Source: an uncultured Actinomycetes bacterium (GTDB lineage Bacteria; Actinomycetota; Thermoleophilia; UBA2241). From it: a stretch of 64,000 bases of DNA. The stretch is taken from NCBI GenBank assembly GCA_963709345.1, contig CAVPVX010000004.1:128001-192000 (forward strand). The letters are read 5' to 3'. How positions within the stretch are numbered: the stretch's first letter is position 1; each line of letters opens with the position of its first letter. Shown here one piece after another: positions 1 to 64,000 of this stretch. The notes under the pieces are model-generated. The model searched no databases and was not told the origin of the DNA. It saw nothing but the letters and a program-made list of their open reading frames with translations. Made by a program: the position numbers and the translations under genes.

Positions 1-2
1 CC

Positions 3-344
3 GATGGCGGCCACGACGACCTTGCCGCCGTTCTCGCAGCGCTGGACCGCCGGCCGGGCGTCCTGCGGCTGCTGCTCAGCCATCACGCCGAGGTCGTGCG
101 GCGCACGGCGCCCGGCGACTTCCACCTCACGCTGTCGGGAGACACGCACGGCGGCCAGATCTGTCTGCCGCTTCCGGGCCGCCGGATCCTGCTGAGCGAC
201 CTGGGCGCGGAGTTCGCGGAGGGCTTCTACGACGTCGAGGGTCGCCGGCTGTACGTGACGCGCGGTGTCGGCACCAGCATGCTCCCGCTGCGCGCCTTCT
301 GCCGGCCGGAGGTCGTCGTGTTCCACGTGGAGGCCGGCGGATGA
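3..344 (+). CDS. Metallophosphoesterase (YkuE/YaeI-like), C-terminal part; 5' end outside window
   Basis: Frame is open from base 3: LLLSHH...LTLSGDTHGGQI...LYVTRGVGTS..PLR..CRPEV, the typical YkuE-family C-terminus. Confidence 0.85.
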   Translation, partial: DGGHDDLAAVLAALDRRPGVLRLLLSHHAEVVRRTAPGDFHLTLSGDTHGGQICLPLPGRRILLSDLGAEFAEGFYDVEGRRLYVTRGVGTSMLPLRAFCRPEVVVFHVEAGG

Positions 345-733
345 GGTCGCACGCGGGCCGGCCCTCCACACCGCTCCAAGCCCGGCCGGCACTGCGGCCT
401 GCCGCCTGCGTGCTTGCGCTGGTGCTCGTGGCGCTGGCGGCCGCGACCCCTGTGCTCGGCGGGTGCGGCGGCGACGCCGACCCCTTCGCCGGCCTCTACT
501 GGGAGCCCTCTTCTGGGCGTCGCGTCGAGATCCGCAAGGAGGGCGAGACGTACCGGCTCTTCTACGGCGCCGCCCAGCGGCCCTTCCTCGCCACGTGCGA
601 GGGTGACGAGCTGCGTATCGCCGAGCCGATGGGTGGGAGCATCGTCGTCCGGCCCGGCGGCGAGGAAGGCATGCTCGAATTGCTGATCGCCGGCAAGACG
701 ACTGTGCTCAAGCCGCTGCCGCAGCACCAGTAG
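341..733 (+). CDS. Hypothetical lipoprotein
   Basis: Hydrophobic signal segment then VLGGC lipobox; overlaps upstream stop (ATGA). Confidence 0.65.
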   Translation: MRSHAGRPSTPLQARPALRPAACVLALVLVALAAATPVLGGCGGDADPFAGLYWEPSSGRRVEIRKEGETYRLFYGAAQRPFLATCEGDELRIAEPMGGSIVVRPGGEEGMLELLIAGKTTVLKPLPQHQ

Positions 734-774
734 GCCGGCCGGCGCAGGCCATTCGGGCTCGCCGCGGCTCGTCG

Positions 775-1911
775 TCAGTCGCGCCCACCGAAGAGCCGCG
801 TGAGCGGCGGCGACACGTTGTCGATGGCCGCCGTGGGGCACACCTCGGTACAGGCGAAGCAGCGCACGCAGAGCCCGTCGTCGTACACGGGAAGAGGATC
901 CATCGCGATGGCGCGCGCGCCGCAGATGGCGGCGCACTCGTTGCAGCGGATGCACGCATCCGGGTCGACCAGACGTGGACGCGCGGTCACCAGGTTGCGG
1001 GTCGCCCGATGAAGCCACGGTGGGAGCAGTTCCTGTACGTCGCGACGCACGGGCTTGAAGCCGGCCTCCGCCGTGACCGCGTCGCCGGCGAGCCGGTAGG
1101 GGTCGTCGAGGTCGAGCAGGCCACGGCGCGCCGAAGCGGCGATGGTGTGGATCGCGCGGCGCTCGTGGCCGGTGCGGTCGGCGAGCGCCACGTCGAGCGC
1201 CAGCGCGTCCCGGGCGGCGAACAGGGAGCCGAGCTCGCGCGGCGACCCGCTGCCGGGTCCCTGGCCCTCCATGGCGATGATCCCGTCGATGATCGTGAAC
1301 CGTGGGCGCAGGGCCAGGTGGAGGTCGAGCAGCATGTCGGCGAAGTCGTCGCGGCGCTGGGCGCGCACGTGCAGGTGTGCCTTGGTGAGACCCGGGATGC
1401 AGCCGTACGTGAGCTTGACGCCGCCCGTAAGGCGCATGAGCTGGTGGGTCTTGAGCACGCCGACCTGGATGACGGCGTCGGCGTCGACGAACGCACGGCC
1501 GACGGGGAATCGGCGGTAGAGCCGGCCCTCGGGAGCGTCGAGCGACACCTTGTCGTCCTCGACGTCGACGATCCGGACGTTCTCGGCGGCGCACACCGCG
1601 GCGAGGCCGCTCACCTTGTAGGCGCGCGCCACCTTGGCGGGGCCGTTCAGGCCGCCGGGGCTGTCGGCGACGAAGGGGTCGGCCCCGGCCTCCTTGAGCG
1701 CATGGAGTACGCAGCCCAGCGTCTCCGGGTGTGTGGTGACGGCCTTCTCCGGGGCGGCGGCGCGGAGCAGGTTGATCTTGACGGCGACGCGTTCACCAGG
1801 GTGGATGATCTGCGCCCAGCCGCCGAACGGTTCGACGAGGCGCTCGAGCGAGGTTTGCAGCCCCGATCCGTGCGCGGCACGCACGTGAGAGACGAGTGAG
1901 GGGGCGCTCAC
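775..1911 (-). CDS. DUF362 domain protein with C-terminal 2x[4Fe-4S] ferredoxin domain
   Basis: KINLL...TTHPE, LKTH..M..TGGVKL.YG and DGIIAMEGQGP motifs; CIRCNECAAIC and CVRCFACTEVCP. Confidence 0.88.
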   Translation of the reverse strand: MSAPSLVSHVRAAHGSGLQTSLERLVEPFGGWAQIIHPGERVAVKINLLRAAAPEKAVTTHPETLGCVLHALKEAGADPFVADSPGGLNGPAKVARAYKVSGLAAVCAAENVRIVDVEDDKVSLDAPEGRLYRRFPVGRAFVDADAVIQVGVLKTHQLMRLTGGVKLTYGCIPGLTKAHLHVRAQRRDDFADMLLDLHLALRPRFTIIDGIIAMEGQGPGSGSPRELGSLFAARDALALDVALADRTGHERRAIHTIAASARRGLLDLDDPYRLAGDAVTAEAGFKPVRRDVQELLPPWLHRATRNLVTARPRLVDPDACIRCNECAAICGARAIAMDPLPVYDDGLCVRCFACTEVCPTAAIDNVSPPLTRLFGGRD

Positions 1912-2498
1912 CGCTGCGGCTTCTGCGCCACGATCACGTTGTGGTACAGCCCGATCTCGCCCGGGCCGTGAAGGGAGAGCTCCTTGAGACCGAGCTCGGC
2001 GATGAGGGCGCGCACCTTGCTGAGGGGGAGGACCCGAGCATTCGGCGGGCCGACCGGCCGGTCCATGCGCGCGAACTCCGCGGTGACGAGCAGTCCTCCG
2101 GCCGCGAGCAGGCGCGCCATCTCGGCGAGCGTCGCCGGGTCATCGTGGACGTGGTGCAGCACGTTGACGACGAGCATGCGCTCGGCGACGCCGTCGGGCA
2201 GTGGGACGACGCCATTCTCGCCGAGCACTGGCCGCACGCGCCCGTCGACGTCGTCGGTCGGCAGCTTCGCGCGCAGGCGCGCGAGCATCTCCGGCTGCGT
2301 GTCGACTGCCAGGACGTGGCCGTTGGGCAGCGCAGCGGCGATCGGGAGGGAGTACATGCCGCTGCCGGCGCCGAAGTCGACGACCGTCTCCGCGCCGCCC
2401 AGCTGAAGGAGCTCCACGAGCTTCGCGGGTGGCAGTTCGACGAGGCGCTCGGGATTCTCGAGCTTGTCGGCGTGCCTGACGTCGAACGGCTCGGCCAC
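1908..2498 (-). CDS. Class I SAM-dependent methyltransferase
   Basis: VVDFGAGSG motif I, LAVD.QPEM, VLHHV; start codon uncertain (2498 or 2507). Confidence 0.85.
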   Translation of the reverse strand: MAEPFDVRHADKLENPERLVELPPAKLVELLQLGGAETVVDFGAGSGMYSLPIAAALPNGHVLAVDTQPEMLARLRAKLPTDDVDGRVRPVLGENGVVPLPDGVAERMLVVNVLHHVHDDPATLAEMARLLAAGGLLVTAEFARMDRPVGPPNARVLPLSKVRALIAELGLKELSLHGPGEIGLYHNVIVAQKPQR

Positions 2499-2515
2499 GT
2501 GCCTCACGGCCTCAG

Positions 2516-2806
2516 CTACTTGGCGCAGCGGGCGTACTTGAGAAACGCCTCGAGGGCCTTCTCGACCGCCTCGGAAGAGGCGATTGGCGCGCTCGTCTCT
2601 TCGTTCAGGCACTCGCGCATCTTCATCGAGATGAGGATCACGCCCACGCGGTCCAGCGCCGCCTTGGTAGCTGCGAGCTGGGTGAAGACCTCTTCGCAGG
2701 GACGGCCCTGCTCGATCATGCGCTGCAGGCCGCGGGATTGGCCCTCGACGCGACGCAGGCGATTGATCAAGCGGGCGGACTCTTCCGTCTCCATGTACTC
2801 TTCCAC
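2516..2806 (-). CDS. CsoR/RcnR/CstR-family transcriptional repressor
   Basis: NRLRRVEGQ.RGLQRMIE..RPC.EV.TQL.A family signature. Confidence 0.9.
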   Translation of the reverse strand: MEEYMETEESARLINRLRRVEGQSRGLQRMIEQGRPCEEVFTQLAATKAALDRVGVILISMKMRECLNEETSAPIASSEAVEKALEAFLKYARCAK

Positions 2807-2815
2807 GCGGCGACC

Positions 2816-2832
2816 ATACTCCCCGGGGCTAT
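2816..2832. promoter_or_regulatory. Putative CsoR-family operator
   Basis: ATACTCCCCGGGGCTAT, a C/G-tract pseudo-palindrome just upstream of the repressor start; a second inverted repeat GTACCC-N11-GGGTAC at 2872-2894. Confidence 0.6.
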
Positions 2833-2927
2833 CGGAGACAATACCGTGAAACCCTGAGCCTGCGTGAAGAGGTACCCGGTTCCGGTATGGGTACTGCGAG
2901 CCGTCCGCGGCGCCTACCGGCGACGGC

Positions 2928-3788
2928 TCACTCGAGTCGCCGCAGGTGGTCGTCCGCCAGGCAGCGGAGATCGGCGAGTACGGCGTCGGGCACGGGGTCG
3001 CCGCCTGACCCCACGCCGAGCCGCGCGTTCGGCTTCACCGCGCCGTGGAAGTCCGATCCGCCGGTGGCGACGAGCCCGTACTTGGCGGCGAGCCGCAGGC
3101 AGGCGGCGACCGTCTCGTCGTCGTGCAGCGGGTAGTAGCACTCGATGCCCGCGAGCCCGGCGCGCACGGCGTCACGGACGATCCGTTCGAGGCCGGCGGC
3201 GTCGGTGTGGATGAGGCCGGGGTGCGCGAGGACGGGCAGTCCGCCGGAGGAGCGAAGGAGGCGCAGCGCGGCGCCCAGCGCGAGCCGGCGGCGGTCGACC
3301 CAGGCGGGCGCGCCGCGGCGCAGGTGGAGGTCGAAGGCCTCCCTGATCGTGTCCGCGTACCCGCGCCGCACCATCGCCTCGGCGATGTGCGGCCGGCCGA
3401 CGGCGCCGTGCTCGGCCGCGGCGTCGAGATCCGAAGGGCCGAGCGGCATCCCGAGTGCGGCCAGCCGCTCGAGCATGCGTGCGTTGCGCTCATCGCGGTA
3501 GGTCCGCAGTTCGGCGAGTTCGGCTTTGAGCTCGTCGGTCGGGCAGCCCCCGAGGAAATAGCCGAGCATGTCCATGGTGACGCGGTCGTGTTCGAGGTTG
3601 ATCTCGATCCCGGGCACCACTTCGATGCCGAGGCGCTCGCCGGCAGCCAGCGCCTCGGGCAGGCCGTCGACTGTATCGTGGTCGGTGACGGCGACGGCCG
3701 AGAGGCCCGTCGCCGCTGCGGCTGCCACGAGCTCCATCGGGGTGAGCGAGCCGTCTGAGTATGTCGTGTGGGTGTGCAGGTCGATCAC
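2928..3788 (-). CDS. PHP-domain phosphoesterase (YciV/TrpH-like)
   Basis: DLHTHT..SDG, TDHD, GRPHIA, LAHP and GGSDFHG motifs. Confidence 0.92.
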   Translation of the reverse strand: MIDLHTHTTYSDGSLTPMELVAAAAATGLSAVAVTDHDTVDGLPEALAAGERLGIEVVPGIEINLEHDRVTMDMLGYFLGGCPTDELKAELAELRTYRDERNARMLERLAALGMPLGPSDLDAAAEHGAVGRPHIAEAMVRRGYADTIREAFDLHLRRGAPAWVDRRRLALGAALRLLRSSGGLPVLAHPGLIHTDAAGLERIVRDAVRAGLAGIECYYPLHDDETVAACLRLAAKYGLVATGGSDFHGAVKPNARLGVGSGGDPVPDAVLADLRCLADDHLRRLE

Positions 3789-3982
3789 GTGCCAAGCGTA
3801 CCCCAAGGCGCCGGGTCCGGCTTGCGTGACGCCGGGCGCGACGCTCGTGGCGCCCGCCCGGCATGTCTGTCGCGAACGCCGTCCGTGTGCGGCTTGGGGA
3901 TAAGATGCGGGTGGAGCGCGGTCCGTCGCGACGGTGGGTCGCTCTCCCCGTCCTGCCACTCTTCTCCTCCTGGAGGTCTGCG

Positions 3983-5032
3983 ATGCGCATCGGGATGATC
4001 GCACCGCCCTGGTTCCCCCTTCCGCCGCAGCGGTACGGCGGCATCGAGTTCGTCGTCAGTCTGCTCACCGAGGGGCTCGTCGCCCGCGGTCACGACGTCA
4101 CGTTGTTCGCGAGCGGCGACTCGCGGACGGAGGCGCGTCTCAGCTACATCTTCGCTCGCGCCCCGTTCGAGCAGATCGAGATGGGTGGGCACCTCGAGGT
4201 CACGCACAGTCTCGAGGCCTACAAGCTGGCACGGCAGTTCGATGTCATCCACGATCACGACGGGCTCGCGAGCCGCGCCATGGGCGCCCTCGTCCACGAA
4301 CTCGTCGGCACACCCGTCGTCGCCACCCTCCACGGTCCCGCCGACCGCATGACCCAGGAGATGCTGAGCGCCCTGCGCCACGACCTCGCCTTCATCGCCA
4401 TCTCCGAGTACCAGCGCAACGGGTTCCCCGACCTGCGCTTCGCGGCCACGATCCCCAACGCGATCGACGTGGAGCACATGCCGTTCGACACCGTGAAGGA
4501 CGACTACTTCCTCTTCATCGGCCGTATGACGGCCGACAAGGGCGCTCACACGGCGATCGAGGTCGCGCGCCGACTGGGCGCCCGGCTCATCATGGCCGGC
4601 AAGGTCAACGAGGGGCCGGAGCGGGAGTTCTTCGCCGCCGAGGTCGAGCCGCATCTCTCGGACAACGTCCACTTCCGCGGCGAGGTCGACCACGAGACCA
4701 AGGTCGAGCTGTACAGGCGCGCCCGCTGCACTCTCTTCCCGATCCAGTGGCCGGAGCCCTTCGGCCTGGTCATGATCGAGTCGCTCGCGTGCGGCACTCC
4801 GGTCATCGCCATGCGCCAGGGCTCGGTGCCGGAGGTGATCGAGCACGGGCGCACCGGGTTCATAGTCGAGTCCGCCGACGAGATGGTGGAGGCGGCGCGC
4901 CACATCGACGAGATCGATCCGGCGGAGTGCCGCCGCGCCGTCGAGGAGCGCTTCGGCAGCGACTCCTTCATCTCCGCTCACGAGGCCGCCTACCGCCGGC
5001 TGCTCGAGGCTGGTCCGGCGGACCGCGAGTGA
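3983..5032 (+). CDS. Glycosyltransferase family 4
   Basis: MRIGMIAPPW..PP..YGGIE, GHDVTLFASGDS, EPFGLVMIESLACGTPV; GGAGG RBS. Confidence 0.93.
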   Translation: MRIGMIAPPWFPLPPQRYGGIEFVVSLLTEGLVARGHDVTLFASGDSRTEARLSYIFARAPFEQIEMGGHLEVTHSLEAYKLARQFDVIHDHDGLASRAMGALVHELVGTPVVATLHGPADRMTQEMLSALRHDLAFIAISEYQRNGFPDLRFAATIPNAIDVEHMPFDTVKDDYFLFIGRMTADKGAHTAIEVARRLGARLIMAGKVNEGPEREFFAAEVEPHLSDNVHFRGEVDHETKVELYRRARCTLFPIQWPEPFGLVMIESLACGTPVIAMRQGSVPEVIEHGRTGFIVESADEMVEAARHIDEIDPAECRRAVEERFGSDSFISAHEAAYRRLLEAGPADRE

Positions 5033-5126
5033 CCCGGCCGCGGGTCCCCACCCGAAAGCCGGACGTGGTGCCGTTTGCCCCGTCGCGTTCTTGTCGTCGT
5101 CCGGGCCCGACGGTAGGGTGGGTGGC

Positions 5127-6566
5127 ATGAAGCTGCCGTACGACGACGTCCACCTGATCGCCGACCCGCTCTACGGCTACCTGCGCATCACGCTCTCCCG
5201 CGCCGGCGAGATCGCCGAACCCGACGTCATCGACAACCCCTGGGTGCAGCGCCTCAAGCGCATCCACCAGCTGCAGAGCTCGTGGTGGGTCTTCCCGACC
5301 GCCGAGCACAGCCGCTTCGCCCACAGCCTCGGCACCATGCACCTCGCCGGGGAGCTCGCGCGCCAGGTCTACCCGACGCTGGTCGACGTCGAGCCGGGCA
5401 CGCCGTCGCTCCCGCTGGTCGAGGAGACGCTGCGCATGGCCGGCCTGCTTCACGACCTCGGGCACGGTCCGTTCAGCCACTTCTGTGACGAGCACTACTT
5501 CCTGCCCGCCTTCGGCGTCGACCACGAGCGCATCTCCCAGCACCTCATCGTGAACGAGCTCGGGTCGCTGCTCGCCGAGTTGCGGCGCAGCCCGTCGGGG
5601 TCGTTCGCCGCCGACGAGGCCGTCGACCCTTGGCACGTCGCTTTTCTCGTGCGCGCGGAGGAAGGAGGGAGCGGCGGGGCCGCAGGCTCAGCCGCCGCCC
5701 CGGCCGCATCCTCCGCCGCCGGCCGCATCCCCCGCTGGGTCCGGCTGCTGCACCGGGCGCTCTCCGGCGCGGTCACCGTCGACAACCTCGACTACGTGCG
5801 CCGCGACGCCGCGATGTGCGGCGTCGGTCTCGGGCCCATCGACGTCGACCGCCTCATCTACTACACACTCTGCACCGCCGACGGCCTCACATTCCACAAG
5901 CGCGCGCTCAGCTCGCTCCGCGCGTTTCTCAACGCGCGCTTCTACATGTACGAGAACGTCTACTTCCACCGCATCGGTCACGCCATCGACCTGCACCTGC
6001 ACGAGATCTTCCGGCCGACCATGGAGCTCGTCCTGCCCGAGAGTCCGCTCGACGACCTCGACGCCTACAGGCGGCTCAGCGAGTGGTCGCTGTTCACCAA
6101 CGTGGAGGCGTGGCTCGACGAGCCCCTTCACAGCCGGCGCCGCGCGCTCGCGGAGGAGTGGCAGAGCATCATCCACCGCCACGTCAAGTACAGCATGGTG
6201 TACGAGCACCACGTCGAGCGGCAGCAGCCGCTGCCGGCCGCCCGCGACCTCACGCGCGACGAGTTCCACGCCGCGATCCTGCGGCACCTGCCGCCGGACG
6301 CGCGGGGCATCGAGTTCGTGGTCGACATCGCCTCGCAGGATCCGCGGCCGCTCAACCCGTTCGTCGGGCCCAAGCGGCTGGCGGTCTACGACCCCGCGAC
6401 CGGCGGCATCGAGGAGCAGTTGCTCAGCGGCATCCTGGAGTTCGTGCCGGCCAAGGCCCACCTGTACCGGGTCTTCGCCGTTGGCCGCGAGAACGAGCGC
6501 GAGCTCGCCCTCGCGGCCCGGGCCGCGCTCGGCGAAGTCGAGCCGCAGAGCCTCATCAACCTGTAG
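5127..6566 (+). CDS. HD-domain phosphohydrolase (YwfO/SAMHD1-like)
   Basis: QRLKRIHQL..., AEHSRFAHSLG, LLHDLGHGPFSH, VDNLDYVRRD, VYFH. Confidence 0.9.
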   Translation: MKLPYDDVHLIADPLYGYLRITLSRAGEIAEPDVIDNPWVQRLKRIHQLQSSWWVFPTAEHSRFAHSLGTMHLAGELARQVYPTLVDVEPGTPSLPLVEETLRMAGLLHDLGHGPFSHFCDEHYFLPAFGVDHERISQHLIVNELGSLLAELRRSPSGSFAADEAVDPWHVAFLVRAEEGGSGGAAGSAAAPAASSAAGRIPRWVRLLHRALSGAVTVDNLDYVRRDAAMCGVGLGPIDVDRLIYYTLCTADGLTFHKRALSSLRAFLNARFYMYENVYFHRIGHAIDLHLHEIFRPTMELVLPESPLDDLDAYRRLSEWSLFTNVEAWLDEPLHSRRRALAEEWQSIIHRHVKYSMVYEHHVERQQPLPAARDLTRDEFHAAILRHLPPDARGIEFVVDIASQDPRPLNPFVGPKRLAVYDPATGGIEEQLLSGILEFVPAKAHLYRVFAVGRENERELALAARAALGEVEPQSLINL

Positions 6567-6631
6567 GCCGCGGGGCGCCGGGCCCCGGAGCGATCACCCG
6601 CGGCGGACCTCGGCGCGGTGTTCTCACCGGC

Positions 6632-6871
6632 TCAGATGCCGCCTCCCACGGTCAGCCACAGCATCCCGGCGATCATCAGTACGATCACGACGATGAGTGC
6701 GATGAGGAAGAGGTCGATGAATGGGGGTCCGGCGAGTCGCGCCCTCTGCGGCCGCGTACGTGCCGGCGCCGTCTGCTTGCGTGGGGAGGGCCGCCGCGAC
6801 GGCGACCGTGACGGAGTCTTGGACGCGGCGCGAGCTCGTGCGCGGGAACCGGTCGTCCTCTTGCGGCTCAT
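6632..6871 (-). CDS. Small hypothetical membrane protein
   Basis: Basic N-terminus plus one C-terminal TM helix; overlaps the fumC stop. Confidence 0.5.
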
Positions 6872-8274
6872 TCGTCGAGCGGGTGCGTCATGTCTTCGGG
6901 GCGGACCCAGGCGTCGAACTGCTCGGCGGTGACGAAGCCGAGAACGACGGCGGCTTCCTTGAGGGCGAGCCCCTCGTGATGCGCCGTCTGGGCGACGCGC
7001 GCCGCCTTCTCGTAGCCGATGTGCGGCGTGAGCGCCGTCACCAGCATCAAGGATGCGTCGAGGTGGCGGCGGATCACGGCAAGGTCGGGCTCGAGCCCTT
7101 GCGCGCAGAAGCGGTCGAAGGCTCCGGCGGCCTCCGCCAGCAGCTGGGTGGATTCAAGCAGGCCGTGCAGCATGACCGGCTTGTACACGTTGAGCTGGAA
7201 GTTGCCCTGCGTACCCGCGAACGCTACCGCAGCGTCGTTGCCGAACACACGCACGGCGACCTGCGTCAGCGCCTCGGCCTGCGTCGGGTTGACCTTGCCG
7301 GGCATGATCGACGAGCCGGGCTCGTTCTCGGGGATGCGCAGCTCGCCGATGCCGTCGCGCGGTCCGGAGGCGTACCAGCGCACGTCGTTGGCGAGCTTCA
7401 TGAGCGCGCCGGCCAGCGTGCGGAGCGCCGCACTCGCGTTCACGACCGCGTCGTGCGCCGAGAGCGCGGCGAAGAAGTTCGCCGCGGGGTGGAAGGGCTT
7501 GCCGGTGAGCTCACCGATGTACCGGGCCGCGGTCTCCGCGAAGCGCGGGTCGGTGTTGAGCCCCGTGCCGACGGCGGTGCCGCCGAGCGCGAGCTCGTGG
7601 AGCCCGGGCAGTGTGCGGCGGACGGTGGCCAAGGCTTGGTCGAGCTGCGCCGTCCAGCCGGAGACGACCTGGCCGAGGGTGATCGGCGTGGCGTCCTGGA
7701 GGTGGGTGCGACCGACCATGACGATGCCGGCGAACGCATCGGCCTTCGCCTGCAGTGTGTCGCGAAGCCCCGCGATCGCGGGGATCAGCGAGTCCTCGAG
7801 CTCGACGGCGGCGGCGATGTGCATCACCGCCGGGAAGGTGTCGTTGCTGGATTGCCCCAGGTTCACGTGGTCGTTGGGGTGAACGGGCGTCCCGGCGCCG
7901 CGCCCGGTCCCGGCCAGCTCGTCGGCGCGGTTCGCGATCACCTCGTTGGCGTTCATGTTGCTCTGCGTGCCGCTGCCGGTCTGGAAGACGACGAGCGGGA
8001 ACTCAGCGTCGAGGGCGCCGTCCATGACTTCGGTGGCGGCGCGCGCGATGAGCTCGGCCTCGGCCTGCGTCAGCCGGCCGAGCTCCTCGTTGGCCCGCGC
8101 CGCGGCCAGCTTGAGTACGCCGAGCGCGCGAATCACCGGCCGACCCCAGCGAAAGGTCTCCACGCCGATGGGGAAGTGCTCCAGCGAGCGCTGCGTCTGC
8201 GCCCCCCAGTAGCGATCCGCCGGCACGCGCACCTCGCCCATGCTGTCGTGTTCTGTGCGCCACTCGCTGCCCAT
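6868..8274 (-). CDS. fumC: Class II fumarate hydratase
   Basis: [29 protein letters not shown] and [13 protein letters not shown] signature. Confidence 0.97.
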
Positions 8275-8378
8275 GCGTGTAACACTACCCCGTTCGTGAC
8301 GAAAGGCACGCGCCGGAGCCGGCAGCCTCCCGTCGCGACTCTGGTGGTCGGCGCGCAGTTCGGGTAGCGTGGGAGGCG

Positions 8379-8762
8379 ATGAGCAGCTTCACGAGAGCGT
8401 TCAACAGGCTCGGCGGCTACGACAGCCTGGCGGAGCGGTTCCCCGGGGGCCCCGAGCCGCAGGGGCCTCGCTGGGAGCGAAGCTCCGTCGAGTTCGGTAG
8501 CTCGATGCGCTACGACTGGTGCGTCACCGTCGTCGTGGCCCGGGACGGTCTCTGGCTGCAGGCGCGGCCGCCGGCGCAGGGCACGCAGGCGGCGATCCTC
8601 GTGCCGTGGGCCGAGATCCGCGACGTGCGGCCGGTCCGGCTCTACTGGCGCCGGGCCGTGCGCCTCATCTGTGGCGACGGGGCCGGCACGATCACCGTGT
8701 GGCGGCCGGTCTGGGATGCCGCCAGGCCTCTGCGGGAGGCCGCGTGGCGCACGGGTCACTAG
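8379..8762 (+). CDS. Hypothetical protein
   Basis: GGAGG RBS, ATG start, GC3-rich codon usage. Confidence 0.6.
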
Positions 8763-9820
8763 GCTCGGGGCCTGCGTCTCCCACGCACCGCCGCCGCAGC
8801 CTGCTCAAGAACCTGGCGTTCCTCGTGCTCACCGGCATCGGGCTGTACGTCGTGTGGCCGAGTCTCATGGACGTCTTCACGTCGTGGCCGCGGCTGGCGG
8901 TGATCGAGCCCCAATGGTACGCGGGCATGGCGGCAGCCGTCATCGGCAGCATCGCCTGCGTCTGGGTCCTCTATCGGATCGTGCTGCGCACCGGCGCCTG
9001 GTTCGCGATCATCACGTCGCAACTCGCCGGCAGCGCCTTCGGGCGCATCGTCCCCGGCGGCGCCGCGTCGGCCGGGGCGTTCCAGTATCAGATGCTGGCG
9101 CGCGCTGGGATCCGCGGTGGACGGGTGGCCACGGGGGTCACGGTCGTCAGCATCATCAGCGCGGGTACCATCCTCGCGCTGCCCCTCTTCGCCCTGCCGG
9201 TGCTGCTCGGCAGCATGGACGGCGGGAGGTCGTTCATCCGGTTGGCTCTGTTCGGCCTCAGTCTGCTCACCGTCGTCGTCGTGTTCTCGGCCCTGGTCCT
9301 GGCCTTCGATCGCCCGCTCATCTTGGCGGGCAGGACGCTGGACCGGATCAGCGATCTCGTGCGGCGCAAGCGGCCTCGCGAGACCGACTACGCCGCGCGT
9401 CTCCTGAACGAGCGCGACGTGGTGCGGGCGATCCTCGGGGAGAGCTGGTGGAAGGCGTCGGTCGCGGCGCTCGGGCAGCGCGGCCTCGACTTCGCGGCGC
9501 TGATCATGGCGCTGTATGCGTCGGGCGCCCGGGTCTCGCCTCTGCTCGTGCTGCTCGCCTACGCCGTGGCGCAGCTCCTGACGATCGTCCCCGTCACGCC
9601 CGGCGGGCTGGGGTTCGTGGAAGTGGGGCTCGTCGGTGCGCTGGGGCTGGCCGGCGTCGAGGTGGGTCCGGCGCTGTTGGCGACGCTGGCCTACCGGCTG
9701 CTGTCGTTCTGGCTGCCGCTGCCGGCCGGCCTCGTCGCGTACGCGCTCTTCGTGCGTCGCTACGGGAGCGGGAACGGCGCCGTCGGCGCCGGCATTGCCG
9801 GCGCGTCTGCTCCTGACTGA
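8744..9820 (+). CDS. Lysylphosphatidylglycerol synthase TM-region / UPF0104 flippase-like protein
   Basis: Multi-TM protein; PVTPGGLGFVE and LAYRLLSFWLP motifs; start approximate. Confidence 0.85.
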   Translation: MAHGSLGSGPASPTHRRRSLLKNLAFLVLTGIGLYVVWPSLMDVFTSWPRLAVIEPQWYAGMAAAVIGSIACVWVLYRIVLRTGAWFAIITSQLAGSAFGRIVPGGAASAGAFQYQMLARAGIRGGRVATGVTVVSIISAGTILALPLFALPVLLGSMDGGRSFIRLALFGLSLLTVVVVFSALVLAFDRPLILAGRTLDRISDLVRRKRPRETDYAARLLNERDVVRAILGESWWKASVAALGQRGLDFAALIMALYASGARVSPLLVLLAYAVAQLLTIVPVTPGGLGFVEVGLVGALGLAGVEVGPALLATLAYRLLSFWLPLPAGLVAYALFVRRYGSGNGAVGAGIAGASAPD

Positions 9821-9865
9821 CCAGAGTCAAGGCTGCCGGCTCTGGCTGCGGGGTAGCATCGGGGC

Positions 9866-10309
9866 ATGGACGACGCACAGGGAGGACGCACCACATCGGC
9901 CGGGGCGGCCGGGACCACCGGGACGGCTGCCGCCCGGCCTCCGCGGCGCCTGGCGCGTGAGGAGAAGACGATCGCGGCGATGATCGCCCTCTTCTGCCGC
10001 GACCACCACGCCGGCGCCGGCCGAGCCGGAAGCGACGACGTGGCCGAGGTCGCAAGTCCCGGCGCGTACGGCCTGTGCGACGAGTGCGCCGAGCTCCTCG
10101 CGTATGCGCGCCGGCGACTCGAGAAGTGCCGGTACGTCGCCGCGAAGCCGACCTGCGCCCGGTGTGCCACGCACTGCTACACGGCGGCGATGCGGGAGAG
10201 AGTGCGCGACGTCATGCGCTACAGCGGGCCGAGGATGCTGAAGCGGCACCCGGTGCTTGCCTTGGCACATCTGGTCGACGGGCGCTCGACCCCGGACGAC
10301 GGGGGCTGA
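9866..10309 (+). CDS. YgbA / nitrous-oxide-stimulated promoter family protein
   Basis: REEKTI.AMI..FC..HH, LC.EC.ELL.YA..RL.KC, KPTC..C..HCY, VMRYSGPRM. Confidence 0.88.
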   Translation: MDDAQGGRTTSAGAAGTTGTAAARPPRRLAREEKTIAAMIALFCRDHHAGAGRAGSDDVAEVASPGAYGLCDECAELLAYARRRLEKCRYVAAKPTCARCATHCYTAAMRERVRDVMRYSGPRMLKRHPVLALAHLVDGRSTPDDGG

Positions 10310-10354
10310 GACGCGGCCGGCGCCCGAGTCGCCTCCCCCCGCTCTGCCCGCGCC

Positions 10355-11815
10355 TCAGAGTACGTTCGAGAAGAGCCGCGCCGACTGGTTGCGGAACCGC
10401 TTGAGGCGGCCCACCGTGAGCACATCGTCGAGCGTCACCTCGCGGCAGCGCGTCACGTCGTCGGTGAACGCATCCGCCACTTGGAGCGCGAAGTCCTTGT
10501 CGAAGACCCAGCACATGAGCTCCTTGTGCAGCTTGAGACTGCGCTGGTCCATGTTCATGGTGCCCACGGCGCTCACCACGTGGTCGACGACGATGGTCTT
10601 GGCGTGGAAGAAGCCGGCCTCGTAGAGGAACACCCGCCCCCCGGCCTCGATCAGCTTCCTGTAGTAGGTCTGCGCCGCCCACAGGGCGATGGGCTTGTCG
10701 GGTATGCCGGTCATCATGAAGCGTACGTCGACGCCGCTGAGCGCCGCGTTGATCATGACGTCGTAGATGCTGTAGTCGGGGACGAAGTACGGCGACTGGA
10801 TCCACACCGACTCTTCGGCCTGGCCGATCGCGACCATGTGCGCGCGCCGCGCCGCGCTCCAGGGGTCCTCGACCCCCTGCGCGGCGAACCCGACCAGCGT
10901 CCCCGTCTCGACCGCTGTGGGGTCGGGCGCCGGCATGTACTGCTTGGCGAACAGGTTCTCGTGGTCCTTCTTGTGCTCGAACCAGCGCGAGGCGTACAAC
11001 TTCTCCAGGCCCGCTACGGCCTGGCCGGTCATGCGCATGTGGGTGTCGCGCCAGGTGGCGAAGCGCTCGCCGCCGTCGATGTACTCCTGGCCGACGTTCA
11101 TGCCGCCCGTGTAGCCGATCTCGCCGTCGATGACGACGATCTTGCGGTGGTTGCGGTAGTTGATGCGCAGGAGGTCGGTGACGTCGGCGCGAACGTCGGC
11201 GCCGGCCTTCGCGAGCTGCTTGAGCTCGCGCTTCTTGAAGCTGATGCAGCCTATCCAGTCGTACATGATGCGTACCTCGACGCCGGCGGCGAGGCGGTCG
11301 AGCAGGATCGGGACGATCTCCGCGGAGAGACGATCCTGCTCCCAGATGAAGTACTGCAGGTGGATGAAGCGCTGCGCGCCGGCGAGATCCTCCTTGAGCC
11401 GCCGGAACTTGCTGGCGCCGTTGTTGAAGAGCTCGAGCGAGGACGCCGGCAGTACTCTGGAGACGTTCTCGGCGGAGATGGCACGCATGATGGGCTCGGC
11501 GATGGCGTCGCCCCACTCCTCGTAGAACCGTGCTGTGGCGCCGGCGTTGCGCTTGTAGATCGGCGCCATCTCCTCCTCCTCGACCCGCGCCAGCGTCTGG
11601 ATCCAGCCCTTGCGCCGCGCCACGACCTTCCAGTCGCGGCCGAAGAAGATGTAGAAGAACACGCCGATGAACGGCACGAAGACGAGGATGAACAGCCAGG
11701 CGATCGTGATCGCGGGCTCGCGGTCGTCCATGATCAGCAGGACGATCGTGACGGCCCAGTAGATCATGAAGACGAGCTCAAGCCAGCCGGGCAGGAGATT
11801 CATGAAGTCGAACAT
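10355..11815 (-). CDS. cls: Cardiolipin synthase
   Basis: Two N-terminal TM helices (PLDc_N) and two HKD motifs (NHRKIVVIDG, FHAKTIVVD). Confidence 0.93.
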   Translation of the reverse strand: MFDFMNLLPGWLELVFMIYWAVTIVLLIMDDREPAITIAWLFILVFVPFIGVFFYIFFGRDWKVVARRKGWIQTLARVEEEEMAPIYKRNAGATARFYEEWGDAIAEPIMRAISAENVSRVLPASSLELFNNGASKFRRLKEDLAGAQRFIHLQYFIWEQDRLSAEIVPILLDRLAAGVEVRIMYDWIGCISFKKRELKQLAKAGADVRADVTDLLRINYRNHRKIVVIDGEIGYTGGMNVGQEYIDGGERFATWRDTHMRMTGQAVAGLEKLYASRWFEHKKDHENLFAKQYMPAPDPTAVETGTLVGFAAQGVEDPWSAARRAHMVAIGQAEESVWIQSPYFVPDYSIYDVMINAALSGVDVRFMMTGIPDKPIALWAAQTYYRKLIEAGGRVFLYEAGFFHAKTIVVDHVVSAVGTMNMDQRSLKLHKELMCWVFDKDFALQVADAFTDDVTRCREVTLDDVLTVGRLKRFRNQSARLFSNVL

Positions 11816-11889
11816 GAGCGCACGCTATCCGATGCCGGGGGATCTGTCACATGGCGAGGCCGGCCCGGCGTTCGTGGGGGCGTGCGGCA

Positions 11890-12744
11890 TCATGGGCGCC
11901 CGCGCGAGCCCTTCTGCCGGAACGCGCCGGCGAGCGCCCCGCGATCGAACATGCCGGTCTCGCCGTCCACGGCGTACTCGTAGACGGCGGCGGAGTAGAT
12001 ACCGTGAAGGGTGGCGCCCAGCAGACTGAGGACCAGGATGGCGATGACGGCCGCGGCGATGACGACGATGCCCAGCGCCATGACCCCGGCGCTCATCGCC
12101 AGTACGCCGAGTCCGATGCCGACGACCGCCACCGCGAGACCGACAAGACCGAACACGAGACCGATGCCGGCGCTGCCGATGATCTGTTCGCCCCATGTCT
12201 TCTTGAGCAGCGACGCGCTGCGCTTGATGGCGGCGATCGGGCCTACACCTTCGACGACGAGCACCGGGATCACGAGGAAGGTGATGACGTTCCAGGCCAT
12301 GCCTCCCAGCGCCGCGACGATGGCCCCGGCGACGCCGGCCCGTTCGCGCAGGAGTTGCAGCACGAGTCCCACGGTCGCGGAGATCGCCGCGTAGCCGAGG
12401 ATCGCCCCGATGTGGCTCCACGCGCCGCGCAGGCCGTCACCGAGGGTCGGGTCGCCGCCCTGGAGCCTGACGATGGCGGCGCTCACGAGCGCCGCGTTGA
12501 AGAAGACGATGATCAGGTACTGGACGAGGTAGAACACGACGATGAGCGCCCACAGACCCACGCCGGCGCCGTTCTCGGTGACATCCGACCAGAAGCCGGT
12601 GAAGAAGCCGGGGATCACGAACGAGGCTGTGGCGACCAGCACGCCGATGGTCGAGATGATCGGGAAGACGACCAGCTCCTTGTCTTGCCGGAGAACGCCC
12701 CAGCAGAGCTTGACGAGCCCCCAGCTTCTTGCGAACCGACCCAT
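11890..12744 (-). CDS. Membrane protein (DUF6159-like)
   Basis: SW.L.K.CWGVLRQDKEL, AIKRSASLLKKTWGE; multiple TM segments. Confidence 0.75.
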   Translation of the reverse strand: MGRFARSWGLVKLCWGVLRQDKELVVFPIISTIGVLVATASFVIPGFFTGFWSDVTENGAGVGLWALIVVFYLVQYLIIVFFNAALVSAAIVRLQGGDPTLGDGLRGAWSHIGAILGYAAISATVGLVLQLLRERAGVAGAIVAALGGMAWNVITFLVIPVLVVEGVGPIAAIKRSASLLKKTWGEQIIGSAGIGLVFGLVGLAVAVVGIGLGVLAMSAGVMALGIVVIAAAVIAILVLSLLGATLHGIYSAAVYEYAVDGETGMFDRGALAGAFRQKGSRGRP

Positions 12745-12945
12745 GCGCGCTCCTCTGTTGTGGAGATGTCCCGTGCTTGGACTGCTTCCTCCCCGCACGT
12801 ATCGGTCCTTCGCGGCGGCGACTGAAGCTGCACCGGGCGACGGAGTGTTGTGCGGAAGCCGCCGAGAGGGTACAAGTGCGGCGACGACAAGCGGATGGCC
12901 GGGTCACCTGCGGCGGCCGGCCCCGCCGGACGGAGGGGGAAGACC

Positions 12946-13446
12946 ATGGAGCGAGATCCCGTGCATCTGTACGTGGGGATCTACGAGACCGTCGCCGGTG
13001 CGGAGCGCGACTTCGACGGTCTCAAGAAGCTGTACGCGGAAGGACTGGCGGGCACCTACGACGCCGCCGTCGTGACCAGGGACGCCGAGGGGACGCCGCG
13101 GATCGACAAGAAGCAGCACTCCGGGCACCCCGTGTGGTTCGGCGCCGGCGTCGGGGCCGTCGTCGGCGTGGTCTTCCCACTGGCCCTGGTCCCGCTCGCG
13201 CTCCTCGGGGCGGGTACCGGGGCGCTCGTGCAGCACGCCCGTGACGGGCTGCCGAAGAAGGACGCCGAGGAGCTCGCCGAGGCGCTGGCCAGCGGCGAGG
13301 CGGCTCTCGCGGTCGTCAGCGACGTGACCATGGAGGAGCGCGTCGAGCAGGTCTTCCCCGGCGCCACGCGGCGGGTCATGAAGGTGCTCGACGTCGACAA
13401 GGACGACTTTGCGGCGGCTCTGCGTCAAGCCAGGGAAGAGGGCTGA
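12946..13446 (+). CDS. DUF1269-like membrane protein
   Basis: YDAAVV.RD.EG followed by Gly-rich GAGVGAVVGVVFP hairpin; GGAGG RBS. Confidence 0.7.
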   Translation: MERDPVHLYVGIYETVAGAERDFDGLKKLYAEGLAGTYDAAVVTRDAEGTPRIDKKQHSGHPVWFGAGVGAVVGVVFPLALVPLALLGAGTGALVQHARDGLPKKDAEELAEALASGEAALAVVSDVTMEERVEQVFPGATRRVMKVLDVDKDDFAAALRQAREEG

Positions 13447-13526
13447 GCCGGCTCTGCGAGAACGGAGCGCATCCGGCCGTTGCGGGTAGGGTGTGCCGGA
13501 AGGTCCAAACGACAGGAGGTCATTCC

Positions 13527-14912
13527 TTGGCGCTTCAGCACCCGAAAGGCCCGCAGCCGGGGCACGCGCGGGGCGCCGGCGACGGCGTCTTCACGAACGA
13601 GGTGGGGCGCGTCCCCCGCTTCGAGCTGCCGGCTCACGAGACCCGGCCCGATGTCGCCTACCAGATCGTCCACGACGAGCTGATGCTCGACGGCAACGCG
13701 CGCCTCAACCTCGCGACCTTCGTCACGACGTACATGGACCCCTTCGCCGACAAGCTCATGTCGGAGACCTTCGACAAGAACATGATCGACAAGGACGAGT
13801 ACCCGCAGACGGCGGCCATCGAGATGCGCTGTGTGAACATGCTGAGCCGGCTCTACCACGCCGAGGAGCCGCACAGGGCCACCGGCTGTTCGACGACAGG
13901 GTCGAGCGAGGCGGCGATGCTCGGTGGGCTCGCCCTCAAGCGCCGCTGGCAGAAGCGGCGCAAGGCCGAGGGCAAGCCGTTCGACGCGCCCAACCTTGTC
14001 ACCGGCATCAACGTCCAGGTGTGCTGGGACAAGTTCGCCAACTACTGGGACGTGGAGATGCGCCTGGTGCCCATGGAGGGAGACCGCTATCACCTCTCGC
14101 CGGAAGAGGCGGTCAAGCTCTGCGACGAGAACACCATCGGCGTGGTCGTCGTCATGGGCTCCACCTTCGACGGCAGCTACGAGGACGTCAAGAAGATGTC
14201 GGAGCTGCTCGACGACCTGCAGGAGCGCACCGGACTCGACATACCCATCCACGTCGACGCCGCATCCGGCGGGTTCATCGCGCCCTTCCTCGATCCCGAC
14301 CTGGAGTGGGACTTCCGCGTGCCGCGCGTGCAGTCGATCAACGTCTCCGGCCACAAGTACGGCCTCGTGTATCCGGGCGTCGGCTGGGCGATCTGGCGCA
14401 ACGCCGACGCCCTTCCCGACGATCTCATCTTCTGGGTCAACTACCTCGGCGACGACATGCCGACCTTCGCGCTCAACTTCTCGCGGCCGGGCTCCCAGGT
14501 GGTGGCGCAGTACTACACCTTCCTGCGTCTCGGGACCGCCGGCTTCACGGGAGTCCAGGGCTACGCCCGCGAGGTCGCGACGTACCTCTCCAAGGCCATC
14601 GGGCACATGCCGCACTTCGAGCTGCTCACCAAGGGCGATGAGCTCCCGGTGTTCGCCTTCAAGCTGAGGGACGAGGTCAAGAACTTCAGCGTGTTCGACC
14701 TCTCGGCGGCGCTGCGCGAACGCGGCTGGCAGGTGCCGGCCTACACGTTTCCCAAGAACCGGGAGGATCTCGCGGCGCTGCGCATCGTCGTGCGCCGCGG
14801 CCTCACCATGGACGTGGCCGACATGCTGCTCGACGACCTCATGAAGAAGGTCGCGGCGCTCGAGAAGCTGCCGGCGCCCCTGCACACGGACGGCGCCGGC
14901 TTCCACCACTAG
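13527..14912 (+). CDS. gadB: Glutamate decarboxylase (PLP-dependent)
   Basis: LDGNARLNLATFVTT, DKDEYPQT, HVDAASGG, SGHKYG (PLP Lys); TTG start after AGGAGG. Confidence 0.95.
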   Translation: MALQHPKGPQPGHARGAGDGVFTNEVGRVPRFELPAHETRPDVAYQIVHDELMLDGNARLNLATFVTTYMDPFADKLMSETFDKNMIDKDEYPQTAAIEMRCVNMLSRLYHAEEPHRATGCSTTGSSEAAMLGGLALKRRWQKRRKAEGKPFDAPNLVTGINVQVCWDKFANYWDVEMRLVPMEGDRYHLSPEEAVKLCDENTIGVVVVMGSTFDGSYEDVKKMSELLDDLQERTGLDIPIHVDAASGGFIAPFLDPDLEWDFRVPRVQSINVSGHKYGLVYPGVGWAIWRNADALPDDLIFWVNYLGDDMPTFALNFSRPGSQVVAQYYTFLRLGTAGFTGVQGYAREVATYLSKAIGHMPHFELLTKGDELPVFAFKLRDEVKNFSVFDLSAALRERGWQVPAYTFPKNREDLAALRIVVRRGLTMDVADMLLDDLMKKVAALEKLPAPLHTDGAGFHH

Positions 14913-15052
14913 GGCGGGCGCGCGGGGCGGGGCCGGGGCGGCGTGCGCCGCTCCCGGCCCGGTCGGCGGCCATTCGTACCGGCGGCTCGGCGCGTCCGGT
15001 GCGGTATCATCGTGCCTGCCCGCGTCCCTCTCGCGACAGGAGTCCGCCCTTC

Positions 15053-15385
15053 ATGTTCACCATCATGATCTTCATCGTCATCGGCATGGTCGCCGGCTGG
15101 GCGGCAAGCCTGCTCGTGCGTCACGACAAGCATCCGAGCGACTGGGGCTTCCTGTTCCTCATCGGTGTGGGTGGGTCGCTGATCGCGGGTATCGTGACGA
15201 ACCTGATCCTCGGTGACGGGTTCAGCATCCGGCCCGGCGGCGTGATCGGCTCCATCGCCGTCGCGTGCCTGCTTCTCTGGATCTACACCCGCATGCACAA
15301 CGAGGCGCACGCGCGCCGGAAGAGCGCCGCGGACGGTTCGCACCGTGAGCGCAAGGGCGGAGCGCGGCACCACACGAAGCGGTAG
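15053..15385 (+). CDS. GlsB/YeaQ/YmgE transglycosylase-associated membrane protein
   Basis: IG.VAGW.AS...IGVGGSLIAG...GSI..A.LLL pattern. Confidence 0.75.
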   Translation: MFTIMIFIVIGMVAGWAASLLVRHDKHPSDWGFLFLIGVGGSLIAGIVTNLILGDGFSIRPGGVIGSIAVACLLLWIYTRMHNEAHARRKSAADGSHRERKGGARHHTKR

Positions 15386-15397
15386 AAGGAGGCGCCC

Positions 15398-15787
15398 GTG
15401 GGCTTCACGGATGTCATGGAGGGGGTCGCGCGAGGCTTCGAGGTCGCCGGCATCGGCGTGCTCGTGGTCGGGTTCCTGGTGGGCGTCGTGAAGTCCCTGC
15501 TCGCCTACGCGCGAGGCCAGAGCGAGGGCGTCTACGGGATGCTTCGCCGGTACTTCGGCCGCAGCATCCTGCTGGGCCTCGAGGTCCTCATCGCCGCGGA
15601 TCTCATCCGCACGGTGGCCGTCGAGCCCGAGCTGGACAACGTACTCGTCCTCGGGCTCATCATCCTCATCCGGACCTTCCTCAGTTTCTCCCTCGAGGTC
15701 GAGATCGACGGTGTCTGGCCGTGGGCACGGTGGCGAAAGGCGTCGGCACGCGCGGTGACCACGCCGGAGCCGGACGATACGCGGTGA
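15398..15787 (+). CDS. DUF1622 membrane protein
   Basis: GRSILLGLEVLIAADLIRTV...LG.I.LIRTFLSFSLEVEI. Confidence 0.9.
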   Translation: MGFTDVMEGVARGFEVAGIGVLVVGFLVGVVKSLLAYARGQSEGVYGMLRRYFGRSILLGLEVLIAADLIRTVAVEPELDNVLVLGLIILIRTFLSFSLEVEIDGVWPWARWRKASARAVTTPEPDDTR

Positions 15788-15884
15788 CCGGCGCGTCGGC
15801 CCGGCCTTCGCGGGTCGCCGCCGATGGTTCGTCATCGTGAGTTCGGGGGAGACCCCGGACACGCGTCAGTCTCAGGAGGTCCAC

Positions 15885-16427
15885 ATGCTCTCATCCAGAA
15901 TGCGCGTCGTCGCGTCGCTCGCGGCGATCCTCGCGTTCGTCGTCGTGCTGGGGGGCTGCGGCTCCTCGAGCGAGCCGTCTCCCTCGCCCTCGCCGACGAT
16001 AGCCCCGACGGTCGTGCCGTCGGTGTCCACCGACACGCTTCGCGAGGCCGCCGCGAGCGGCGAACTCGACACCTTCGTCAAGGCGGTGACGGCGGCGGGC
16101 CTGGGCTCATCCCTCGACTCCCAGGGTCCGTTCACCGTGTTCGCGCCCAACGAGGATGCCTTCAGGAGCATCTCCCTGACGGACCTCCGGCAGAACCTGC
16201 CGCAGCTGAAGGCCATCATCCAGTATCACGTGCTTACCGATACGGATCTCAAGCTGTCGCAGGTGATCCCCGGGCAGGAGTACACGACGGCGGAGGGGCA
16301 GGCCGTGACGTTCGCTGTCGAGGATGGCACGACCACCGTGAACGGAGCGACGGTCGTGCAAGTGGTCGAGGGCGGCACGTGGACGATCTACGTGATCGAC
16401 CAGGTGCTCACGCCTCCGGTGGAGTAG
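15885..16427 (+). CDS. Fasciclin (FAS1) domain lipoprotein
   Basis: LGGC lipobox, GPFTVFAPNEDAF, IQYHV, IYVIDQVL; AGGAGG RBS. Confidence 0.9.
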   Translation: MLSSRMRVVASLAAILAFVVVLGGCGSSSEPSPSPSPTIAPTVVPSVSTDTLREAAASGELDTFVKAVTAAGLGSSLDSQGPFTVFAPNEDAFRSISLTDLRQNLPQLKAIIQYHVLTDTDLKLSQVIPGQEYTTAEGQAVTFAVEDGTTTVNGATVVQVVEGGTWTIYVIDQVLTPPVE

Positions 16428-16588
16428 CCCCCCCGCCTTCCCGCGCTGCCACCGGGATCGGACCGGAGGCCGGCGCGATCGGCGGGGGCGCACGTAGGCC
16501 TGTGGCCGAGGCTCGGCAAGCCCGGTGCGAATGCGAGCGCCGGTCGCGTCGGCGAGCGCCCGGACCTCGCGCGCGCCATACTGCTGCC

Positions 16589-17968
16589 ATGCAGCGCACG
16601 CTCCTGATCGTCGCCAATCGCGAGCAGTTCCCCGAGCCCGCCTTCCCGGTCGGGACGCTGTACGTGGCCGGAGCGCTCGAGGCCGCCGGCGCCCGGGCCC
16701 GCGTCTTCGACGCGGGCCTCCACCGGCGGCCGCTCACGGCGCTGCGCGCCGAGCTGGCCGCGTTTCGCCCCGACGTCGTCGGTCTCTCGTTGCGCAACGC
16801 CGACAACGCCGCCTGGCCGTGCACGCGCACGTACGCGGCGTGGTACGCGAGGGTGGCGGCCACCGTGCGTGAGGTCGCGCCGGGGGCACGCGTGGTCGCC
16901 GGAGGCCCCGCTTACTCGATCTTCGCTCGCGAGCTGCGGCGCGTGCTCCTCACGCGCGATGGCGTCGTCGGCGACGGCGAGGCTGCGGCCCGGCTGCTCG
17001 CCGAGGGCCGTCTGCCCGGCGGCATCGTCGAGTTGCCGCTCGAGGATCTCACCGGGGTCTCCCTGCCGCGTGACCTCGGCGTCGCCTTCCCCGGCGCTCA
17101 TCGGTATCGCACCGCCGGGGTGCAGACGGCTCGCGGGTGTCCCCACCGCTGCATCTACTGCACCTACCCTTGGCTGGAGGGCGCGCGTCTGCGGCCTCGA
17201 CCCGCGGAGGCGGTGGCCGACGAGTTCGAGCGGCTGCGCCGCGATCTCGGTGTCGCCGAAGTCTTCGTCGTCGACTCGTCGTTCAACGCGACCGAAGACC
17301 ACCTGGTGGCGGTCTGCGACGAGCTGAGCCGGCGGCGAAGCAGACCCGGCTCGCCGCTCGCGGGGGTGAGCTTCTCGTGCTATCTCGAGCCTCGCGTCAG
17401 CGACCCCGCCGTCTTCGGCCTGCTCGCCGCGGCAGGGTGCACCTCAGTCGACTTCGGGATCGACTCCGGTGCGGAGGCCATGCTGCCGGCGCTGGGTAAG
17501 TCCTTCTCGGTCGACGACGTTCGCGCCGCCACCGCGGCGGCACAGCTCGCCGGACTCGACGTCTGTCACTCGCTGCTCTTCGGTGGCCCGGGAGAGACAC
17601 TCGAGACCGTGGACGAGACGGTGCGGGTGACGGACGAGCTCGCGCCGACGGCGGTCGTCGCCATGGTCGGTCTGCGGATCTACCCCGGGACGGCGCTCGC
17701 CGTGCTGGCCCAGGAAGCGGGCCTCATCGGCGAACGCGAACCCTTGCTGGACCCACGCTTCTTCGCCGCCGGCAGGCTTGCCGGTGACCCGCGCGTCGCC
17801 TGGCTGCCCCGTCAGGTGCGCGCTGCGGCTGCCGGCCGCCGCAGCTGGTTCCTCCCCGGCGCCCGCGACTGGAGCACGGCCTGGGGACCTCGTTTGCTGC
17901 GCCGCCTCGGCAAACCCGGGCCGCTCTGGCGCAACTTCCCGCGGCCGCGCTGGTATCGCTACGTCTAG
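16589..17968 (+). CDS. Cobalamin-binding radical SAM protein
   Basis: N-terminal B12-binding domain (PDVVGLSLRNADN, GGPAYS); RGCPHRCIYC CxxxCxxC motif; GGPGET. Confidence 0.9.
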   Translation: MQRTLLIVANREQFPEPAFPVGTLYVAGALEAAGARARVFDAGLHRRPLTALRAELAAFRPDVVGLSLRNADNAAWPCTRTYAAWYARVAATVREVAPGARVVAGGPAYSIFARELRRVLLTRDGVVGDGEAAARLLAEGRLPGGIVELPLEDLTGVSLPRDLGVAFPGAHRYRTAGVQTARGCPHRCIYCTYPWLEGARLRPRPAEAVADEFERLRRDLGVAEVFVVDSSFNATEDHLVAVCDELSRRRSRPGSPLAGVSFSCYLEPRVSDPAVFGLLAAAGCTSVDFGIDSGAEAMLPALGKSFSVDDVRAATAAAQLAGLDVCHSLLFGGPGETLETVDETVRVTDELAPTAVVAMVGLRIYPGTALAVLAQEAGLIGEREPLLDPRFFAAGRLAGDPRVAWLPRQVRAAAAGRRSWFLPGARDWSTAWGPRLLRRLGKPGPLWRNFPRPRWYRYV

Positions 17969-17992
17969 CGCGGCCGGGGGGCCAGGACGTGC

Positions 17993-18769
17993 TCAGCCGC
18001 CGGCGCGTTCGCTCGCCGGCGCCTCACCACAGACCGGGCAGGCCAGCATCCCGAGCGGCCGCTCGAGTCCGGCGGCCGCGAGCAGCGCGTCGTCGCGGAA
18101 CACCTCGGCAGTCGGCCGGTCGGCGAGCACGCGCCCGTCGCCCATGACGATGGTCCGCTCGCACAACTCGGCGGCGAGGTCGAGGTCGTGCGTCGCGACG
18201 ATGCGCGTATGCTCGAATGTCTCGAGGAGCCCTATCAGCCTCCGCCGCGCGCGTGGGTCGAGGCCGCTCGAGGGCTCGTCCATCACCAGGACGCTGGGCT
18301 CCATCGCCAGGACGGTGGCGATGGCGACGGCGCGCTTCTCCCCGCCCGAGAGTCGGTACGGCGGGCGTTCCACGAGGTGGTGCGCGCCCACGCGCCCGAG
18401 AGCCTCCTTGACCCGGGCCGCCACCGCCTCGGGCGGGAGCCCGAGATTGAGCGGCCCGAAGCCGACATCCTCGGCCACGGTGGGCATGAAGAGCTGGTCG
18501 TCGGGATCCTGGAAGACCATGCCCACCGTACGGCGGATGTCGGGCAGCGTGCCCCTGGTCACGGGGATGCCGCCGATGTCGACGGTCCCGTGCTCCGGGG
18601 TGAGGAGGCCATTGAGGTGCAGAAGCAGTGTGGACTTGCCGGCTCCATTGGCGCCGACGACCGCGATCGCCTCACCGTGCCCGACCTCGAACGACACGTC
18701 GTCCAGCGCCCGCGTGCCGTCCGGGTAGGAGAAGCTCAGGGCGCGCACGCTGATCGTGTGGTGGCTCAT
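17993..18769 (-). CDS. ECF transporter ATPase (CbiO/NikO)
   Basis: GANGAGKST, FQDPDDQLF, LSGGEK, DEPSSGLD. Confidence 0.92.
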   Translation of the reverse strand: MSHHTISVRALSFSYPDGTRALDDVSFEVGHGEAIAVVGANGAGKSTLLLHLNGLLTPEHGTVDIGGIPVTRGTLPDIRRTVGMVFQDPDDQLFMPTVAEDVGFGPLNLGLPPEAVAARVKEALGRVGAHHLVERPPYRLSGGEKRAVAIATVLAMEPSVLVMDEPSSGLDPRARRRLIGLLETFEHTRIVATHDLDLAAELCERTIVMGDGRVLADRPTAEVFRDDALLAAAGLERPLGMLACPVCGEAPASERAGG

Positions 18770-19578
18770 CCGGTCAGCTCCGTGACGAGGCGGCCGACGG
18801 CGAGCGGCAGGTTGATGGCGCGGAACAGGATGAAGGCGGCCGACCAGACGAGGACGAAGGCCAGGTCGGCCGTCCGGAAGTGCAGGCGCCGGGCGACCCG
18901 GATCTCTCCGGTGAAGCCGCGGCACTTCATCGCCAGGTAGATCCGCTGCGCCCGCGCGAAGGAGCGCAGCAGCAACTGGCCCAGCATCTGGCCGTACACG
19001 CGCCAGTCCATGCCGCGCCGCCCGAAGCTGCGCAGGCGCCGCGCCTGCCCCATGCGCGAGGCCTCGTCGCCGAGCACGAAGATGTAGCGGAACAGCAGGA
19101 GCAGTTGGGTGACCATCACATCCGGGACTCTGAGCTTCTGCAGGGCCAGGCAGATGCCGGTGAAGCCGGTCGTCGCGGTCAACACCAGCGCGGCGCCGGC
19201 GGTGAGCAGAAAGCGCAGCACGATGGAGGCGTACGAGACCCAGCCGCCGGTGACGCCCCATCCGCCGATCTGCGCGACGACCTCGCGGTCGAAGACGGGG
19301 TTGAAGGCGCCCACGAGGAGCGCGAAGGGCGAGACGACGAGGAGCAGGCGGCCGATGAGGCCCAGCGGCAGGCCGCCCTCGGTCGCCAGCACGACGGGGA
19401 AGACGGCGAACGGCAGGAGGCCGAGCAGGTCGTACTTGCCGTAGGAGACGACGCAGACGACGTAGACCGCCGTCGTGACGACCTTGGCGCGAGGGTCGAC
19501 GCGGTGGACCGGCGTGTCGAGCCGCGCCAGCCGGTCGAGCCGGTCGATCGCGGAGAGGCCGGAGGCGACTGACGACAC
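18766..19578 (-). CDS. ECF transporter T component (CbiQ/NikQ)
   Basis: HRVDPRAK, FRYIFVL.DE..RM..AR..R, AM.CRGF. Confidence 0.9.
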   Translation of the reverse strand: MSSVASGLSAIDRLDRLARLDTPVHRVDPRAKVVTTAVYVVCVVSYGKYDLLGLLPFAVFPVVLATEGGLPLGLIGRLLLVVSPFALLVGAFNPVFDREVVAQIGGWGVTGGWVSYASIVLRFLLTAGAALVLTATTGFTGICLALQKLRVPDVMVTQLLLLFRYIFVLGDEASRMGQARRLRSFGRRGMDWRVYGQMLGQLLLRSFARAQRIYLAMKCRGFTGEIRVARRLHFRTADLAFVLVWSAAFILFRAINLPLAVGRLVTELTG

Positions 19579-19591
19579 GGCCCGGCCGGTC

Positions 19592-20008
19592 TCAGGCGAT
19601 GTCGCCGGTGGTCGTCGCCACGAAGCGCCCGTGCTTGACGCCCTTGGTGCCGATGAGGCTGTCGGCGATGCGCTTGATGTCACGGGCGATGCCGCGGAGC
19701 ACGACCACTTCGAGACAGTGGTCGGCGTCGAGGTGTACGTGCAGGGTGGAGACGATCTCCTCGTGGTGGGCGTGCTGATGGTGGGTGAGCTTGTCGGCGA
19801 GGTCGTGGGAGTGGTGGTCGTACACCAGGGTGACGGTGCCGATGGCCTCGGCATCGCCGATCTCCCACTGGTCTTCCACCAGCGCGCCGCGGATGAGGTC
19901 GCGAAGGGCCTCCGAACGGTTCACGTAGGCCTTCTCGGCGATCAGCTCGTCGTAGCGGTCGAGCAGGCGCTCGTCCATGGAGACGCCGAAGCGCACGAGG
20001 TTGGACAT
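19592..20008 (-). CDS. nikR: Nickel-responsive regulator
   Basis: RFGVSMD ribbon-helix-helix, [16 protein letters not shown]-x-H...HCLE. Confidence 0.95.
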
Positions 20009-20068
20009 GGCGCCTGCCTTTCGTCGGTCGGTTCGTGCCACAGGATTGCCCGCAGATTAGCACGAACA

Positions 20069-20183
20069 GTGGCATCGATCGTATGGATGTGGCACGACCG
20101 GTGCGTTTCTTGACCACCCCCCGAAGCTGGGCTAGTGTGCGGTTTGTAGTAGCACGAGTCTCTGTTCTGTAGCACCGTAGCAC
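20069..20183. promoter_or_regulatory. Putative NikR operators (heptamer-N13-heptamer direct repeats)
   Basis: GTGGCAT-N13-GTGGCAC (20069-20095), GTAGCAC-N13-GTAGCAC (20149-20175) and an extra GTAGCAC (20177-20183) between divergent nikR and nikMN. Confidence 0.65.
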
Positions 20184-20275
20184 GCAAGCGGGGACGCCGC
20201 ACGAGGTACCGGCTCTCGATACCTCCAAAGGCGTCCGTGGCCGGTCGGCCGAACCTCGGGGGAGGAACCCGCGAC

Positions 20276-21340
20276 ATGCACATGGCCGATGCCTTGATCT
20301 CACCCGCCGTCGGCGGCGCGATGTGGATCGCCGCGGGTGTCGCGATCACCTACAGCGCTCGCAAGGTGCGGAATGAGCTCGACGAGAGCAAGATCCCGCT
20401 GATGGGCGTCGCCGGCGCCTTCGTCTTCGCCGCACAGATGCTCAACTTCACGATCCCCGGCACCGGCTCGAGCGGGCACTTGGTCGGAGCGCTTCTTCTG
20501 GCGATCCTGTTAGGGAGGAACGCCGCCCTGATCGTCATGGCGTCCATCCTGGCCGTACAGGCGTTGTTCTTCGCCGACGGGGGTCTCCTGGCGCTCGGCT
20601 GCAACATCGTGAACATGGGCGTCATCCCGATCTTCATCGCCTACCCTCTGATCTACCGCAGGATCGTCGGCGTCGGCGCTCCGCCGTCGCGTGGACGCAT
20701 CGTCGTCGGCGCCGTCCTGGCCTCGGTGATCGGCCTGCAACTCGGCGCCTTCGCGGTCGTGCTCCAGACGACCGTCTCCGGCATCACCGAGCTGCCGTTC
20801 TCCACGTTCCTCGTCATGATGCTGCCGATCCACCTGGCCATCGGAGCCATCGAGGGTGTCGTCACCGCCGTCGTGGTGCTGTTCGTGCTCCAGGCGCAAC
20901 CCGAGATCCTGGCTCGCAGCGCCGCAAGCAAGCCTATGCACGGGGTGCGCATCAAGCCGGTGGTCATCGGGCTCGCCGTCGCCGCCGTGGTGGCCGCCGT
21001 GGCCCTCTCCTGGTTCGCGTCCACCTACTCCGACGGCCTCGAGTGGTCGATCGCCAGGGTCACCGGCACCGAAGAGGCGTTGCCCGCCGACTCGTCGGTC
21101 CAGGCGGCGGCCGCCCAGGTGCAGGAGGGTACGGCCTTCCTCCCCGACTACGGGTTCAGGCAGAGTGAGACTGCCGTCGACGAAGCTGCGGTCGAGGACG
21201 AGCCCGCCTGGCCGGCGGTCGACGCCGGGACGAGCGTGGCCGGCCTGGTCGGCGGAGCGCTCGTCGCCGGGATCGTCTTCCTGATCGGCTTCGTGCTGTA
21301 CCGGCGCTCGACGGTGCGGCGCGCCAAGGCCGGCGCGTAG
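20276..21340 (+). CDS. Ni/Co ECF substrate component NikMN/CbiMN fusion
   Basis: N-terminal MHMAD, AFVFAAQMLNF, GSSGH; C-terminal PDGLE-like (SDGLEW) domain. Confidence 0.92.
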   Translation: MHMADALISPAVGGAMWIAAGVAITYSARKVRNELDESKIPLMGVAGAFVFAAQMLNFTIPGTGSSGHLVGALLLAILLGRNAALIVMASILAVQALFFADGGLLALGCNIVNMGVIPIFIAYPLIYRRIVGVGAPPSRGRIVVGAVLASVIGLQLGAFAVVLQTTVSGITELPFSTFLVMMLPIHLAIGAIEGVVTAVVVLFVLQAQPEILARSAASKPMHGVRIKPVVIGLAVAAVVAAVALSWFASTYSDGLEWSIARVTGTEEALPADSSVQAAAAQVQEGTAFLPDYGFRQSETAVDEAAVEDEPAWPAVDAGTSVAGLVGGALVAGIVFLIGFVLYRRSTVRRAKAGA

Positions 21341-21346
21341 AAGGGT

Positions 21347-21381
21347 GAGGTGGCGGCCGCCGGCCGCGTGGCCGCCGCCTC
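21347..21381 (+). terminator. GC-rich hairpin after nikMN
   Basis: GAGGTGGCGGCC...GGCCGCCGCCTC; only a short U tail. Confidence 0.4.
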
Positions 21382-21451
21382 TTCACGACGCCCCTCACAT
21401 GCGTGAGCCCGGCATGCGTGCGCCGGGCTGCGATCGGGTAGGGACCCACGC

Positions 21452-22420
21452 ATGAGAGCATTCGTGACAGGCGGCACCGGATTCCTCGGCTCCGCAGTGG
21501 TACGGCGACTGGTCGAGCGCGGGGTCGAGGTCGAGGCGCTGGCGCGTTCGGCCGGGGCGGCTGCGCAGCTGACCCGCCTGGGAGCGCGTCCTGTGCGCGG
21601 CAGCGTGACCGACTTCGATGCGCTTCACGTCTCCGTGCGCGGCGCCGACGCCGTCTATCACATCGCCGGGATGTACCGTATCGGAATCAGGGACTCCGAC
21701 CACGAGGCGATGTTCCAGGCCAACGTGGACGGCACGACGCTCGTGCTCGACGCTGCTGTGGCCGCCTCCGTCCCGCGCATCGTCTATGTCTCCACGGTCA
21801 ACGTGTTCGGCAACACGCGAGGCAAGGTCGTGGACGAGACCTACCAGCGGCCGGACCGTGCCTTCATGAGCTACTACGACGCGACCAAGTACCTGGCCCA
21901 CGGCGTTGCGGTGTCGCGCGCCGCGGCCGGCGCGCCGCTCGTCATCGTGCAGCCAGGATCCGTCTACGGGCCGGGCGATCACAGCGAGATCGGCGCCCAG
22001 ATCGAGCAAGTGCGCCGCGGCAAGTATCGAGTCAAGATGTTCCCGGAGCTGGGTGTCACCATGAGCTACATAGACGACGTCGCGGAGGGGATGATCCTTG
22101 CGGGGGAGAAGGGGCGCGCCGGGGAGTCCTACGTGCTCGGCGGCGAAGTGACGCGGCTGAGCCTGTTGCTCGACATGGTCGCGGACCTCACCGGGAACCG
22201 CCGGCCTCGGGTCACGGTGCCGCCGCCGGCGATCCGCGCCCTGGTGCCGCTGGGGCGGATGATCGGGCCGCTTGTAGGCGTTGGGCCCAATCTCCGCGAA
22301 ACGGTCCACGCCAGCGACGGCGTGACGTACTGGGCGTCGAGCGGCAAGGCCGAACGCGAGCTCGGCTACGCGCCACGTGGTCTCGACCGGGGGCTACGCG
22401 ACCTGCTCGCCGCGACCTGA
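21452..22420 (+). CDS. NAD-dependent epimerase/dehydratase (extended SDR)
   Basis: VTGGTGFLG, YDATK (YxxxK), PGSVYGPGD. Confidence 0.92.
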   Translation: MRAFVTGGTGFLGSAVVRRLVERGVEVEALARSAGAAAQLTRLGARPVRGSVTDFDALHVSVRGADAVYHIAGMYRIGIRDSDHEAMFQANVDGTTLVLDAAVAASVPRIVYVSTVNVFGNTRGKVVDETYQRPDRAFMSYYDATKYLAHGVAVSRAAAGAPLVIVQPGSVYGPGDHSEIGAQIEQVRRGKYRVKMFPELGVTMSYIDDVAEGMILAGEKGRAGESYVLGGEVTRLSLLLDMVADLTGNRRPRVTVPPPAIRALVPLGRMIGPLVGVGPNLRETVHASDGVTYWASSGKAERELGYAPRGLDRGLRDLLAAT

Positions 22421-22478
22421 CCCACCACGGACGGCGTGTGGACGCGCGGGCGGCGCGGGTTCAGGCCGCCCCCCGGCG

Positions 22479-22745
22479 CTACCTGCGGCGCGGGAGCGAC
22501 GCTGCCGACCAGCCCACCGCGAGCACGGCGACGATCGCCAGACGAACGCCGAGCGACCAGTCCGTCTGCCACACCCAGAGCCCGACCATCCACGGCAGAA
22601 AGACGATCCAGACGACGATCTGGAACGGCCAGGCGAGGTCGCGCGTCCACTGCCAGGTGTCGTTCAGCGTCTCGGGTGAGGCAAAGGCCAGGGCGATGAA
22701 GAGGCCCCACAGGCCGACCATGATGATGAAGAACAGACGTTTCAC
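22479..22745 (-). CDS. Small membrane protein
   Basis: Three hydrophobic Trp-rich segments; translationally coupled to the tetR gene. Confidence 0.65.
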   Translation of the reverse strand: MKRLFFIIMVGLWGLFIALAFASPETLNDTWQWTRDLAWPFQIVVWIVFLPWMVGLWVWQTDWSLGVRLAIVAVLAVGWSAASLPRRR

Positions 22746-23353
22746 GGCTGCAGCTGAAGCCCCGTCTCAAGGCGCGCCAGGGTGGCGTCGAGGACGTCGA
22801 GCATCGCGGGGAACTCAACGTCCTCGAACGTCAGGTAGGCGCCCATGAGGGCTCCGACGAGGGCGCCGGCAAAAGTCCGGACGGCGGGCTCCTCGGCCGA
22901 CCGGCCCGTCCGCGCCGCCGTGATGCTCGCCATCAGCGTGATGGCCTCTGCGAACATACTGAGCGCGCGCAGACGGAGCTCGGGGACCGAGCGTATGAGC
23001 GCCTGGCGCTCGCGCTCGCGCGCCATCTGCTCCCGCGAGAGGCCCGAGTACACTTCGCGCAGCGTGTGTCGGAGTGCTTCGATGACGGTGAGATCGGACG
23101 GCTGTCGCTCCAGGAGGCTGAGCATGAGCGGGTCGGTGGCGTCGAACAGCACGACGTCTTCCTTGGTCGGGAAGTACCGGAAGAACGTGCTCGGCGAGAC
23201 CTCCGCGGCCGCGGCGATCTGCTCGACGGTCGTCCCGGCGTAGCCCTGCCGGCGAAAGAGGCGCAGGGCATGCTCCTGGATCGAGGCGCGCGTCTTGACC
23301 TTCTTTCGCTCGCGCAGCCCCAGGGGCGGATCAGTCGAGTGCGATTGCGCCAT
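22742..23353 (-). CDS. TetR family regulator
   Basis: GLRERKK.KTR...GY..TTVEQIA.AAEVSPSTFFRYFPTKED. Confidence 0.95.
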   Translation of the reverse strand: MAQSHSTDPPLGLRERKKVKTRASIQEHALRLFRRQGYAGTTVEQIAAAAEVSPSTFFRYFPTKEDVVLFDATDPLMLSLLERQPSDLTVIEALRHTLREVYSGLSREQMARERERQALIRSVPELRLRALSMFAEAITLMASITAARTGRSAEEPAVRTFAGALVGALMGAYLTFEDVEFPAMLDVLDATLARLETGLQLQP

Positions 23354-24938
23354 GGCCGGATTCTACTTCACCGGGGCCGCTTCGGTCGCCGGCGGACTGC
23401 GCCCCAGGCGCCGCGTCCTCCTGTCGGCTCCGATCCGTCCGCCTCTGGTCGTCTGCGGCCGGGTGTCTCCCGGGCATGAACAGGAGGGCGAGCGCGACGC
23501 CGGCCGCGGCCACGATCGCGCCGGCGAGAAGCGCCGCGTGGATGCCGTCGAGGAACGCCAGCCGCACACCCTCGAGCACTTCCGGGGAGCCGAGCCGCCG
23601 GGCCACCGCGACGCCGGTGGAGACGCCCTCGCTCACGGCTTCCGAGGCTTCCTCAGGGAGCGCCATCGTGTCCAGGCCGGCCCGGTAGACGGCGTTCAGC
23701 AGTGAGCCGGTGATCGCCGCGCCGAACGCTCCGCCGACCATGCGCAGCGACTGGATGAGCCCCGATCCGACACCGGCGTGCTCGGGCGAGAGCGCGCCGA
23801 GCGCGGTGTCCGTCGTCGTCGGGATAGCCAGACCCATTCCGAAGCCGCAGACCGCGAGCCACGTCATGGCGAACCCATCCGAGCTGGACGCGCTCGTGGT
23901 GCTTCCCGCCACAAGCCCGGCCGCGATGAAGGCGAAGCCCAGCGCGACGACCGGCTTGACGCCTGCGCGCCGAGCCAATCTGGTCGCCAGGATCGCTCCG
24001 GCGAGCAGACCGCCGATCATCGGCAACTGCCGCACGCCGTTGCCCAGCGCGTCCAGCCCGAGCACGTCCTGGAAGTAGAGCGGCGTCGCGAAGAGCACGC
24101 CCATCATCGCGAAGGAGACGAGCGTGGCGAGCGCGGTGCCCCAGCAGAAGCGCGGCGAGCGGAACAGCCGCATGTCGATGAGAGGGGAGCGCACGCGCCG
24201 CTCCCAGAGCGCGAAGGCCGCGAGGACGGCGCCGCCCGCGGCCAGCGTCACGATCGCCGCGGGGTCGGTCCACCCGTGCCGGCCCGCGGCGATGACGCCG
24301 TACGTGACGCCGGCGAGACCGGCGCTCGAGAGGATCATGCCGAGCGGGTCGAAGCGGGGTCGCGTCTGGCTGCGCGACTCCGGGACGAGGACGGCGCCGG
24401 CGACGAGCGCCACGAGCACGACGGGCACGTTGATCACGAAGACCGATCCCCACCAGAACGTCGTGAGAAGCCAGCCTCCGAGGAGGGGGCCGACGGGCTG
24501 GCCGATGATGGAGGCGGCCATGATCGCCGCGACCGCCTTTGGCCGATCGGCAGAGGAGAACAGGGCGGGGATGGCTCCGAGGGCCGCGGGGACTATCATC
24601 GCGGCGCCCAGTCCGAGAGCCACCCGAGCGGCGAGGAACTCCGTGGCCGTCGTCGAGTACGCGCAGGCGAGCGAGCTCACGCCGAGGATGAACAGCGCGA
24701 GCAGCAGCAGCTTCTTGCGGCCGTACCTGTCGCCGAGCATGCCGGCGGGGATCATCGCGGCGGCGAACACGAGCAGGTAGGCAGAGACGAACCACTGCAG
24801 CTGGGACGTCGAGGCGTCGAGGCTCACGGCGAGGGTCGGGAGGGCCAAGCCGAGCACGGTCGCGTCGATGCCGACCACGAGGACGGCGGGCACCATGGCG
24901 GCGAGGGCCCACCAGCGGCGGGAGGTCGGGACGTTCAT
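23331..24938 (-). CDS. MFS drug:H+ antiporter, DHA2 (14-TM)
   Basis: D.TVL.LALP, LGDRYGRKK, WWGSVFVINVP. Confidence 0.93.
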   Translation of the reverse strand: MNVPTSRRWWALAAMVPAVLVVGIDATVLGLALPTLAVSLDASTSQLQWFVSAYLLVFAAAMIPAGMLGDRYGRKKLLLLALFILGVSSLACAYSTTATEFLAARVALGLGAAMIVPAALGAIPALFSSADRPKAVAAIMAASIIGQPVGPLLGGWLLTTFWWGSVFVINVPVVLVALVAGAVLVPESRSQTRPRFDPLGMILSSAGLAGVTYGVIAAGRHGWTDPAAIVTLAAGGAVLAAFALWERRVRSPLIDMRLFRSPRFCWGTALATLVSFAMMGVLFATPLYFQDVLGLDALGNGVRQLPMIGGLLAGAILATRLARRAGVKPVVALGFAFIAAGLVAGSTTSASSSDGFAMTWLAVCGFGMGLAIPTTTDTALGALSPEHAGVGSGLIQSLRMVGGAFGAAITGSLLNAVYRAGLDTMALPEEASEAVSEGVSTGVAVARRLGSPEVLEGVRLAFLDGIHAALLAGAIVAAAGVALALLFMPGRHPAADDQRRTDRSRQEDAAPGAQSAGDRSGPGEVESGHGAIALD

Positions 24939-24950
24939 GACAGCACCATC

Positions 24951-24977
24951 CTTTCAGTAGCTACATGCTACTGAAAG
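24951..24977. promoter_or_regulatory. Putative TetR operator
   Basis: Perfect 11-bp inverted repeat CTTTCAGTAGC-N5-GCTACTGAAAG, 12 bp upstream of the MFS start; minus-strand TTGACA at 25004-24999. Confidence 0.8.
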
Positions 24978-25017
24978 TGTCTATCAAAAACGTGTAACTG
25001 TCAATGGATGGATGCCG

Positions 25018-25965
25018 TTACGTCAATCCGTCACCGGCCGGACGGTGGGCTCCTCGCCAGGCGCGGCGGCGCCGCGCCGGCCCTGCGAGGAGCCCGTGCG
25101 CGGCGAGCACCGCGAGCGCGGCGACGATCAGGATCATGCCGACACCCTCGACGAGCGTCGGCACCTCCCCCAGTTGCAGCCAGGCGGCGCCGACGCCCAC
25201 GACGGGGATCGCGAGCGTCCCCAGGCCCGCTGCGCCGGCCGGCAGCGCGTGCAGCGCATAGAGCCAGAGGAACCAGGCTACGGCGTTCGCGAGGATCACC
25301 GTGTAGGCGAGCCCCCAGACGAAGCCGAAGGTCCACTGGGGCGCGCCGCCGTAGGTGATCACGGCCGCGATGATGAGGGGCACGGAGCCGAAGGCCATCT
25401 GCCAGGTGGTCAGCGAGAGCACGTCCACCGTGTGCCGTCGCTGCAGGAGCTTGACCACGAGGGCAGCGGCTGCCCACGAGAGTCCTCCGAGGACGGTGAG
25501 CACGCCGGCCGTCGTTCCCTCGAACCGCCAGGGGCTGACGACCAGCACGAGACCGATGAATGAGAGGCAGACGGCGAACCACTGCGCGCCGCGCAGGCGC
25601 TCGCCGAGGAAGACCCACGCCAGCAGCAGCAGCCAGAAGGGCATGGTGTAGGTGAGCACCGAGACCTTGCCGGCGCCGGCGCTGCTGAGCGCCGTGATCA
25701 CGAGGCCGACGAAGAGCGTCGTCTGCAGCAGGCCGATGAGCATGGTGTAGCCGAGCGGCGGCGGCCGCAGGGGCCTCCGCAGCACGAGCATGACGATGAA
25801 GAGGCAGACGGCGCTCAGGGGGACGCGCAGCGCTGCGAACGTGAGCGCTTCCGAGTAGCCGAGCGCGACCTTCGTCGCGATCCAGCCGTAGCCCCAGATG
25901 GGGCCGAGCAGGACGAGGGCGAGCACCCCGAGGTCGCGCGGGTGCCTGGATGGCGGCGCGGGCAT
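25018..25965 (-). CDS. EamA/DMT family transporter
   Basis: IWGYGW..TK.AL, LTYTMPFW...FLGERL; duplicated EamA repeat. Confidence 0.9.
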   Translation of the reverse strand: MPAPPSRHPRDLGVLALVLLGPIWGYGWIATKVALGYSEALTFAALRVPLSAVCLFIVMLVLRRPLRPPPLGYTMLIGLLQTTLFVGLVITALSSAGAGKVSVLTYTMPFWLLLLAWVFLGERLRGAQWFAVCLSFIGLVLVVSPWRFEGTTAGVLTVLGGLSWAAAALVVKLLQRRHTVDVLSLTTWQMAFGSVPLIIAAVITYGGAPQWTFGFVWGLAYTVILANAVAWFLWLYALHALPAGAAGLGTLAIPVVGVGAAWLQLGEVPTLVEGVGMILIVAALAVLAAHGLLAGPARRRRAWRGAHRPAGDGLT

Positions 25966-26233
25966 GGGACAATGCTAGCCGACGCGCATCGGCTGTGCCG
26001 CGCCGGGACGGCGCGTCAGTCAGTGGCCGCATGCGCCGCCGATGTCCCACGGGCGCACGACCAGCACGAGGCCGGCAAAGGCGAGCGTGGCGGGCGCACC
26101 CTCGGCGGCGACCGAACGTGCTCCGTCGCAGCGCGCCGCTTGCGCCAACGGTTGCGCCCGCTCCTCCATCGGGGAGGATGATGTGCCGAGAGGAGCGTGC
26201 GGGGAGTCTGTAGCTGCGAGAGGGGGCACTGTC

Positions 26234-26902
26234 GTGAGCGAGCAAGACGGTTCGGTACGGCGTCCGGTGACTCTCGGAGTCTCACGTGATGCACTGGTAC
26301 TGGTTCTTCTGCTGGTGGCCGTCGCGCTCGGAATGGCCGCCTGCGGTGGCTCCGAGTCGTCCGGCGACGCGTCGGGAGGAGGCGATGGCGGGGACGAGGC
26401 CGCCCAGGCCGACAGCTTCCTGGCGGCTTGGCCGAAGGCGCAGGATTCCGTGGCCAAGCTGGCCGACGACGCCGTGCTTCTGTCGGCCGGCACGAGCGGG
26501 CTCGCGCTCGCCGACGTGCCGTCGTCGTGGAGCTTCATCCTCTACTCGCCCGGCACGAAGCGCATCTACTCGGTCGCGGTCGAGCACGGGACCGCGCAGG
26601 CCGCGCGAGACCTCGGCGGGGCGACCCAGGATACCGACGTGAGCGGGGCCATCGATGTCGAGTCGATCAAGGTCGGGGCCGCCGACGCGGTCGTCAAGGC
26701 GCGCGAGTTCGGCGAGAAGTCGGGCGAGGTGCCCATGAACGTGCTGGTCGGCGGCGCTTTCGTCGATCTGCCGGGCGCCGCCGACCTCAACGTGCGCAGC
26801 GGCGTATGGACCGTCACCTTCGCGACGGGCACCGACCTTGCCGACGCGCAGAAGTACGACGTCGACATGATGACCGGCGAGGTCACCGCCGTGAAGGACT
26901 AG
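26234..26902 (+). CDS. Hypothetical lipoprotein
   Basis: Hydrophobic stretch plus MAAC lipobox and Gly/Ser/Asp linker; C-terminal VD..TGEV is PepSY-like; start approximate. Confidence 0.7.
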   Translation: MSEQDGSVRRPVTLGVSRDALVLVLLLVAVALGMAACGGSESSGDASGGGDGGDEAAQADSFLAAWPKAQDSVAKLADDAVLLSAGTSGLALADVPSSWSFILYSPGTKRIYSVAVEHGTAQAARDLGGATQDTDVSGAIDVESIKVGAADAVVKAREFGEKSGEVPMNVLVGGAFVDLPGAADLNVRSGVWTVTFATGTDLADAQKYDVDMMTGEVTAVKD

Positions 26903-27021
26903 CGTCCGCGGCGGCTCGCCCGGCGCTGACGCAACGCTCGCGCCTGCTACCATCGCCCCCGGAGACCAGAGCGCGGTCGCGACACGTGGCCCGCGCCGTG
27001 AACGACCCGGGAGGCCGTCAG

Positions 27022-28465
27022 GTGGGCAACGAAGCGGAGTTCTACATCGACGGTCGCTGGACCGGGCCCGCCGAACCCGGCGAGACGTTCGCCGTGGTCG
27101 ACCCGTCGACCGAGGCGGAGGTGGCGCGGGTGGCCGCCGCCTCGGCAGCGGACGTGGACGCGGCGGTCGCGGCGGCCCACCGCGCCTTTCCGGCGTACAG
27201 CCGGACGACCCGGGACGAGCGCCTCGGAATGCTGGCGCGTCTGACCGAGGCGTACCGGCGCCGCATGCCGGCCATCGCGGCCGCGATGACGACGGAGGTG
27301 GGCATCCCGCGTGGCCTCGCCGAGGGCGGGCAGGTGCACGCCGGCATGACGCATCTGCGCACGGCCGCTGAGGCGCTCGCGGAGTACCCGCCGGCGGAGG
27401 ACCGGGGCACCACGCGCATCGTGCGCGAGCCTGTCGGCGTCTGTGCCCTGCTCGCTCCGTGGAATTGGCCGATGAACCAGGTGACGGCCAAGGTGGCGCC
27501 GGCGCTGGCCGCCGGCTGCACCATGGTCCTCAAGCCCAGCCGGCTCGCCCCGCTTTCGGCGCTGCTCTTCGCCGAGGCCGTCGAGGAGGCCGGCGTACCC
27601 GCCGGAGTGTTCAATCTGGTGAACGGCGCCGGATCTGAGCTCGGCCCCCTGCTTGCCGGGCACCCGCTCGTGGACATGGTGTCCATCACGGGGTCCACGG
27701 CCGTGGGCGCCGAGGTGGCTCATGCCGCCGCCGGCACCATCAAGCGCGTGTCCCAGGAGCTGGGCGGCAAGTCCGCCAACATCGTGTTCGAGGATGTCGA
27801 CGTGGACAGGATCGTGGCGCAGGGCGTGCTGGGGTGCATGCACAACTCCGGCCAGACGTGCAACGCGCCCACGCGGATGCTCGTCGCCGAGGCGGTGTAC
27901 GAGCGGGCGGTCGAGGTCGCGGCGCGCGCCGCCGACCTCCGTTGTCGTCGGCGAGCCGCGCGACCCCGCCACCTTCATGGGCCCGGTGGCCGGGCGCAAG
28001 CGATTCGACACCGTGCGTGAGTACATCGCGATCGGAGTGGACGAGGGCGCCCGGCTGGTCGCCGGGGGCCCGGACCGCCCCGCCGGCCTCGACAAGGGCT
28101 TCTACGTGCGACCGACGGTGTTCGCCGAGGTCACCCCGGATATGCGTGTCTTCCGGGAGGAGATCTTCGGACCGGTGCTCTGCATGCTGCCGTTCAGCGA
28201 CGAGGACCACGCCGTGGAGCTGGCGAACGGCACTGACTACGGTCTCTCCGGCTACGTGCAGTCGGCCGACCTGGAGCGTGCCCGGCGTGTGGCCGACCGT
28301 CTGCGCACCGGCATGGTGCACCTGAACGGGGCACCCACGGACGGCCGTGCCCCCTTCGGCGGCTACAAGCAGTCCGGCAACGGCCGCGAGTGGGGCCGCT
28401 TCGGGCTCGAGGACTACCTCGAGGTGAAGGCGGTGATGGGGTACCGCCCGCGCGCCTCCGGCTGA
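27022..28465 (+). CDS. Aldehyde dehydrogenase, frameshifted near 27935
   Basis: PWNWP, ELGGKS and GQTC in one frame; EEIFGP and PFGGYKQSG in another; apparent extra base at GACCTCC. Confidence 0.9.
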
Positions 28466-28559
28466 GCCTTCGGCGCTTCTGCCTTCCGCGCCCGCCCGGC
28501 TGTCCCGCCGCGCTATACTTGCGCCTTCATCGACCGAGCCGGCTCCGGGAGGCGCCCAC

Positions 28560-29486
28560 ATGGCACACGTGTACCCCAAGGCGTACTTCGGCGACGGTCT
28601 CGTGCCGACCGTGGACGCGACGCTGAGCATCACGAGCGCGGCCGTGCTCTACGGCCTCAGCGTGTACACGGTGCTGCCGGTCACGGTGACCCCGTCCGGG
28701 CAGGCGCTGGCCTTTCGTCTCGGTGATCACTACCGCAGGCTGGTCAACTCCGCGCGCATCATCGGCATCGACACTTTCGAGCCGGCGTGGAGCGAGGACC
28801 GCTTCGTCGCGGCGGTGCGGGAGATCGTGCTCGCCAACGAGGTGACGGAGGACGTCTTCGTTCGCGTGAGCGTGCACGCCGACGCGCAACTGCCGGGCAC
28901 GCGCTCGCGCGGCATCTCCACGGTGGTCAGCATGTTCGTCTACACGGCGGAGGCGATCCTGCCGCTGGACGGCGCGCGTCTGAAGACCAGTGTGTGGCGC
29001 CGCATCCCCGACTACGCGATCCCCTCGCGCGCCAAGGTCAACGGCGCCTACGTGAACTCGGTGCTGGCCAAGCAGGACGCCATCGACAGCGGCTACGACG
29101 ACTGCATCTTCCTCGACGCCGCCGGGCATGTGTGCGAGCTCAGCGCCGCCAACATCTTCATCGTTCGTGGCGGCGCCCTCATCACTCCCAGTACCGCCAG
29201 CGACCTGCTCGAGGGCATCAACCGGAGCACCGTGCTGCAGATCGCGGAGCGCTTCGGCCTGCCGGCCCACGAGCGCGAGGTGGACCTCACCGAGCTGTAC
29301 ATCGCCGACGAGGTCTTCGCCTGCGGCACCTCGACCTACGTGGCGCCGGTGATCGAGGTCGATGCGCGCGTCGTCAACGGCAACACCATCGGGCCCGTCA
29401 CCGCGCGGATCAGGGAGAAGTACGAGGCCGTGCTCCGCGGGCAGGATCCCGACTTCGAAGGGTTCGTCACGCGGTTGCGCGGCTGA
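28560..29486 (+). CDS. ilvE: Class IV (branched-chain-type) aminotransferase
   Basis: RAKVNGAYVNS (PLP Lys), E.SAANIF, LEGINR, ADEVF.CGT. Confidence 0.8.
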   Translation: MAHVYPKAYFGDGLVPTVDATLSITSAAVLYGLSVYTVLPVTVTPSGQALAFRLGDHYRRLVNSARIIGIDTFEPAWSEDRFVAAVREIVLANEVTEDVFVRVSVHADAQLPGTRSRGISTVVSMFVYTAEAILPLDGARLKTSVWRRIPDYAIPSRAKVNGAYVNSVLAKQDAIDSGYDDCIFLDAAGHVCELSAANIFIVRGGALITPSTASDLLEGINRSTVLQIAERFGLPAHEREVDLTELYIADEVFACGTSTYVAPVIEVDARVVNGNTIGPVTARIREKYEAVLRGQDPDFEGFVTRLRG

Positions 29487-29666
29487 GGCGCGGGCGCGGG
29501 CAGGATGGCCTGCGCCTCCCGCTTCGCCCTTCGGTCAGTCCACCGCGCGCGTCTGGACGGCCTCCTCCAGCGTCCCCCTGAGTTCGTCCCAGTCGCCGGC
29601 CACCGCTTGCGTCTCGATGTCGAACTCGTTCGAGCATGCTCTCGCATGATGGGATAGGATGCCGTC

Positions 29667-30191
29667 ATGACTGTGAGCAGCTTCGAGGGCAAGACGCCGG
29701 AGGTCGGCGAGGGCTCCTGGATCCACCCGTCGGCGGACGTGATCGGCGACGTCAAGCTCGGCGCCCAGTGCTGGGTCGGGCCCGGCGCCCGCATCCGCGG
29801 CGACTATGGCTCCATAGTCATCGGCGACCACTGTGCCATCGAGGACAACTGCGTCATCCACGCGCGCCCCGGCGAGGTCTGCACGATCGGCTCCTGGGTC
29901 ACCATGGGGCACGGCTGCGTCGTGCACAGCGTGCTCATGCTCGGCGACTACACCGTGGTCGGCATGAACGCGGTGGTGAGCGACTGGGCCGACGTCGGCG
30001 AGTGGGGCATGATCGCCGAAGGCTCGGTCGTGACGCAGAGTACTGTGGTGCCGGCGTCACGAGTCGTCGCCGGCGTCCCCGCCCGTCTGCTCGACCGCGC
30101 CGTCGACCAGGAGTACAAGGACGCCTGGCTCGGCTTCAAGAAGACCTACGTCGGCCTCTGCGACCGCTACCGCGCGGGTTACGGGACCTGA
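29667..30191 (+). CDS. Gamma-carbonic-anhydrase family hexapeptide-repeat protein
   Basis: IGDV.LG, IRGD, EDNCVIH, GHGCVVH, GVPAR. Confidence 0.9.
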   Translation: MTVSSFEGKTPEVGEGSWIHPSADVIGDVKLGAQCWVGPGARIRGDYGSIVIGDHCAIEDNCVIHARPGEVCTIGSWVTMGHGCVVHSVLMLGDYTVVGMNAVVSDWADVGEWGMIAEGSVVTQSTVVPASRVVAGVPARLLDRAVDQEYKDAWLGFKKTYVGLCDRYRAGYGT

Positions 30192-30273
30192 CGGTCCGCG
30201 CGCGGTCTCTTCGCACGCTCCTCGCGAGCACGTCGAGTCCGGAGGAGGCAGCCGAGTGGGTACCGGACCAGAC

Positions 30274-31197
30274 ATGAGCCGCCCGCCGGTGGTCGCGATG
30301 ATCGGGATGGCAACGGTGGACTACCTCTACGTCCTCGACGAGTATCCCGCGGCCGACACGGTGACCCCCGCCCTTGAGTATCAGACCGCGGTGGGAGGTC
30401 TGGCCGGCCGGGCCGCGATCGCCGCAAAGCGCCTTGGGAGCTCGACCCGGCTGCTGGCGGCGTGCGGGTCCGGCGAGCACGCCCAGGTCCTTCGGGCGGG
30501 TATGGCGGCCGAGGGCGTGGACTGCACCTGGGTCGCCAACGACCAGCCCTCGCAGCACTCGGCGGTCATCCTGGCGCGGGGCGAGGCGACCCGGACGATC
30601 ATCTGGTTGCCACAACCCATGGCGGATGCGCGCATGGTCGCGGAGCTGCCGCGGTTCCTCGAGGGCGTCGACGTCGCGCTCCTGGACGTGACCGATGAGA
30701 CCTTGGCGACGGCCGCGCTCGACGAGTGTGAGAAGAGGGGCGTGACCACCGTCATCGACACCGGGTCCGGGCGGCCCTGGACGCGGGGATTGCTGGGCCG
30801 GGCCGACCACGTCATTGCGGCCGAGACGTACGTGCTGAAGGAGACGGGGCACTCGGCGGAGCGGGCCGCTGCCGAGCTCTGGGGCGACTCCTGCCGCGCC
30901 GTGTTCGGCGTGACGCAAGGGCCGCGGGGCGGCGTGTTCACCACAGGCAAGGAGCTGGATCGGGTCCGGCGCTGGGAGGCTGTGCCGGTCGCCGGCGTGG
31001 ACTCCTGCGGCGCCGGCGACACCTTCCACGGCGCCTACGCGTGGGCGCTGGCGATGGGCCGGCCCCCTGCCGAGTGCTTCGAGACCGCCGCCTGGTCCGC
31101 GGGGCTCAAGGTCTCCCGGCTCGGCAACCAGGGCATCCCGACGCTGGAGCAACTGGAGCACGCGCGCAGGTCGACTCGCGCGGGTAGACCGGTCTGA
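30274..31197 (+). CDS. PfkB family carbohydrate kinase
   Basis: VTQGPRG and DSCGAGDTFHGAY signature. Confidence 0.9.
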   Translation: MSRPPVVAMIGMATVDYLYVLDEYPAADTVTPALEYQTAVGGLAGRAAIAAKRLGSSTRLLAACGSGEHAQVLRAGMAAEGVDCTWVANDQPSQHSAVILARGEATRTIIWLPQPMADARMVAELPRFLEGVDVALLDVTDETLATAALDECEKRGVTTVIDTGSGRPWTRGLLGRADHVIAAETYVLKETGHSAERAAAELWGDSCRAVFGVTQGPRGGVFTTGKELDRVRRWEAVPVAGVDSCGAGDTFHGAYAWALAMGRPPAECFETAAWSAGLKVSRLGNQGIPTLEQLEHARRSTRAGRPV

Positions 31198-31246
31198 CCC
31201 CGCACGCGCGGCGCCGGGCGTCGTTCAAGACTCGCCGAAGACGACG

Positions 31247-31618
31247 TCAGCCCTCCAGCGCCGCCACCAGCTTGTCCACCGAGAGGAAGCCGTTGTCGAA
31301 GACGAACTCCGGTCCGTCGGCGAGCGCCACGACGACCTGCTTGGTGATCCCCCTTGCTTCTTGGTGACCGACCGCAGTCGGCGGGCGGGATGCGCAGGCC
31401 CTGGCCATCCCAGTGGTCGCTGAAGCGGTCACCGACGATGCCGCCGACTCTGAGCGCATCGATAGCGATCGCCAGGGAGAGGCCCTGCTTGGGGTCGAGC
31501 GGCTCGAACAGGATGCGGCGGTCCGTGACCAGCAGCTTGCCCGAGAACTTGCTGTCGGTGGGGGCAGGTGGTGAATCGTCCACTTGCCGTTCTTCTCCTC
31601 ACCCGGTTCGAGCTCCAA
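31247..31618 (-). pseudogene. Hypothetical small (PH/GRAM-like) protein broken by two frameshifts
   Basis: Coding-like segments in alternating frames: MELEPGEE..WT / SGKLLVTDRRILFEP / KQVVV.LADG.EFVFDNGFLSVDKLVAAL. Confidence 0.5.
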
Positions 31619-31698
31619 CTTGATCCCGGCCGTGCGCCTCTCTTCTCGTCTCCGGGACCACGCACCGGCTTACCTCGCGAGTCTGCTACGCTCACGCC

Positions 31699-32559
31699 AT
31701 GATGGCGGGCGTCGGACTGGTCCTGGAGGGCGGTGGCATGCGCGCCACCTATACCGGTGGTGTGCTGGACGCGTTCATGGACGCCGGCGTCGACCTGGGC
31801 TACGTCGTCGGTGTATCGGCCGGGGCCAACGCCGGCGGGCACTACGTGGCGGGGCAGCGCGAGCGCAGCCACCGCGTGTTCGTGGACTTGGCGGCGGACC
31901 CGCGCTATGCGGGCTGGCGCAACCTGGTTCGCGAGCGGAGCTGGTTCGGCATGGAGTTCCTGTTTCGGACCCTGCCGGACGAGCTGGCGCCGTTCGACTA
32001 CGAGGCGTTCGGTTCGTCGCCGCGGACGCTGGTGAGCGGTGTGACCGACTGCACGACGGGGATGGCGCGGTACTACGCGCAGCGCGACCGCGACCCGCGC
32101 TGGTACGTGCACACCCTCCAGCGCGCGAGCTGCAGCCTGCCGGTACTGTCGCCGCCGGTGCTGGTGGATGGGACCCCGTGCGTGGATGGTGGCGTGGCTG
32201 ACTCCATCCCGATCCGGCGGGCGCTCCAGGACGGCAACCCGCGTAGCGTCGTGGTTCTGACGCGCAACGCGGGGTATCGCAAGCCGCCACCGCGGCTCCG
32301 CGGCCTGGGCCGGGTGCTGTTGCGGCGCTACCCGGCCCTCTACGCCGCGATGCTCCGCCGGCCCACCGTGTACAACGCGTCGCTCGACCTGGTGGAGCGG
32401 ATGGAGCGGGCCGGCTCGGCCTTCGTCCTCCGGCCTGTCCGCCCCCTGGTGGTCGGCCGTCTCGAGCGCGACCGCGGTCATCTCGAGGGCCTGTACCGTC
32501 AGGGCTACGACGAGACCATGGTGCGGATGGGCGAGCTCGAGGCCTGGCTGAGGGGGTAG
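31699..32559 (+). CDS. Patatin-like phospholipase (DUF6363 type)
   Basis: LEGGGMR, GVSAGA (GxSxG), DGGVADSIP. Confidence 0.93.
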   Translation: MMAGVGLVLEGGGMRATYTGGVLDAFMDAGVDLGYVVGVSAGANAGGHYVAGQRERSHRVFVDLAADPRYAGWRNLVRERSWFGMEFLFRTLPDELAPFDYEAFGSSPRTLVSGVTDCTTGMARYYAQRDRDPRWYVHTLQRASCSLPVLSPPVLVDGTPCVDGGVADSIPIRRALQDGNPRSVVVLTRNAGYRKPPPRLRGLGRVLLRRYPALYAAMLRRPTVYNASLDLVERMERAGSAFVLRPVRPLVVGRLERDRGHLEGLYRQGYDETMVRMGELEAWLRG

Positions 32560-32565
32560 CCGGAG

Positions 32566-32599
32566 GCCGGCGGGATGCAGTCCGGGGATTCCCGCCGGC
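32566..32599. terminator. Hairpin between convergent genes
   Basis: GCCGGCGGGA...TCCCGCCGGC, a 10-bp inverted repeat. Confidence 0.4.
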
Positions 32600-32641
32600 G
32601 CTCCGCACGCCCGCCTCACCGGGTGACCCCGCCGCGCCGAG

Positions 32642-33002
32642 CTACGATCGCGTTTGGAACTCGACGATGTTGCCCTCCGGATCGGTGACGTGGCACCAGG
32701 TGACGCTCGCCCCGCTCGACGTCGTGAGCGTCACGATCTCCCCGACCGGCGCCCCCCCGGCCGACAGCGCCTCACGACGCGCATCGTCCACCGAGGGCAC
32801 CAGGGAGGCCAGATGGGCCAGCCCGGGGTGGTCCACCGCCGGCGCCGGGCCGCCGGCGATCGGGTCGAAGCTGCAGATCTCCAGCGTGGGGCCATCGGGG
32901 CCGCCGCCGGGCAGTCGCAGGTCGATGCCCTTGAGCGCGGCCCCTGCGATGCGCGTCCCCGCCTCCAGAGCCGGGCCGGAATTGTCGAGCGTTCGTAGTC
33001 AT
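32642..33002 (-). pseudogene. VOC/glyoxalase family gene, 5'-truncated
   Basis: G..L.LPG...GPTLEI..., PGLAHLA..V..VD, DPEGNIVE.Q; N-terminal module is missing next to the tRNA half copy. Confidence 0.7.
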
Positions 33003-33074
33003 GGCCGCAACCATTCAGCAACCCAGGTCTCTGTGATCTGACAGGCCTCGGCGGGTCTTCCCAATCTCACGCGG

Positions 33075-33133
33075 TATACTTGTCCCCCTCGTGGGCCGCT
33101 AGCTCAGTTGGGAGAGCGCCGCCTTTGCACGGC
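33075..33133 (+). repeat. Direct-repeat copy of tRNA-Ala promoter plus 5' half
   Basis: 57/59 identical to 41931-41989, including the TATACT -10 box; ends at TGCACGGC. Confidence 0.92.
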
Positions 33134-33284
33134 TCGCCGAGCGGTCAACGTTCCCCTCAAGACGCAAGAGACGCACGAGATCGGCGAACTCGCCGATGCC
33201 GTCGGGATGCGCGCTTGACAGGTTGCACGCCATATCAGAGCCCCCTGGGGGTCGTCCGGGGCGGCGACGCGCCCGTGGCGCGGC

Positions 33285-34021
33285 TCAGTCGGCGCCGAGG
33301 TACGCCTCTTTGACGTGCGGGTCCTGCAGCAGCGCTGAGGCCTCATCCGTGAGCGTGACCCGCCCCGTTTCGAGCACGTAGCCCCGGTGTGAGATCTCGA
33401 GCGCCACGTGCGCGTTCTGCTCGACCAGAAGGATCGTCGTGCCCTGGGCGTTGATCTCCTTCACGATGTCGAAGATGCGCTCGACGAGCATGGGCGCGAG
33501 GCCCATCGAGGGCTCGTCGAGCATCAGCAGCTTGGGGCCGGCCATGAGCGCCCGGCCCATGGCGAGCATCTGCTGCTCTCCGCCCGACAGGGTGCCGCCG
33601 GGCTGCGCCTCTCGCTCCCTGAGCACGGGGAAGAGGTCGAAGACGCGCTCGAAGTCCGCCTTGAGGTCCTGGCGCGGGCGCGAGAAGGCGCCCATCTCGA
33701 GGTTCTCTCGCACGGACATGCGGGGAAGATCTTGCGGCCTTCGGGAGCCTGGGAGAGGCCCCGGGTCACGACCTCGTAGGCGGGTACGCCGGCGAGGGCC
33801 TGACCCGCGTAGCTGATCGTGCCGGTGCGCGGGCGCAGCAGGCCCGAGATGGCGTTCAGGGTGGTGGTCTTGCCGGCGCCGTTCGCGCCGATGAGCGTGA
33901 CGATCTCGCCCTCGCGGATCTCGAGCGACACGCCCTTGATGGCCTCGATGTTGCCGTAGAAGACGTGGATGTCCCGGACCTCGAGGAGCGCGCCCGAGTC
34001 CTGGGGCGCCGCGGCGCTCAT
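33285..34021 (-). CDS. livF: Branched-chain amino acid ABC ATPase, frameshifted near 33722
   Basis: [17 protein letters not shown], then [16 protein letters not shown] and DEPSMGLAP; one C missing in a homopolymer. Confidence 0.9.
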
Positions 34022-34839
34022 GCGGCGCCCTTGCCGAGATACGCCTCGATCACCTTGGGGTCGGCGCGCACCGCCTCGGGGGTGCCCTCGGCGATCTTCT
34101 CGCCGTGGTCCAGTACGACGACGCGGTCGGAGCTGCCCATGACCACCTTCATGTCGTGTTCGATCAGGATGATGGTCATCCCCTCGTCGCGGATCCTGCG
34201 GATCAGGTCCAGGAGGGCGGCGGTCTCCTGCGGGTTCATGCCCGCCGCCGGCTCGTCGAGGAACAGCACCGTGGGCTCGGTGGCCAGGGCGCGCGCTATC
34301 TCGAGCCGCCGCTGTGAGCCGTAGGGCAGGTTCTTGGCGAGCTCCCCGGCATGCCCCGAGAGGCCGACGTACTCGATGAGTCCCATGCTCTTGTCCCGGA
34401 CGGCGCGCTCTGAGCGCTTCGCGCCCGGTGTGCGCGCGATGATGCTCAGCATGTTCGTGTGCGACCGGCAGTGCTGGCCGACCATCACGTTCTCGAGCGC
34501 CGTCATCTCGTTGAACAGCCGGATGTTCTGGAAGGTGCGTGCGATTCCCAGCTTGGTGACCTTGGACGGAAGCATGCCGGCGATGTCGTGGTCTCTGAAG
34601 CGGATGGATCCGGACGTGGGCGGGTAGACGCCGGTGATGGCGTTGAAGAGGGTCGTCTTGCCGGCTCCGTTGGGGCCGATGAGGCCGACGATCTCGTTCT
34701 CGCCCGCGTGGAAGTCGACCTTGTTGACGGCCACGAGACCGCCGAAGGCCTTGATGAGCTGCGTGGTCTCGAGCACGCACGCACGCTCCCTGGGGGCGGC
34801 CGGTGTGGCGGCCGCGGTCATGTCGTCAGTTGCCGGCAT
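34018..34839 (-). CDS. livG: Branched-chain amino acid ABC ATPase
   Basis: [42 protein letters not shown]. Confidence 0.95.
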
Positions 34840-35968
34840 CGGACCATACCTGTCGCTCGCGGTCGGCCTCGTCCTTACTGCCGGGCCGCATCTCCAGCTT
34901 GACGCGGAGCGAGCCGAGCAGGCCCTGCGGCCGGAAGACCATCAGGAGCACGAGCACGAGGCCCATGGCGATGCCGCGGGTCTCGGGATGTGTCTGCACG
35001 AAGGCGAAGTCGCGCAGCCACTCCTGCAGGCCGATCCAGATGGTCGCTCCGAGCACGGGACCGGCGATGTTGCCCATGCCGCCGAGGACGACGAGGCTCA
35101 GGATGAGGAACGACTCCATGAGCATGAAGCTGCTCGGCGAGATGTAGTTCAGGTAGTGGCCGAAGAAGACGCCCATGGTGCCAGCGAAGAAGGCGCCGGT
35201 CGCGTACGAGAGGAGCTTGTAGCGCGACGTGTGGATGCCCATGGCCTCGGCCGCGACCTCGTCCTCGCGGATCGCGGTCCAGGCGCGGCCGATGCGCGAG
35301 CGCACGATACGGGAGATGCACCACAGGCAGATGAGCGCCAGCACGAGCCCGAGGTAGTAGAGACTGCGCTGCGTGCTGAAGGCGAAGCCGAAGAACTCCG
35401 GCTTGGGGATCCCTGGGATGCCCGAGGGTCCCCGCGTGAGGCCAACCCAGTTGTTGGCGACGATGCGGATGATCTCTCCGAACCCGAGCGTCATGATGGC
35501 GAGGTAGTCGCCGCGCACGCGCAAGGTCGGGTAGCCGATGAGCACGCCGGCGAGCGCCGCCAGCAGCCCGCCGACGACGAAGTTGACCCACGTGAGCCAC
35601 CAGTAGGCGTCGATGTCGACGCCGAACTTCGCCTTGAGCACCAGGTTGAAGATGATCGCCGTGTAGTAGGCGCCGATGGCGTAGAAGGCCACGTAGCCCA
35701 GGTCGAGCAGGCCGGTGAAGCCGACGACGATGTTGAGCCCGGAGGCCAGCACGATGTAGATGACGACGACCGTCATCAGCGTGATCCAGCGGTTGGAGCC
35801 CACCAGGAACGGCAGGAGGACGGCCACCGCGAGCAGCCCGATCAGAAGGGCGCGCTGCCAGCGCGGAGTGCCGTCGCCGGTGAGAGCCGAGGCGATGGGG
35901 TTGAGCCGGGTCTGCAGACGCGTGGGTCCGCTCCCGTTCGCGGCGTCGTTCTGTGGCCGGTCGCTCAT
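34826..35968 (-). CDS. livM: Branched-chain amino acid ABC permease
   Basis: GLNIVVG..GLLDLGYVAFYAIGAY, LRVRGDYLAI.TLGFGEI. Confidence 0.95.
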   Translation of the reverse strand: MSDRPQNDAANGSGPTRLQTRLNPIASALTGDGTPRWQRALLIGLLAVAVLLPFLVGSNRWITLMTVVVIYIVLASGLNIVVGFTGLLDLGYVAFYAIGAYYTAIIFNLVLKAKFGVDIDAYWWLTWVNFVVGGLLAALAGVLIGYPTLRVRGDYLAIMTLGFGEIIRIVANNWVGLTRGPSGIPGIPKPEFFGFAFSTQRSLYYLGLVLALICLWCISRIVRSRIGRAWTAIREDEVAAEAMGIHTSRYKLLSYATGAFFAGTMGVFFGHYLNYISPSSFMLMESFLILSLVVLGGMGNIAGPVLGATIWIGLQEWLRDFAFVQTHPETRGIAMGLVLVLLMVFRPQGLLGSLRVKLEMRPGSKDEADRERQVWSDAGN

Positions 35969-35969
35969 G

Positions 35970-36908
35970 CTAGGCCTTCTGGGTGATGGTGGAGCCGAGC
36001 AGGCCAGACGGCTTGAACGACAGGATCAGGATCAGGATCACGAACGCGAAGGCGTCGCGGTACTGCGAGCCCATCGGCAGGTAGGCGGAGGCGAGAGCCT
36101 CGATGACGCCGAGCAGCAGACCGCCCAGGAACGCGCCCTTGATGTTGCCGATGCCGCCGAGCACCGCGGCGATGAACGCCTTGAGGCCGGGGTTGAAGCC
36201 CATGAGCGGCCAGGCGGCGTGGTACACGCCGCCGTAGAGGCCGCCGGCGAGCGCGCCCATCGCCGACCCGATCAGGAAGGTCAGGGCGATCACCTTGTTG
36301 ACGTTGACTCCCATGAGCGCGGACGTGTTCTTATCCTGCGCCGAGGCGCGCATGGCGCGCCCCATACGGGTGCGCCGCACGTAGAGGTTGAGCAGCAGCA
36401 TCGCGACCACCGTCACGACCACGACGAACACCTGGAAGTAGGTGATCTGCACGTCGTTCACGACGAACGCCTTGGGCGCTCCTGCCGCGGTGGTGAAGAG
36501 CGGGATGTCCGGGAACGGCACCTGCTGCGAGCCGAAGATGCTCTGGGCGACGTTCTGCAGAAGGATGGACACGCCGATGGCCGAGATGAGCGCGGCCAGG
36601 CGAGGTGCGTTGCGCAGCGGCCGGTAGGCGAGGCGCTCGATGACGACGCCCATGATTCCGACGACCACCATGGCGATGAGGATGGCGAGGAAGAAATCGA
36701 GCCCCGGCATGCCTACCGCATGGCCGAACAGCGAGATCTCGTCCGACATCATCATGATGGTGATGAAGGCGCCGAACATGAAGAGCTCGCCGAAGGCGAA
36801 GTTGATGAGCTCGATGATGCCGTACACCATCGTGTAGCCGACGGCGATGAGGGCGTAGAGGCAGCCGATCATCAGGCCGTTGACGAGTTGCTGGGTCAGT
36901 TCGCTCAC
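35970..36908 (-). CDS. livH: Branched-chain amino acid ABC permease
   Basis: QQLVNGL..G..YALIA.GYTMVYGI..LINFA, KAFIAAVLGGIG. Confidence 0.95.
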   Translation of the reverse strand: MSELTQQLVNGLMIGCLYALIAVGYTMVYGIIELINFAFGELFMFGAFITIMMMSDEISLFGHAVGMPGLDFFLAILIAMVVVGIMGVVIERLAYRPLRNAPRLAALISAIGVSILLQNVAQSIFGSQQVPFPDIPLFTTAAGAPKAFVVNDVQITYFQVFVVVVTVVAMLLLNLYVRRTRMGRAMRASAQDKNTSALMGVNVNKVIALTFLIGSAMGALAGGLYGGVYHAAWPLMGFNPGLKAFIAAVLGGIGNIKGAFLGGLLLGVIEALASAYLPMGSQYRDAFAFVILILILSFKPSGLLGSTITQKA

Positions 36909-36938
36909 GGAGACCTCGAGGTCACTCCGTCGGATGAC

Positions 36939-36983
36939 GGCGGGGAGGGGGGAGGGGCGGCGTATCGCCCACCCCTCCCCGCC
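36939..36983. promoter_or_regulatory. Intercistronic stem-loop between livK and livH
   Basis: Perfect 12-bp inverted repeat GGCGGGGAGGGG...CCCCTCCCCGCC. Confidence 0.6.
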
Positions 36984-36998
36984 TCGATCCTTCCGTCC

Positions 36999-38183
36999 TT
37001 ACATGGCGGGCTGCTGAGGAGCCGTGACCAGCGAGCCGTCCTGCACGATGACGATGCTGAGCGGCTTGATGACGTCGCCGTTCTCGTCGAAGGTGATGGG
37101 GCCGGAGACGCCCTCGTAGGTGCCGACCTGCGAAAGAGCGTCGTTGATGGCCGTGCGGTCGTTCTTGCCGGCCTTCTCGGCCGCCGCGGCGGCGAGCATG
37201 ACCACGTCGTACGAGTTCGCCACGAACCAGTCCGGGTTCGCGCCGTCGAACTTGGCCTTGTACGCCTCGACGAGCTTCTGCACCGCCGGGTCTTCTTTGG
37301 TGTAGTCGAAGAACGTGGACACCAGCATGCCCTCGACGGCGGCGCCGCCGAGCTTGGGCAGCTCGTCCGAGGCGTAGCCGTCTGAGCCGAGGAGCTGCAC
37401 GTCCATGCCCAGCTCCTTCGCCTGCTGCGCGATCTTGGAGCCCTCGGGGTAGTAGCCGGAGAGGAAGACCAGGTCAGGGCCGGCGCCCTTGATCTTGGTG
37501 AGTTGGGCCTTGAAGTCGGTGTCGCCGGTGGTGTACTGCTCTTTGCCCACGACGGCGCCGCCGGCTGCCTTGACGCCCTCGTCGTACGCGTCGGCGAGGC
37601 CGCGGCCGTAGTCCGAGTTGTCGTACATGATGGCGATCTTCTGCTTGCCCAGCGTCGCGACGCTGTAGTCGGCAAGGCCCTTGCCCTGCACGGCGTCGGT
37701 CATGCAGATGCGCCAGATGTAGGCGCCCAGGTCGGTGATGTCGGGCTGGGTCGCGGACGGGGTGATCATCGTCAGCCCCGCGGGCTCGTACTTGCCGCCG
37801 GCGGCGATGGTCGCGCCGGAGAACTGGTGGCCGTCGACGACGACGATCTCGGTGTCGTCGATGAACTTCTGTGCGACGAGCACGGCTTCCTTGGGGTCGC
37901 CGAGGTCGTCACCGAGGGCGATCGACACTTCGCCGCCGTTGACGCCGCCGGCGGCGTTGAGCTCTTCCATGGCGAGCTCGGCGCCGGCCTTGTGCGACGC
38001 GCCGTAGGTGGCGTACTGACCCGTCATGGGGCCCGCCACGCCGATCTTGAACGGCACGCTGGCGGCGGTGTCGCCACCGTCACCCTCATCGCCGCCGCCA
38101 CAGGCGGCGAGCGCCACCGATGCCAGCGTCAGCGCGAGTACGACCACAAGCGCGAGCGCGAGCTTCCTGTATGTCTTGTCCAC
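36999..38183 (-). CDS. livK: Branched-chain amino acid-binding lipoprotein
   Basis: LAAC lipobox, KIGVAGPMTG, DD.GDPKEA, DFKAQLTKIK, G.ITFDENGD. Confidence 0.9.
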   Translation of the reverse strand: MDKTYRKLALALVVVLALTLASVALAACGGGDEGDGGDTAASVPFKIGVAGPMTGQYATYGASHKAGAELAMEELNAAGGVNGGEVSIALGDDLGDPKEAVLVAQKFIDDTEIVVVDGHQFSGATIAAGGKYEPAGLTMITPSATQPDITDLGAYIWRICMTDAVQGKGLADYSVATLGKQKIAIMYDNSDYGRGLADAYDEGVKAAGGAVVGKEQYTTGDTDFKAQLTKIKGAGPDLVFLSGYYPEGSKIAQQAKELGMDVQLLGSDGYASDELPKLGGAAVEGMLVSTFFDYTKEDPAVQKLVEAYKAKFDGANPDWFVANSYDVVMLAAAAAEKAGKNDRTAINDALSQVGTYEGVSGPITFDENGDVIKPLSIVIVQDGSLVTAPQQPAM

Positions 38184-38274
38184 GTTGCCTCCCCCGGAAT
38201 GGATGACCGCGAGCCTCAGCCATGTATGCGCGTGCGCGACAGGTTTAGCCTAGCCCGACAGTCGGTTGCAGCGC

Positions 38275-38304
38275 AGTCTAGATGTGAGGTGAATGGGCAG
38301 TCAA
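38275..38304 (-). promoter_or_regulatory. SigA-type promoter of the liv operon
   Basis: Minus strand TTGACT-N18-TAGACT, about 90 bp upstream of livK. Confidence 0.65.
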
Positions 38305-38589
38305 GAAACGTACATCTTAGGAGTGCACGCGCGGGCTGCGGAGTGAGGCGATGTGCTTGAGGTGTCGGACCCCGTGAAGCGCCGCGGTGTGGAACGGCGG
38401 CGGCCTGTGGCTCGCCGGGCGGCCGTCCGCCGTGGTCCCGCCGGTCAGGCCGCCCTGCGCGTGTGGACGCCCCCGGCGAACTCCTCGACGATCCCAGGCC
38501 CAGTCTTCGTCCGCGACGGAAGCGACGTTGGCGACCCAGTTCGCCTTCTCCAACTCGTTATTGGGGCACCGTTGAATCTCATCCGCGGC

Positions 38590-38940
38590 TCACACAGGGT
38601 CGGAACCAACGACGCCGCTATCTGAGACGTGGCTCGTCAATGTTTGGCCATCCCAGTAGCGCATCTCGTGGCGTGAGCGTGGGTCCGGGTACCAAGCGGC
38701 AGGAGTAGAAGCCGCGGCCGACGAGCCGAGTAGCGCAGCCTTCTCGCAGGCGAGCACCTCGGTGTCAAGACCCCCGATTCACGCAACTGGGCTGGTTTTG
38801 CGAGCTCGTCGGCTTTCGAGAGCTGCTGTGGCACGGCTGCGGATGCTTGCTGCGCAGTTCGTATCTGAGCTTGCTGCTGCTGATACTGATCAACGAATGA
38901 ATAGAGGTAGGTCTGAAGTTCCCGACTTCTCTTGGGTCAC
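38590..38940 (-). pseudogene. Remnant of a SHOCT + DUF2510 domain protein
   Basis: ADELAK.AQLRESGVLT / (frameshift) EKAALLG...PAAWYPDPRSRHEMRYWDGQ..T.HV*; no start codon found. Confidence 0.7.
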
Positions 38941-39019
38941 CCCCTGTCCCCGCCCCACCGTCACCCGGTCGTGCACAGAGCGATGAGGTCTCAACCGCGA
39001 CCTCTCTCAGAGACCTGCT

Positions 39020-39388
39020 AGACCCGGCCGCCTCAGCGAGATGGAGATGGACCTCATCCGTGGGCATGCGGCCGCGAGCGCCGCACTCATCGCCGGCATC
39101 GCGTTCGGCGGTCCGGTGGCGGCCGTCGTGAACCAGCACCACGAGCGCCTCGATGGCTCCGGCTACCCCCAAGGGTTCACCGGCGCGGACATCCTTCCCG
39201 AAGCCCGCATCCTTGCGGTCGCCGACGTCGTCGAGGCGATGGCGAGTCACCGGCCCTACCGCGCCGCCCTCGGCATGGAGGTCGCTCTCGCCGAGGTGCG
39301 CGAGCACGCCGGCGAGAAGTACGACACCGATGTGGTCGCGGTCTGCAGCCGGCTCTTCGAGGAGCAGGGCTTCCAGTTCACGCCGTGA
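39020..39388 (+). pseudogene. HD-GYP phosphodiesterase C-terminal fragment
   Basis: PGRLS..E..LIRGH, QHHERLDGSGYP.G, ARILAVADVVEAM.SHRPYR; upstream HD motif is absent. Confidence 0.8.
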
Positions 39389-39389
39389 G

Positions 39390-39635
39390 GTGACGGCCCT
39401 GCGGCAGGCCTGCCCCGACTTCCACCTGACCGTCGAGGACCTCGCCGTCGACGGCGAGGAGGTCTGGCTGAGGATGAGGGGCTCGGGCACCAACGACGGC
39501 CCCTCCGTGGGCCACCCGCCGAGCGGTCGGAAGATGCAGATCGACGTCTTCGACGTGCTTCGCTTCCAGCACGGTCGCATGGTCGAGCACTGGGGCGTGT
39601 CCGACCGCCTCACGGCTCTCCTCCAGTTGGGGGCA
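39390..39635 (+). pseudogene. SnoaL-like ester cyclase C-terminal fragment
   Basis: PDFHLTVED...GEEVW.R....GT..G...G.PPSGR......RF..GR.VEHWG..D.L.LL.QLG. Confidence 0.7.
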
Positions 39636-39740
39636 TACGCCGGCGCCGGGCGCGTCTGCTCCTTCCGCCGGCGTCGTTCTGAGACGTGGGTCTGGGGGAA
39701 TACCGGGATGAGTCTGGCACAGGAAGTGGGGAGGTGTTTC

Positions 39741-40226
39741 ATGGAAGAGTCAGAGACGATGCGGGCCAGGGCCACCGAGGCGCTATGGGTGCCGGCGGGT
39801 GACGATGTGGACGGGGAGCGGCGCGGGCTCGGCATCAGCGTGATCAGCTTCAAGGTGACACCGCGCGACGGCCTCGATCTGCTGGTCCTGGAGAACACCT
39901 TCCACGCGCCCGGCGGGCCGCCCCGCCACCTGCACGAAGAGCAAGAGGAGGTCTTCTACGCGCTGGACGGGGAGTTCGTGATCGAGATCGGCGACGAGCG
40001 GCGTAGCCTCAGGCCAGGTGACGTTGTGCTGGCTCCCCGCCAAGTGCCCCACGTCTGGGCGTCGGTCGGCGATGCAGGGCGGATCCTGATCACCTTCTCG
40101 CCGGCAGGGCGGATGGAGGGCTTCTTCCGGGAGGTCACGAGCCAAGACGCGATGCCCGGACAGGACCCCGAGTTGTGGCGCAGGCATGGCATGCGCATCG
40201 TCGGGCCGCCGCTCGAGCTAGGGTGA
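39741..40226 (+). CDS. Cupin domain protein (quercetin dioxygenase-like)
   Basis: GPPRHLHEEQEEVFY...PGD.VLAPRQVPH; GGAGG RBS. Confidence 0.85.
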   Translation: MEESETMRARATEALWVPAGDDVDGERRGLGISVISFKVTPRDGLDLLVLENTFHAPGGPPRHLHEEQEEVFYALDGEFVIEIGDERRSLRPGDVVLAPRQVPHVWASVGDAGRILITFSPAGRMEGFFREVTSQDAMPGQDPELWRRHGMRIVGPPLELG

Positions 40227-40312
40227 GAGCTTCACGTTTCCTGCAGATTCAGCAATTTGTGGTACCCTTTGCCGAGCCGCTGCAGAGCGAAATCCCTGCA
40301 AATCGTCAAAAT

Positions 40313-40421
40313 GCCCTCGTAGCTCAGAGGATAGAGCACAGGCTTCCCAAAGCCGTAGCCTGCGGGCCGATTCGGGTCCATTTGAGGCCAAGACGGGTCA
40401 ATCCTGCTCGATGAGGGCGCC
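40313..40421 (+). pseudogene. Degenerate/interrupted tRNA (tRNA-Arg-like)
   Basis: GCCCTCG TA GCTCAGAGGATAGAGC D-arm; 3' TGAGGGC-G-CC can close the acceptor stem; T-arm is corrupted and about 30 nt are extra. Confidence 0.55.
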
Positions 40422-40745
40422 CGCCGAGCGGGGCCGAGCCTGTGGTTTCTCGCCGATTCGGCAGCTTACCTGCAACTTGCGTCGGAGGGTGGACCCGCGG
40501 CCGTCTCGCGAGGCGGAGAGAGCGGCAGTCTCAATGACGTCCCTCATGCAGCGAAATCGGCGCGCTGTGAGCCGGTCCCGCACCGCGCGCCGCCGCGAAG
40601 CTCAGGGAGAAGCCGGCTCAGGCGAACCCGAGGCGCTCACGCCCCAGTCCTTCAGGATCACGTCGAGCACGAACTGCGCCATCCGCCCGCAGCGCTGGCG
40701 CGCGTCAGGTTGGTTCGCTTGCTCACCGTCGCACGTTGCCCGTTG

Positions 40746-41663
40746 CTAGGACTTCCGCTGGAGCCAATCTCCGATGAGTTCCAGCACGCGTGAGTCCACC
40801 GGCATCACCATCTGCTGCTTGTAGTCGGCCAGGCTGGGTTCGTGAGCGTCTGCGCGCAGGATGTGCGTCAGGTCGCTGACCTCGTGGTACTCGAAGTCGC
40901 TCTTGACCAGCCCGGCCATGATCTTCAGGTCGTCGGGATCGACCTGGATGTCCTTCGAACCGGTGATTGCGAGAACGGGGACGCCGAGGCGCGAGAGGTC
41001 GTCTGAGGGATCGTAGACCAGGAACTCGCGCATCCACTTCGCATTGAGCTTCCGAACCAGCTGGACGCGCACCCAGTCGCGATCGGTGCGTTTGATCTTG
41101 TTGAGCGCCTTTCTCTGTGACTTTGCAACGTCGATGTGAAGGATGTCGATCAGCCACTTGTTGAGTCCCCGCAGGCCCTGCGCGACGCGCTGTGCCTGCC
41201 AGACCAGGGTCTCTTCCCCCGAGTGGGCCGTGCCGGCCAGGAGAATCGCGCCGGCCATGGGCGCTCCTGCCCCCGCGAGCCGTGTCGCAAGAAGTGCACC
41301 CTCACTGTGGCCGAGCACGAACACCCGAGCAGGGTCGACGTCTCCCTGGGACCGGAGCCACGACAGAGCCGCCGTGGCGTCTGTCACGCCGTCATTGAAA
41401 CCGGTCGTCCAGTAGTCACCCTCACTGGCTCCCACGCCGCGCTTGTCGAAGCGGAAGCTGGCGAAGTCGCGCGGCGCCAAGTAGGCGGCGAGCTGAGGGA
41501 ACGCGTCGATGCGGAGCTTCCCGGCGTTGTCGTCTCTGTCGATCTGGCCTGAGCCCGGGAGCATGAGCACCGCTGCGAACGGTCCGGGGCCGGCGGGCAC
41601 CACGAACGAACCGGCCAGTCGCAGGTCGTCCGACTTGAATGTGACCTCGCGCTCTGCCGCCAT
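40746..41663 (-). CDS. Alpha/beta hydrolase
   Basis: GSGQIDRD.N, RFDKRGVGAS, GHSEG nucleophile, G.KDIQV, LTH. Confidence 0.9.
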   Translation of the reverse strand: MAAEREVTFKSDDLRLAGSFVVPAGPGPFAAVLMLPGSGQIDRDDNAGKLRIDAFPQLAAYLAPRDFASFRFDKRGVGASEGDYWTTGFNDGVTDATAALSWLRSQGDVDPARVFVLGHSEGALLATRLAGAGAPMAGAILLAGTAHSGEETLVWQAQRVAQGLRGLNKWLIDILHIDVAKSQRKALNKIKRTDRDWVRVQLVRKLNAKWMREFLVYDPSDDLSRLGVPVLAITGSKDIQVDPDDLKIMAGLVKSDFEYHEVSDLTHILRADAHEPSLADYKQQMVMPVDSRVLELIGDWLQRKS

Positions 41664-41948
41664 GCTCGACTCCCCTCGGAGCATCGAACTGCCTTACGGC
41701 GACTGTACGTGACCATTCGGGCAGCTGTCGTTTTCCGGCCAAGACTACCGCACCGAGCCTGACGAGCGGGCATGGGTGCTGCGCAGGAATTCGACACACC
41801 CAACGTCCGTATCCTGATCGAACCCGCGCTTCGTCTCCATCGTCTTCCCGGTCTTCACGCGCTGCGTCGCCCTCTGCAACCCTTCTGCACCCCGCGTGGG
41901 TGTCCCTCGGTGTCGGGCAGCATCCTCGGCTATACTTGTCCCCCTCGT

Positions 41949-42024
41949 GGGCCGCTAGCTCAGCTGGGAGAGCGCCGCCCTTGCACGGCGGAGGTCAGGG
42001 GTTCGAGCCCCCTGCGGTCCACCA
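41949..42024 (+). tRNA. tRNA-Ala(TGC)
   Basis: 76-nt cloverleaf, G3:U70 pair, TGC anticodon, TTCGA T-loop, CCA end; TATACT -10 at 41931. Confidence 0.97.
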
Positions 42025-42846
42025 GCGCGCGGAAGCGTCCGGGACGATCGCCTCATCGGAGGTGCCGGCCTCGACCGACACCATGCCGCCCCTGATCACT
42101 CCGTAGCGGTAGTGGCGTGGGTGGTCGCGCGAGGTGAGGCCGTAGCTGCCCGGGTCGATGAGGTACAGGCCGGCGGCGCGGAAGTCGGCCTCGGTCCAGC
42201 GGCGGAAGACGCCTGGTGTGGTGTGGCCGGCGATCTGCTCGACCCCGTCGAGCAGGCGCTCCGGCCCCACGTCGGCGTCGTCGACGCGCAGCCACATCGG
42301 CGAGTGTCCGTCGAGAGTGCGTGGCTCCGGCTGCGTCATGCCCAGCGAGAGCTGGCGTTCCAGGTCGCGGCGGAACTCCTCGTTGATCAGTCGCGCCAGG
42401 CCGGCGCGGTCGTGCTCGACCGCCGCGAAGTCGGCGGCGAACGCGCTGGAGAGTCCGGCATGGCTGATCAGCACGCCGTCCACGTTCGTCACAAGGTTCA
42501 GGGACCCGCTGTTGAACCGTTGCAGGAGCGTCTGGCGGTAGTCCGCGCTGGCCGGGGACTGCTCGCCGATGAAGTACCGCAGCATGGTCGCGTGGTCGTG
42601 GTCGCCGAGCAGCATCTCGGCGCCGAGTTCGTCGAGCCGCCTCAGGCACGCGCCCGGCTGCCCGCCGCGGTCGAGCAGGTCGCCGGCGAACACCAGGTGG
42701 TCCACCCCGGCGCGGAAGCGCGAACGTCGCAGAGCGTTCTCGAGGAACTCGGGAAACGCGTGTACGTCCGAGACGACCAGCGTGAACGGTGTCGCCGGCT
42801 GCCGAGCGTCATCCCGCGCTGCCTCATGCCTGGCCATGGTCATCAT
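41995..42846 (-). CDS. Calcineurin-like metallophosphoesterase
   Basis: VSDVH, GDLLDRG, LGDHD, SHAG, QIAGHT; stop codon lies in the antisense strand of the tRNA. Confidence 0.8.
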   Translation of the reverse strand: MMTMARHEAARDDARQPATPFTLVVSDVHAFPEFLENALRRSRFRAGVDHLVFAGDLLDRGGQPGACLRRLDELGAEMLLGDHDHATMLRYFIGEQSPASADYRQTLLQRFNSGSLNLVTNVDGVLISHAGLSSAFAADFAAVEHDRAGLARLINEEFRRDLERQLSLGMTQPEPRTLDGHSPMWLRVDDADVGPERLLDGVEQIAGHTTPGVFRRWTEADFRAAGLYLIDPGSYGLTSRDHPRHYRYGVIRGGMVSVEAGTSDEAIVPDASARWWTAGGSNP

Positions 42847-42909
42847 GTGCCCCGAGTAGGCCGGACGGCTGCTCGCCGTCGACGCTACGCGCCCCATGCA
42901 GGGCGCCTC

Positions 42910-43140
42910 CTACACCACGCGGTCGTCCTCGTCGACCGGCTGCCGCAGCCACGCCTCCAGCTGGACGAACAGCGGCCAGCGGCCGAAGGCCAGCCAGGCG
43001 ATCAGGACGGCCTGGCCGACGAAGGGCACGAACACCAGCAGGGCGGCCCACGGCGGGTAGCCGACCCGGGACAGGATGCGGTAGAAGCAGTAGGCCAGGA
43101 ACGCGTAGAACAGGAGCCCACTGAGAACGACCGGGCTCAT
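42910..43140 (-). CDS. Small membrane protein
   Basis: RI..R.GYP.W..LL..VP..G......LAF..WP pattern; AAAGGGG RBS. Confidence 0.7.
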   Translation of the reverse strand: MSPVVLSGLLFYAFLAYCFYRILSRVGYPPWAALLVFVPFVGQAVLIAWLAFGRWPLFVQLEAWLRQPVDEDDRVV

Positions 43141-43234
43141 AGGTCCCCCTTTCTCAGGATCGTGCTGGTCTGAAGACAATGTACCCGCGTACCTGGCCGT
43201 CAACGGTACTCATCGGTAAGCTGGTGAGTGCGCA

Positions 43235-43275
43235 TGCACGGCGGAGGTCAGGCGTTCGAGCCTCCTGCGGTCCAC
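43235..43275 (+). repeat. Direct-repeat copy of tRNA-Ala 3' half (att-like)
   Basis: 39/41 identical to 41982-42022; begins at TGCACGGC. Confidence 0.92.
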
Positions 43276-43344
43276 GAGACCGTTCCGCGCTCGTGTGTGC
43301 GCTCGTGTGCGGGCGCCGTGGTGCCCCCTGGAGACGGAGGAGTC

Positions 43345-44697
43345 GTGGGACACGCAGCGGGCCTGGGGCGCGCTCATCAGGATCTGGCGAAGCGCCTGCA
43401 GCGCGGATCCGTCGCCATGGTCGAGCCGCGGGATCCCGCGGCGAAGCGGGCCTGGCGGGAGATCCTGGAGATCCTCTTCTCTCCCGACGACGCCGCTCTG
43501 GCCGCCCGCCTGCCGGTCGTCCCCACCACCCTCGCGGACCTTGCCCGGCGCACCGGCGCGAGCGAGGGCGATCTCCGCGCCCGGCTCGGAGCTATGGCCG
43601 GCAAGGGCCTCGTGCTCGACCTGCACGACGCCCGGACCGGCGCGACGACGTACATGCTCGCGCCTCCCGTGGTGGGCTTCTTCGAGCTCTCCATGATGCG
43701 CCTGAGCGACGGTCTGCCGAAGGAGCGCCTGGCCCGAGCCTACGAGGCGTACATGACCTGCGACGACACGTTCGACGCGGAGGTCTCCGCGGTCCCCACG
43801 CGCGTCAGCCGCACCCTCGTGCAGGAGACCGCCCTCTATGACGACCTCGCCTCGGAGGTCCTCGACTGGGATCGAGCCACGTCCTATGTGGAGCAGGCCG
43901 ACTATCTGGCCGTCACGAACTGCTTCTGCCGCCACGTGGCGACCCACCTCGGCACGGCGTGCGACTACCCCCTGGAGACGTGCCTGAGCCTAGGGACGGC
44001 GGCCCGCTACCTCGTCCGGCACGGCCACGCCAGGCCGATCGGCAGGGAGGAGGGACGCGAGCTCCTCGAGGCCGGCCGGGAGCACGGCCTCGTGCACATC
44101 GGCGACAACGTGCAGCGGGAGCTGAGCTACATCTGCAGCTGCTGCGCTTGCTGCTGCGTCGAGCTCCGCGCGGCGCAGAAGGGCATGCCGGTGACGCAGC
44201 CGAGCGCCTTCCAGCCCGCGGTTGACGACCGCCGGTGCACCGCCTGCGGCGCCTGCCTGCGGGCGTGTCCCGTCCAGGCCATCTCGATCGTCCCCCAGGC
44301 GGCCCCGCAGGGCGGCGCGGATGCGGCCGCGGCGCAGCTGACCGGCGCGGACGCGGCCACGGTGCCGTTGACCTGCGCCGTCGATCTCGGCGCCTGCCTC
44401 GGCTGCGGCGTCTGCGTCGGCGCCTGCTCCCAGGGCGCGCTGACGATGGTGCGGCGCCCGCAGCCTCCCCACGTCCCGCTCAACGCCGTGGAGTACCTCA
44501 CCCGGCGGATGCTCGAGCGGGGGAGGCTGGCGGACCTGCTCGTGGACGGCGCGGCGGGGCGAGGACCGGCGTTCGCCAACGCCGTGCTGGGGGCCATCCT
44601 CTCGCTGCCGCCGGCGCAGGGGCTGCTCGCGAGCGAGCAGGTGCAGTCGCGCTTCGTCGCGTTCGCCCTTGCCCGGTTTCGGCCGCCCGCCGGGTGA
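43345..44697 (+). CDS. Fe-S protein with 4Fe-4S dicluster domain
   Basis: CFCRH, ICSCCACCC, CTACGACLRACP, CLGCGVCVGAC; GGAGGAG RBS. Confidence 0.85.
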   Translation: MGHAAGLGRAHQDLAKRLQRGSVAMVEPRDPAAKRAWREILEILFSPDDAALAARLPVVPTTLADLARRTGASEGDLRARLGAMAGKGLVLDLHDARTGATTYMLAPPVVGFFELSMMRLSDGLPKERLARAYEAYMTCDDTFDAEVSAVPTRVSRTLVQETALYDDLASEVLDWDRATSYVEQADYLAVTNCFCRHVATHLGTACDYPLETCLSLGTAARYLVRHGHARPIGREEGRELLEAGREHGLVHIGDNVQRELSYICSCCACCCVELRAAQKGMPVTQPSAFQPAVDDRRCTACGACLRACPVQAISIVPQAAPQGGADAAAAQLTGADAATVPLTCAVDLGACLGCGVCVGACSQGALTMVRRPQPPHVPLNAVEYLTRRMLERGRLADLLVDGAAGRGPAFANAVLGAILSLPPAQGLLASEQVQSRFVAFALARFRPPAG

Positions 44698-44712
44698 GGG
44701 CGCGAGCCGCGT

Positions 44713-45534
44713 CTACGAAGCTCGGTCGATGAGCGACTCCCGGAGGGCTTGCTGCGTTGCCTCATCGATGCGGAGACCTTGGATGAAGTAGCCCTCGATC
44801 GACCCGAACCGCTTCGTCATCTCGCCGAGCGCGGTCCGCAGGTAGGCCTCGTCTACGCCAAACACCGGGTCGAGCAGGTGAGGGTCGCCGCCGGCCGCGC
44901 GGAAGTGCTCATAGACCGTCTTCAGCGCGGGCAGCAAGTCCCTGTTCGACAGCAGGTAGTCGTGGAAGACATCCTCCGTCGAGACCCCGAGGAACAGCAG
45001 GGTCGAGGCGGCGGCCCAGCCCGTGCGGTCCTTGCCGGTCGTGCAGTGAAAGAGCGCCGGCCTGCGCGCATCCCGCGCGACCGTCTCGAAGAACGTCCGG
45101 TACGCCGACAGGGCGCTCGGCAGGCTGACGGTCTCGCGGTACCCGGTCTCGAAGAGCTTGGTGGCCTTGCCGTCTCCCAGCATCTCCCGGGCGGCAGCCG
45201 GATCGCCGAGGGCCTTGAACAGCGTTGCAGGAGCGGCGCCCGTCTCGTCGGCCAGCACGTCGCAGACGACCCGCTCCGCGCCCGGTAGCAGTACGTCGGG
45301 CTCGGCCTCGCGCTCCGCCTCGGTGCGCAGGTCGAACACGGTCCGGATGCCGAGCCTCGCCATCGCGGCCAGGTCGTCGCCGTGCAGGTGGCCGAGCTCG
45401 ACGGAGCGGTAGAGCTGCCCCGTTGCCACGCGGCCGCCGCCGGCCACCTCATATCCGCCGATGTCGCGGAGGTTCGGGACCGAAGGGATGTCGATCCTCC
45501 GTCCCGGCTCGCTCCTGGTCGTCTCGATGCTCAT
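44713..45534 (-). CDS. Protein-tyrosine phosphatase (IphP-like)
   Basis: NLRDIGGY, DLRT..E, FHCTTGKDRTG, DYLLSN. Confidence 0.93.
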   Translation of the reverse strand: MSIETTRSEPGRRIDIPSVPNLRDIGGYEVAGGGRVATGQLYRSVELGHLHGDDLAAMARLGIRTVFDLRTEAEREAEPDVLLPGAERVVCDVLADETGAAPATLFKALGDPAAAREMLGDGKATKLFETGYRETVSLPSALSAYRTFFETVARDARRPALFHCTTGKDRTGWAAASTLLFLGVSTEDVFHDYLLSNRDLLPALKTVYEHFRAAGGDPHLLDPVFGVDEAYLRTALGEMTKRFGSIEGYFIQGLRIDEATQQALRESLIDRAS

Positions 45535-45638
45535 CGTGTCCTCCGCGGATCGCGTTGTCCTTGCCCGGCGCACCGAACACCACGTACCAGGCTCGGTACG
45601 CTGACTGATCTTCATGGTGGCTTCCGGCTGTCCAGGCT

Positions 45639-46626
45639 CTACTCCCGGCCGACGACGATGACGATGTTGCCCAGCTTCTGCTCCGAGTCGGCGTACCGGT
45701 GGGCCTCGGCCGTGTGCTCGAGGGGGTACCGGCGGTCGATGACGGGCCGGAGCTCGCCGGCCTCGATGAGCTCGGTGACTTCGCGCAGGTGCTCGTGCGT
45801 GGCGGCGCCCGAGCTGAAGATCGTCTTCTTGTCGCTGGTCAGCGAGGCCCAGAGCCCGCGGATGAGCTGGGCCGTGTGCGGGTTGGCGACCACGTACCGC
45901 CCGCCCGGACGCAGGAGGCGGACGACGCGGCGGAAGGGCGCGCGGCCGACGACGTCGAAGACGATGTCGAAGTCCCCCGCGCCGTCGGTGAAGTCCCCCT
46001 CCGTGTAGTCGATGACCTGGTCGGCGCCGAGCTCGCGGAGCATCTCGAGCTTGCCGCCGCTGTCGACGGCGACCACCTCGGCGCCCGCATGCTTGGCGAG
46101 CTGGACGGCGTAGGTGCCGAAGCTCCCGCCGGCGCCGACGATGAGGATCCTCTGCCCGGCGCCGATGCCGCCCTTGCGGAGGAAGCGGAGCGCCTCCAGG
46201 GCGCCGTAGGGGACGGCGGCGGCCTCGGCGTAGCTCATGGCCGCCGGCATCGGAGCCGACGACGCTGCCGGCGCGGCGTCCGCCGGCGCGGACGTACTCG
46301 GCGTAGGCGCCGAGCCCGATGCCGGTCGTCCCGTACACCCGGTCGCCGGGCGTGAAGGAGGTCACCCCGTCGCCGAGGGCCTCCACCTCGCCGGCGAACT
46401 CCTGGCCGAGGATGCGCAGGCGGGGCCGCACGACGCCGAACGCCAGTCGGATGGGGAGCCAGATCCACGCGGGGAACTCGAAGCGGCGGATCTCGCAGTC
46501 CGCCCTGGAGGCCGTCGTGGCGTGGACGCGGACGAGCACTTCGCCGGCCTTCGGGCGCGGCGTCTCGACCTCCTCGAGCTTGAGGACGTCCGGGCCGCCG
46601 TAGGCCGTACAGACGATAGCCTTCAT
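45639..46626 (-). CDS. NAD(P)-dependent MDR oxidoreductase, frameshifted near 46260
   Basis: YGGPDVL, GQEFAGEV, GAYAEY, then GAGGSFGTYAVQLAK and PVIDRRYPL in a second frame. Confidence 0.88.
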
Positions 46627-46715
46627 GAGCACCTCGCAGTCCCTTGCGGTCGCGCGCCGCGCGGAGGGGCTCTCCGGAGCGCTTCCCACTGCCGAGATCG
46701 CAGGGATCGGTGGGA

Positions 46716-47654
46716 TCACCGCTCCGGTGTCGCGCCCGACAGATAGCTGTCCACGCGCGTCGCCACGTTCTCCTGCAGATTGCGGTACCAGAACGCGTAG
46801 TCGAACTTGTGCAGCACGCCCGCGGGAAAATGCCCGAGATCAAGCTGGTCGAGGTCCGGCGGCGTGGTCTCCAGGGCGCCGGTCTCCGTGTTGATCGCCG
46901 CGCCCGCGTACTGCGGCGCCTCCCTGAGCATCGTGCCGCTGAAGTCGTCGAAGAAGACCGCGCCCCGGTTCAGCGCCTTGTCGGCCGGCGTTGCATCCGT
47001 CCTCCAGTTCAGCGGATTGATGCAGAGCGCACCATCCACCAGAACCGGCGAGCCGGTGGCCCCTGGGGCTTGTGTGTTGTACGAGATGACGACACCCGTA
47101 TCATTGGCCCCAGTCGCGAACTTCATCCACGGGTACTCCTCGAGATCGTCGGGCAGGACCGAGTACCCGATCAGGTAGGCGGCGACCAGCCTCTTCAGCA
47201 GCCCAGGGTCGCCCAGCTTGTTGCGGATCAGGTCGATCATCACGAGAGAACCCTGGCTGTGACTTGCGAGAATGAATGGCCGATCTTGATTGAGATGTTG
47301 CAGATAGTAGTCAAATGCGGCGCCAACATCATCGGCGCCGGTACGAAAGTACTGATTCTCGTACATGTTCTCGTCGGGATTCAGCGCGACGAAGCTGGTC
47401 TGTCGATAGTAGGGCGCAAACAGGTTTGCCGATGCGGAGTACACGCCGGCCTGTGCGACCATCAGGCCCTTGGCCTTCTCCTGAAGGTCCGGCCTGTGCA
47501 TGATGTCCATGTTGAGCGGGTCGTCTTCAGAGTAGATGGTCGGGAACACGTAGAAGGCATCGACCGCATGCGATGTGGTGTCTGGTCTGCTGGCCCAGCT
47601 GTCTGGTTCTGAGTAATCAGGGCGCTGGGAAGATGTGTCGGTAGCGGTACTCAT
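46716..47654 (-). CDS. DUF3089 alpha/beta hydrolase
   Basis: DAFYVFPT, FAPYYRQ, RPFILASHSQGS, CINPLNW, LH..DY. Confidence 0.9.
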   Translation of the reverse strand: MSTATDTSSQRPDYSEPDSWASRPDTTSHAVDAFYVFPTIYSEDDPLNMDIMHRPDLQEKAKGLMVAQAGVYSASANLFAPYYRQTSFVALNPDENMYENQYFRTGADDVGAAFDYYLQHLNQDRPFILASHSQGSLVMIDLIRNKLGDPGLLKRLVAAYLIGYSVLPDDLEEYPWMKFATGANDTGVVISYNTQAPGATGSPVLVDGALCINPLNWRTDATPADKALNRGAVFFDDFSGTMLREAPQYAGAAINTETGALETTPPDLDQLDLGHFPAGVLHKFDYAFWYRNLQENVATRVDSYLSGATPER

Positions 47655-47758
47655 AGCCTCTCTTTCCTATCGGGCAGCAAGACCAGCGGGCTTGCCCCGT
47701 TTCTCTTGGCGCCTCGTCATGCGGCGATCGAGGCGGCCGCCAGTTCGGGGGCGCGCTC

Positions 47759-48244
47759 TCAGGCGCCCTTGTCCGCTGAGGCGTTGATCTCGTCCACCAG
47801 CGCCAGGATCTCCGCGTTCTCGGGGATGTCCTTCATGTCGTGCCCGTAGTGCACGAAGCGCGCGACCCCGGCCTTGTCGACAAGCACCTGGGCCGGCATC
47901 CGCCCCAACTTGAACAGCTTCACCTCCTGCCCGTAGAGCTTGAGGACACTGGAGGTGGGGTCGGGCAGGCCGACGAACGGCAAGGATTCCTTCTGCCAGT
48001 AGTCGGCGAACGCGCGGGCGTCTTCGGGGCCGGCCACCACGATCTCGACGTCGCGGGCCGTGAACGCTGAGTAGTCATGGCGCAACTGCGCCATATGCCG
48101 TTGGCAATACGGTCAGCGGAAGGTTCGGTTGAAGACCAGCAGGACGTTCTTGCGGCCTCGGAAGTCCGACAGGCTGACCGGCGTGCCGGAGAAGTCGGGC
48201 AGGCTGAAGTCGGGAGCGACCTGATCCAGTGTTACGCGAGGCAT
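47759..48244 (-). CDS. AhpC/TSA peroxiredoxin-like selenoprotein (UxxC)
   Basis: APDFSLPD..G..VSLSDFRG..VLLVFNRTFR-TGA(48115-48113)-PYC..., in frame with the downstream Prx-fold ORF; hairpin follows. Confidence 0.85.
48077..48094 (-). promoter_or_regulatory. Putative bacterial SECIS element
   Basis: AUGGCGC-AGUU-GCGCCAU, starting 19 nt after the UGA. Confidence 0.6.
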
Positions 48245-48351
48245 CGTGGTCTCCTTTCGACGCGAGGGAGCGGCGGCGTGGGCGGTCACCACCATCGTAG
48301 CAGGGCGGCCGCCGGCGCAGAGGCGCACGCCCTTGGGTCTATGATGTCCGC

Positions 48352-49011
48352 ATGCCTTGGGATGCCGAGAAGCGCGCGGACGCGCGCGCAAGTGGTGCGG
48401 CTGCGGAGCGGCGCCGGTTCGAGGCCGGGATGCGTGACGCCGGGCGGCTGCTCGCCGCGGGTGACGCGCTCGCCGCCGCCGAGGTGCTGCGCGGCATCGT
48501 CGCCCGAGGCGTCCTGCCGACCGGCCCCGAGGCCGACGCGCGCTACCTGCTCGGCCGCGCTCTGGGCGCCGCCGGCGACCACGACGGCATGATCAGTGAG
48601 TGGCGCCTGGTGACGGGTCTTGACGCCGCCACCATGCCGCGACAGCCGCTCATGGCCGAGGATGAGTTCGAGTCGGTGGCCGAGGCGGCTCTGGGCGAGC
48701 TCCCGAAGGAACTGCTCGACCGGCTTCGCAACGTGGCGATCCTCGTCGCCGACCGTCCCTCGGCGGAGATGGTGGCCGGCGGCATCGACCCTCGGATCCT
48801 CGGTCTCTACCACGGCGTGCCGATGACCAGGCGCTCGACCAGCTTCGGGGCGCCGTGGGCGGACACGATCTACCTCTTCCGCGCCAACCTGGAGCGTGTC
48901 TGCGCGACGCGCCCCGTCCTGGCCGAGCGCATCCGGGTGACGGTCCTCCACGAGACGGCGCACTTCTTCGGCTACACGGAGCGGCAGCTCCGGGACATGG
49001 GGCTGGCCTGA
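48352..49011 (+). CDS. Zinicin-like metallopeptidase (DUF1025) with N-terminal TPR-like helices
   Basis: LGLYHGVP, I.LFRAN, VLHETAHFFG. Confidence 0.85.
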   Translation: MPWDAEKRADARASGAAAERRRFEAGMRDAGRLLAAGDALAAAEVLRGIVARGVLPTGPEADARYLLGRALGAAGDHDGMISEWRLVTGLDAATMPRQPLMAEDEFESVAEAALGELPKELLDRLRNVAILVADRPSAEMVAGGIDPRILGLYHGVPMTRRSTSFGAPWADTIYLFRANLERVCATRPVLAERIRVTVLHETAHFFGYTERQLRDMGLA

Positions 49012-49271
49012 GGCGGGAGCGCCGCAGCCTCTCTTCCCCCGCCGAGACCTTCGTGTCATGCTTCCCGGCGCAATCCACGCGAGGGAGGTGGGGTCTCTTG
49101 GAGTCCGACGCGAAGCTGTCACGCGGAGTCACCGGGCCCTCCGCCGCCGCCGAGCCCCGCGCCGCCGCCCGCTTCGGCCTCTGGATCGCCATCGCCGCGG
49201 GGCCGCTGCTGGCCGCGGCGTTCCGGCGGTCGGCTGCCGCCTCGACTCAAGGGGAAGGGGCTGCCGGGTCG

Positions 49272-49519
49272 TGACCGGCGCCTTCACCGAGAACCTGCGC
49301 ATCCTGGTCAATGAGGCGGATCAGGGCATGTTCCTCCGCGACCGGGACGCGGCCAGGCCCGGGGTCCTCTTTCTCCACGGCGGACCCGGCATGCCCGAGT
49401 TCTTCCTCGGCCGCACCCACCCGACGGGTCTCGAGAACGACTTCGTCGTGTGCTTGTGGGAGCAGCGCGGCTCGGGCTCGTCTTCCGCGCGTCCGCTCGC
49501 GCCCGGCGCCCGCCGTTGA
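49272..49519 (+). pseudogene. N-terminal fragment of an alpha/beta hydrolase
   Basis: QGMFLR...LFLHGGPGMPE...VCLWEQRGSG, then a stop before any GxSxG. Confidence 0.7.
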
Positions 49520-49592
49520 CACGCAAGCGCCCACATGGACAAATGGCCGGAAACCGGCGGGGGCGGCCGGCACTTCCCTGCGGCGAGGGCGC

Positions 49593-51524
49593 ATGACAGC
49601 AGTGGTCGCACCGGATCCGGGTACGGCGGGGGCGGCCACGCTGCCTCACCTGTTCGCGGGCTGGGTCCAGCGCTACGGCGCCGAGCCGGCGCTCAGCCGG
49701 CGCGTGGACGGCGTCTTCACCTCCTTCACCTACGACGAGCTGGACCGGCGCGCGAGCCTGCTCGCGCTCGCGCTGGCGCGCGAGCTCGGCGTGCGCCGCG
49801 GCGAGCTCGTGGCGCTCGTCTGCGACAACCGCCCCGAGTGGATGGTGTGCAGCCTCGCCATCCACTTCCTCGGCGCCGTGGACGTGCCGCGCGCCTCGGA
49901 CACGCCTCCGGAGATCCTTGAGGCGATCCTGCGGCACGCGGAGCCGGCGGTCGTCATCCTGGAGGATCCGGCTCAGCTCCCTCTGGTGCGCGAGGCGCTG
50001 CCCGGGTTGCGCGCGGCGGTCGTCATCGACGGCTCCGGCGTCGGTGCGGCCCCGTCATCCGCCGCGTGCCGCGTGGACACGCTGGCGGAGCTCATGGCTC
50101 TCGGCGAGGTGGCGTGGCCGGTGGCGGGCGCGGAGGTGCGGCGACGCCGCGACGAGGTGGAGCCGGAAGACCTCGCGACCGTGATCTACACCTCCGGCAC
50201 CACCGGCGCCCCCAAGGGGGTCGCGCTCACGCACGCCAATTATGAGCTCAACCTGCGCGAGCTCCCCGAGTTGCTCCAGGTCGAGCGCGTGCCGGTGATC
50301 AGTGTGCTGCAGCCGTGGCACGCGTACGAGCGGCAGATGCAGCTCATGTACCTGAGCAAGGGCTGCTGCATCCACTACAGCCACGTTCTGACGCTGCGCG
50401 GCGACCTCAAGGCTGTGCGTCCGGTCATCATGGCCACGGTGCCGGAGCTGTGGGTCAAGCTGTACAAGGGGGTCTTTCTCAAGATCGACGGCCGGCCGTC
50501 GATCCAGCGCAAGCTCGCACGCTGGCTGATCGCGCGCTCGCTGACGTCGGCGCGCGCCCGGCGCGTGCTGGAGGGTCGCGAGCCTGAGGTTCGGCCGCGC
50601 GGCCCGGTCCTGCGGGCGGCGGTGCGCGCGTGGGCCAGGGTCGCGGACACGACCCTGAGGCCGTTCCACGCACTGGCCGACCGCCGCGTCTTTCGCGAGG
50701 TCCGCGCCGGGCTCGGCGGGAGCCTCCGCTTCCCCTGTGTCGGCGGTGGCTCGCTGCCCGACACGGTGGACGAGTTCTTCGACGCTGCCGGGATGCCGCT
50801 GCTGGAGGGCTACGGGATGACCGAGGCCATCGTGGTGATGGCTATGAGGGATCCGCATCATCGCATGCTGCGGACCACCGGGCACGTCATCCGCGGTATG
50901 GAGCATCGCCTCGCCGGCGCGGACGACGGCCCGTGCCGCCCGGGTGACGTCGGCCGCCTGCAGGTCCGCGGGCCCAACATCATGCGTGGCTACTACAAGG
51001 ATGCGGAGCGGACGGCCGAAGTGCTGAGCGCGGATGGCTGGCTGGACACGCACGACCTGGCGCTCGTGCACGCCGACGGCAGCCTGCGCGTCCTTGGCCG
51101 CCTGGACGACACGCTGGTGCTCACCAACGGCGAGAACGTCAACGCGCCGTACCTGGAGAACGAGCTTTGCGCGAGCGAGTGGATCGACAGGGCGGTCGTG
51201 GTAGGCGAGGGGCGGCCGTACGTCGCCGCGTTCGTTGCGCCGAGCCGCCCCCATCTCGAGCAGTTGGCTCGCCGGCTGGGCATCACCGGCGACGACATGC
51301 GCGACTTCATCGCCGACGAGCGCGTCCTCAAGCACTACCGTCACCTCGCGAGCGTCATCAGTGGCGATGCTCGCCGCTTCACCCCCTACGAACGCGTGCA
51401 CCGCGTGCGGCTGTGGCTCGAGGATTTCCGCATCGGCCGCGAGCTCTCCCAGACCCTCAAGCTGCGCCGCCACGAGTTCCTGCGGCTCTACTCCTGCGAG
51501 GTCGACGAGCTGTACGCGCCCTGA
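49593..51524 (+). CDS. Long-chain fatty acid-CoA ligase
   Basis: YTSGTTGAPKG, WHAYER, EGYGMTE, GR..D..VL.NGENV. Confidence 0.9.
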   Translation: MTAVVAPDPGTAGAATLPHLFAGWVQRYGAEPALSRRVDGVFTSFTYDELDRRASLLALALARELGVRRGELVALVCDNRPEWMVCSLAIHFLGAVDVPRASDTPPEILEAILRHAEPAVVILEDPAQLPLVREALPGLRAAVVIDGSGVGAAPSSAACRVDTLAELMALGEVAWPVAGAEVRRRRDEVEPEDLATVIYTSGTTGAPKGVALTHANYELNLRELPELLQVERVPVISVLQPWHAYERQMQLMYLSKGCCIHYSHVLTLRGDLKAVRPVIMATVPELWVKLYKGVFLKIDGRPSIQRKLARWLIARSLTSARARRVLEGREPEVRPRGPVLRAAVRAWARVADTTLRPFHALADRRVFREVRAGLGGSLRFPCVGGGSLPDTVDEFFDAAGMPLLEGYGMTEAIVVMAMRDPHHRMLRTTGHVIRGMEHRLAGADDGPCRPGDVGRLQVRGPNIMRGYYKDAERTAEVLSADGWLDTHDLALVHADGSLRVLGRLDDTLVLTNGENVNAPYLENELCASEWIDRAVVVGEGRPYVAAFVAPSRPHLEQLARRLGITGDDMRDFIADERVLKHYRHLASVISGDARRFTPYERVHRVRLWLEDFRIGRELSQTLKLRRHEFLRLYSCEVDELYAP

Positions 51525-51597
51525 GGCGCGGCCGGCGCGCTTGTCAGCGGGACGCAGCCCTCGGTCCCCCCGCAGCCGCGCCCGCGTACCACCCGGG

Positions 51598-52662
51598 TCA
51601 CTGTACGGCGAGCTTGCCTTGCATGCGGCGCGCCAGCAACAGCACGGCGGCGCCGAGCACGGCGGCGATGCCGAGCGCGATGAGCAGTTCCCACCACACG
51701 TCGGCGAGCGTGTCGCCCTGGATGGCGAGCCGGTAGATGGGGTCGATGATCCAGTACGTGGGGAAGACCCTGGCGACCCACTGCGGCCAGTCCGGGAAGA
51801 GGTAGAAGATGACGGGGCCGACGATGAGGAACCCCGTCCCCTTGGTGAGCGCGAACAGCATCTGCACGTTGCGCGCTCCTGTCGCGAAGACGAGGCCGAT
51901 GGCGGTCGCCACCAGCGCCGCCACGGCGACGCTGAGCAGCAGGCCGACGGGGGAGGCGCCCAGGGCGCCGTTCAGGGCCAGCGTCACGAGCGCCATCGCA
52001 GCCGCGATGACGAAGCCCATGGTCGCCTTGGCGAGCAGCACCTCCGAGAGGCGCACGGGCGTGACGAGGAGCGCGTCGAGCGTGCGCTTCTCGCGCTCGT
52101 CGACCACCGCGAACGCCGTCAGAAAGACGCCGGCCATGATGAGCGCGTACATGACGATCAGCGGCACGAGACGCGCCGAGAGCGGCAGCGTCTCGGCGCC
52201 GAGGTCGTCGATCACCACGTTCGCAGGCTCCGGCTTGCCCTCCACGTCGCGCACCAGGTCGAGGGTCGTGACCGCGAGGATCACCCGGTTCGACGCCAGG
52301 CTCTCGCCGCCGATGTAGAACGGCAGCGCGGGTCGCTGCCCGGCGCGGAGCGCCGCGTCGAACCCGGGCTCCAGAACGAGGCCCGCATCCAGGGTGTTGG
52401 CCTCCACCTTCTGCCGAAGGATCGCCTCGCTGCCCACAACATCGACGGCGATCCCTGGGAGCTGCTGCGCGTCGGCGGTGAGCTGCGAGTCGCCCCGGTC
52501 GACGATGCCGAGTCTCGGCGCCGGCTCCACTAGTCCGGAGAAGGCGACCTGCACCGCGAAGGTCATCACGAACGGCAGGATGACGGCGAAGAGGAAGATC
52601 GGCGAGCGCGGACCAAGGCGTAGGTCCTTTCGCAGCACGTGGAGGATGCGGGAGGCGCTCAC
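51598..52662 (-). CDS. ABC-2 type exporter permease
   Basis: DEREKRTLDALLVTP; multi-TM. Confidence 0.88.
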   Translation of the reverse strand: MSASRILHVLRKDLRLGPRSPIFLFAVILPFVMTFAVQVAFSGLVEPAPRLGIVDRGDSQLTADAQQLPGIAVDVVGSEAILRQKVEANTLDAGLVLEPGFDAALRAGQRPALPFYIGGESLASNRVILAVTTLDLVRDVEGKPEPANVVIDDLGAETLPLSARLVPLIVMYALIMAGVFLTAFAVVDEREKRTLDALLVTPVRLSEVLLAKATMGFVIAAAMALVTLALNGALGASPVGLLLSVAVAALVATAIGLVFATGARNVQMLFALTKGTGFLIVGPVIFYLFPDWPQWVARVFPTYWIIDPIYRLAIQGDTLADVWWELLIALGIAAVLGAAVLLLARRMQGKLAVQ

Positions 52663-53807
52663 AGCGTGCCCACCTTTCGTCGCAGGACGGCGAGGCCGCT
52701 TCCCAGGATGACGGCGCACCAGACGGCGGCCAGCGCGAGGGGGCCCCAGAGCTCCGCCCACGACTTGCCGTACGACGTGACCCCGACCATGACCTCGATC
52801 ACGCCCCAGGTGGGAAGCACCTTTATCCACGTCGCCGTCGCGCCGGGGAGCAGCGCCGTCACCGCCGGGATGGCGAGCGGGATCAGCAGCGCGATCCCCA
52901 GGAAGAGAGTGCCGATGAAGTCCTTGCCCGCGGACCCCGAGAGCAGCGCCGTCCCGGTGGCGATGACGGCGCCGAGCAGCGTGCCGGCGAGCAGCAGGCT
53001 CCACCCGGCTCCGAAGGAGCGGGTGAGCGCCAGCAGGATCACCGCCTGGGAGAAGGCGAGCGCGGTGCCGAGGAGCACCTTGGCCGTGAGGATGTCGGAG
53101 ACCCTCGCTGGGGTCGCCATCAGGGCGATGACGGTGCGCCGCTGGATCTCGACGGCGATCAGCGTGGCGAGCACCATGGACTCCATCATGAGGACGAAGA
53201 AGGCGAGCAGTGGCCGCATGCGCTCTTGCGGCGTGACCTGGCGGCCGGCGAGGTCCGGCCCGAGCACGGTCGTCCGCTGGCGGACCGGGACGGCACTCGC
53301 CGGGTCCTCGCCCGCCGCCGCAGCAGCGGTCAGTGCCGCGATCTCGCGCACGGCGCTCTTCATCGCTCCGCGCACCTCGGCCGGCACGTCGCCGCCGACG
53401 TAGACCGTCACGTCGGACGTCTCGTCGCGCGCTGCGCGCGCTGTGAAGTCAGCGGGGAATGCGAGGCCGGCGACGACGTCGTCGTCAGACGCTCCGCCGT
53501 CAGCGCCCCCCTCCCCCGCGACCGCGGCGCGCAGAGCTTCAGGCGAGGTGAAGGAAACGACCTCGAGCCCCTGGCCGCCCTCCGCCCCGGAGGCGCCGAG
53601 GCCGTTCAGCGAGTCGGCCAGGTCCGCGGGGTACACTCCTACGCGGATCGTCTCGTCGACGGACGACGGCAGCAGCCAGAAGAGAGCGATGAACATCACG
53701 AGGCCGACCGTCGTCAGCACGAGCCAGAGCCGGTCGCGACTGAACTCGCGTGCGTCCTTGCGGACGATCGCCCACACGATCGCGGGTCGGGAGACGGGCC
53801 GGGTCAC
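52659..53807 (-). CDS. ABC-2 type exporter permease
   Basis: EIQRRTVIALMATP; multi-TM; coupled to neighbouring genes. Confidence 0.88.
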   Translation of the reverse strand: MTRPVSRPAIVWAIVRKDAREFSRDRLWLVLTTVGLVMFIALFWLLPSSVDETIRVGVYPADLADSLNGLGASGAEGGQGLEVVSFTSPEALRAAVAGEGGADGGASDDDVVAGLAFPADFTARAARDETSDVTVYVGGDVPAEVRGAMKSAVREIAALTAAAAAGEDPASAVPVRQRTTVLGPDLAGRQVTPQERMRPLLAFFVLMMESMVLATLIAVEIQRRTVIALMATPARVSDILTAKVLLGTALAFSQAVILLALTRSFGAGWSLLLAGTLLGAVIATGTALLSGSAGKDFIGTLFLGIALLIPLAIPAVTALLPGATATWIKVLPTWGVIEVMVGVTSYGKSWAELWGPLALAAVWCAVILGSGLAVLRRKVGTL

Positions 53808-54667
53808 CCTTCGAGCCCCCGGCCGGTCATCTGGATGAAGATGTTCTCGAGCGTGGCCTCCTCAGTGTGAATGGTCAGCAGGCCTTCCGCCCCGACCGCC
53901 TCCTTGAGTCGCTCGCCGGCGTCGCTTGCGTCGAGCGGCACCGAGTGCTCGACGATTTCGCCGTCCTCGCGCACCCGGACCTTCACGGCTCGCTTGCCGT
54001 AACGCAGCTTGAGGTCCTCGGGCGCGTCGATCGCGTAGATGCGGCCCTCGTTGATGAATGCGACCCTGTCGCTGAGTTCGTCGGCCTCCCACATGTCGTG
54101 CGTGGTGAGCAACACTGCAGCACCTTGCTCGGCCTCCCGGGCGATCAGCGTGCGGATCGTCTTCGCGGACACGGGGTCGAGGCCGTCGGTGGGCTCGTCG
54201 AGAAAGAGGACCCTGGGCTTGTTCACCAGCGCGCGCGCCACCATGAGGCGCTGGCGCATGCCCTTGGAGAAGCCGGACACGCGCGTCCCGGCCCTGTCGG
54301 CCAGGCCGACGCGCTCGAGCAGGCTGGTGGTGTCCACGCGCCTCAGGCCGAAGAGCGCGGCGAAGAAGCGCAGGTTCTCCTCGGCCGTCATGTTCTCGTA
54401 GAGGTTCTTCTCCTCGAAGCAGACACCGATCCGCGCCTGGGTCGCCGGGTCGTCTCGCTTGACGTCCCGGCCGAGGATTCGCGCCACTCCCGACCGCGGC
54501 TGCAACTGGCCGGTGAGGATCTTGATCGTCGTGGACTTGCCGGCGCCGTTGGGACCGAGAAAGCCGAGCACTTCGCCGGGTGCGACCGCGAAGCTGATAC
54601 CGCGGATCGCCTCGCGCTCGCCGTAGGCGAAGGTGACGTCGTCGACTTCGATCGCCGGCTCGCTCAT
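53804..54667 (-). CDS. ABC exporter ATP-binding protein
   Basis: GPNGAGKST, FSKGMRQR, LDEPTDGLD. Confidence 0.93.
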   Translation of the reverse strand: MSEPAIEVDDVTFAYGEREAIRGISFAVAPGEVLGFLGPNGAGKSTTIKILTGQLQPRSGVARILGRDVKRDDPATQARIGVCFEEKNLYENMTAEENLRFFAALFGLRRVDTTSLLERVGLADRAGTRVSGFSKGMRQRLMVARALVNKPRVLFLDEPTDGLDPVSAKTIRTLIAREAEQGAAVLLTTHDMWEADELSDRVAFINEGRIYAIDAPEDLKLRYGKRAVKVRVREDGEIVEHSVPLDASDAGERLKEAVGAEGLLTIHTEEATLENIFIQMTGRGLEG

Positions 54668-54801
54668 GGACGTCCTCCCTCTCTCGCGGTGGCTCGGGCG
54701 CCGTCGGTCGTCATCCAGGGGCGCTCTCTGCAGCGTCCCTTCCATGGTAATACCCATCGCGCCGCCCGGCGATTTAGGAGACCATCGCCCAACGCTTGTT
54801 A

Positions 54802-54838
54802 TTGACGTTGCCTTCCTATATAGGTAGCCGTTGCAGAA
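54802..54838 (+). promoter_or_regulatory. AT-richer promoter/operator region of perR-katA-prxU
   Basis: TTGACG at 54802 and palindrome CCTATATAGG (54815-54824); exact PerR box not resolved. Confidence 0.4.
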
Positions 54839-54849
54839 AGGAGGTGGCG

Positions 54850-55311
54850 ATGGTTGTCTTGACCGATGAGGTGGAACGCCGGGTCGACGCGCTCTCGCGT
54901 GCGTTGCGGGAGTCCGGGCTTCGCCTCACGCATCAGCGGCTCGAGGTCGTTCGCGAGCTGGCCGAGAGCGACGAGCACCCGGACGTCGAAAGCGTCTACC
55001 GTGCGGTGCGCGTGCGCGTGCCCACGATCTCGCTGGACACCGTCTATCGCACGCTGGCGACGCTCGACGGCCTCGGGCTCATCAAGCGCGTCACGGCGAC
55101 GCCGGGTCCGACTCGCTACGACGCCAACACGGCACACCATCACCACTTCGTCTGCACCCGCTGCGACCTGATCCGCGACGTCGACGACGAGGAGCTGGAT
55201 GCGGTGAGACCGCCGCGCAGCACCGCGTCTCTCGGCAGCGTCGAGTCGATCGAGGTCCACATGCGGGGAGTCTGTGTCGATTGCCACAACAAGGAGCGTG
55301 ACCATGGCTGA
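54850..55311 (+). CDS. perR: Fur-family peroxide regulator (PerR-like)
   Basis: [33 protein letters not shown]; directly upstream of catalase. Confidence 0.85.
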
Positions 55312-56770
55312 AGAGAAGCACGACAAGCTCACCACCAGCTTCGGGGCGCCGGTCCCGAACAACCAGGATTCGCTGACGGCCGGCAAGCGTGGGCCGATGC
55401 TGCTGCAGGACGTCTGGTACCTGGAGAAGCTCGCCAACTTCGACCGCGAGGTGATCCCTGAGCGCCGGATGCACGCCAAAGGATCCGGCGCGTTCGGCAC
55501 CTTCACCGTCACCCACGACATCACGCCGCACACGCGCGCCGCGGTCTTCAGTGAGGTCGGCAAGAAGACCGACCTCTTCGTGCGCTTCTCCACCGTGGCC
55601 GGCGAGCGTGGCGCCGCCGACGCCGAGCGCGACATCCGCGGCTTCGCCGTCAAGATGTACACCGACGAGGGCAACTGGGACCTCGTGGGCAACAACACGC
55701 CCGTGTTCTTCTTCCGCGACCCGCTCAAGTTCCCAGACCTGAACCACGCCGTGAAGCGCGACCCGCGCACCAACCTGCGCAGCGCGCAGAACAACTGGGA
55801 CTTCTGGACGCTGCTGCCCGAGGCGCTCCACCAGATCACGATAACGATGAGCGAGCGCGGCATCCCGCTGAGCTACCGCCACATGCACGGCTTCGGCAGC
55901 CATACGTACAGCTTCGTGAGCGCCGCCGGTGAGCGCACCTGGGTCAAGTTCCACTGGGTCTGCCAGCAGGGCATCAAGAATCTCACCGACGAGGAGGCCG
56001 CAGAGCTCGTCGGCCAGGACCGTGAGAGTCACCAGCGCGACCTGTACGAGGCCATCGAGAAAGGCGACTTCCCCAGGTGGAAGCTCTTCGTCCAGCTCAT
56101 GCCCGAGGCCGACGCGGCGGCGTACAAGTTCCACCCCTTCGACCTCACCAAGGTGTGGCTGAAGGGCGACTACCCTCTACATGAGGTCGGCGTGATGGAG
56201 TTGAACATGAACCCGGAGAACTACTTCGCCGACGTCGAGCAGGCGGCGTTCAACCCCGCCAACGTCGTGCCGGGCATCGGCTTCTCGCCGGACCGGATGC
56301 TGCAGGGGCGCCTGTTCAGCTACGGCGACGCGCAGCGGTACCGCCTGGGCGTGAACCACCACCAGATCCCGGTGAACGCGCCGCGTTGCCCGATGCACGG
56401 CTACAGCCGCGACGGCGCGATGCGCGTGGACGGCAACTACGGATCCACGCCGCACTACGAGCCCAACAGCAACGGCACGTGGCAGGAGCAGCCGCAGTTC
56501 GCGGAGCCGCCGCTGGCGCTTGAAGGCCCGGCCGACCGCCACGACTACCGCGCCGCCGACGACGACTACTACACGCAGCCGGGCCTGCTCTTCGGCCTCA
56601 TGAACGACGCGCAGCGGGAGGCGCTCTTCGCCAACACGGGGCGCGCGATGGGCGACTCCTCGGAGGATGTCAAGGTGCGCCACATCGCCAACTGCCTCAA
56701 GGCCGACCCGGCCTATGGCGAGGGCGTCGCCGCCGCGCTGGGTATCCCGATGAGCAAGGTGGGCGTCTGA
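55304..56770 (+). CDS. katA: Monofunctional heme catalase
   Basis: [15 protein letters not shown] (distal His), [21 protein letters not shown] (proximal Tyr). Confidence 0.97.
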
Positions 56771-56819
56771 CGCACTGACCGGAGACGCGACGGGACCACG
56801 ACACCAAAGGAGGCGGCAG

Positions 56820-57536
56820 ATGGCAGACGACGATATCGGGTGCGCCCGTCCCACGGGCTCTCTCGTCGGCGAGAAGCCGGCGCGGCGGGACGAGGCACAG
56901 GTCGACGAGCTGACGAAGGAGGCAGGTGTGAGCATCATGCCCGGCCAGAAGGCGCCGGACTTCGAGGCGCCCGCCTACCACAAGGGCGGGTTCACCAAGG
57001 TCAAGCTGTCCGACCACCTGGGCAAGTGGGTGGTCCTCTGCTTCTACCCGGGTGACTTCACCTTCGTGTGACCGACCGAGATCTCGGCGGTCGCCGAGAA
57101 GTACGACGAGTTCCAGGCCCTGGGCGTGGAGGTCTTCTCCGCCAGCGTGGACTCGCAGTTCGTGCACAAGATGTGGGACGAGAACGAGCTCTCCAAGATG
57201 ACGGAGGGCGGCATCCCCTTCCCCATGATCGCCGACGCGGCGGGCAACCTGGGCAAGGCATACGGCGTGTACGACGAGCAGGCCGGCGTCAACATCCGCG
57301 GCCGCTTCATCATCGACCCGGACGGCGTGATCCAGGCGATGGAAGTGCTCACGCCGCCGGTGGGCCGCAAAGTCGCGGAGACGCTGCGGCAGATCAAGGC
57401 GTACCAGCACGTGCGCGCCACCGGGGGCAAAGAGGTCACGCCTTCCGGCTGGGAGCCGGGCAAGAAGGTCCTCAAGCCCGGCCCCGACCTGGTCGGGCGC
57501 GTCTGGGAGGTCTGGCAGCCCAAAGAAGACGAGTAG
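56820..57536 (+). CDS. prxU: Selenocysteine-containing peroxiredoxin (PrxU-like)
   Basis: [12 protein letters not shown](57069-57071)-PTEI replaces the AhpC FTFVCPTE motif; frame continues to TAG at 57536; GGAGG RBS. Confidence 0.92.
57082..57099 (+). promoter_or_regulatory. Putative bacterial SECIS element
   Basis: UCUCGGC-GGUC-GCCGAGA, starting 11 nt after the UGA. Confidence 0.75.
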
Positions 57537-57568
57537 CCCGGCTCGCCGACCATCGCCGTATGAACGAG

Positions 57569-57604
57569 AAAGGGGGCCGGCCCGTCAGGGCCGGCCCCTT
57601 CTTC
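57569..57604. terminator. Intrinsic terminator (possibly bidirectional)
   Basis: GGGGCCGGCCC-GTCA-GGGCCGGCCCC, flanked by GAAA and TTCTT. Confidence 0.75.
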
Positions 57605-57658
57605 GAGGGCTCGGGGTGCTCACCTCGCGATGTGCATCGCCGCCGCGGCTGATGCCTG

Positions 57659-60600
57659 CTACGGCGTCGGCACGAACCCGCTGTTGTCGCCGTTGGTCAT
57701 GCCGTGCAGCAGGTCGTAGACGAGCGCGCCGCTCGTGCTCGGATCATCATCCGGCGTGAAGTCCTCGTCGTAGTGCTCCCAGTCTCTGACGACCAGCGCC
57801 TTGTAGTCGCCCATGGCGGTCTGGTGACCGGGGAACGTGTCGTTGCCGCCGAGGCTGAACCAGCCGCCGGCGTCGGCCCCGGGATTCGCCTCAGGTGCGC
57901 CGGTGTAGTCGTTCGAGTCCTGGAGATGCCCATTGACGAACAACTTCATTCCCAGCGATCCGTAGACGGCGGCGATGTGGTACCAGTGGCCCAGTTCCAC
58001 CGGCGTGGTGCCGACGAGCCGGTGCCAGGCGCCCCACAACCCGCCCTTGTTCTCGTTGATCTGGAAGACGACCACGGTGCCGCCGGGATTCCCAACGGCA
58101 CTCCCGTAGTGGATGCTCATGGCCGGCCAGCGATGCGGGCCCTCGCCGTTCCAGTCGGGGTAGTCGTAGCTGATCTCGGCGATGGTGTTGCCGTATTCCA
58201 TGGAGCCCCAGGCCGTCGGCCGGAACCAGAACTCGTAGGCGCCGTGCCGCGCTGGCGGGGCACACCCTCGGCCCAGCGGATCCACGCTTCGTTGTCCGGT
58301 GCGCGCATGCTGAGCCCGCCCACCTCCTTCAGCCGGATCTCACCGACGTCGGTGATGTGCCCCCGGGTGACCGCAACGGTCCGCCCTTGCTCCACATAGC
58401 CACCTTTGCTCACGATGAGCCCGTGCGTGCCGACCTTCAGACCTTCGCCCTCGAGGGCGTCCAGGAAGAATGAGCCGTCCGCACCCGTGACGACGACGTC
58501 TTCCACGAAGCCACCTGTTTCGTCGCCCTCGCAGGCCAAGACGCGGGCGCCCTCGATCGGGTCGCCGGTCAGGCTGTCGACGACCCTCCCGAACACTCCT
58601 TGGGCCAGGAACTGGACGAGGAAGAGGTCGACGTTCTCGCGCAGCTGGCCGCCGGCGAGGCTCACCGTGACGCTCTCTGTGTGGTAGTAGTTGATGGAAG
58701 CTTCGATGCGGTAGTTGCCGGGTTCGAGGCCGAGGAATGAGTACGAGCCGTAGCTGCCGGTCCAGTCCGTCATGTAGTGGCCGTCGGCATTGTAGAGCTC
58801 CACGGTGGCCGAGAAGACCGGGTAGTGGCCGGCGTCGGTGAAGACGTGCCCCGTGATCCCCTGGAGCTGGTACCTGGTGAGCGAGACGTTCTGGCCGGTC
58901 GTCACCGACCCCTCGACCACGACGACCGTGCGCTCGTTGTCGGCGTAGCCGTTCTTGCCGGCGGTCACCGTGTACGTGCCGGGCGAAAGCCCGGAGAACA
59001 CGTAGGTGCCGTCGGCGGCGGAGCTGGTACGGTGAGACGCGGAGCCCTCCCTGTCTATCTCGACCCATGCCGACTTGACCGGCGCCCCGCTCGTCGCGTC
59101 GGTGATCTTGCCGCTCACGCTTGGCGTCTCGTACTCACTGGACTCACCGCCAGAGGTGCTCGAACCCGCCTGGTCGATGACCCACGGGCCGAACAACTCG
59201 AAGGGGTATGTCTTATTGAAGACCCCGTGGTCGAACACCTCCACCTCGAGGCCGATCTCCCCGTCGATGCCGGCGCTCAGCGTCCACCAGGGGTCGGCTT
59301 CGGTGTCCGCCGCCAGCTCCACGTACGGCTTGAGCTCGACCGTCGGGCCGGCGACCCCGTAGACCTCGAAGTCGAGGCCGGCGCTGGCGAAGCCTGCGAC
59401 CGTCAGCTGGCTGGAGAGCCGCGGAGGACTCGGCGTCGCTTCGTAGGTCGAGCCGCAGTCAAGGTCCCAGCCGTCGTCCCAGGAGATGGTCGCCCACGTC
59501 TCGGTGGTCAGGGTCATCCCGGCGGTGACGCCGGCGACGATGTTCCCCTCCACACCCACCTTGACCTCGAACTCAGGGAGGATGACCACCGGCACCACCC
59601 CGACCATGATCGTGATCGGCGTCAGGGTGCGCTTGTAGAGCGTGATGTCCTTCGTCCCGGTGATGTCCTTCTTCATGCTCACCGTGACGTCGGTCGTGGT
59701 GTTGAGCACCTGGGTGTAGTAGGCAGACTCCAGCCCGCCCCAGCCGAATTCCCAGTCGCAGTGGGCGTCGGGGTCGAGCGTGATCGAACCCTCGGCTTCG
59801 GCCCAGTCTGAGATGGGCGAGGTGAGAGTGAACGTGATGCCGTCGGTGTCGTCAGTCGCCGAGGGCTCCCAGAAGGGTGACGGGCGTGGTCTCGTCGCGG
59901 ACGATGCGCACGCCCGGCGCCCGAATGCCGTCGTCGGGCAGGTCGTCGGCGGTGAGGTGCATGTGGAAGCCGATCTCGCCCTGGTCGATCACGTCGCACA
60001 GCTCGGCCTGGGCGGTCTCCACCACGACCTCGCCGCCCTGCTGGCCGACCGAGACGACCTTGCGGCAGAGGCCTTCGGGGAACTCGGGACTCGCGGCGGC
60101 AAGGAGCACGTCGCCATGCTGCAGGCGGGCGAGCTGGCCCGTCTTGCCGGCGAAGGCGAGGGTGCCGTCGGCCTCGACCTCGCGCAGGTAGCGCATCGAG
60201 GCGTCGTTGAGCGGCTCGGCCTTGTCCGAGACGATGACGCCGGCGGACGGCGCCACTCCGAGGCTCACCTTCGCGAACGGCCACGGGCCCGTGAGCCAGA
60301 CCGAGGGGGCGAAGGCCGAGCCGCTCGAGGCCCACGTCGTCACTCGCGTCTGCGTCCCGGCGGCCGCGGCGGTGAGCGCGTCGGCGCGCCCGTCGCCGGT
60401 CACGTCGCCGACGCAGAAGCGGCTGGCCGTCGGCACCAACGTGGCGCCGGGCTCATACCAGACGCGCGGCCCGGTGAGGGCCTTGCCGGACGAGAGGAAG
60501 ACGTCGAGCCGGCCCTTGCCGTTCGGTTGCTTGAAGAGGCAGACGACGTCGCCGTCACCGTCGCTGTCGACGTCGCCCGCGGCCAGTCGGGCGCGCCCCG

Positions 60601-61343
60601 CGGCGTAGGAGCCGCTCCAGAAGGTCTTCTTCGCGAGCTTGGCTCCCGTGCCCGAGAAGACGAGCAGTTGCGCCTTCGCGGCGCTCCTGGCGTAGAGCAC
60701 GAGGCCGTCGCCGCGGCCATCGCCGGTCACGTCGCCGGCGGCGAGCTGGGCCTTGGACCAGACGAGCCCGGAGCGCGCCGAGAAGGCGAGCGACTGCTTG
60801 AACTTGCTTCCGGTGGAGAGAAAGCGATAGAGGGCGACGCCGGAGCGGCCACGGTTGTAGAGGGCAAGGAGGTCGTCACGACCGTCGCGGTCGAGGTCGC
60901 TGACGGCGAGCTTGACCTTCGCCCTGTGCGAAGGCTCCTCGCTTCGACGTCCAGGCGGTGACCTGCTTCGCGGCGTAGCCGTCGCTCCGGTAGACGAGGA
61001 GGCGCGAGCGACCGCGGCCGAGGTCGTAGAGGGCGATGCCGTCGGCGATGCCGTCGCCGTTCACGTCGCCGGCGACGAAGCTGGCCTTGCGGGTGTCGAA
61101 GGCGCCCTTCTTGCTGCGCCACAGCTCGCGCTCGGTGAAGGCGCCATCCTCGGCGAGGAGCTGTACGAGGGCGGCCTGCTTGCCGCCGAGGTCGCGCAGC
61201 ACGAGGGTGTCGTAGCGGCCGGCGGCGTTGGCCGTGGTCTCGGCCGCAGCGAGAGGAGGCGCGAGGAAGATCGGGATGAGGAATGCGATCATCAGGGTCG
61301 CGGCCAGCGCTCCGAGACGAACGGGTCGGTGGGCAAGGTCCAT
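57659..61343 (-). CDS. Large secreted protein: FG-GAP-like repeats + carboxypeptidase-regulatory-like (Ig/transthyretin-fold) domains + C-terminal LamG-like domain; three frameshifts
   Basis: Signal peptide; five D-x-x-D-G-x-x-D repeats; three G...D..G.P...A...G.Y units; WYHIAAVY....KLFVNG; frame changes near 60927, 59870 and 58255. Confidence 0.78.
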
Positions 61344-61680
61344 GGCTTCCCCTTTGGCTCGTGGAGCGCCCCCCAAGGCGACTCCTCGAGGCACGCCCAT
61401 CACCCGCGGGCGTCGACCTCATGCATCTCACAATGTACTCGTCGGCTCGGCGCTTGCCTACCCCCCGAGTGCTGCGTGAGTCGGGCGGCACTCTGCGCTG
61501 GCTTCCTGCTTGCCTCCTCTGCACGCGTGCGTGCCCGGCCGCATACGCCGCGCAGGGGCCATGCGCTCGTCCGCGCATGCTCGCGGCGCCATAGAAGGCG
61601 CAGGGGGTCGTCGGCGCCGCCGGCATCACCTTCCCTCACGCCCGACCGGCCTCGGACCAGACGTCACGGAAAGGGTGGAC

Positions 61681-64000
61681 ATGAGCACACCAGACCCAGC
61701 TCTCGCACCTGCGTCCCCCACGGCGTCGTCAGCGGACGCGTGGTACGCGCGGTCACCGGAGGGCGTCGCCGCGCACTTCTCCGTCGACCCGTCCGGCGGC
61801 CTCTCGGCGGCCACGGCGGCGGAGCTGCTCACGCAGCACGGCCCCAACGCTCTGCCGGCCGAGAAGCCCAAGCCCGAGTGGCGACGCTTCCTGGACGAGT
61901 ACCGCAGCTACATGCAGATCATCCTGCTGGTCGCCGCCGTCGTGTCGATCGCCATCGGGCAGTTCCACACCGGTGTCATGGTGCTGATCCTCACAGTGAT
62001 CAACGCCGTCGTCGGCCTGCGCGAAGAAGGCAAGGCCGAGAGCGCCATGAACGCGCTCAAGTCGATGATGAAGGCCACCGCGCGGGTGCGTCGCGACGGC
62101 GCGGAGGCACAGATCGCGGCCGAGGGGGTGGTCGCCGGCGATGTCGTGCTCATCGCCGCCGGCGACCAGGTCCCGGCCGACGGGCGCATTGTCCAGGCCA
62201 GCGCCCTGCAGATCGATGAGTCGGCGCTGACCGGCGAGAGCGTGCCCGCGTCCAAAGACGCGGGCACGCTCTCCGGCATGGGTCTGGGCCCGGGCGATCA
62301 GTCCAACATGGCCTTCATGAACACGCCCGTCACGCACGGCAGCGGCGTGGTGATCGTCACCGGCACCGGCGCGGACACCGAGGTCGGCAAGATCGCCGGG
62401 ATGCTCTCCGCGACCAAGGCCGAGGAGACGCCGCTCACGCAGCAGCTCGACCGCATGACCCTCTGGATCGGCGCCGCGGCGGGCCTGACGATGATCGCGA
62501 TGTTCGTCCTCGGCCTGTCGCGCGGCCAGGCGTGGGACGCGCTGTTCGTGACCGCCATCGCTCTGGCGATCGCGGCCATCCCCGAGGCGCTGCCGACCGT
62601 CTCCCAGGTCATCCTCTCCATGGGCGCCATGGATCTGGCCAAACGCAACGCCATCGTCAAGAACCTCTCCTCGGTCGAGACCCTGGGCTCCACGTCGGCG
62701 ATCAACTCCGACAAGACCGGCACGCTGACCATGAACCAGATGACGGTGGTGGAGGTGCTTGACCTCACCGATCGCTGGTCGATCACCGGCACCGGGTACG
62801 GCCTGGACGGCGAGGTCAAGCACTCGCTGGGCGCGTCACCGTCGATCGACGACGCGATCCTGCCGTTCGTCATCGCCAACGACGCCAAGCTCGAAGACGG
62901 CAAGGTGGTCGGCGATCCCACCGAGGGTGCGATGCTGGTGCTCGCGCACAAGGCCGGGCTGCACGTCGACGGCACGAGGGAGAAGTTCCCGCGCCTGGCG
63001 ACGCTGCCCTTCGACCCCACGTACAAGCTCATGGCGACCTTCAACACGGCCACCGACGCGACCGGGAAGCAGGTGGTGCGCTGCTTCGTCAAAGGCGCCG
63101 CCCCGGCCGTAGGGAGCCGCTCGACCAAGGTGATGTCCGGCGGCACGAGCGTCGCCGTGGACGACGACTTGAGGGAGAAGGCCGCCGGCGCCTCCCGGCG
63201 GCTGGGGGAGCAGGGCCTCCGGGTCATGGCGGCGGCGTACCGCGACCTGGACGCCGCCACCTTCGACCCCGGCGGTGACCTGCTGGCTTACGTCGCCGAC
63301 CTGCACCTGACGAGCATAGTCGGCATGATCGACCCGCCGCGGGCCGAGTCGGCGGCGGCGGTGAAACAGGCGCAGGAGGCGCACATCCGGGTGCGCATGG
63401 TGACCGGCGACGACGTCGTCACCGGCGCCGCCGTGGCCAGACAGGTGGGAATCCCCGGCGAGGCCATCCTGGGCGCCGACTTCGCGGCGCTCGGCGAGGA
63501 CGAGCAGCTGAAGCGGATCGACGACATCGGCGTCGTCGGCCGCGTGGCGCCTGAGCACAAGGTGCTGCTTGTGGAGACGCTCAAGAAGAGGGGCGACGTG
63601 GTGGCGATGACCGGCGACGGCGTCAACGACGCGCCTGCGATCAAGGCCGCCGACATCGGCATCGCCATGGGCACCGGCACCGAGGTGGCCAAGAACGCCG
63701 GCCGCATGATCCTGCAGGACGACGACTTCGCCACGATCGTGTACGCCGTGGAACAGGGCCGCAAGCTGTTCGACAACCTCAACAAGTACATCGCCTTCGT
63801 GCTGATCACGCTGGCCGCCTTCGTGCTCACCTTCCTCGGGGCGACGATCTTCAACATCCTCGCCGGCGAGCCGTTCACGGCCACGCAGATCCTGTGGATC
63901 AACTTCCTTGTCGACGCGCCGCTCGGTGTGGCGCTCGGCTTCGACCTGGAGACCCCCGGGCTCATGCGCAGGACACCGCGTCCGCGCAACGCTTCCATCC
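61681..64000 (+). CDS. Cation-transporting P-type ATPase (type II-like), runs off window
   Basis: ATG at 61681; DESALTGES, PEALP, DKTGT, DPPR, TGD, GDGVNDAPA, QILWIN. Confidence 0.93.
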   Translation, partial: MSTPDPALAPASPTASSADAWYARSPEGVAAHFSVDPSGGLSAATAAELLTQHGPNALPAEKPKPEWRRFLDEYRSYMQIILLVAAVVSIAIGQFHTGVMVLILTVINAVVGLREEGKAESAMNALKSMMKATARVRRDGAEAQIAAEGVVAGDVVLIAAGDQVPADGRIVQASALQIDESALTGESVPASKDAGTLSGMGLGPGDQSNMAFMNTPVTHGSGVVIVTGTGADTEVGKIAGMLSATKAEETPLTQQLDRMTLWIGAAAGLTMIAMFVLGLSRGQAWDALFVTAIALAIAAIPEALPTVSQVILSMGAMDLAKRNAIVKNLSSVETLGSTSAINSDKTGTLTMNQMTVVEVLDLTDRWSITGTGYGLDGEVKHSLGASPSIDDAILPFVIANDAKLEDGKVVGDPTEGAMLVLAHKAGLHVDGTREKFPRLATLPFDPTYKLMATFNTATDATGKQVVRCFVKGAAPAVGSRSTKVMSGGTSVAVDDDLREKAAGASRRLGEQGLRVMAAAYRDLDAATFDPGGDLLAYVADLHLTSIVGMIDPPRAESAAAVKQAQEAHIRVRMVTGDDVVTGAAVARQVGIPGEAILGADFAALGEDEQLKRIDDIGVVGRVAPEHKVLLVETLKKRGDVVAMTGDGVNDAPAIKAADIGIAMGTGTEVAKNAGRMILQDDDFATIVYAVEQGRKLFDNLNKYIAFVLITLAAFVLTFLGATIFNILAGEPFTATQILWINFLVDAPLGVALGFDLETPGLMRRTPRPRNASI

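Follow-up and report, generated by a model that had tools for sequence, protein, structure and literature searches.

Why does a single tRNA-Ala gene lie between a displaced copy of its own 5´ half and a displaced copy of its own 3´ half, both of which stop at the same 8 bases, in a region that carries no integrase gene? The locus lies in a window of 64,000 nt (the whole stretch of DNA analysed) from the metagenome-assembled genome of an uncultured Thermoleophilia bacterium. The original prediction offered two readings: a single insert of ~10.1 kb that split the ancestral tRNA and carried a replacement gene, or the addition of DNA on both sides of one att core by a recombinase acting in trans, which would make the locus a two-sided, integrase-free site of cargo capture.

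The target tRNA gene and its displaced halves

The window contains a single tRNA-Ala(UGC) gene (41949–42024, forward strand), on which ARAGORN and Rfam agree (RF00005, 62.9 bits). An irregular 88-nt tRNA-Ala(tgc) is also listed by ARAGORN at C4:359354–359441, and BLAST finds no similarity between it and the gene at 41949–42024. As predicted, a repeat search matched 33075–33133 to 41931–41989 (59 nt, 97%, 57/59 identical; spacing 8856) and 43230–43278 to 41977–42025 (49 nt, 90%; spacing 1253). The 41-nt 5´ half of the tRNA matches 33093–33133 with two mismatches, and the 41-nt 3´ half matches 43235–43275, also with two mismatches (39/41 to 41982–42022); a second match to either half appeared in 0 of 100 dinucleotide shuffles each. 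Both copies share the orientation of the tRNA (forward strand), with the 5´ fragment upstream and the 3´ fragment downstream, which is the layout of tRNA islands. The two copies overlap in TGCACGGC alone (41982–41989), again as proposed; this putative crossover core recurs at the end of the 5´ copy (33126–33133) and at the start of the old 3´ half. (T)TGCACGGC is the endpoint of every 5´ copy and the starting point of every 3´ copy, which would place the site, judged from sequence, in the anticodon loop/stem crossover class.

The displaced 5´ copy (33075–33133) consists of a TATACT hexamer, a short leader, the tRNA 5´ half and the core. The −10 promoter that had been ascribed to it is a putative one: a sigma-70 consensus scan of 32900–33300 returned 0 sites, and conservation is limited to the hexamer, which lies 12 nt upstream of the first base of the tRNA.

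The similarity of the 5´ copy extends ~70 nt upstream of TATACT and 40 nt beyond the core, and 33006–33173 aligns to the repeat unit of relatives with 159.6 bits (nhmmer). Two arm-type-like YGCAACC direct repeats, spaced by 11 nt (33005–33024, forward strand), lie at about −120 and −109 from the core and align with the equivalent pair in 15 full-length units of relatives. A similar pair lies upstream of the intact tRNA (41874–41893, forward strand), where 41875–41991 aligns to unit positions 2–131. In the 15 full-length 5´ units, YGCAACC clusters ~105–137 nt before and ~69–85 nt after the core, with a pair before the core in seven units and a pair after it in five; offsets were unscored for 4 of the 15, in which the exact core string is absent. 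With arm-type repeats in pairs flanking a short core, full 5´ units resemble an entire attP of ~215 bp. The window keeps the upstream pairs only: the element-side arm of its 5´-type site (P´; 33134–33176, forward strand), which comprises a short variable hairpin region and a conserved 21-nt motif (33153–33173), stops at 33176 without the +71/+83 arm repeats. Since this arm is truncated in the genome of the window (G000), the present junction is not the original one. The element-side arm of the 3´-type site (P; 43150–43234, forward strand) aligns with the arms that precede the 3´ halves of four relatives (G010, G016, G014 and G058). The arm before 3´ halves differs from the 5´-type arm and bears repeated GNCACT-like words.

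Gene content of the locus

The left flank carries a patatin-like phospholipase gene (31699–32559, forward strand; Pfam Patatin 6.9e-24 and DUF6363; 82–89% to orthologues of relatives) and a glyoxalase/VOC gene fragment that retains the C-terminal 64 aa only (32642–32836, reverse strand; Pfam Glyoxalase, profile positions 69–121 of 121). The 8.9-kb segment between the displaced 5´ copy and the tRNA contains a livFGMHK-type branched-chain amino acid ABC transporter operon (33285–38183, reverse strand; Pfam ABC_tran, BCA_ABC_TP_C, two BPD_transp_2 and Peripla_BP_6). The livF reading frame appears frameshifted at 33722 through a 1-nt gap relative to four of the four orthologues shown, which may be an assembly error. 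The operon is 82–87% identical to that of relatives, where it lies 12–96 kb away on the opposite side of the tRNA. The segment further contains a SnoaL-like and cupin gene (39153–40226, forward strand; Pfam SnoaL 1.5e-21, Cupin_2 4.3e-13), a fossil 5´-type unit of tRNA-Arg(CCT) with upstream region, 5´ half and element arm (40233–40480, forward strand), and an alpha/beta hydrolase gene (40746–41684, reverse strand; Pfam Hydrolase_4 1.6e-17). Positions 40290–40351 of the fossil unit are 90% identical to the start of tRNA-Arg(CCT) on contig C7, and the unit is 78–83% identical to copies at C7:772585–772775, C5:9076–9322 and C5:13312–13476.

The 1.25-kb 3´ segment holds a metallophosphoesterase gene (41995–42897, reverse strand; Pfam Metallophos 4.3e-11; 89% to G016 and 93% to G058), the 3´ end of which runs antisense over the tRNA-Ala. 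It also holds a 97-aa ORF with no Pfam match (42910–43203, reverse strand), which is 92% identical to part of the G005 5´ array and has 94% protein identity in G058. The right flank is a 4Fe-4S dicluster protein gene (43316–44697, forward strand; Pfam Fer4 families; 84–87% to relatives); its ORF was called from 43228, across the 3´ half, and similarity to relatives begins at 43316. The GC content is 0.64–0.70 over 33.2–42 kb, compared with mostly 0.68–0.76 outside (within ~6 kb), where one low-GC stretch occurs (0.59–0.65 at 46.8–48.2 kb).

Arrays and integrases in related genomes

Arrays of half copies occur in ~20 of 54 genomes and on 34 metagenome contigs, and the pattern is shared across a subclade of this uncultured Thermoleophilia genus; the relatives are metagenome-assembled genomes with 1–8% contamination. 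The 28 neighbourhoods with an intact tRNA contain 76 5´ units, all upstream in the tRNA orientation, and 25 3´ halves, 22 of which are downstream. The raw 5´ count comprised 77 upstream units, one of which is the other intact tRNA of G064 (a genome with two intact copies 19 kb apart), and one downstream unit, which is a separate tRNA-Ala(GGC). A single genome has up to 24 5´ units. In the closest relative, G004 (95% identity), the tRNA, the 1.25-kb segment and the old 3´ half follow one another as they do here, and the 5´ side differs, the 5´ unit being followed by unrelated content. In G058, a 1216-nt copy (93.4%) of 41977–43192 lies 7–8 kb upstream of the tRNA. This block ends with 3´-arm/core/3´-half on one side and 3´-arm/core/5´-type-arm on the other, a hybrid junction at the core which indicates that the two site kinds recombine.

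The predicted lack of an integrase holds for this contig: PF00589 has no match on C4, and tblastn with four integrases gave no match within the window. A recombinase search of the genome, which had been proposed, returned no match to PF00239 (whole genome). On contig C7, an intact 433-aa integrase gene lies directly upstream of tRNA-Arg(CCT). This tRNA also has displaced 5´ units, built like the tRNA-Ala units, and offers a live model within the same genome. In the genus, an integrase lies directly upstream of and co-oriented with tRNA-Arg(CCT), tRNA-Leu(CAA) and tRNA-Arg(UCU), among which displaced 5´ units are shown only at tRNA-Arg(CCT).

At tRNA-Ala(UGC), an adjoining integrase is absent in 27 of the 28 neighbourhoods. 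G054 has the order tRNA-Ala(UGC), HTH_17, Prim-Pol and a 396-aa integrase with an arm-binding domain; the intact tRNA is at the 5´ boundary of the element and the integrase at its far end, which is the ordinary 3´-type arrangement. The evidence on the 5´ side consists of three integrase fragments, inside the arrays of G012, G016 and G002, and two metagenome contigs. Contig L102 carries a full-length 400-aa integrase ~1.8 kb from a 5´ unit. On contig L104, two 5´ units 2.97 kb apart enclose an integrase ORF, which has an unrelated N-terminal 140 aa and may be damaged. The integrases near tRNA-Ala(UGC) or its half copies belong to one family.

Origin of the locus and relation to known systems

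The locus is probably what remains, after decay, of two or more separate site-specific integration events in which tyrosine-integrase elements entered the anticodon loop of tRNA-Ala(UGC); this is an unusual form of a known process and not a new mechanism. The target is the only regular tRNA-Ala(UGC) gene. A 5´-type element would bring its own upstream region and tRNA 5´ half with the 8.9-kb segment, and its insertion would shift the resident 5´ half 8.9 kb upstream, with the element's arm now after it. A canonical 3´-type element would bring the tRNA 3´ half with the 1.25-kb segment and shift the resident 3´ half 1.25 kb downstream, with the element's arm before it. Because one crossover core would be common to both element kinds, both leftovers would end at the same 8 bases. 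The recombinases would be tyrosine integrases from a single family that differ in their arm sites. The copies in this genome would since have lost the integrase genes, and the outer arm repeats would have disappeared from the 5´ site; what the locus now contains (liv operon, SnoaL/cupin gene, hydrolase gene and fossil tRNA-Arg unit) would be reworked cargo. This explanation is supported by the strict polarity of the half copies, the attP-like build of full 5´ units, the integrases beside this tRNA or its 5´ units in other genomes and contigs, the tRNA-Arg(CCT) model, the G058 hybrid junction, the sharing of only the 3´ side with G004, the GC profile and precedents in the literature. We infer that such integrases made these sites, as we do the order of the events and the route by which the liv operon arrived. 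Several observations count against this explanation: the 10.1 kb between the two half copies contains neither an integrase nor a fragment of one; none of the 28 genome neighbourhoods has a full-length integrase on the 5´ side; the median spacing between 5´ units, 1394 bp (below 1.5 kb in 42 of 78 cases), is short for elements that once bore an integrase and then decayed; no att-like sites lie beside the liv operon in nine relatives' loci; and the 5´ arm of the window is truncated.

Two-sided addition at one att core, the second of the readings proposed initially, is favoured because the 5´ and 3´ copies carry different arm sequences, because their numbers in relatives are unequal (76 versus 25), because the 3´ segment of 1.25 kb recurs as one block elsewhere, and because G004 has the 3´ side but not the 5´ side. 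That the locus is an integrase-free capture system of a novel type is rejected, since integrases of one family adjoin the tRNA or half copies in a relative and on metagenome contigs and occur as fragments inside arrays, and since the half copies have ordinary attL/attR anatomy with arm-type repeats. The apparent integrase-free capture probably reflects loss of the integrase genes, perhaps with help in trans.

The other initial reading fits more poorly and is very improbable. Under it, the ancestral tRNA was broken at its anticodon by one element that had a bare core site and brought a complete replacement tRNA-Ala with its upstream region; repeated insertion would give nested arrays in relatives. 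In its favour, the leftovers share one core as their endpoint and together would make up a tRNA, the arms lie on both sides of the core as expected of a bare site after insertion, and G058 has a 3´-type arm/core/5´-type arm junction. However, nesting predicts equal numbers of 5´ and 3´ leftovers, G004 has the 3´ side only in common, the G054 element is of the ordinary 3´ type with the intact tRNA at its 5´ side, and one excision followed by one re-insertion of a block accounts for the G058 junction. Moreover, the 5´ unit has one repeat word on both arms and the 3´ arm another, so that each site is complete in itself and of a distinct kind. An old, decayed duplication of the tRNA region or an assembly artefact would suit the shortness of the repeats (59 and 41 nt), the metagenomic origin of the genome and the livF gap, if that is an assembly error, but is hardly credible: both copies stop exactly at the anticodon-loop core, next to arms conserved in other genomes, and arrays recur in ~20 of 54 genomes and on 34 contigs. 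Misassembly, named beforehand as a refutation, is unlikely, since G004 keeps the 3´-side order at 95% and similar copies are present in many independent assemblies.

A more serious competitor is an integron-like platform at tRNA-Ala(UGC), where cassettes without an integrase, each with one attP-like unit, are inserted, excised and shuffled in trans by the integrase of a rare autonomous element elsewhere, so that the 8.9-kb and 1.25-kb segments never had their own. The contrast between 76 5´ units and no full-length integrase in 28 genome neighbourhoods suits it, as do the small cassettes and their cargo of ordinary metabolic, transport and regulator genes. The G058 junction shows that different site kinds recombine and that a block moves, and two intact tRNAs 19 kb apart (G064) are expected from block re-insertion. 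Every array unit is taken as a full attP-like site, so any cassette would be excisable as a one-site circle; among the metagenome contigs, all short, no valid joint across the core (excision or circle) was found. Against this, integrase fragments persist inside arrays and in most tRNA-Arg units, so decay suffices as an explanation. Cassettes common to several genomes are 79–95% identical, comparable to flanking genes, and their order fits vertical descent with loss. Many 5´ units are truncated or degenerate, gene orientation is not strict (116 co-oriented versus 69 opposed, from rough gene calls), and a fixed integrase gene at the site is absent. We regard this platform as quite unlikely; that it is two-sided, with 5´ and 3´ site kinds recombining in trans and moving whole blocks and the working tRNA gene itself, is a doubtful proposition that we rate a little higher.

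Zhao and Williams reportedly described, in 2002, elements that integrate in the 5´ portion of tRNA genes, under the name 'reversed target orientation'. The present locus is similar in that the element must supply the 5´ half with upstream sequence and the displaced fragment lies upstream; it is unlike in that the 5´ form is the commoner at tRNA-Ala(UGC), with 76 versus 25 leftovers. Such 5´-part integrations are considerably less frequent in general, according to PMC6563490. The Islander paper describes an attP of ~250 bp and an anticodon-centred site class, and counts 159 of 3919 islands with a 5´ fragment; tandems of at least three numbered only four in that survey, each with an integrase of its own. 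Both 5´ fragments in islands and the repeated use of a single tRNA site in tandem have precedents in the literature. Duplication of the tRNA 3´ part only, given in the original prediction as what islands normally do, is the norm but not absolute.

The tRNA-Ala locus shares with tyrosine-integrase islands the intact tRNA with a same-orientation displaced end fragment on the expected side, the anticodon-loop crossover, arm-type repeats ~70–120 bp on either side of the core as in a lambda-like attP, and the tandem re-use of one site. It differs in that two forms of integration, the rare 5´ and the common 3´, meet at one tRNA and one core, in that arrays reach 24 units, and in that an integrase within the interval, present in G054, L102 and L104, is absent from the window; the Islander filter would reject the locus for this reason. 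Prochlorococcus tycheposon islands (Hackl et al., bioRxiv 10.1101/2020.12.28.424599) grow beside a tRNA by repeated integration, with elements separated by partial tRNA copies only, degraded integrases and further partial tRNAs scattered. Tycheposons and the present arrays are alike in their tRNA-side position, partial tRNA copies, degraded integrases, nutrient-uptake cargo and some elements with primase/polymerase genes (here G054 and L102). The phylum differs, and tycheposon islands, as described there, grow on one side of the tRNA, whereas here both sides are used. An ordered array of small cassettes at a fixed place, with a recombination site per cassette and mostly without a recombinase, recalls integrons. 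In contrast to integrons, there is no integrase with primary site and promoter at the array head and no single platform promoter, the sites are tRNA halves with arm repeats instead of attC-type hairpins, and cassette orientation is not strict.

The flexible genome of an abundant, uncultured soil Actinomycetota group takes shape through this process, in which one essential tRNA gene gathers tens of kb of transport, redox and regulatory genes on both sides. Because the rare 5´-type form is commoner here and a similar integrase-tRNA build occurs at other tRNAs, the genus is suited to the study of how a target's 5´ half, with the region upstream of it, comes to be provided by the element. The shared core and the G058 hybrid junction suggest that two integrase lineages with different arm sites can act on one another's products, which, if true, offers an easy path to the shuffling of blocks. 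Such arrays will escape island finders that rely on integrases, and tRNA finders may report the half copies as genes.

The tRNA-Ala(UGC) gene and its two half copies

The window contains a single tRNA-Ala(UGC) gene (41949-42024), on which ARAGORN and Rfam are concordant, and no other regular tRNA-Ala(UGC) was found in the whole genome (G000). The tRNA was the sole Rfam match in the window; a 98-nt 'tRNA-Ala(agc)' called by ARAGORN only, at 53227-53324, has no Rfam match at the gathering threshold and is probably a false call. Displaced copies of the two halves flank the gene: the 5' copy (33075-33133) is identical to 41931-41989 at 57 of 59 positions, and the 3' copy (43235-43275) to 41982-42022 at 39 of 41. 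They overlap in TGCACGGC only, the core (41982-41989), in which the anticodon is joined by two bases of the loop and three of the 3' stem strand. No second match for either half appeared in 100 dinucleotide-preserving shuffles. Repeats, identities and shuffles confirm the original prediction that the tRNA is bracketed by its own halves, which share only the core, and a search of the whole 3.1-Mb genome (11 contigs) revealed no tRNA-Ala(UGC) halves beyond these two. The 5' copy had also been thought to carry a promoter; a consensus promoter scan found no site there.

The left flank comprises a PfkB kinase gene, a patatin-like gene and a truncated glyoxalase fragment. The 5' segment, which extends 8.9 kb from the 5' copy to the tRNA, contains a liv-type ABC transporter operon, a SnoaL/cupin gene, a 250-nt fossil tRNA-Arg(CCT) unit and an alpha/beta hydrolase gene. 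The 1.25-kb 3' segment, from the tRNA to the 3' copy, contains a metallophosphoesterase gene and a 97-aa ORF, and the right flank a 4Fe-4S protein gene and an ADH/tyrosine-phosphatase fusion gene; the gene calls other than Pfam matches are ad hoc. GC content is 0.64-0.70 over 33.2-42 kb and mostly 0.68-0.76 outside it, within ~6 kb, except for a low stretch (0.59-0.65) at 46.8-48.2 kb. The metallophosphoesterase ORF terminates within the tRNA on the opposite strand (41995-42024). The longest Fe-S ORF begins within the displaced 3' half (43228-43315), and its similarity to relatives starts only at 43316.

Half-copy arrays and site anatomy across the genus

A query consisting of the tRNA and 24 upstream bases gave matches in 54 of 54 genomes of the genus and revealed arrays of half copies. 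We scanned 33 stretches (1.08 Mb) around tRNA-Ala(UGC) with a 5'-unit profile and the 3' half; counts refer to the 28 stretches with an intact tRNA. The relatives are all metagenome-assembled genomes (53-100% complete, 1-8% contamination), in which repeats are difficult to assemble. The raw script count of 5' units was 77 upstream and one downstream. Of the 77, one is not a displaced unit but G064's second intact tRNA, and the sole downstream count (G053) is a separate tRNA-Ala(GGC). After removal of these two false counts, all 76 true 5' units are upstream of the tRNA and co-oriented with it, the biggest arrays being those of G005 (24 units) and G008 (10 units). The 3' halves are located downstream in 22 cases and upstream in three, two of them in G058 and the third between the two tRNA copies of G064. 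Five genomes (G048, G049, G022, G065 and G006) have a bare tRNA without any leftover and five further ones (G060, G046, G009, G052 and G001) lack a 5' unit; therefore, the habit belongs to a subclade. The predicted empty site, with the patatin gene, tRNA and Fe-S gene adjacent, was found in none of the fetched stretches. A core-plus-arm pattern recovered 34 metagenome contigs and had no matches among IMG/VR viral contigs; these scans are exact-match and undercount diverged units. Lone 5' units also occur far from the array, for example at G005 C14:229225-229280, G012:C2:338692 and G053:C23:183570, some in the opposite orientation, which could permit inversions.

In 15 full-length 5' units, clusters of the word YGCAACC are positioned ~105-137 nt before the core and ~69-85 nt after it, forming a pair before the core in seven units and after the core in five. 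Between the clusters, a TATACT hexamer precedes the 5' half and the core, after which come a short variable hairpin and a conserved 21-nt motif. Judged from these motifs, a full 5' unit appears to be laid out like a complete attP of ~215 bp that has arm-type sites before and after the core, and an array unit should be the product expected if the incoming arm of one element joins the outgoing arm of the next. The conserved arm before the 3' half is a different one, with repeats of GNCACT-like words. The window's 5' unit retains the upstream repeat pair (33005-33024), but its downstream arm ends at 33176; a repeat pair is also present upstream of the intact tRNA, at 41874-41893, and the arm belonging to the 3' copy is at 43150-43234. 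No Rfam family was found for the arm after the 5' half; the arrays of relatives gave the tRNA and a sub-threshold mraW match (two relatives). Isolated arm-type repeat pairs, with no tRNA half after them, are present in G063 C17 (L028 3776 and 12167). Two seeming arm-only units (G008 and G002), considered as hybrid junctions, proved to be truncated 5' halves.

Recombinases and related tRNA sites

The predicted lack of an integrase at the locus was borne out: the tyrosine recombinase domain is absent from the whole 383-kb contig C4, which includes the window, and serine recombinase (PF00239) from the G000 genome. In the relative G054, HTH_17 and Prim-Pol genes come after the intact tRNA, and then a 396-aa integrase that has an arm-binding, a SAM-like and a catalytic domain, which makes this an ordinary 3'-type element. 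G063 and G060 contain integrases of that family too (40-48% identity). On the 5' side, no full-length integrase was found in 28 genome neighbourhoods; C-terminal integrase fragments are contained within the 5' arrays of G012 and G016, and G002 has a frameshifted copy. The metagenome contig L102 carries a 5' unit and, ~1.8 kb away, a full-length 400-aa integrase, on whose far side is a primase-polymerase-like gene; in the contig L104, two 5' units spaced 2.97 kb apart enclose an integrase ORF and two small ORFs. The L104 integrase shares 72% identity with that of L102 over the C-terminal 262 residues and 53% with that of G054 over 286 residues. The N-terminal 140 residues of the ORF match neither of the two, and the ORF may be damaged. 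The two small ORFs were compared with the SnoaL/cupin gene of the window and are unrelated to it. A third, Xer-like tyrosine recombinase (354 aa, Phage_int_SAM_4 and catalytic domain; G000 C7 ~428003-429067, L029 4003-5067) is kept in most genomes of the genus, and was dropped as the responsible enzyme because it is also found in genomes that lack arrays, G003 and G009 among them.

At tRNA-Arg(CCT) on G000 C7, an intact 433-aa integrase is located directly upstream of the tRNA, and its orthologues (91-95% identity) occur in at least eight other genomes. In the displaced 5' units of this tRNA, a similar word is repeated in pairs; the 5' half as far as the anticodon loop, a hairpin and a conserved arm follow. 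These units share the build of the tRNA-Ala units, and the locus may be taken as a working model within the same genome. They form a second family of 5'-type units, distributed over C7:765934-774912 and C5:9076-19915 (L083, L085), with several integrase fragments at the tRNA-Arg(CCT) sites on C7 and on C5, and a fossil unit is embedded in the tRNA-Ala 5' segment at 40233-40480. Immediately upstream of tRNA-Arg(CCT) in G041, tRNA-Leu(CAA) in G045 and tRNA-Arg(UCU) in G050 there are related integrases in the orientation of the tRNA, which indicates that the integrase-then-tRNA layout is common in the genus; among these three kinds of loci, displaced 5' units are confirmed for tRNA-Arg(CCT) only. 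Two tRNA-Ala(CGC) genes 2.5 kb apart (G000 C1:198430-202785, L084) are alike in ~45 nt of upstream sequence and in their whole 5' part, up to and including the variable loop; their T arms differ, and the acceptor stem has a mismatch at position 2. A same-family integrase is present as its C-terminal half 1.2 kb upstream. The whole looks like another integration site.

Probable insertion history, exchange between sites and the liv operon

This tRNA locus is a two-sided integration hotspot that has decayed, and its mechanism is already known. The Islander paper describes exactly this tRNA-fragment signature, with a 5' fragment in 159 of 3919 islands, and four tandem arrays of three or more. A review (PMC6563490) describes recombination with the 5' part of a tRNA as considerably less frequent, and tyrosine-recombinase elements as building arrays by re-use of a site. 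The tycheposon preprint (bioRxiv 10.1101/2020.12.28.424599) reports islands that grow beside a tRNA with partial tRNAs between elements, and degraded integrases and scattered partial tRNAs within islands. What is unusual here is the combination: both integration forms at one core of one tRNA, the predominance of the 5' form over the 3' form, arrays of up to 24 units almost without integrase genes, and a hybrid junction that indicates exchange between the two forms.

The original prediction offered either one 10.1-kb insert or a two-sided, integrase-free capture. A single insert predicts equal 5' and 3' leftovers and one mixed site, and fits less well. Because the leftovers are unequal (76 5' versus 25 3'), two self-contained kinds of site are present, the G054 element is bounded by an intact tRNA, and the closest relative, G004 (95%), matches the window in the tRNA, 1.25-kb segment and old 3' half and differs in the DNA that follows its 5' unit, which is situated 15.8 kb from the patatin gene, two separate insertion events would explain the locus better than one. 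The two-sided part of the prediction is thereby supported, as separate events on both sides. As for help in trans, the arrays of 12 genomes were cut into 78 cassettes with a median size of 1394 bp (42 below 1.5 kb, 60 below 3 kb), which carry ordinary genes for transport, redox, regulation and signalling; no mobile-element genes were found in those of G005, G010, G008 and G016. Cassettes this small for the remains of integrase-bearing elements suggest that they can move with help in trans, in an integron-like manner. However, shared cassettes are 79-95% identical, as are flanking genes, in an order compatible with descent and loss; many units are truncated, integrase fragments are present in arrays, and the orientation bias is mild (116 versus 69 genes by rough GC3-based gene calls). 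We consider integron-like mobilisation unlikely.

Public reads were also inspected. The best run contains 26% of the sampled words, as short contigs, and the four runs aligned gave mostly ABC-transporter pieces of other organisms. The single joint obtained, of 33119 to 41991, was rejected as an excision: 15 foreign letters separate its sides, one of which is 20 nt, and it belongs to another organism's tRNA.

The window segment 41977-43192 (3' half, metallophosphoesterase gene, 97-aa ORF and arm) recurs in G058 with 93.4% identity over 1216 nt, 7-8 kb upstream of the tRNA. Both ends of the G058 copy have a 3'-type arm and the core; these lead into the 3' half at the left end and into a full 5'-type arm, complete with its repeat pair, at the right end. 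The right junction is what recombination of a 5' with a 3' unit at the core would be expected to leave behind. We reconstruct the layout as one excision of a tRNA-containing block, which would then have re-inserted once via its tRNA core into a 3' unit. Such a process predicts genomes with two intact tRNA copies, as in G064 (C4:1161699-1181011; L046, L047), in which a 3' half separates two intact tRNA-Ala(UGC)-like genes spaced 19 kb apart. The same process would also account for the position of the 97-aa ORF on the 5' side in G005 (92%).

The liv operon of the window is 82-87% identical to that of relatives, approximately the level of flanking genes. Relatives have it downstream of the tRNA, at a distance of 12-96 kb, and in four of nine loci it adjoins genes with G000 counterparts at 201.2-202.5 kb on the contig; in G000 the operon is upstream. 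By this comparison of gene order, the operon has clearly been relocated into the 5' segment in G000. It begins 78 nt beyond the truncated 5'-type arm, and this truncation suggests that the join was illegitimate rather than cleanly site-specific; site-specific capture was set aside, as no att-like sites flank liv in the nine relatives' loci. livF is frameshifted by a 1-nt gap after 33722 relative to four of the four orthologues shown; the missing base is present in two contigs of the best public run, and the frameshift may therefore be an assembly error rather than the mark of a pseudogene. In G015 (C25:7412-20010), the liv operon occurs twice in tandem, with 83% and 82% identity to that of the window.
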